The position numbers were made by a program, and so were the translations under genes. Positions 1 to 34,525 of a stretch of DNA of 34,525 nt are shown one piece after another. The stretch covers positions 4,730,215 to 4,764,739 of the forward strand of contig NC_068996.1 in NCBI RefSeq assembly GCF_001194135.2, in the 5' to 3' direction. The stretch's first letter is position 1. Each line of letters starts with the position of its first letter. The stretch is from Octopus bimaculoides (Eukaryota). The notes under the pieces were generated by a model that saw only the letters and a program-made list of their open reading frames with translations, did not search any database and was not told where the DNA came from.

Positions 1-322
1 CAAAGACCTGGAAATAGAGATAACTCGAATGTGGAGTCTAAAAACAGAAACAATTCCTATCATAGTAGGTGCCTTAGGTATAATAAAAAAATACACAGAC
101 AAATACATAACAAAAATACCAGGACTTACAAATATATGTAACATACAGAAAATTGCACTACTGGGTACTGCACACATCCTACGCAAAACACTTTCAATAC
201 AGTAAACATAAAAGCACCACAGCAAACCACAGCACATACCCAAGGCGCACAGAGCTGCGCTCGGTAGTGAAGTGAAAGCACGTTATAAAAATAAAACTAC
301 TGAACAATAATAATAATAATAA
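1..322 (+). mobile_element. 3' end of RLE-type (R4/Dong-like) non-LTR retrotransposon, copy A
   Basis: Frame from 2 reads KDLEIEITRMWSLKTETIPIIVGALGIIKK...IQKIALLGTAHILRKTLSIQ* (TAA 203-205). This is the typical C-terminus of restriction-like endonuclease LINEs. A short 3'UTR and a (TAA)n tail follow at ~306-322. Confidence 0.85.
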
Positions 323-334
323 AGAACTGAACAT

Positions 335-649
335 TATTTTAGAATGATCCCTGGCTTACCATCCACACAGGAAGAGCAAAAGATTGTCTTAACTGGTACG
401 ACAGACGTACTGAGAAGAGCACTGTCGCTGTGAACTTTCTTTCCCATTTTCTCTTTATTTTTTAGTTTACTTTTTTTCATTTTTTTCCTTTTCTCTCTAT
501 CTTTCTTCTACTTTTTTCTCTATCAGATGACTTTGTATATGAACAATCTGGTGTACTTATTTTAATGGCCTACCAATGTATACAGTGAGTTTCTCTGCTC
601 TAGGTGTGAGGAAGACACTCGGCAAGAAATGGAAATAGAATTAAAAGAA

Positions 650-685
<36 letters not shown>

Positions 686-703
686 AATAATAATAATAAT
701 AAT
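335..703 (+). mobile_element. Extreme 3' end of a second, different RLE-type LINE, copy B
   Basis: YFRMIPGLPSTQEEQKIVLTGTTDVLRRALSL* (TGA 431-433) parallels the C-terminus of copy A. A 3'UTR and a (GAT)n(AAT)n run at 650-703 follow. Confidence 0.7.
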
Positions 704-2869
704 GTCATGCACGAATAGCTGCACAGCTCAACAGCTTGTTAAATGCCGACCGAGAAACATCAGAGTGATTGACAATGGGTAGGACAGTGCTGTGCCTGAA
801 AAACTTTGATAAAGGCAGTACGATAAACAATTACAGGTCGATATCCTGTTTGCCACTTATGTGGGAGTTATTGACTGGAATACTCGCAGAGTCAATGTAC
901 GAACATCTGAAAAAAAAATGGAGTCCTGCCACATGAGCAGAAGGGTTGCAAGCGTAAGTGCAGAGGTACCAAGGATCATCAACTCCTGATAGCCAAGACT
1001 GTACTTAGAGACTGCAAGAGGGAAAAAACTAACTTAGCCGTGTCATGGATCGATTTTCATTAGGTGTACGATATGATTCCACATTCTTGGATTATGAAAT
1101 GTGTGAACCTATTTGGTATTGCATCGAATGTTGAGCGATTGCTTGGAAAAAGTATGGCGAAATGGGGGACGGAACCGACAGCATATGGGAAAAGTTTAGG
1201 GACAATAGAAATCAGGAGAGGCATCTTTCAAGGGGACTGCCTGTCCCCACTGATCTTTGTACTGTGCTTGATACCACTAACATTGATTTTGAGGAAAGCA
1301 AAGGCTTGGTATGTATTAAAAAGCCACCAACAAAAAGTCAACCATTTGTTATTCATGGATGACCTCAAACATTATGGTAAAGCTGAAGCCTAAATCAGTT
1401 CCCTCGTTGATACGGTGTATACTTTCAGTGATGATATCAGAATGAATTTCGGACTGAGGAAGTGTGGTGTGTTAGTCTTGAAGAGAGGCAAAATCAAATA
1501 TATGGACGGGCTAGCGGTACCGTCGAGGCGGGGATATGAAGCAAATAGAAGAGACGGGCTTTATGTACTTGGGGATATTAAAAATGGATAAATTGATGGA
1601 GAAAGAAATGATAAAAAAAACTTTAAGGTGGAGTACCTGCACAGACTGAGACTGATCCTTAAGTCGAAATTAAACGGACGGAATAAGATTGACGCTATCA
1701 ATACCTGGGCGGTTTCACTCCTTAGATATGGAGCAGGGGTAATTGCATGGATAGTAGTCGAACTAAACAGCTTAGACAGAAAGGCAAGGAAGTTGCTAAC
1801 TAGATATGGGACACTCCACCCAAAAAGTGACACAGACACTATGTACCAAGAAAAAGAGGAGGAAGAGGACTGATTGGATGCGAACGCAGCATTAGAGCAG
1901 AAGAAAACAACATAGCATGGTATGTAAAAAATGCCACCGAACTGCTATTATTAGAAATAAAAAGGTAAGGCTCGTGTAGGAAGATTGCAAAGATAAAGCA
2001 CTGTACAGGCATTTGAGAATGAATAAAACTGAAAATAGGTGGATGAAGAAAAGAATGCATGGACAATTTTATAGGGATGTTGAAGATAAGACAGATAGAG
2101 AAAAAAGATGGCTATGAATGACTAAAAGTGATTTTAAACGGGAAACGGAGGCTCTAATCTGTGCTGCCCAAGAACTAGCATTAAGAACGAATTACATCAA
2201 ATACAGAATAAACAACACAGCCGAAAGTGATAAGTGCAGAATTTGTGGACAAAATGGTGAAACCGTATGGCATATTACCAGTCAGTGTACGCCATTAGCC
2301 CAGAAATAATATGAGACGTCATGACAATATAGCAAGGATTGTCCATTGGACACTTTGCATAAACTCGAAGGCATCATCAAAAATGATAATGCAAAGATCC
2401 TATGGGATTTTATGATTCAGTGCGACCATGAGATAGAGAATAGGAAACCAGATATAGTATTGAGAAAGAAAGCAAACGAAAGCAATGCTGGATCATAGAT
2501 ATAGCGTGCCCAGCTGATAACAAGGTATGCAATAAGGAAGAAAGAAAAGTTGATAGATATGACAGGTTGGCTTGGAAGTTTAAACAGTTGTGGTCACTGA
2601 AAAAGGTGGTAATAGTACCAATAATTGTCGGAGCTCTGGGAACAGTGAGTAAAAATTTTGAGAAGTACGTGGAATAAAATAGGCACTGAAATAAGAGTGG
2701 AACACTTGCAGAAAACAGCACTGCTTTGGACCGCTCGAATACTCCGGATGGTGCTCGAAAAATAAGGGGTGTTACCTTAGTTCATTGGTAACGAACAACT
2801 GATACCGTAGTACATCTCCAGCGTTAGAATCTGTGCAAAGTCAATAATAATAATAATAATAATAATAAT
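704..2869 (+). mobile_element. 5'-truncated, decayed R4/Dong-like LINE (RT + CCHC zinc knuckle + RLE endonuclease), copy C
   Basis: RT motifs: [54 protein letters not shown]. Zinc knuckle: CRICGQNGETVWHITSQC. RLE region: KILWDFMIQCDHEIENRKPDIV...IIDIACP, VPIIVGALG, QKTALLWTARILRMVLEK* (TAA 2763-2765). It carries several internal stops and frameshifts and ends in (TAA)n at 2843-2869. Confidence 0.93.
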
Positions 2870-3732
2870 TAGCTGGAGCAAGTGAAATCGATAGCACTGT
2901 AAAGTGAAATGGCAATAGTAATAATAATATTAATAACAATAACATATCCCTAAATATTCAGATATTTTATTTCAAACTTTCTCATGCGTTATTGATTCAT
3001 TTGCCTATCAAAATCGTCGATTCATGAGGGGAATTTTATATGTTCTTGTTTTAGCTGAGCCCCAGGACTGGGCTGATTCAGAAAGGCCACAGTCGTCAGC
3101 GTTCTATCTGTAACTATTCTGTTATTATTTTATACTATCTAGGACAAACATTGTTATCAACATTTCCTTGGTATCATTCGTCTTTCATAAAAAAAAAGAC
3201 ACCGTGAGTTGTTTTTTTTTTTTTTGCTGTAAGTTTACCCACCTTTCATCCTAGTTCAGTTCTTAAGAAACGAAAAAAGCCTTTCAGTTCAACACCACTA
3301 CTAACACTACCCATACTATCACAACCACCATAGCCTCTATCAAAACTTCAATGTTGTAATGGTTGTTGTTGCAGATTTTTTCCGATTTTATTTATTTACT
3401 ACTAAGTTGAATTTCACTGACATAGTTCACGCAATATTGATAATGCTCACAGACAGATGACAACCTATAAAATGTTGCAGATAGGTGGTTTATTTTTGAT
3501 TTTAGTATATTTTTGGTACATATTTTATAAAAAGCTTGTTTTTAAGTCTAATACTGTTCGTCCTGACCGGTCTTTTTTCTTCTTTCTTTTTTCTTACTTT
3601 TAAGTTGAATTTTTTTCGAAAGGTCGTATATGGGATGATTACATTAAACCTATTGCCAAAACAATCACCCTAAAAATTGATTACATCATTACCCTCTCTC
3701 CGGATGTACCCGTCGTCTTTAAAAGTCACTAA

Positions 3733-5460
3733 TTAACCCTTTTATGGAAAACTACTGCCACATTCGGTCTTTGCTAGCCTTCTTTCATTCTTTGAACGAG
3801 TTGCAAAGGGAGCTTTTATCATTTTTCGTCTTGTTTCGGTCAACTAAGCCTCAACCTTTCTCTTGTCATCATGGTCATTGTCTGAACCTCCTTCTCCTTA
3901 ACACTAGTAAATCATTTTGGCTTATATACCTATGAAAACATCAGGTCTTCTTCTCGTTAGTGACGTAAAGCGCTACAAGCCTGTACTATCCTTGTAATTT
4001 ATTCGGGAAAACCTTCATCCCATGCGATAAATTGGAAGGAGAGCTGAATATATATTTGACTTTGATAGGACACTGATCAATTTAAATCATTCATTGTAAC
4101 CAGCTGTCCCCTACGTGTGTAGTCAATGGCATGATTTTATCGGAACTGTTTGGTATCACATATTCGATTCGTTTTGTCTCTTGAGTACATAGTGTATAAA
4201 TTGTACACCAGCACTATTCTGTTCGAGCTCGAGTCTCAGTAATCTAGTATCTGAATAGATGGATGTCGTCACTGTCACGGTGACAATTATTTTATATGAT
4301 TTAAGTTGATCTGTACGAAACATTTGGAAGAGGATATTTCTTTTTCTTTGCTGGGTGTGAAGGAAAGGCTACCCATGGCATTCATCGGATTTCCTAGATG
4401 ATAATATTGATGCCATTAATGTTCCTTGAACTTTTGTCAGTCAGCATCTACAGGAAAGACACGAGCAAAGAACGAATTTCAAATGGCGACGAACTTTGAA
4501 GGACTGATTATAGAGATTAGTGCAGGGCCCAGAAATTTGAGCAGTAGTGAAATGAGTTAGGTGGTAATGATTTAGTACAGTTGACATGAATTCCTCCAGA
4601 TCCGAGGCGCAGAGGCCATTATAGCAGCAGTAGAAAAGAGAAATGAAAGAAACAGTGCTTTTGTGATTAAGAGAGTGGAACATGTCTAAATAATTTTACA
4701 TAAATCGGTTGAGGGCTTTTTCTCAGATGTAGTCAGATTAATCAGCACAAGGGACTGAGTTGTGAACTGATGCCTGGAGAAGCGAATCCATGTCGACCAA
4801 CGTTTTTCACAAGATCGAGCATCAAGATGAAGTGTTCAGATGCTTGTTCGGTTCAGAACTGCAGGAACCGGGACAGATTGATGAGTATAGTAGCGAATCT
4901 CTGTCAGAGATAAACTGAATGACAGCCTACATATTTAAAGCATGTCCCTCGTGCTGTGCAACCATCAGTGTATTGCGTGAGGGAATTTGCTACGAACGAA
5001 ATAAAAGAGAAGTCAATGCCTTCGATAAGATAAATATATATACAGTTCCAGCTTACGGCATTCTGTTACTTGCATTTTCATATCCCTTCCCTTGGACAAT
5101 CCTCTGATGGAATTAGCTGGCAAAACGGATAACATTTGAAGTTTGGTTTATATCAATGGGTTTCATCATATTATTGGCTTCCGGTTTACCTTACACACCA
5201 GGTGATACACAAAATTCCACTTATTTGGATGTTTACATTTGATCTAAGCTGATGGATTCAAAAATAGAATTTGTTCTCATGATACCATTTCCTGTTCAAT
5301 ACATACGTTATTTTGCTGAGAATGGAGTATTTTTCATCATTTCGGCAGCAACAATAATTCGCATATGAAATCATCTGTCACTGAAGTACGATAAAGCAAA
5401 TGTGGTGTTAAAGTTGACAAAATTGTGATGTTCCTATAGCACATTATGATAAGGATCTGC
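3733..5460 (-). mobile_element. Probable highly degenerate piggyBac-like DNA transposon remnant
   Basis: TTAA-CCCTTT terminus at 3733. Minus-strand fragments resemble piggyBac transposase (NVCIEQEMV ~ xIDExM; QGKGY...AGTV; AIDYT) but are riddled with stops. The opposite terminus was not found. Confidence 0.35.
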
Positions 5461-5909
5461 TGTTTTTCTGAGGTTTGGGGTTTTTTGGGGTTTTTTTTTC
5501 TTTTTACATATACATTCCGATATACGATTTTGGAGGTTCATATCCCAAGGAACTGACTCCACAGCTTCGGAAATAAGAGAACCTTCTATGTATGAAGTAC
5601 TCTGCATAACAAACTACTTATTTTAACAAGCATAATAATATGTAAGCATGGATGTTTTTCTTTGAGATCATTTAAGTTCTTATCAATGAAGTTGAAGCCG
5701 GTCGCTAACAAAGCAACAAGACTTTTTAAGTTAAGAGAGTTCCTGGTGTTTATGAATATGTAATTGAGTGTGGTTATATGTTGGTGCATGTACCTACGCA
5801 TACGTTCACGCTCTGTGTGAACAGATATTTTTAGTGTGCGTGCGTGCGTGCGTGCGTGCGTGCGTGTGTATTTATGTGTGTGTGGTGGTGGTGGTGGTAG
5901 GGAGATAGC

Positions 5910-7030
5910 ATCTTGTTGATACTTTGGGGGTAGCTACTGATGATGAAGTTGATATTCTTCACTCAGATATAACATAACAGGCATTTTCTATCACAGCGTG
6001 GTTTGTAGTATTTGTCCCTTTTGTTTATCAAGTATTTAGTAGCTATCTTCATCTTCTGTTCCTGGATAGTGAAGGCATATCCTTCTCGATACGATGTAAT
6101 GTATCTGTCGCAGGTCCAGAAAAGGCTACTCTTCCTGTCAGTGATGTGAGAGGAGAGAAAATAGCAATTCAGTGAAGGAGAAGTAGTGAGAGTAATAGCC
6201 CTGCCTGAGAGATAGTGTGAGAAAGTAATAGCAATGAGAGAAAGGAAGCGGCAAAGTGCTTACGGGATATGTACTTACACGTTATTTTCTACTGGTACAA
6301 TAAATGCTTCCCCTCGAAGCTTCCGTTTAGGTAGGTCAGGTCAGGTTCCTTTGAGTCACATAATATAGTTGTAAACCTACTCTGAAAATGTTACTACTCT
6401 CAATTTTGAGTACACGTGTAACGTGCTCGATTTTTCCTCTACTGTTCAGTGGATGCTGCCTGAATGATACAATGCGACACACAAAAGCTGTTTGAACTAA
6501 CCTTATGCTTCTACCCCCATCTTTTCATCTTATGAAAATTCTGCTGATGATGTTGAAGTTGCCATTGCTGGTTAGTATCTTCCTAATTTTGGTATCGAAG
6601 CTGCGGATCTCATTAGCAGCCCAATCTAATATTCCAATATTTGGAATACTGACACTGTAAAAGCATCATGGGATATGGTCTTCTTGAATGCGAACATTTA
6701 TTTCTGAGTTCCATATTTTCCGGAGTTTTCCAATGTCTGCTAAAGTATTCTCTCATTCCTCTAGATTTACCCAGAGCACCAACGTTTACAACATTATCGT
6801 CAATTTCGAAACACTTATAGTACTTATTATTGGAACCATGGAAGACAGACAAACCATTGACGTTCATGAATTTTGTCTGGTCGACAATCTTTCCTCGATT
6901 GACAATCATGTACGAGCACTTATCTTTCCCAAACTCCATTCCTATATACCGTGAGAATGATTTGACTTCAAATTGTCTCTTGATGTTGTTCATGTTACCA
7001 GAATATAACTTTAGGTCATCAACAAAAAAT
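5910..7030 (-). mobile_element. Decayed RLE-type LINE fragment (RT C-half to zinc knuckle), interrupted at 6140-6256
   Basis: ORF 6613-6993 has VKSFSRYIGMEFGKDKC. It continues as FDTKIRKILTSNGNF...DGGRS and then SYREGYAFTIQEQKMKIATKYLINKRDK...CDRKCLLC, homologous to the corresponding regions of copy C. Confidence 0.75.
6140..6256. repeat. Interspersed repeat; reverse-complement copy at 10507-10619
   Basis: The reverse complement of 6140-6256 matches 10507-10619 (ctttgcNNcttcctttctctcattgctattactttctcacac...ttctccttcactgaattgctattttctctcctct). Confidence 0.8.
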
Positions 7031-7054
7031 GTGTGGGAGATATTAGTTTCATTT

Positions 7055-7057
<3 letters not shown>

Positions 7058-7140
<83 letters not shown>
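7058..7140. repeat. Compound (TA)n(TG)n microsatellite, representative of dozens of TA/TG/CA/GA/TAGA/TACA arrays in the window
   Basis: Directly visible. Similar arrays occur at ~8710-8960, 9310-9400, 9780-10000, 11260-11540, 13000-13530, 24030-24140, 29130-29310 and 33240-33720. Confidence 0.98.
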
Positions 7141-7141
<1 letters not shown>

Positions 7142-8721
7142 AGACACTAAAAACACACATCGTTAATATACAGGAAAGTTTGGCTTTGTTAAACTGATCT
7201 CCACATCACTGCAGTTTTTCTATTATCGATTATTTGCTAGTAATCTGTGTTTTTATCGATTTACATAGTCTACTGAATGTCTTTACTCAGTTCGTTTGTT
7301 TTAGCTTAGTTCTTATTCAAATATTTAGCAATAAATTTCACGATAAAATTGCAGTTTTCTAGGCCAGAGTGAAACAGCCAGAGTGTGTTTACCAAGCAAA
7401 AACAGAAACACAAAATATTTTATTCGAGTACATTGAAACTGTACAGAAGCTCACCACATGTTTGTATCAACTCTTGTATCTAAGCTTAATTCGCCTAGTT
7501 TAACACCACTACCTAGCCTTTGAGCCGTTAGTTGTCTGGTTTATTAAAAGCAATTATACCACAGTACTAGTTTCCGAAATCTTTGACATTAGATTTAATT
7601 TATTATACGAAAGCATATATAGAAATTGTAACCTAGCTCTTTCTAACATCGTAACAGAAAATAAGTTAAAAAAAAAGAACAGATAAATAATAAACCACAA
7701 GTTTAAATTAACTGTCAAGAAATAGGATGAATCAAAGAGAACAAAAGGATAGAAGAGACAAAATAATAAATGAATAAACACATAAATGATAAATAGAAGA
7801 TACGAGGTTTTTCTGTTTCCAGAGTCACAGATCTATAAATAGCCAAGTGTCTGCTCTGATGCAATTAATGAGGGTGGATATACAATTCAGTGTATGCTGT
7901 GTAATTTGATGTTGCTTTGTGTGTTATGTAGAGCTAATGGAGAAAATTTTTCTTGGCCAGTCAATTTTAACTTGTGATTTATTATATATCTATGGGGATT
8001 TTTTGTGTGATTTGTCCCTTTCTTTTTCTTCTTTTTTTGTTGCTTCGAATATGATATGCAAATGAAGTGATAAGACATCTTGGGCTAAGAGTACATATTC
8101 TTCAAATAAAAGTCCGACCAGCAAATGGATTTTACACGTAAATCTGATGAGTCGATATTTTTGCAAGATTAGTTCAATAATGTTAAAGCAATATATTGTT
8201 ACACATATATAGTAATAATATAGCAATATTCTTCTCATAAAATAGCATTCAAACCTTTATAAAGTTGTATAATAAAACGAATAGCTCACTCCATTCTCCC
8301 TGTTAATATCTATATAAACTCTACAGTAATTTATGGATTTTCAGATATATCATCACTAAAACTATCCATTTCCATTTCATATTTGTATCTGATAACCAGT
8401 ATTCATGGATGAGCTTAATAAGGCAAATTCCAAGGTTAAAACCCAAATAAATTCAATATATATATTTATATGTACACACACACACAAACACATTTTCTAT
8501 CATATAACTTCAAGAATGTTTAACTCATATAACATCTAATACATTTTAGATTCTTTTATTTTTTCTCTATAATCGTCATTCATTTATAATTTTTCAACAG
8601 TATATATTAACAGTATATAGAAATCATAGACAAATACACAAACACATACCCACCCACCTACATATGTACATATAGATAAATGCACAAAAACATTTGCAAG
8701 CATTATATATATATACACACA

Positions 8722-8801
<80 letters not shown>

Positions 8802-8894
8802 TACATACATACATACATACATACATGGACAGGCAGATAGATAGACAGATGTAGATGTAAGGATATGTAAGAATTATATGTTTATATATATGTA

Positions 8895-8936
<42 letters not shown>

Positions 8937-9328
8937 GAGAGAGAGAGAGTGAGAGAGAGAGAGAGAGATGATTGTTGTATGTATTTGAAACATGCATACA
9001 TTACAGAAATAGGACAAAGAGTCAATGCCCTTTCTAAAGTGAATCATAGATCCAACTCATACATACACAGTAATGTAATATACGTACATAAAGGTGATAA
9101 TAATTGAAGCATCCATTTAAAAAGATACGTTTGATAATTCTATGCTACGACAAAGCTTGTTCAGCAGAAAATATTAGAATACAGCAATAAGAAAATCATG
9201 AAATAACAAATGTATCAACAAAACACATAAGTATGTACAGAAATCTTTGATGATAATGATGACGATGACGACGACGAGGACAACGGCGATGATGATGATG
9301 ATGATGATGATATATGTATATGTGTGTA

Positions 9329-9400
<72 letters not shown>

Positions 9401-9536
9401 ATGTCATATATATGTCATCATATCTGTATTTATATGAATGCAAATATATACATACACATATATGTGTATGTGTGTGCGTGTGTGTTTGCATATATGTATA
9501 TGCATATACATATATTTCTATGCATATATGTATATA

Positions 9537-9745
9537 TCATCATCATCATCATCGTTTAATGTCCACTTTCCATGCTGGCATGGGTTGGACGTTGTGACTG
9601 AGGACTGGCAAGCCAGAAGGCTGCACCAGGCTCCAATTTGATCTGGCAGAGTTTCTACAGCTGGATGCCCTTCCTAACGCCAACCACTCCAAGAGTGTAG
9701 AGGGTGGTTTTACATGCCACCAGTACGAGGGCCAGTCAGGCAGTA
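9537..9745 (-). mobile_element. Short retroelement 3' module ending in (GAT)n, RTE-LINE-tail/SINE family
   Basis: Reverse complement of the recurrent unit ggcgttaggaagggcatccagctgtagaaac...gtccaacccatgc.agcatggaaa.cggacgttaaac(gat)n. Confidence 0.75.
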
Positions 9746-9796
9746 CAACACACACACACTCACTAACACACACACATACATATAGATAGATAGATC

Positions 9797-9883
<87 letters not shown>

Positions 9884-9968
9884 GGGTGGATAGATATGTA
9901 TGTGTGTGTATGTGCATACAGACATAAATATATATATACATGCACACAAACATACTTGTATACATACA

Positions 9969-10000
<32 letters not shown>

Positions 10001-10660
10001 GTCATATATACTCACAAACACACTCACCAAAGTATAATAGTAAAGGGGTTTACATATGCCACTGTGACGGTCACAGAGAGAAATATAAAATTCATTTACA
10101 TAATATTAAACACTAGCTGACCCTGTGCCATCAAAAATGATGGCTAATTGTAGTATTTTATATTTATATAACGTACAAAATAAGGTACATAATAATCCCA
10201 CATACAAACATTCACATACTGCCCCTGTACATGCACACACATACATACATATACTCACACAGAGTTGAAACGCTGTTTGATTTTTCTTTTCAGCGTTGAA
10301 TGTTCACCATCCAATTTCCATTGCATACACACACACAGACACACACAAACATTCACATACCTCCCTTTTCTTTTACATACACACACATATACTCACACAG
10401 TTGACAAGCTGATTTTTTTCACCCCTTCCTTCGTTATTCATCTATCACTCCTTCCTTTCTCATTCATATGTTGTGACGGAGAAAAATAGAAGATACACGA
10501 TGTGCTCTTTGCTACTTCCTTTCTCTCATTGCTATTACTTTCTCACACTCACTCTCTCTCTCTCAGTCAGGGCTATTTCTCCTTCACTGAATTGCTATTT
10601 TCTCTCCTCTCCCATCACTTGTACTACTCTTTCACCTACTTCCTCCTACTCCTACTATGT

Positions 10661-10998
10661 NNNNNNNNNNNNNNNNNNNNNNNNNNNNNNNNNNNNNNNN
10701 NNNNNNNNNNNNNNNNNNNNNNNNNNNNNNNNNNNNNNNNNNNNNNNNNNNNNNNNNNNNNNNNNNNNNNNNNNNNNNNNNNNNNNNNNNNNNNNNNNNN
10801 NNNNNNNNNNNNNNNNNNNNNNNNNNNNNNNNNNNNNNNNNNNNNNNNNNNNNNNNNNNNNNNNNNNNNNNNNNNNNNNNNNNNNNNNNNNNNNNNNNNN
10901 NNNNNNNNNNNNNNNNNNNNNNNNNNNNNNNNNNNNNNNNNNNNNNNNNNNNNNNNNNNNNNNNNNNNNNNNNNNNNNNNNNNNNNNNNNNNNNNNNN
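10661..10998. other. Assembly gap (N run); others at 12688-12697, 13317-13326, 13686-13774, 27927-27936, 32026-32119
   Basis: N characters in the sequence. Confidence 0.99.
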
Positions 10999-11272
10999 AA
11001 AATGATAGTAATTAAAAACCATGTTAAAATAAAAATTTCAAGTTTAAATGGAAAAAAAACTCAGTGTATGTTATCATTTTAAGGCTCCATTTTAGTGTGT
11101 TATAAAATTTAGGTTTGATAATAAAATCAAACAAAATAATTGTAAATATTTAATTTATTAAAATATTTGCCAGAGTAATTTTATTGCAGACATTGTAAAA
11201 TCAGAATATTTGAACAAACAAATTTAAACACAATGCGTGTGAATTTTTCAAAAGAGCATATATATATATGTA

Positions 11273-11307
<35 letters not shown>

Positions 11308-11445
11308 GTGTGTATGTATGTATGTAAATGCACATTATTATATCTGTGTAGCTGTATATGAAAATATATATGTATATAGGTGTGTGTATGTATGCATATA
11401 CATATATATATATAATATGCATTTGCTTGCACATGTACATACATT

Positions 11446-11486
<41 letters not shown>

Positions 11487-11679
11487 ATATATGTATGTAT
11501 GTATATGCACATATGTATGTATACTTATATACCTATGCATATAAACATAAACTATTAACATATCAGATTTACAAAGACCAGCCAAATGATTTACAGAACC
11601 TAGCATAGTTCTATAACTAAAGCATTGTTTTAAGGTAAATACCTGAGTTATAGTCTGTTATCATAATGTCCTTGTGTTT

Positions 11680-11737
<58 letters not shown>

Positions 11738-11895
11738 GAATGTGTGTATATGTGTGATATATATATATAAATGTATGTATATATATATTACAGCACTTTG
11801 TGCCAACACAGCATTACAATTTTAAAAAATCTAATTGGAAAATGTATGTGCTGACATCATATAAAGGTGCAACAGCTGTATGTACATATAGGTAT

Positions 11896-12105
11896 CAAAT
11901 TTTGGCACAAGGCCAGCAGTTTCGGAGAAGGGGCTAAGTCAATTACATCGACCTCAGTGTACAACTGGTACTTATTTTATCGAACCCAAAAGGATGAAAA
12001 GCAAATCAACCTCGGTGGAATTTGAACTCAGAATGTGATGACAGACGAAATGCCGCTATGCATTTTTTGCCCGTTGTGCTAACAATTCTGCCAGCTCACT
12101 GCCTT
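11896..12105 (-). mobile_element. tRNA-derived SINE, family B
   Basis: The minus strand begins aaggcagtgagctggcagaattgttagc...gagttcaaattcc (A/B-box-like). Related copies lie at ~13980-14160, 16590-16780, 17452-17642, 18100-18300, 18750-18950, 27480-27590 and 27937-28050. Confidence 0.75.
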
Positions 12106-12643
12106 GCTGAGTGTATATATTTTGATATATATTGCACAGATGTATTGTCTGTTATTGCCATACCAAACGTTTTACTGTGCAATACAGCAATGAAACAAAA
12201 CACTGTTAATACATCAGTAATTTAATGCTTAGTCATGCAATCACAAATGTATAAAATATGCTAATTATTCCATCCAGTTTATTTTAGTATCAGTAAATTT
12301 ATAAGCAATGTGTTATAGATCGTTAAAGGTAGTATGCAGCTGCTGGAGAAGACTAAAAAAAAAGCAAGGAATGTACATACAGTAGTCTCCCTTCCTTTTT
12401 ATGTCTACAGAATATTGTACAGATGAATTGTTTACAAAAGGTCCTCTGTTACACTACAGCAATGAAACTATTCCCTGTTAATAAATCTGTAGTAAAACTA
12501 GTAACAGGGTTGACATTCATGGTGCTATCAAATGAAAACTAACAAATCATACATGTCAAAAGGTGTTACAAAACTATCTTTAAAATATGCATAAAAGCAT
12601 TGTATTTTTTAGGCAATAAACCTTAGGAAATTCAGGCAAGCAC

Positions 12644-12687
<44 letters not shown>

Positions 12688-12831
12688 NNNNNNNNNNTTG
12701 ACATTCATGGTGCTATCAAATGAAAACTAACAAATCATACATGTCAAAAGGTGTTACAAAACTATCTTTAAAATATGCATAAAAGCATTGTATTTTTTAG
12801 GCAATAAACCTTAGGAAATTCAGGCAAGCAC

Positions 12832-12872
<41 letters not shown>

Positions 12873-13266
12873 ACATACTTCAAACTCAATACTATATACT
12901 CAACTACGAGTGCACTGCATGTTATAGCAAAAACACTTGTAAGCTAATGGAAGTTTATTATATAATTTCTTGTTCCATAGTCATTTATATAATCTCTCCT
13001 ATGCATGTATATTATATATTATGATTTTATATAAATATATAAACATACATCAAAATATATGTGACTATATATGTACATATGTAGAATACAGTAACATATA
13101 CATACACACATATATATTTGTACATATAAATGTATACTTATGCATACATGCATACATATAACATATAACATATATGCATACATATATACATATATATATA
13201 CATATATATATACATATACTAATATATATACACACACATACATATATATACATGCATATATATACA

Positions 13267-13316
<50 letters not shown>

Positions 13317-13486
13317 NNNNNNNNNNATATATATACACATACATATATATACATATATATATATATACATATATATACATACACACATATATACATATAC
13401 ACATATATATATATATGCATACATAAATACATATACATACATATATACATATATATACATATATGCATATATATATATATATATAT

Positions 13487-13525
<39 letters not shown>

Positions 13526-14283
13526 CATAAGTACATTAAATATAAAAGTCCTTTAGAAATCACATAATAATTATTTTTAAGCAGTTCTTTTTAAGAGTGA
13601 GATTTTTTTTTATAAATTTTTCTGAATTTTGTATTTAATCATTTTAAGGCATTCAGCAAGAAATTTAAAATAAAAATAAAAAGGANNNNNNNNNNNNNNN
13701 NNNNNNNNNNNNNNNNNNNNNNNNNNNNNNNNNNNNNNNNNNNNNNNNNNNNNNNNNNNNNNNNNNNNNNNNNNNCAATTACATCAACCCTGCCATATTT
13801 TACTGGTCTTCTCTGTTTTGTTAACACTGGAGAGCTAAATAGCAGAGTTGTTGTCCTTTCATGGTATTTGGATTCAGAAAATAAAGAAATAGGAAAAATA
13901 TAAAAATACACCACAAGTTATTTTATCTGATGCGCTAACAATTTGGCCAATTCACCATATAATAATAATAATAAGTGTTTCAACACAAGGCCAGTATTTT
14001 TGAGGGGAAGGGATTTATCAATTTCATCATTCCTACTTCTTGGCTGTTTTTTTTTTTTTTTTTCATTCCTTTGAAGCAATGAAAACAAAGTTGGTGTTGA
14101 CAGGATTTGAACTCAGAATATAAAGCACAAGAACAAGTTCTGCAATGATGCCCAAATGATTTCATAAATCCACTGTTCTATAATAATAATTAAGCAGAGG
14201 AAGCTAGTTGATTACATCAACCCCCTCCTCCACCCTCCACCCAACACCCCCAGTAGTTGACTGGATATTTTGTACAACTCTGT

Positions 14284-14432
14284 AGGCAAGAGTATGGCTG
14301 TGTGTTAAGAAGTTTGCTTCCTAACCACATGTTTGTGGGTTCAATTCCATTGCAAAGTGCCTGGGCAGATTAATGCCTTATAACTGGATTTGGAAGATGG
14401 AAACTGAAAGAAACCTTGTGTGCGTGTATATA

Positions 14433-14477
<45 letters not shown>

Positions 14478-14705
14478 ATGTTTGTGTCTTTATGTTGGTG
14501 TTTGCTCTCCACTATTACCACTTGACAATTGGTGTTGGTTCGTTTATGTCCCTATAATTAGGATTTTGGCAAAATGAGACCAATTGAATATATACCAGAC
14601 CTTAAAAAAATAAAGTACTAAAGTTGATTTTTCCCACCTTATCCCCCTTCGAGGCAGTTCCCTAGCATGGCTGCAGTCTAATAACTAAAATCAGTAAATG
14701 ACAAA
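14284..14705 (+). mobile_element. tRNA-derived SINE, family A (diverged copy)
   Basis: Similar to 18343-18750 along its length, including the internal (TG)n and the 3' ctgaaac/taaaag end. Confidence 0.7.
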
Positions 14706-14789
14706 AGATAAAAAATTAAAATATCAGATGGCATTATTCCTGACATTTTAAAGATTCTACTGATTCATTATTCTATAATAAAATTGTTT

Positions 14790-15020
14790 CTAATTTAAGT
14801 TCAAGACATTTGATTCCAAGAAAACATTTGACAGCAAGCCATACTCTTGGACAGAGAAGAACCTCAAATTCCACAGGGTCTGTCCAACGAGTACCAAATT
14901 CATCATGGAGAACATGAAGACCTCGAAGACCACCTTTAGTGTGTACCTCAGTATGATTGGTCATTAACATCAAGAATTATTCAACAATAAGAAACAATAT
15001 ATTCTAAGAGTTTTCACGAT
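14790..15020 (+). mobile_element. Small decayed LINE RT fragment
   Basis: KKTFDSKPYSWTEKNLKFHRVCPTSTKFIMENMK resembles the KKAFDSVPHSW region of RLE-LINE RT. Confidence 0.5.
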
Positions 15021-16041
15021 CCAGGGAAAAGAATGAAGGATACTATGTGGTGTCTTAACCTGCTGGAAGTGACAGCCAAACCTCCCTGAATTCATAAACT
15101 GCTGTGAGAGTTAAAAAAGATATGTTGGTTAATCCAGTGCAGGATGGATCCCTTTCACTAAGTACAAAGGCAGGATGGCCACAGGCTGGAGCGTCTTTGA
15201 TTATTGATTTATTTAATAGATCAGAGCTGACCTGTGGCCAAATAATGACACCAAGAACAATAACAAATATATTGTAGAACAAAAAGAAAATATAATGGGA
15301 AATATTAAGTTTTGATATTTTCCCAAAGGTCATTAAAAATGTAACTGTAAAAAAAAATTTTAATATGGCAAATTGGAAATCGAAATTAATGCTGCAGAGA
15401 TTGTACCATTTCAACATGGCACCAAATAACAACAAATAAAATTTTTTGTTATTTAATGATTTTTTTTCTGATAAGGAAATCATATTATCATTGATTATTT
15501 AATTATTTTTTTTACACGAGCCTTTTATTTTTAATTTTTGTTCATTTATGTATTTATTTATTAGCTGTTTATTTATTTATATATTTATTTATTGTGTAAG
15601 CTTAAAGGTTAATATATAGAGTTAATTCCGGTAAGCCTCAAAGGAATGTTCATCATCAATGATGTTTGTTGTTATCTAAACTCAAAACTGCCACTTCTTC
15701 TTTCAGCTAATGTGGTCATTGGACCAGCAAGAAATAGCAACTAAATCTCCCTCATGTCACATTCTACTGTCCTAAATTGAAGAGATTTGCAATAATGTAT
15801 AAAACTAAAAATATCAAAAGGAAAGATGATCGCAGCTAGAATGCTTTTGATCATAGCTTTGATTAATCAGAGTTGACCTGGGATTACACTTTAACAATAA
15901 CAGTTATACAATAACCACAAAAACCATGATTCTCAAATAATCTCAATGACTTTGTTGTCTGTTATAAACTGTCTTTCATTCCGCCTCTGTGCATCTGGAA
16001 AGTTCCTTTTTCTGAAACAAGCCTAGTGAAGGTTGTATATG

Positions 16042-16079
<38 letters not shown>

Positions 16080-16338
16080 AAGTTACAAACACACACTCAC
16101 ACCTGCAGTGGGACTGAACCCGGAACCATGTGGTTGGTAAGCAAGCTACTTACTACACAGCCACTCCTGCGCTTATACTATGTAAACCATCATGCTTTTA
16201 TTTCACTTCATACTGCAACAGTGATTACACTTTGAATAAAACTGCATAGACTCATAAGTAGATGAACAAACTGGATGCAAATGTGAACCACATTGTGAGA
16301 TATCTATGCAACAGATACGTTTGCTAGACAGTTTTAAA

Positions 16339-16568
16339 TTGACCCCTTAACTTTCAAACTGGCCACATCAGGCCAAAATGTTCGACCTGTTTTATGTTGA
16401 AACTGGCCCAATTTTGCCTCTCACCTTAACCCTACAATGTCATTCTAAAACTAAACAATCATATCAGCAAAATCTCTAAACTACAAGATAATGCATGATT
16501 AATTTCAAAACAATATAAATAACCAAACATTACGTTTGACAGAATAACCTGTTTACTAAGGGGTTTAA
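16339..16568. mobile_element. piggyBac-like MITE (~230 bp), diverged copy
   Basis: The internal sequence matches the copies at 23103-23335 and 26628-26863; it ends in aaggggtttaa. Confidence 0.65.
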
Positions 16569-16844
16569 ATATGTTGTAATAATGATTTCAAATTTTTGCC
16601 GCAAAGCAGCTTGGGGGTGGGGGGATTAAGTTGATTGCATCAACCCCAGTACATAACTGGTACTTATTTAATCGACCATGAAAGGATGAAAGGCAAAGCC
16701 GACCTCGGCAGAATTTTAATTCAGAATGTAGCGATGGGTGAAATATTGCTAGGCATGCTAATTATTCTGCCAGTTCTCCGCTTTATAATTGATTGTAATA
16801 ATAAAAACTATGTAGATATATCATTCTCTAGTCCCCCGCCACCA

Positions 16845-17112
16845 TCTGGCTCCTGTGCCGGTGGCATATAAAAAGCAGTATCTGAGCGTGGTCGATGCCA
16901 GTGCTGCCTGATTGGCTCTTGTGTTGGTGACATGTAAAAAGCACCCACAACACTCTCGGACTGGTTGGTGTTAGGAAGGGCATCCAACTGTAGAAACATT
17001 GCCAGATCAGATTGGAGCCTGGTGCAGCCCACTGGCTTGCCAGTCCTCATTCAAATCATACAACCCATGCCAACATGGAAAACGGATGTTAAACAATGAT
17101 GATGATGATGAC
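16845..17112 (+). mobile_element. RTE-tail-like retroelement 3' module with (GAT)n tail
   Basis: Same unit as 9537-9745, in plus orientation. Other copies lie at ~21000-21337, 25040-25242 and 34031-34192. Confidence 0.75.
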
Positions 17113-18342
17113 GTATTGTTTATCTTTTATATTTTGCTTGTTTCAGTCATTGGACTGAGGTCATGCTGGGGCACCAACTCAAAAGGTTTAGTCAAACAAA
17201 TTGAACCCCCATACTTACTTTTATTTTAGTCTAGCACTGCCGAACCACTGAGCTGCAAGGACATAAAGGAACTACCACTAACAGCCAAGTAATGGTGAGA
17301 GACAAATGCAAAAACAAACACACACACACCATGTATGCATATATATATGATAAATTTTACACACTCATTCATACACATATATATGGCTAGCAATTTCCAA
17401 TACAACCAAATATCCTCTTTCACTCACTCACTTTCTATAACTCTTAATCTTATTTCTTTATTGCCCACGAGGGGCTAAAAGGACAAACAAATGGATTAAG
17501 TCGATTATATCGACCCCAGTGCATAACTGGTATTTAATTTATCTACCCCGAAAGGATGAAAAGCAAAGTCGACGTAAAGACAGACGAAATACCGCTAAGC
17601 ATTTCGCCTGGTGCGCTAACGTTTCTGCCAGCTCGCCGCCTTAAACTGTCTATAACTCTCTATCTATCTGTTTCATTCTTACTCTTTCTATGAAATTGAT
17701 GCTAACTAAGAAAAATGCAAAACTCAATACTGCTTGGCACTAACATTATTGCTAAGGTTGCTATCAGAAAACAAAAAGAGCTAGAACAGAGCTTGCAATA
17801 ATCCAAATCAACACTAAGAATTTCACCAATGTACCAGCCATAGAGGGGAACTTTATTTATCAATGAAAAACAAAACTGACCTGAACAGAATTTGAACTCA
17901 GAGTACACAGAGGGTGGTGAAACAAATATTGCAAGACATCCTCTCAAATTCTCCAGCAATTTCATGAATACAAAGCCAAGACAAAACTAATCTCTTTTCA
18001 TCTTTTTCAGAGTTGATAAAATAAACACCAGTGGAGTACTTGGTTCAATGTAATTGATTAGCACTATTCCCCAAAATTTCAATAGAAAAGATTATTATTA
18101 ACGTAGTGAGCTGGCAAAATTACTGGCATTGGACAAAATGCTAAGCAACTTTGAATTGCATTGAATTCAACTTTGCTTTTCATTCTTTCAAGCTTGATAA
18201 ATAAATAAAAAGTTACCAATCAAGTACCAAGATAGAAATAATCAACTTAAACCTCTTCCTTCAAAATCATTGGTCGTGTGCCAAAGCTTGAAATAATCAT
18301 TAATTTTAAGGTGGCAAACTAGCAGAATCATTACCATACTAT

Positions 18343-18750
18343 AGGCGCAGGAGTGGCTGTGTGGTAAGTAGCTTGCTTACCAACCACATGGTTCCGGGTT
18401 CAGTCCCACTGCATGGCACCTTGGGCAAGTGTCTTCTACTATAGCCTCGGGCCGACCAAAGCCTTGTGAGTGGATTTGGTAGAGAGAAGCTGAAAGAAGC
18501 CCATCGTATATATGTATATATATATATGTGTGTGTATGTGTTTGTGTGTCTGTGTTTGTCCCCCCAACATCGCTTGACAACCGATGTTGGTGTGTTTACG
18601 TCCCAGTAACTTAGCGGTTCAGCAAAAGAGACCGATAGAATAAGTACTAGGCTTCCAAAGAATAAGTCCTGGGGTCGATTTACTCAACTAAAGGCGGTGC
18701 TCCAGCATGGCCGCAGTCAAATGACTGAAACAAGTAAAAGAGTAAAAGAG
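18343..18750 (+). mobile_element. Full-length tRNA-derived SINE, family A
   Basis: Head ggcgcaggagtggctgtgtggtaag...ccgggttcagtccc (A/B-box-like), then ccttgggcaagtgtc, an internal microsatellite and a 3' (gtaaaaga)n end. Confidence 0.85.
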
Positions 18751-19110
18751 TATACTAGACAAAATGCTACACAGCAGTTCTTCCAGTTCTTTACATTCTG
18801 AGTTCAAATACAGCCAAGCCCAACTTTGTGTTTCATTTTTCTGGAGTGAATAAAACAAGTACCAGTTGAGCATTTGGGTCAATGTAATTGACATTCTTTT
18901 TCTCTCTCAAAAGAGCTGGTCTTCTACCAAAAATTAGAAAGGATTATTATTATTATTAAGGTGGAGTACCAGCAGAATTGTTACAATGTCAGACAATATC
19001 TTTAGCAGATTTTCTTCTGGATCTTTGTGTTCTAAGTTTAAATTCTGCCATAGTTATTTATATTTTCATCCTTTCTTTAATCTTCTTTATAACTTAATCC
19101 TTTAATATAT

Positions 19111-19528
19111 CTTTTATTTTTTACTTGTTTCAGTCATTAGTGCTGGAGCACTGCTTTGAAGAATTTTCAATCAAATAAATCGACCCTAATACTTTTTTTA
19201 GCTTTTCTTTCTTTTTTTTTTTCTCTTGGTACTTATTCTATTGGTTTATTTTGTCAAACTTCCAAACTGCTAAGTTACGTAGACATAAACACACCAACAC
19301 CAGTTATCAAGCAGTGGCAGGGGACAAACACAGATACAAAGACATACACACATACAGATATATAAAGGGCTTCTTTCAGTTTCCACCTACCAAATCCACT
19401 CACAAGGCTTTGGTCAACCTGAAGCTATTATATTAGAAGACACTTGTCAATGTGCCACGCAGTGGGACTGAACCCAGAACCATGTGGTTAAAAAGCAAAC
19501 TTCTTACCACCTAGCCACACTTGCATCC
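19111..19528 (-). mobile_element. SINE family A, antisense copy
   Basis: Reverse complement of 18343-18750. Further antisense copies or fragments lie at ~16090-16170, 23560-23930, 24553-24680, 25270-25636 and 25865-26010. Confidence 0.8.
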
Positions 19529-19719
19529 ATATAAGTTATAAAAAAAGTATATATTTCTATACTGTAAAATATAAAACCTAATTCTAAAATCTGTATGTTC
19601 TACTAAGCTTTAAATGTGTATATTGCAGTAAACTGTTTTAGAAACAGTTTATTAGTCTAAGCAACAGAAGCAGTGTATGTAAAAATCAAGAAGTGTTTGT
19701 TTGTTGATGCCTCTGTTGT

Positions 19720-20107
19720 TGTTGTTGTTGGCACTCCGTCGCTTACAACGTCGAAGGTTCCAGTTGATCCGATCAACGGAACAGCCTGCTTGTGAAATTA
19801 ACATGCAAGTGGCTGAGCACTTCACAGACACGTGTACCCTTAACGTAGTTCTCGGGGATATTCAGCGTGACACAGTGGGACAAGGCTGACCCTTTGAATT
19901 ACAGGCACAACAGAAACAGGAAGTAAGAGTGAGAGAAAGTTGTGGTGAAAGAGTACAGCAGGGTTCGCCACCATCCCCTGCCGGAGCCTTGAAGGGCTTT
20001 TAGGTGCTTTCGCTCAATAAACACACACAACGCCTGGTCTGGGAATCGAAACCGCGATCTGCCAACTGTGAGTCCGCTGCCCTAACCACTGGGCCATTGC
20101 GCCTCTG
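19720..20107 (-). mobile_element. tRNA-derived SINE, family D, with (CAA)n tail
   Basis: The minus strand starts gaggcgcaatggcccagtggttagggcagcggactc...gcggtttcgattcccagacc (A box and B box) and ends in (caa)n. Confidence 0.8.
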
Positions 20108-20329
20108 TAACTTAATAGTTTGGTAAAATAGACAAATAGAATAGATAAGAGACTACAAAAAAGAAAAAAAAAGAAAAATACTTAAGGACTAAGGTTGAGT
20201 TATTTGACTAAAAATTCTTCAAGGTGGTGCCAAAGCATGGCCTCAGTCTAATGACTGAAACAAGTAAAAGATGAAAAAACATTAAGGAATTAAGTTGTAA
20301 GGAAGATTACACACACACATACACACACA

Positions 20330-20560
20330 CAGTGTTCAGGCTAAACTTCATGATTTTTTTCATGTCCTCTTGTTTTTTGTTTTTTTCTCAAGAACAGCTT
20401 GATGCATTGGTGAACAGCCAATGGTATTGGAGAGCATAAGGATTAAAGATGTAGATGGGAAAAATTTAGCTGCAATGTTGATATCACCTTCTCATTCTTC
20501 GATTGAAATTACAAAGAAAACAGGACAAAACTGGATCCCTTTGGTCTCGTTTAGAAGGTG
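20330..20560 (+). mobile_element. 5' fragment of Tc1/mariner element (same family as 21418)
   Basis: cagtgttcaggctaaa...caagaacagcttgatgcattggtgaacagccaatggtattggagagcataa matches 21418-21530. Confidence 0.6.
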
Positions 20561-21417
20561 ATTATCCATGACTATGAAGATGGGATGCACTTATATTGAT
20601 GCAGTTACACAGATACACACACACATTCGTGAATACACAATCATGTATATTTATATGGATCAATTTTCTCTATCTATGTAGGTACTGAATATTAATGAAC
20701 TTTCAAAGACTTGCAGTAGAAGTGTTTGAAATGTTGTCACTGACAATGGCAAAGTTGAGTTATGAGAATGTTTGATATCTCATGAAATGAATTTAAAGTG
20801 AATTTGATAGCTTTATGCGATATTAAGTGTGGCTAGTGTGTGAGTATACATATATATGTATGTGTGTGTTTGTGTGTGTATCGGTTTCAGATTTTGACAC
20901 AAAGCCAGGATTTCAGCCAGGATTGATCTCAGTGCTCAACTGGTACTTCTTTTACAACCCTGAAAGGCAAAGTCAGTCTCAGCAGAATTCAGAATACGTA
21001 AAATACACCATTTCGAGCATGGCCATTGCCAGTAAGACATTCGAGCAAGATTGTTGCCAGTGCTGATGGACTGGCTCCAGTGCAGGTGGCACGTAAAATA
21101 CACCATTTCGAGCGTGGCCATCACAAGTACCTGCCTGACTGGCCCTCATGCCGGTGGTACGTAAAAGCACCCACTACACTCTTGGAGTGGTTGGCGTTAG
21201 GAAGGGCATCCAGCTGTGGAAACACTGCCTAATCAGATTGCTGCCTGGTGTCGCCTCCAGGTCCAGCAGTCCTCAGTCAAATTGTCCAACCCATGCTAGC
21301 ATGGAAAGCGGACGTTAAACGACGATGATGATGATGAAGATGGATGAAATGTCCAATGTCCAAACAATCCTGCCAGCTTGCTTTATACACACACACACAC
21401 ACATACACACACACACA

Positions 21418-22110
21418 CAGGGTGTTCAGGCTAAATTTGATGGTGTTTTTCATGTCTCTGTTTATTATTTTTTTTGTTTTTCAAGAACAGTTTGATGCAT
21501 TTGTGAACAGTCAATGGCATTGGAGAGCATAAATACAAAAAGTTGTAGTCGGGAAAAAGCTAGTTGACATGGAGGACTGAAATCCATCTGAATATTAGGA
21601 AAGAGTTACCTGTATCATGATGAGTCATGCCAGGTGTCAAAATGCCAACATCATGACTGCTACTGAATGTTCTGTGAACACTGTAAAACCTGTAAGTTGG
21701 GATAAGGACATCATGTAAACCAGCTGTGATGGTTTTTGGATGTGTTTCAAGTGAGGGTGACATCAGGCCATCCCACATCTCTGAACAGGGCCTTAGGATC
21801 AACTCAGACAGCTATGTAAAGCTGCTGGAGATGATAGTCAGACCCTTGCTACAGCTGCTGGACAGCCACGTGTGGTAACATGACTGGTTCTTTGCCATAC
21901 CTCCAAGAGTCAAATGTGGTTGTAAGAGACTTTCTATGACTTCACCCCAGGTCCAATTTCTGGCATCCTAATTCCCTCAGTTGTCATCCAATGGATTACA
22001 ATGTGTAAAATGTGTTTGAAAAAAAAAACACCAACCACTCTACTTCCAACACCAAAACCAAGCAGGTGGCCAAGATCAACGAGGTGTTTGAAGATCTTCG
22101 ATGAGTTCAT
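21418..22110 (+). mobile_element. Decayed Tc1/mariner-superfamily transposase (DDD/E catalytic domain)
   Basis: PAVMVFGCVSSEG...GLRINSDSYVKLLEMIVRP...W*HD...FWHPNSLSCHPMDYNV* corresponds to the VMVWG / WQQD / WPPNSPDLNPLDY motifs. The element starts cagggtgttcagg. Confidence 0.8.
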
Positions 22111-22228
22111 GAACATTGATTCTTTTCCCTAAAACTATATATATATATATATGCACACAGACACAGATGTATGTATCTTAACCTTGCCCCTATATATTAT
22201 TGTAACTGAAATGAGGGAGCCTCTACAC

Positions 22229-22409
22229 CAGCAGTTCACAACTGTGGCTTCCAAGGATGCATATGGCCCTCAACGGTCTTCCCTCTATAAATGAAATTAA
22301 TTTTTCTTTGATTTTTTTTTTTGCTTTATTTCTTATGTGTGGCCTCCTAAAAAAATTAATTCAGGTTTTGGATATGGCCCAAATATTAAAAAGATTGAGA
22401 ACAACCATT
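22229..22409. mobile_element. Possible hAT-like MITE
   Basis: Imperfect terminal inverted repeats cagcagttcacaa ... ttgagaacaaccattg resemble hAT (CAGTGGTTCYCAA) ends. Confidence 0.35.
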
Positions 22410-22618
22410 GCTCCGCGCAGTTTCTTAGTCAGCAAGAAATACCAGCCAATTCCCAATATATACATGCAAGCCCTTTACTCAGAAAATAATGCCCTACTAT
22501 CTAAAGATGGGGAAAAAATGAAAGATACTTGAATAGTCTAATAAAAAAATTACAAGGTCAGGACTGAAAAACCTTTACTTGTAGGTTCATTCAACCAGAA
22601 CTGAACAACAATAACATC

Positions 22619-23335
22619 TTTAACAATTTAGCATTTGCGGAAATGTCCTACACATTCTATGTTCAAACTGGCTAGATCCAGCCCTTCCCGCATTCCCTAC
22701 AATACCTTTGTGGGAATAAATAATCATATTATTAAAACCTCAAGGCTATGATTTATTCAAAACAATGTGAATAAATAAGTATTACATTTGGCAGAATAAT
22801 CTGAATGCTAAAGGGTTAAGGCAGCCATATCCAGCTGAAATATTCTGCCTGTTCTATATTCAAGTCAGCCAGATCTGGTTTTTCATACCTACCCTACAAT
22901 GTCACCAAAGTCATTCTAGAACTAAACAAACATATCATTGAAATCTCACAGTTACGAGATTATGCATGATTAATTCGAAACAAGGTGAATGAATAAACAT
23001 TACATTTGACAAGAGGACTAATCTGAGGATTAAGGGAGTTAAAACAGAAATAATAATAATCTCATGGCTTATTTCAAGACTGTACACATCTAATGTGCAC
23101 TTTTAACCCTTTAGCACTTAAACCAGTCATATCCAGCCCAAATATCCTATTTGTTTTATGTTAAAACTGACAGGATCTGGCCTCTCATATTTACCCAGTA
23201 ATATCATTCTAGAAATAAACAATCACATCGTTGAAATCTCAAAGCTATGAGATAATGCATGATTAATTTTAAATGATGTGAATAATAAATAAGCATTACA
23301 TTTGGCAGAGAGTAATCTGAATGCTCAAGGATTAA
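22619..23335. mobile_element. Cluster of three head-to-tail piggyBac-like MITE copies (22619-22819, 22820-23042, 23103-23335)
   Basis: The cattacatttg.cagaataatctgaatgctaaagggttaa 3' end is repeated, and TTAA-CCCTTTAGCA starts at 23103. Confidence 0.8.
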
Positions 23336-24038
23336 CATTTTATCTCACAACATTTCTGTTCTTTCTTGTGTTTTTCAACTAAAAACTATCAACAGTATCC
23401 TTGTTGATGCAATTATTCTTTTAGTAATCCCATCTTTAAATTCCTCTTGGAGGTTACAGTCAAAAGAGCCCAATGCAGAGTGATTTGTGGTCCTGAAGCA
23501 CCTTTATCATTCTCTGCAGGGGGTACTTCCTACTCATTTGTTGATATCTTATCTTTTATTTGTTGCAGTCATTAGACTGTGGCCATGAAGAAGTTTTAGT
23601 CAAATGAAATGACCCCAGAACTTATTTTTTCTTTAAGCCTGGTACTTATTCAATCGGACTTTTTTTGCTGAACCAGGAACATAAACACACCAACAATGGT
23701 CGTGAAGTGGTGGTGGGAACAAGCACAGACACAAAGACACACACACACACACATATATATATATACACACACACACACACGACAGGTTTTTTTTAGTTTC
23801 TGTCAACCAAATCCACTCACAAGGTGTTGGTCGGTACAAGGCTATTTTAGAAGACACTTGCCTAAGGTGCTCTGAAGTGGAATTGATCTCAGAACCATAT
23901 GGTTGGGAAGCAAGCTTCTTACCACACAGCCATACCTTCTTTGTATTGTATCAATTATTTCATGTTTTTTATGTTGCATTATTAATCTGTATTTTGTTTT
24001 TAACCATACCATTTACTGTATTGGTGTGTGTGCGTATG

Positions 24039-24093
<55 letters not shown>

Positions 24094-24464
24094 ATACATA
24101 CATATATATATATATACACATACACACACATATATATAGTCTTTTATTTGTTTCAGTCATTTGACTGCGGCCATGCTGAAAATCAAACTGTCTAAAGTAT
24201 TGAATTTTCCACACGCCAAACAAGTTCACTGTACTCTTTGTCATCCTCATCATCGATTTAATATCAACTTTACCATGCCTACATAGGTTGTATGGAGCTT
24301 ACTGAAGCAATTCTCTACAGATTGTAGCCTTTCCTGTTGCCAACTCTTAGCTGTTTCCAAGTAAGGCAATATTTTCCCCCATGGCCTCAATGTTTACACA
24401 GAATATTGGAAATGAATGACAATCATTTCCAACAATCAAATGATCAAGATTGGGACACACACAC

Positions 24465-24523
<59 letters not shown>

Positions 24524-24863
24524 ACACACAAATGATCACAATAAGCTACTTTCAGTTTTTGTCAGCAAAACCCACTCAAAAGTCTTAGGTCAGTCCATGG
24601 CTATAGTAGATGGCCTGCAGTGAGACTGAACCTGAAACTATTTGGTTAGGAAGCAAACTTTTCAACCACACATCCATGCTGCTTATATGTTTTCTTCTTC
24701 GTTTCCCTTTCAGACCTGCTGTACTCAGATCAGTGTCCATTCTTGACCGGTTCTAGTAACACCAGTTTTTCCTATCAGAAGAAGCTATTGTTTATTCTTC
24801 AAGATAGATATTCTGCAAGTGGTTCACTCAACAATACTTCTCACAGACTAATGTAGCTGATCT

Positions 24864-24894
<31 letters not shown>

Positions 24895-25638
24895 AAATGA
24901 GAGAGAACCTCCATAAAGATTGCTCATAGAGCAATTTGAACTCAAAGTGCAGAGAACCAGGTCAAATCACATGAAATTCTATCCTTCACCATTACAACTC
25001 TACTATTTTACTTGTTTTGCATGTATTTATGTATGTATCACCTGACTGGCTCCCATGCTGGTGGCACGTAAAAAGTACCCACTACACTCTCAAAGTGGCT
25101 GGCATTAGGAAGGGCATCCAGCTATAAAAACTTTGTCAGATCAGATTGGAGCCTGGTGCAGCTGCTGGCTTTCCAGACCTCAGTCAAACCATCCAACCCA
25201 TGCCAGCATGGAAAACAGACGTTAAACAATGATGATGATGATTCTTTTATTCTTAAAGAACATTACCTTAAAGGGTTCTTTTTTAGTCAAAGAAATCAAC
25301 CCTTGGACTCATTCTTTGTAAGTCTAGTACTTATTCTATTGCTCTCCTTTGCCAAACAGCCAAGTTATGGGTACATAACTTCACTAACATTGGTAGTCAA
25401 GTGATCAACGTGGGGACAATCACAGACATACACACACATACATACATATATATGTATATATAAATATATATACACAATGGGATTCTTTCAGTTTCCATCT
25501 ACCAAACCTGCTTACAAGGCTTTGGTCAGACTGAGGCTACAGTATAAGACACTTTCCGAAGGTGCCATGCAGTGGGACTGAATCTGGAACCATGAGGCAA
25601 GGAAGCAAGCTTCTTACCTCACAGCCATGCCTGCACCA

Positions 25639-25679
<41 letters not shown>

Positions 25680-26176
25680 AACATATTGTGTGTATGTGTG
25701 TGTGTATACACGTGTGTGTGCTTGCAGAACCATGTTTGTAACAATTTGTATAAACATTATGTATTTTATGCAGCTGGCCCATGCGGTCAATAAAGTAACT
25801 ATTATTTTTTTTATAGTAGAGACAAAGACAGAACGTATGGTATGGAGTAGAGAGAATGGGTTTCTTTCAGTCTCTGTCAACTAAATCTACTCACAAGGCT
25901 TTTGGTCAGTCTATGGCTGACCAATAGTAGAAAACACTTGCCCAAAATGCTACTCAGTGGTACTGAACCTGAAACCATGTGGTTGGGAAGTAAATTTCTC
26001 AACAACATGTCCGCACACATATGTATATTGTTACCTTTTCAGTCACTGCTGTATTCAGATCAACATCCATTCTTGAATGGTTCCAGTAACATATCAGTTT
26101 TAATATATATACAATATCATGCATTCTTACTTTATCCTCTTAATATAAATCTACATACAGCCTCATAAAACAAATC

Positions 26177-26208
<32 letters not shown>

Positions 26209-26219
26209 TAATAATAAGC

Positions 26220-26545
26220 AGTTATTTTTATTGCCACAACGGTGACAGATGAGGGAGATAATACAACAACTTACAAAAATTTATATCAAAATCGAATGAA
26301 ATGCAATGAAAAAGTATGGTACATAATACAGTTTACAAAATATGATAATGTTGCATGACAAAGGGTGCCACATAGACCAAGAGAAAGGACCATAAAGGTT
26401 CAAGATTACCCAGACTTTGAAGGATAGACACTCTTTCTCCTAGTCATTATTTCAAAGCAAACAATGCAAAAGAGTGTACTCATTAACTCCAGCTATATTT
26501 GCATTCCTCATTCAACACTCAAAACACTGACCTCTCTATATGTAT
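26220..26545 (-). mobile_element. Possible 3' end of L1/Tx1-like LINE
   Basis: The minus strand ends gtggcaataaaaat next to a (TAA)n array. A degenerate C-terminal peptide reads ER.I*RGQCFEC*MRNANIAGVNEYTLLHCLL*. Confidence 0.3.
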
Positions 26546-26627
26546 CTCTCAAGGCATTTTCATACAGCATTTGTTAACCCAGTACATGCTCATTAACCTT
26601 GAACATCATTGTTAACTCTGAATGTTT

Positions 26628-26863
26628 CTAACCCTTTAGCATTTAAACTAGCCATAATAACTGGCCCAAATAATTTTGCTGGTTTCATATTTCAAATCAA
26701 TCAATTCTGGACATTCACACCTACCTGACAATAATATCATTCTAAAAATATACCATCACATTATTGAAATCTCGATGCTACGAGATAACAAGTGATTAAT
26801 TCAAGACAATGTGAATAAATAAGCATTACAATTGCTAGAATAATCTGAGTGCTAAAGGGCTAA
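26628..26863. mobile_element. piggyBac-like MITE with perfect 10-bp TIRs and CTAA target duplication
   Basis: CTAA|CCCTTTAGCA ... TGCTAAAGGG|CTAA. Confidence 0.85.
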
Positions 26864-27034
26864 GCAAGGCTCATGGGAACATTTTTCTTAAGTTGAACAC
26901 TTTAGGTTAACGTTGAACATTTTCATTAACTGTGAACATCCTTGTAAATAGTGAACATATCTATGCATGTTTACTAAGATGTACCATGAATATGTAATAA
27001 AAGTAGTAGCATATTTATTTTATTATCATCATCA

Positions 27035-27068
<34 letters not shown>

Positions 27069-27894
27069 TACATTTTTATTCATTCATTTTTTAATGATTT
27101 TTTTTTCCTCTTGTTCAAGTTGATGTTGCTGCAGAGGTTGTTGCTACACTTTGCAATAGTTGTTGCTACTCTTTAAATTCGGGTTGTTGTGATTGCGATT
27201 TTTACCTTTTCTTTTTTTTTGTTTTGTTTTGTTTTTGTTATGTTCTACCTGTTTTAGCTGCTATTGATATTGTTATTTGTACAAATTGTTGTTGTTGTTG
27301 TTCTAGCTTTTATCATTTGTTAATATTGCAGTTATGATGTAACAAACAGCAACAACAACAAAACTGCAAAATATTGATTTCTAGAGGGATGTAAATATTG
27401 AGGAGGCAGGGGGGGGGGAGAGGAAAGAAAAGAGTATTTTGGATAACCACCACCATCACCCCACCACCACAACACACACACACTAGAACAGTACTTGATT
27501 GTACTTAATAGTAACAACCCTGGAAGGAAAAAAGGAAAAGCCAACTTTAGCAGATTTTGAACTCAAACTCTGGCAGTTTAATCGGCTGCCATAAAGTATT
27601 AATGCTTATTATTATTTTTTTTTTTACTAAATAATGACAATAAAAATAATAATTTCTTACATTGGTACAAGATCAGAAATTTGAGTGGAAGGCAGCAGAT
27701 AAATTATCAACCTCCAAAACCTCATATTTTTGACCAGTAACATATTTTATTTACCCAAAAAGATGAAAAATAGGGCTGGTTGACCTTAAAGGGGTTAGAA
27801 GTTAACTGCAAAGAAAAACAAAAGGCTCATAAAAATATTACAAGGGTATTATCTACTGCTCCAATGATTCTATCACCTAATTTTAATAATAACG

Positions 27895-27926
<32 letters not shown>

Positions 27927-28058
27927 NNNNNNNNNNAAGGATGAAAGGCAAAGTCAACCTCGGCAGAATTTGAACTCAGAATGTGATGACAGACGAAATG
28001 CCGCTAAGCATTTTGCCCAGTGCACTAACGATTCTGTCCGCTCGCTGCCACAATAATA

Positions 28059-28119
<61 letters not shown>

Positions 28120-28582
28120 CAAACAAAGAATAACAAATGAACAAATATGTGCTTTTTTTAAACATAGTGTTTATAATAGATTTTAAAAAATTCAGTTGTT
28201 GACATTCAAACAGTTCAAAGCAGGTAAAAAAAAAAAAAAAAAGGGACTGCAAGTTTTACTTCTATTTCGATGGTTTAGAAAAATGATGAATATTGCGCAA
28301 TTTTCTATCGGTCTGAGGCATGGGCTTGTATGCAAGCATGTGAATGCATATATCTGTATGTGTTGATAAGTGTACGTGCATGTGTGTGTGTACTTATGTG
28401 TTCTATCGAAAAATATTTATGCTGTTCGAAATTAACATCCCTTTCATTAATGCATGCTGTCTTTTTATTAACTCTATTTTTATTTATGAATGCATTACAT
28501 TTCTACATATGTGCGCATGATTTTGTGTGAGTATGTATGTATGTATGTATGAATGTATAAAGTTATAAACAACAGAAAAAAT

Positions 28583-28897
28583 TTGATGAAAATTTATTTA
28601 ACAATAAGAAAATTCAAATGTCATAACAAATTGTTTTGTAACTTAAAGCAAGTAAAGATAATTTATATTATTGTATTTAATAATAAATAAATTGCATGTC
28701 TGCATTAATACAAAATGCAAAAAAAAAATTTTTAACAATGCAGAAATGTGATCTTTTGCATTTTTCATTAATGCAGACATGCAAGTAATTTATTTATCAT
28801 TAAATATAATACTATAAATTATCTCTGCATGCTTTAAGTTACAAAACAATTTGTCATGATATTTGAATTTTCTTATTGTTAAATAAATTTTCATCAA
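28583..28897. repeat. Long near-perfect inverted repeat (arms 28583-28722 and 28754-28897, ~31-nt spacer)
   Basis: ttgatgaaaatttatttaacaataagaaaattcaaat...ttgcatgtctgcattaat..aaaatgcaaaa is matched in reverse complement with few substitutions and one 4-nt indel. Confidence 0.95.
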
Positions 28898-28972
28898 GGT
28901 ATTTCTCTTTTATTTGACTTTATACACTCATTTTTTTCTCTTCTATCGTACTGTATATTCTCTGTCTTGTAG

Positions 28973-29019
28973 AATGCTACATAAAGAAGCTTTTTTATGA
29001 GTACTACCGGATTATTTGA
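28973..29019 (+). CDS. Putative short terminal coding exon of an unidentified plus-strand gene, (x)CYIKKLFYEYYRII*
   Basis: A pyrimidine-rich tract and tctgtcttgtAG acceptor (28971-28972) precede a phase-1 frame open to TGA 29017-29019. Upstream exons were not identified. Confidence 0.3.
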
Positions 29020-29175
29020 ATCCATATGGTGTCACTTAAATTGATGTGTGTATATAGTTTATTGAAACTAAAATTTTATTTCACAACTTGAGTTTCATGC
29101 CTCTACAATTTTCAGGCAAAAACATGTATATACATACATACACACACACACACACATATATCTATATATACATAC

Positions 29176-29206
<31 letters not shown>

Positions 29207-29998
29207 CATACCCACATACATATTAATGCACACAAATATAATGTATTCTTATAAAAAATAATATATATACATACACATATATAAACATACACAACACATA
29301 TATATATCTAAATATATGCAAGTGTATATTACAAAAACACATTGAAGACAGACTGAAGTTTAGAGGCGCATTAAACCGGGGCTAAATGGGCTGATAGTAT
29401 AAGTCTTCCTTCTAGATGGGACATCATTTTGCTGCATGGTTTACTCTCAGCTGCTGGTGATCAAGTCAGCTGAGAAAACTGCAGCAATGCATATATCTAA
29501 AAAAATGCATATACACACACACACACATATATATATATATAATTGTGTGTATAGTATGTATGATGTATATGTATGTGTATATAAATTTGTGTGTGTTGTG
29601 TGTGTACTTATACACAGATATATGGGTATATATGAAAATACATGCACGCAAACATCTGCATATAAAATCAAATAACTATCTATATATATTTAATATCCTT
29701 ATCTATGCATTTACTTGTGGTATTAGAATCGTGACACTGCTTGTGTTCATGTATAGAATGTACTGCAATTTTATTATGGCTGTGATGACAGGCATACATG
29801 AGTGTATGTAAATGTGTGCAAGTGTGTTAGCATCTGTGTTTTATGTATATAGAAAGCAAGTAAGAATTATATAGATAAAACATCTATATAATTTAATATT
29901 TTTTTATTCATTTTTTTTGTTTATTATTTATATTATTTTTTTTATTTCATTTTTTACATATCCACACCAGCAGGTTATGTAAATTACTTCAATTGTAA

Positions 29999-30012
29999 TT
30001 TTATTAATAAAA
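29999..30012. promoter_or_regulatory. Candidate polyadenylation signal(s): TTTTATTAATAAAA gives AATAAA on both strands
   Basis: The minus-strand AATAAA (30000-30005) lies ~80 nt downstream of the PNP-domain stop. The plus-strand AATAAA is at 30006-30011. Confidence 0.35.
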
Positions 30013-30083
30013 CCTTACCAAAGCTGATATTAGCATATTTTTAGCTGAAAATATATCATATACACCAAAAAGTGTGTATATAA

Positions 30084-30814
30084 TCATTCGAGTACATGTA
30101 GCAAAGACTTCATGTATGCTGCAGCAACAAGCGCTGCATATGGTTGCCAGCCTTTCTTCCCAGTTCCATCAGTGTAATCTGCCATTCCTCGAATTACTAG
30201 GAAACTGCAGTTTCTACTTCCTTCCAGCGAGTCAAGAACAGCGTCAAATTCTGAATCGAAAGCCTTGATGCCATTCAGCTGGGCAAAATCCTTGCGCATC
30301 TTATCATTTTGGGTTACCATTTTGCCAGAGCCAATAACTCCATATCTAATGGTCACCTGTCCCTCTGTGTAGGACTGAAAATGAGAACCAGATGGTTTTG
30401 GATGCTCGTATTGAACAACAGTACCATTAGGTTGGGTTGCAAATAGCTTATCTCGCATAATAGATGGACGGTTAAAATCTGATTCTTCACTTTCAAGGAG
30501 ATCTCTCCCTTCTTCAATGTAGGGATCCCATGGTTTTGCAATGGTGGGATTCCGTTCAACAGTGCACTTGAGGTTCTCAACAGCTTTTTGAAAGTTCTGA
30601 TTGGTTGACGACCACGACTGTGTCACATAACTGTAGCCAATAGAATTAGGAATTTTCTCAGCTCGTTGGCAATGAACATAGAGTGAACCACTTCTGTCAA
30701 CAGGCGTAGATACTACCACATCTCCGAGTCGAACATGTTTGTTGAAGTCTGAGAAGTGAGGAACGGCACCGCCAACGCCAACAAGAATAACATGTTCAAC
30801 ATAACTAAAAACGC
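30084..30814 (-). CDS. Terminal coding exon of a nucleoside phosphorylase/MTAN-superfamily (PNP_UDP_1, Pfs-like) domain protein; 5' exons outside window
   Basis: An uninterrupted ~242-codon frame follows a ttttctttatttttttcAG acceptor (30816-30815, phase 1). Motifs: VILVGVGGAVP, HVRLGDVVVS, YGVIGSG, AFDSEFDAV, FLVIRGMADYTDG...WQPYAALVAAAYMKSLL. Stop TGA at 30086-30084. Confidence 0.9.
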
Positions 30815-30989
30815 CTGAAAAAAATAAAGAAAAATAAAAGGAAAAAATTATTAGTATTCTTTCCACACGGAAGAAAAATTAATAGTTTAACAAAACATAA
30901 ATATTTTTTTAAAAGAAAACTATTGAAAGAACAACGTTTTCAGATGGTTGATTTAAGAGAGTATAAGAAAATTTAAGAACTTCTGAAAT

Positions 30990-31760
30990 TATTGGCTCAT
31001 CCATAAATAATTGAAAAATTGTATGAACTAAAAGTCGGAGAGGGATGGGATAAACTACCTGCATCAACTTGCTATAAAAGCAGGTAGTAATTTTACCTTA
31101 TGCTTATTCTTAGTGCACGTTTTGAAGAGTGCAGTTCGATTTTAACAGTTATTTTTTCAAACCTATAATGGAAGTGACAAAGGAGCATTTTCAGCATATT
31201 TTGCTTTATGAGATCAATAAAGGCAACAACGCAAAGGAAAGTGCAAGGAATATTAACGCAGTATATGCTGAGAGCCTTTTCGGTCATGACTGACCATGGG
31301 ATTGCACCTAGAATGTTTCTTTCCAAGGCACAAGTCCGGGCAAGGTCGTTTATGGAAGACCAGCAGTAGCCCATACATACCAGCCTCCCCTTTCCATGCC
31401 ACCTATGTTATTCAATGGAAAGGCAAAGGCTGATACAGCTTGGTACCTGTGACGTTGAAACTCATTTCTACAGCTGAGTGAACTGGAGCAACGTGAAATA
31501 AAGTGTCTTGCTCAAGCACACAACACACAGCCCGGTCCGGGATTCGAACTCACAACCTCACGATCATAAGCTCGACACTCTAACCACTGAGCCATGCACC
31601 TTCACATGCAGTAAATACGGATCACGCAGTATATAGGGAGTCATGTGCCTTCACATGCAGTATATAGGGATCAGACAATAAGCATAAGCCAGTGTCAACG
31701 GTGGTTCCAGAAATTCCAAGGAAGACAGAGGGAAAAAATACCAATGATTTACATGTGGCT
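30990..31760 (+). mobile_element. Mariner (Mos1-like) 5' remnant with N-terminal HTH, split by a SINE
   Basis: TIR-like tattggctcatccataaataa at ~30990. ATG 31168 gives MEVTKEHFQHILLYEINKGNNAKESARNINAVY, which resumes at 31657 as AVYRDQTISISQCQRWFQKF. Confidence 0.85.
31267..31602 (-). mobile_element. tRNA-derived SINE, family E, inserted in mariner
   Basis: The minus-strand head aaggtgcatggctcagtggttagagtgtcg...gagttcgaatcccgg has a clear A box (TGGCTCAGTGG) and B box (GTTCGAATCC). It is flanked by GCAGTATAT-like duplications. Confidence 0.85.
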
Positions 31761-31814
31761 ACATTTGGGAAAAAAACAGCACACACACACACATATATAC
31801 ATATACATACACAC

Positions 31815-31845
<31 letters not shown>

Positions 31846-31846
31846 A

Positions 31847-33238
31847 ATGCTATAATTAATAGAGCAAATAGTAAACAGTTGTCATTATTAGTACTCAGAA
31901 GTTTGAATGTCAGAGCAATGAACTACTGTATATTCTTGTTCGCTATTAATGGCAACAGATGCTACAAAAAAAAAACCTTTAAATATAAGGGAAGTAACTC
32001 AAATGGAAAAAGAGAAAAAGAAAAANNNNNNNNNNNNNNNNNNNNNNNNNNNNNNNNNNNNNNNNNNNNNNNNNNNNNNNNNNNNNNNNNNNNNNNNNNN
32101 NNNNNNNNNNNNNNNNNNNATACGCACACACGTGTATGTATATATATATATGTATATGTACGCAAGTACATCCTCATATACACATAGGTGCCTATATGCA
32201 TATGCGTAACATAACACATTTACACATATAAATATATGCGTATATATATATGTATGTATGTATGTATGTATATATGTATATAAATATATATACAGACATA
32301 TATTCACACCCCTGTATACACACACACAAACATATATATATATACCCTCCCATCACACACATACACCTGCACATATACAAATACATGCATATTGATATAA
32401 GTGAAGGGGGTATGTGCACATGAAAAATCACACATATACACCAGACACAGTCTTACACTCATATGCATACATACACACACACACACACACACTTACATAT
32501 TATATACATACACACACATATAAAAAAGAAAAAATATATAAAAAAAGAACAAATATAAAAATGGAAATTAAAAATTTAAAATTAATGGGAATTAAAATGT
32601 ATGGGAAAGCTTGTGCAGGAACATAGTAGAGATGCAGACACTAACTGTGGTCTTGGGGGGCCCCAAAACAATAACAGGTATTTTGTGACATGTGGACGTG
32701 ATCCAAAGAGTTCAGTTCTCGAATTTAAACATGTGGTGGGGTGTAAGGAACTTTTCCAGATGAGCCATCATTCCATGTTACAAAGACTGCACTTGCCACT
32801 ACCATTGATATAAGGGTTACACTTGGCTAAGATCTTCCAGTAAATACTGTAGTTGACATCTTGTTCTGTTAAGAAACATACATAACTGGATAATTTAGGA
32901 GTCTTTCATTTATTCCAGTCTGTGTAGCTTAAGGTGTGATTGTTGAATCTTGCTTTAAAATTTCCCTTTAATTTCCCTCTATATATCTCTTGGATAAAAC
33001 TGTATTATTAGCATTGGTGGAACTTACAGTAGCTTCATAAATAATGGCCTCAGTCATGCAGGCTCCATTTAGTGGGTACAGTTCTTTATTCCTGCAGAAA
33101 CAGATAGCTTTGTGGTGTTGTGTTGTATTGTATTTCTACTATGTTCCTTCACAAACTTTCCCATATATTTTAACTCCCATTCATTTTTAATTTTAATTGT
33201 TTTTCATATGTATTTTTATATATTTTTCCTTTTTATAC

Positions 33239-33277
<39 letters not shown>

Positions 33278-33547
33278 TGCATGTAAGTGTGTGTATATGT
33301 GTATGTATGCATATGAGTGTAAGACTGTCCAGTGCATATAGGTAATTTTCATGTGCACATGCCCCCTTCACTTATATGGATATGCATATGTTTGTATATG
33401 TGTGGATGTATGTGATGGGAGGGTGTATATGTGTGTGTGTGTGTGCGTGGGATTGTGAATGTATGTCTATATCTATAAATATATGTCTATATATGTATTA
33501 TGTTACATGCATGCATGTAAGTACCTATGTGTATATGAGGATGAAGT

Positions 33548-33592
<45 letters not shown>

Positions 33593-33926
33593 CGGTGGGT
33601 ATGTATGTATGCATGAGTACGTACATGCATATATGTTTGTGTGTGTGTATACATGTTTAGTGTGTGTGGAGGCTGAGTATGTACATGCATATATGCTTAT
33701 ATATATACATATTTGTTTGTGCGTGTGCGTATACCTGTTGTGTGTGTACATATGTTTTATGTTTCTATAACTTCTTTATATATTTTTTTTTCCTTTTTCT
33801 CTTTTTCCATCTATTAGAGTTACTTCCCTGATATTTAACAGTTTTTTGGGGGGGTTTTTTTGTAGCATCCATTGCCATTAATAGCTGATGACAACCGTTT
33901 ACTGTTTGCTCTATTAATTATAGCAT
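31847..33926 (-). mobile_element. Penelope-like element remnant: GIY-YIG endonuclease fragment (33102-32582) between ~790-bp inverted arms (31847-32636; 33129-33926)
   Basis: Minus-strand translation with stops and a frameshift: CFCRNKELYPLNGACMTEAIIYEATV...RYIEG/FKARFNNHTLS...KLSSYV...YSIYWKILAKCNPY...KCSLCNME*...LNSRTELFGSRPHVTKYLL. The flanking arms align in reverse complement. Confidence 0.85.
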
Positions 33927-34525
33927 ATAAAACAATCCTCTATTTCTACAAATATCAAGGTCTCATTCTTTTGTTGTTATACATATTATTATTATTATTA
34001 TAAATATATATATGTATATATATATACATATGTTGGCGTTAGGAAGGGCATCCAGCTGTAGAAACTCTGCCAAATTAGACTGGAGCCTGGTGTTGCCATC
34101 CGGTTTCACCAGTCCTCAGTCAAATCGTCCAACCCATGCTAGCATGGAAAGCGGACGTTAAACGATGATGATGATGATGATGATGATGATGATATATATA
34201 TAATATGTCCAGCATTATGATGACATAACTCCATCGTCTGTGTGACTGGCCCGAACAGCATATCTTGCTGACTGACACTACTTACTAAGTCTGTCCACTA
34301 TTTATTAGTAGTGGACCAGCCCACTTCTCACCTAAAGGCGTCTGCCACAAATCCTTTGAGACTTTTTTTTTCATTTCATTTTCTTCTAATCAGAATTATT
34401 TTTCTTTCTTATTAATATTTCTTTTCTTGTTCCACACAGAAGTTTTTTTTTTTTCCTCTTTTGTGTACTCAACATTATTTTATTCTTTTTTTTTTCTTCT
34501 AACCAGAATTATTTTTCTCTTCTTA

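Follow-up and report, generated by a model that had tools for sequence, protein, structure and literature searches.

A terminal exon of Octopus bimaculoides LOC106873116 encodes the C-terminal part of an NLRN-branch nucleosidase domain

The window analyzed here, a 34,525-nucleotide stretch of Octopus bimaculoides contig NC_068996.1, contains the last coding exon of the gene LOC106873116 (30084..30814, minus strand). The exon encodes the C-terminal two thirds of an NLRN/Cap17-like PNP_UDP_1 N-glycosidase domain of the MTAN fold. This domain lies on the NLRN/'Pfs' branch of the Cap17-like PNP_UDP_1 clade, apart from the housekeeping MTAN, PNP, UP and MTAP enzymes, and the gene, which is vertically inherited and under purifying selection, belongs to a monophyletic protostome family. 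The best overall explanation, to which we assign a probability of roughly 55%, combines this identity with a full-length protein that would act as a winged-helix-gated nucleotide-depletion effector.

The exon and its gene

The exon corresponds to residues 13-255 of XP_014775831.1 plus the stop codon, and its translation is 100% identical to that protein (E 5e-162). A first-pass annotation of the window had placed the exon at exactly these limits without giving the strand. The limits are exact because a splice acceptor AG occupies 30816-30815 and a TGA stop codon occupies 30086-30084. The 3' splice site, a polypyrimidine tract with its AG (30815..30845, minus strand), reads TTTTCCTTTTATTTTTCTTTATTTTTTTCAG/GCGTT, and the first exon base, at 30814, directly follows the acceptor (...TTTATTTTTTTCAG/GCGTT). 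From 30814 the reading frame is open up to the TGA. The preceding intron is in phase 1 and interrupts a Gly codon, and an AATAAA polyadenylation signal on the same strand (30000..30005) lies about 80 nt 3' of the stop codon. At the base composition of the window, an open frame of 243 codons is expected by chance only about 7e-4 times in the whole window.

The exon was initially described as intact, which it is, but it carries only about two thirds of the nucleosidase domain. The N-terminal beta1-alpha1 of the domain, with one of the expected catalytic Glu residues, falls outside the window. The RefSeq model of the gene (255 aa) is N-terminally truncated and begins at an internal Met 12 residues ahead of the exon, and the gene models of Limulus and Elysia show the same kind of truncation. 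The first 12 residues of the octopus model (ISAENTITRLL) match those that close the preceding exon of Elysia (AAENTVTRLL), so at least one upstream octopus exon exists. No upstream exon was seen in the 3.7 kb of the window that precede the exon (searched using tblastn with a word size of 2, motif regexes and N-terminal-region HMMs on six-frame translations), which we attribute to an assembly gap of 94 N (32026-32119) and to the long introns of cephalopods.

The earlier description of this exon as the only clean coding exon in 34 kb is true for host genes. The other ORFs of at least 90 aa comprise artefacts of microsatellites or N runs, a single fragment of a reverse transcriptase (1064-1393) and, in the intron adjoining the exon, relics of a mariner HTH (31129-31800). 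Rfam and tRNA scans of the window returned no match. We rejected contamination and recent horizontal transfer because the exon has octopus-type repeats on its flanks and a conserved intron, and genomic reads of a second octopod contain the sequence as well.

Fold, motifs and clade of the encoded domain

Profiles were needed to place the domain because single-sequence searches with the exon are almost blind. The octopus exon alone had no match in Pfam at E<=1, PF01048 included, and none in the PDB using phmmer; it reached the NCBIfam MTAN model at 0.003 and PADLOC models at a similarly marginal level. A Pfam-based survey would therefore probably miss the octopus protein. Its orthologs from Folsomia (33.6 bits) and Dendroctonus (27.0 bits) score above the PF01048 gathering score of 25.1 bits, and the family profile matched MTANs of the PDB at 1e-13 and DeoD at 0.07. 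The AF2 model of the exon product (pLDDT 94.3) was matched by Foldseek to MTAN and uridine phosphorylase with probability 1.0 and E about 1e-5; the TM-scores of 0.44-0.50 are as expected of a partial domain. For the full-domain model of the Limulus ortholog, the E-value was 1e-13 and the target-normalised TM-score 0.67-0.76, and the top 50 matches were all MTAN or futalosine hydrolases. We found no solved structure of Cap17 or NLRN in the PDB. The family profile and the structural comparisons thus bear out the nucleoside-phosphorylase/MTAN fold proposed in the first pass, and the octopus domain belongs to the PNP_UDP_1/MTAN-fold superfamily (PF01048).

All of the motifs named in the first-pass annotation are present on the minus strand, and their coordinates were verified. 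The glycine-rich strand and loop VGVGG (30768..30782) is the counterpart of TGSAGG in E. coli MtnN; its G25 is kept in all 47 ungapped animal sequences and G28 in 48 of 49. The RLGDVVVS strand (30708..30731) is the strongest signature of the clade, and a pattern search based on it recovered 196 bacterial and archaeal relatives. Between this strand and the GxIGSG strand (GVIGSG, 30324..30341, the counterpart of LIVSGD in MtnN) lies an expanded region of 121 residues, TPVDRSG...GQVTIR (30345..30707), modelled by AF2 and DSSP as a beta-hairpin, two helices and a small hairpin. Y58, C61, F..RP...D.L and H150-P151 (XP numbering) are conserved within it. As had been proposed, this long insert is typical of the clade: it is common to the fungal NLRN-type and the bacterial multi-domain relatives and is much shorter in MtnN.

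The catalytic motifs follow. The alignment supports the earlier reading of DSEFDA in place of EME, with D199-S200-E201 (30249..30257) replacing E172-M173-E174 of MtnN; E201 is the equivalent of the ribose-binding Glu. The segment IRGMADYTDG (30165..30194) holds R221 (30189-30191), which matches MtnN R193 and is kept in 48 of 51 animal sequences, and the catalytic Asp, D225 (30177-30179), which matches MtnN D197, Cap17 D472 and DtcC D353 and is kept in 49 of 50. WQPYAAL (30129..30149), at the start of the C-terminal helix, is a further signature of the clade. Cap17, DtcC, NLRN, DDAN and MtnN all carry E-M-E, whereas the motif is D-S-E in the octopus and D-x-E in the animal family (50 of 53 animal sequences have D at the first position, and at the third 32 have E, 10 have D and 7 have G). 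Where the fungal and bacterial relatives have GVVQYD, animals have xxY[VIL][HY]C, so their substrate specificity may differ. The motifs D-x-E, Y-x-x-C, H-P and RG.xDY.DG occur family-wide in animals, and the octopus has the same set.

To place the domain among its relatives, we scored them with an HMM built from the animal sequences only. The 80 bacterial and archaeal relatives scored 92-157 bits and the fungal-type relatives 108-186 bits. Scores for the E. coli housekeeping enzymes were 10.3 bits for MtnN, 3.7 for DeoD, 1.7 for Udp and -1.8 for XapA, and Amn had no match. The closest similarity is therefore not to the housekeeping enzymes (MTAP, PNP, uridine phosphorylase or MTAN), of which none from E. 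coli exceeds 10.3 bits; neither the HMM nor the neighbour-joining (NJ) analysis grouped the octopus domain with MTAP, PNP or uridine phosphorylase, in agreement with the first-pass annotation. Among the validated ATP nucleosidases, NLRN scored 108 bits, DDAN 37, Cap17 22 and DtcC 10.9. Their biochemistry and mutants are described by Rousset et al. 2023 (bioRxiv 10.1101/2023.01.24.525353), and we took their sequences from Table S8 of that study, except for Cap17, which came from an E. coli genome. The suggested kinship with immune nucleosidases consequently holds for fungal NLRN (108 bits) and for relatives from conflict systems (92-186 bits), while it is weak for Cap17 (22 bits) and DtcC (11 bits).

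The architectures of the bacterial relatives are those of conflict systems (a DRT8 reverse transcriptase-PNP fusion, EAD2-PNP and PNP-NACHT), and all of these proteins match the PADLOC CBASS 'PN-superfamily' effector model. The animal orthologs match this model weakly (about 4e-5), and the octopus exon does not match it. In NJ trees the animal sequences were monophyletic in 95-97 of 100 replicates, and they grouped with the fungal and bacterial multi-domain relatives and NLRN in 65 of 100. These distance trees do not settle how Cap17, DDAN, DtcC and MtnN branch around this core clade.

The best-scoring validated ATP nucleosidase, NLRN, is the 'Pfs' domain of an NLR of the fungus Hyaloscypha variabilis (Rousset et al. 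2023) and is 27% identical to the octopus exon over 243 residues. The two have in common RLGD..VS, GSG, IRGxxDYxD, WQ.YAA and the long insert with RP...D.LF. They differ in that NLRN has E-M-E and GGVIQHD where the octopus has D-S-E and SLYVHC, and in their domain layout: the PNP domain of NLRN sits as the effector at the N-terminus of an NLR (NB-ARC/TPR) protein, while proteins of the animal family have a small N-terminal winged helix. Cap17, the effector of an E. coli type III CBASS, and DtcC of Detocs are distant relatives of the animal family, with bit scores close to that of MtnN in the case of DtcC. They share the fold and the catalytic Asp with the octopus (D472 in VRGISDF of Cap17 corresponds to D225 in IRGMADY), but their insert is shorter and they carry other regulatory domains, TPALS/SLOG in the case of Cap17 and a receiver domain in that of DtcC. 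Among solved structures, the closest are those of the bacterial MTA/SAH nucleosidase MtnN/Pfs and of futalosine hydrolase (TM about 0.7 for the Limulus ortholog). MtnN has the catalytic positions of the animal family (N-terminal Glu, Glu, Arg and Asp), but its sequence similarity is negligible. These stand-alone housekeeping enzymes of about 230 aa lack the region of about 120 residues, RLGDVVVS and WQPYAA.

A protostome winged-helix/PNP family

The octopus exon aligns over its whole length with proteins from molluscs, chelicerates, collembolans, beetles and lepidopterans at 36-59% identity, with E-values of 1e-37 to 1e-87 for the named mollusc, chelicerate and insect proteins. Elysia, Mytilus and Limulus have an intron at the identical position and in the same phase 1, within the same Gly codon. 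The splice acceptor and the poly(A) signal are conserved. In a comparison with an octopod contig (L087), the dN/dS of the exon was 0.19; the exon is intact in both octopods and its flanks diverge faster. Over the N-terminal 75 residues, identity is 60% for mollusc against arthropods and 77-79% for Limulus against hexapods. The family seems to be low-copy, and such strong conservation at low copy number is not typical of fast-evolving immune effectors engaged in an arms race.

Monophyly, intron position and phase, and family motifs thus unite the octopus gene with this family, although the octopus member is known from its C-terminal exon and its N-terminus, with the winged helix, would lie outside the window. 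In arthropods and nematodes the proteins consist of an N-terminal helix, a winged helix and a PNP domain (Pfam HTH_69 and PNP_UDP_1). For instance, the DYVGF helix and HTH_69 occur in one protein in Timema, Trichinella, Ostertagia and the protein P0045. Unannotated winged-helix exons lie upstream of the gene in Limulus (E 1e-7) and probably in Elysia, where the match is weak. A Death, CARD, TIR or NACHT domain had been suggested as the N-terminal partner; the orthologs have a winged helix instead, and none of the animal orthologs seen has any of these four. Compared with the PDB, the winged-helix profile gave weak MarR/ArsR-type matches and none to the Zalpha domains of ADAR1 or ZBP1.

The octopus gene is real and conserved, and its family had been pointed out by 2023. 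Rousset et al. 2023 (bioRxiv 10.1101/2023.01.24.525353) mention arthropod and nematode proteins with Zalpha-like and Cap17-like PNP domains, with D. melanogaster CG12065/Q8MRM6, A. mellifera A0A7M7MVF0 and C. elegans H14E04.2/H2L0A5 as members; their text names no molluscs. The octopus family matches the CG12065/H14E04.2-type proteins by architecture and taxa rather than by direct alignment, and a homolog search that started from a dipteran member gave no match labelled Drosophila. The first-pass view of a poorly studied invertebrate family is thus right in that the family is little studied, but the family is not unknown.

Proposed function and alternatives

By orthology, the upstream octopus exons would encode a short helix at the N-terminus (DYVGF...) and a winged-helix domain, along with the opening 75-90 residues of the enzyme domain, which would bring the water-activating Glu equivalent to E12 of MtnN. 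Once complete, the enzyme would cleave an adenine nucleotide by hydrolysis at its N-glycosidic bond. ATP or dATP is the likeliest substrate by analogy with fungal NLRN, and the products would be adenine and ribose-5'-triphosphate. In this scheme the adenine would receive its proton from D225, the ribose hydroxyls would be held by E201, and R221 and the N-terminal Glu would jointly place the water. The N-terminal winged helix may gate the activity, possibly by binding nucleic acid, and the resulting protein would be a cell-autonomous nucleotide-depletion effector. ATP nucleosidase activity of the octopus protein is what this analogy predicts, and a role in immunity or cell death is a hypothesis that it suggests. 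We found no assay of any animal winged-helix/PNP family member in the literature. On sequence grounds, D-S-E for E-M-E, the marginal similarity to Cap17 and DtcC and the high conservation count against the ATP-depletion reading.

Alternatively, the protein would be a conserved, constitutively needed nucleosidase of this fold and family that acts in metabolism or regulation on another substrate (such as a signalling nucleotide or a nucleoside or nucleotide that carries a modification), and its winged helix would have a part in localisation or regulation and not in sensing pathogens. We consider this unlikely, though tenable. The changes from E-M-E to D-x-E and from QYD to Y-x-x-C are family-wide, conservation is very high over >500 My, and the dN/dS is 0.19. 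Inheritance seems to be vertical, with single or few copies and conserved introns. The orthologs seen have no Death, TIR, CARD or NACHT partner, their winged helix has no Zalpha likeness detectable by sequence, and the nearest solved structures are metabolic MTANs and futalosine hydrolases. Against it, the sequence is far nearer to the PNP domains of conflict systems and to validated NLRN than to the housekeeping enzymes. There is also circumstantial evidence from Drosophila, where CG12065 appears in the SUMO-enriched proteome after immune challenge (PMC4592996) and marks ovarian stretch cells, which have a hemocyte-like signature (PMC7205450).

A catalytically dead pseudoenzyme, serving as a nucleotide-binding sensor or scaffold, is much less plausible. 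The altered E-M-E motif would fit such a protein, as would R221L and a Q at the first motif position in Elysia and a G at the E201 position in the protein P0019, but the octopus retains D225, R221 and E201, matching the mutationally validated MtnN D197 and Cap17 D472, and D225 and R221 are kept at 94-98% across 53 animal sequences. Least credible is that the exon is a relic of a gene that has lost its 5' exons and yields a truncated, non-functional product, as the 255-aa RefSeq model with its internal Met, the exon-free 3.7 kb upstream and the transposon relics in the adjacent intron might hint: the exon is intact and constrained in two octopods with faster-diverging flanks, it keeps a conserved splice acceptor and poly(A) signal, the Elysia match implies an upstream exon, the gap and long introns account for the absent exons, and the Limulus and Elysia models are demonstrably truncated likewise.

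The reading as a nucleotide-depletion effector bears on whether animals use ATP- or nucleotide-destroying nucleosidases inherited from prokaryotic conflict systems; assays so far cover just one sponge Death-domain protein and one domain of a fungal NLR. The octopus copy alone is little more than one further family member. Our analysis adds that the winged-helix/PNP family reaches cephalopods, gastropods, bivalves, chelicerates and flatworms, that it is monophyletic, intron-conserved and under strong purifying selection, that it departs systematically from the validated enzymes at E-M-E, and that the public gene models of octopus, Limulus and Elysia are N-terminally truncated, all of which can guide the choice of constructs and the interpretation of assays. 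Because D-x-E and Y-x-x-C replace the E-M-E and QYD of validated ATP nucleosidases, the substrate may have switched in the whole protostome family, making it a winged-helix-gated nucleosidase for another nucleotide or a signalling molecule. We regard such a switch as doubtful; if true, it would represent an animal enzyme activity that has no described counterpart, and not a mere copy of bacterial ATP depletion.

Limits and conservation of the exon

The open reading frame of interval 30084-30814 is carried by the minus strand. Read in that orientation, the sequence runs through a long polypyrimidine tract to an AG acceptor at 30816-30815 (CAG/GCGTT) and the first exon base directly follows at 30814, while the frame ends in a TGA stop at 30086-30084, followed by AATAAA at 30005-30000. 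From acceptor to stop, the terminal coding exon therefore spans exactly 30084-30814, as proposed in the first-pass annotation. A 243-codon open frame has a chance expectation of ~7e-4 per window of the same base composition. The translated frame matches residues 13-255 of XP_014775831.1 at 100% identity (E 5e-162); this protein is named 'uncharacterized protein LOC106873116' (Octopus bimaculoides). All motifs attributed to the exon were found at verified coordinates, including D-S-E in place of the E-M-E of MTA/SAH nucleosidases (MTANs), and the long insert measures 121 residues between RLGDVVVS and GVIGSG.

The same exon is intact in a second octopod contig (Logan SRR11869385; 93.7% nucleotide and 92% amino-acid identity), with a dN/dS of 0.19, and the flanks are 78-90% identical with indels. 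A phase-1 intron precedes the exon and interrupts one and the same Gly codon in all four genera compared (Octopus, Elysia, Mytilus, Limulus). Mytilus and Limulus also retain a large, single terminal exon; in Elysia it is split into five. The intact, constrained octopod exon and the conserved exon structure rule out a chance ORF, contamination or an unconstrained relic, and these sequence comparisons indicate that LOC106873116 is a real, constrained animal gene.

As far as host genes go, this is indeed the only clean coding exon in the 34 kb. No second host exon was evident among the window ORFs, as the remaining long ones are microsatellite/N-run artefacts, a reverse-transcriptase fragment and mariner relics. 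A 109-aa plus-strand ORF at 1064-1393 matches Pfam RVT_1 (E 5.5e-8) and looks like a retrotransposon fragment rather than a host exon. Two plus-strand matches to Mos1/mariner transposase HTH_48 (31129-31293 and 31645-31800; E 2e-10 and 2e-5) lie in the intron that immediately precedes the exon; because they are interrupted and in different frames, they represent a decayed mariner element. Dense TA/CA/ATAG microsatellites (8500-13600, 23900-24250, 29000-29700 and 33300-33800), for instance (ATAG)n (9782-9896) and AT-rich arrays (13094-13529), give rise to numerous spurious 'YIYIYI/CVCVCV' ORFs, 90-170 aa in length. Assembly gaps occur at 10661-10998 and 13686-13775, plus three 10-N runs. A 188-bp unit is present in two tandem copies (12510-12873, 99% identical) with a 10-N run (12688-12697) near their junction, so the copies could have arisen either by recent duplication or as an artefact of assembly.

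Relationship to nucleosidases

To place the domain, we scored several sequence sets with an HMM made from the octopus exon together with 52 animal sequences. Fungal-type relatives scored 108-186 bits, and the housekeeping enzymes of E. coli scored 10.3 (MtnN), 3.7 (DeoD), 1.7 (Udp) and -1.8 bits (XapA), with no match to Amn. Bacterial and archaeal relatives from genomes (n=80) scored 92-157 bits, but these were picked via clade motif patterns and are thus close by construction; the information they add is domain context. Several are multi-domain conflict-system proteins. The closest (loci L027, L012, L009 and L030) include a DRT8-type reverse transcriptase-PNP fusion, an EAD2-PNP, a PNP-NACHT-FGE-sulfatase NLR-like protein and a HEAT/LmuA-like-PNP of a Methanosarcina MAG. 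The PADLOC CBASS 'PN-superfamily' effector model matched all 10 bacterial relatives scanned (1e-15 to 1e-23).

Among validated ATP nucleosidases (three sequences as given by Rousset et al. 2023, Table S8; for Cap17 the full-length protein of an E. coli CBASS locus, where D472 was verified within VRGISDF), the fungal NLR domain NLRN scored 108 bits, the sponge Death-domain protein DDAN 37, Cap17 22 and DtcC of Detocs 10.9. NLRN is 27% identical to the octopus exon over 243 residues. In neighbor-joining trees (about 200 sequences, 209 columns, 100 replicates), the animal sequences were monophyletic in 95-97 replicates, with octopus beside Elysia and Mytilus at weak internal support. Animals, fungal-type relatives, bacterial multi-domain proteins and NLRN grouped in 65/100, and the trees did not resolve the branching order of Cap17, DDAN, DtcC and MtnN outside this group. 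Scores and trees therefore give no grouping with housekeeping enzymes. The first-pass interpretation is supported overall, with corrections; the domain is best described as a member of the NLRN-type branch of the Cap17-like clade rather than as close to Cap17 or Detocs.

The Cap17 gene of E. coli EcPF14 (NZ_CP054230.1, 2998-4515; locus L089) lies in a type III CBASS operon beside the oligonucleotide cyclase and a WYL regulator. RefSeq labels it '5'-methylthioadenosine/S-adenosylhomocysteine nucleosidase', a housekeeping name that masks an immune effector.

We assigned the active site by aligning the domain to MtnN and to NLRN-type and bacterial relatives, and by counting residues over 53 animal sequences (XP_014775831.1 numbering). 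D225 (MtnN D197, Cap17 D472) is conserved in 49/50 and R221 (MtnN R193) in 48/51; at the E201 position (MtnN E174), 32 sequences have E, 10 have D and 7 have G. Full-length animal sequences conserve the N-terminal Glu (MtnN E12) within ...YCEKLAV..., its octopus codon lying outside the window. PDB titles for MtnN mutants Glu12Gln and Asp197Asn back the catalytic assignment of these two residues, and the roles of MtnN E174 and R193 follow the MTAN literature. The Elysia ortholog carries R221L and a Q at the D199 position. The altered E-M-E motif (DSEFDA) was borne out. NLRN, DDAN, Cap17, DtcC and MtnN read E-M-E whereas octopus reads D-S-E; across the animals the first Glu is D in 50/53 and the Met is variable. 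Fungal and bacterial relatives have GVVQYD after RLGDVVVS, whereas animals have a conserved Y58...C61. Given these motif changes, ATP cannot simply be assumed as the substrate.

The AlphaFold2 model of the exon product (pLDDT 94.3; alignment of 107 sequences) matched MTA/SAH nucleosidases and uridine phosphorylase in Foldseek with probability 1.0 and a TM of 0.44-0.50, in line with an exon that covers two thirds of the domain plus an insert. With the Limulus ortholog modelled over the whole domain (pLDDT 91.1), all top 50 matches were MTANs or futalosine hydrolases (E 1e-13; target-normalised TM 0.67-0.76). The family profile matched MTAN sequences in PDB at 1e-13 and DeoD at 0.07; a structure of Cap17 or NLRN was not found among the PDB entries searched.

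The N-terminal region and the animal family

By comparison with its homologs, the window exon is only part of LOC106873116. In full-length relatives, the enzyme domain has ~75-90 extra residues N-terminal to the exon boundary (starting QPTIAIITAQYCEKLAVDAM...NTTTRLLG); many have, N-terminal to these, an HTH_69 (Pfam) winged helix along with a short DYVGF helix that is conserved. None of these upstream parts matched in the window using tblastn, motif regexes or HMMs on six-frame translations. The preceding intron would thus exceed 3.7 kb, or an exon lies within the 94-N gap at 32026-32119, which falls in this intron and could hide the penultimate exon. The RefSeq model begins at an internal Met 12 residues upstream of the exon, and its first residues (ISAENTITRLL) match the end of the preceding Elysia exon (AAENTVTRLL), so the octopus gene has at least one upstream exon.

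Truncated gene models are common in the winged-helix/PNP family (octopus, Limulus, Elysia). The Limulus LOC106476818 model (KI905796.1, locus L092; 327 aa) starts MVHQMP, but upstream lie unannotated exons at 2787-3041 and 5313-5447 for the conserved PDYVGFIKKIMKLMQ helix and half a winged helix (HMM E 1e-7); the public model is therefore N-terminally truncated. In Elysia marginata (BMAT01002957.1, locus L001), the upstream matches EYVGFVKRALVLLQ and MLQVLEDAYPISITTDTL are collinear but weaker, and these probable N-helix and winged-helix exons (2222-2284, 7675-7845) lie inside a neighbouring model that shows a Methyltransf_FA match. The Elysia ortholog is labelled 'C3 and PZP-like alpha-2-macroglobulin domain-containing protein 8'; Pfam detects only PNP_UDP_1.

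Uncharacterised arthropod and nematode proteins that pair a PNP domain with a 'Zalpha-like' domain (CG12065, A0A7M7MVF0, H14E04.2) have been described (Rousset et al. 2023, bioRxiv 10.1101/2023.01.24.525353). The HTH_69 + PNP proteins that we found in Timema, Folsomia, Dendroctonus, Trichinella and Ostertagia match the CG12065/H14E04.2-type description, as compared by architecture rather than by alignment to CG12065. The N-terminal regions of four orthologs (P0121, P0133, P0146, P0045) match HTH_69 strongly (down to 5e-29). Against PDB sequences, the winged-helix profile gave weak MarR/ArsR-type matches only, and neither ADAR1 nor ZBP1 Zalpha. Named members in our homolog searches were all protostomes: insects, Collembola, a spider, Limulus, nematodes, a cestode, a gastropod, bivalves and octopus. 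The text of Rousset et al. 2023 does not mention molluscs; the octopus protein alone has no Pfam match and would probably have escaped a survey seeded from Pfam. Our literature search returned no paper characterising CG12065 or H14E04.2, and mentions were incidental only, in a SUMO proteome after immune challenge (PMC4592996) and an ovarian stretch-cell marker list (PMC7205450). The family is thus poorly studied, as first supposed, and the octopus gene adds a new cephalopod member to an animal family that is known but uncharacterised.

Possible functions

The most likely reading, with a probability of roughly 0.55, is an N-glycosidase of the NLRN/Cap17 type whose activity is regulated: gated by the N-terminal winged helix, the enzyme would cleave the N-glycosidic bond of an adenine nucleotide. 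Cap17 D472A and DtcC D353A abolish function (Rousset et al. 2023). The main rival reading, less likely, keeps the enzyme class but shifts the substrate, with a conserved non-immune or regulatory role. Three observations favour it: conservation is unusually high (mollusc-arthropod identity of 60% and Limulus-hexapod identity of 77-79% across the 75 N-terminal residues), the family appears low-copy and vertically inherited, and no classical immune domain is attached. That the protein is a pseudoenzyme is improbable: octopus agrees with the family consensus wherever a position is near-invariant and therefore looks like a working member. Least probable is a truncated relic, given the intact octopod exon under constraint and the shared phase-1 intron.

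Useful by-products of the analysis are a family-wide D-x-E signature, a conserved exon structure and several N-terminally truncated public models.
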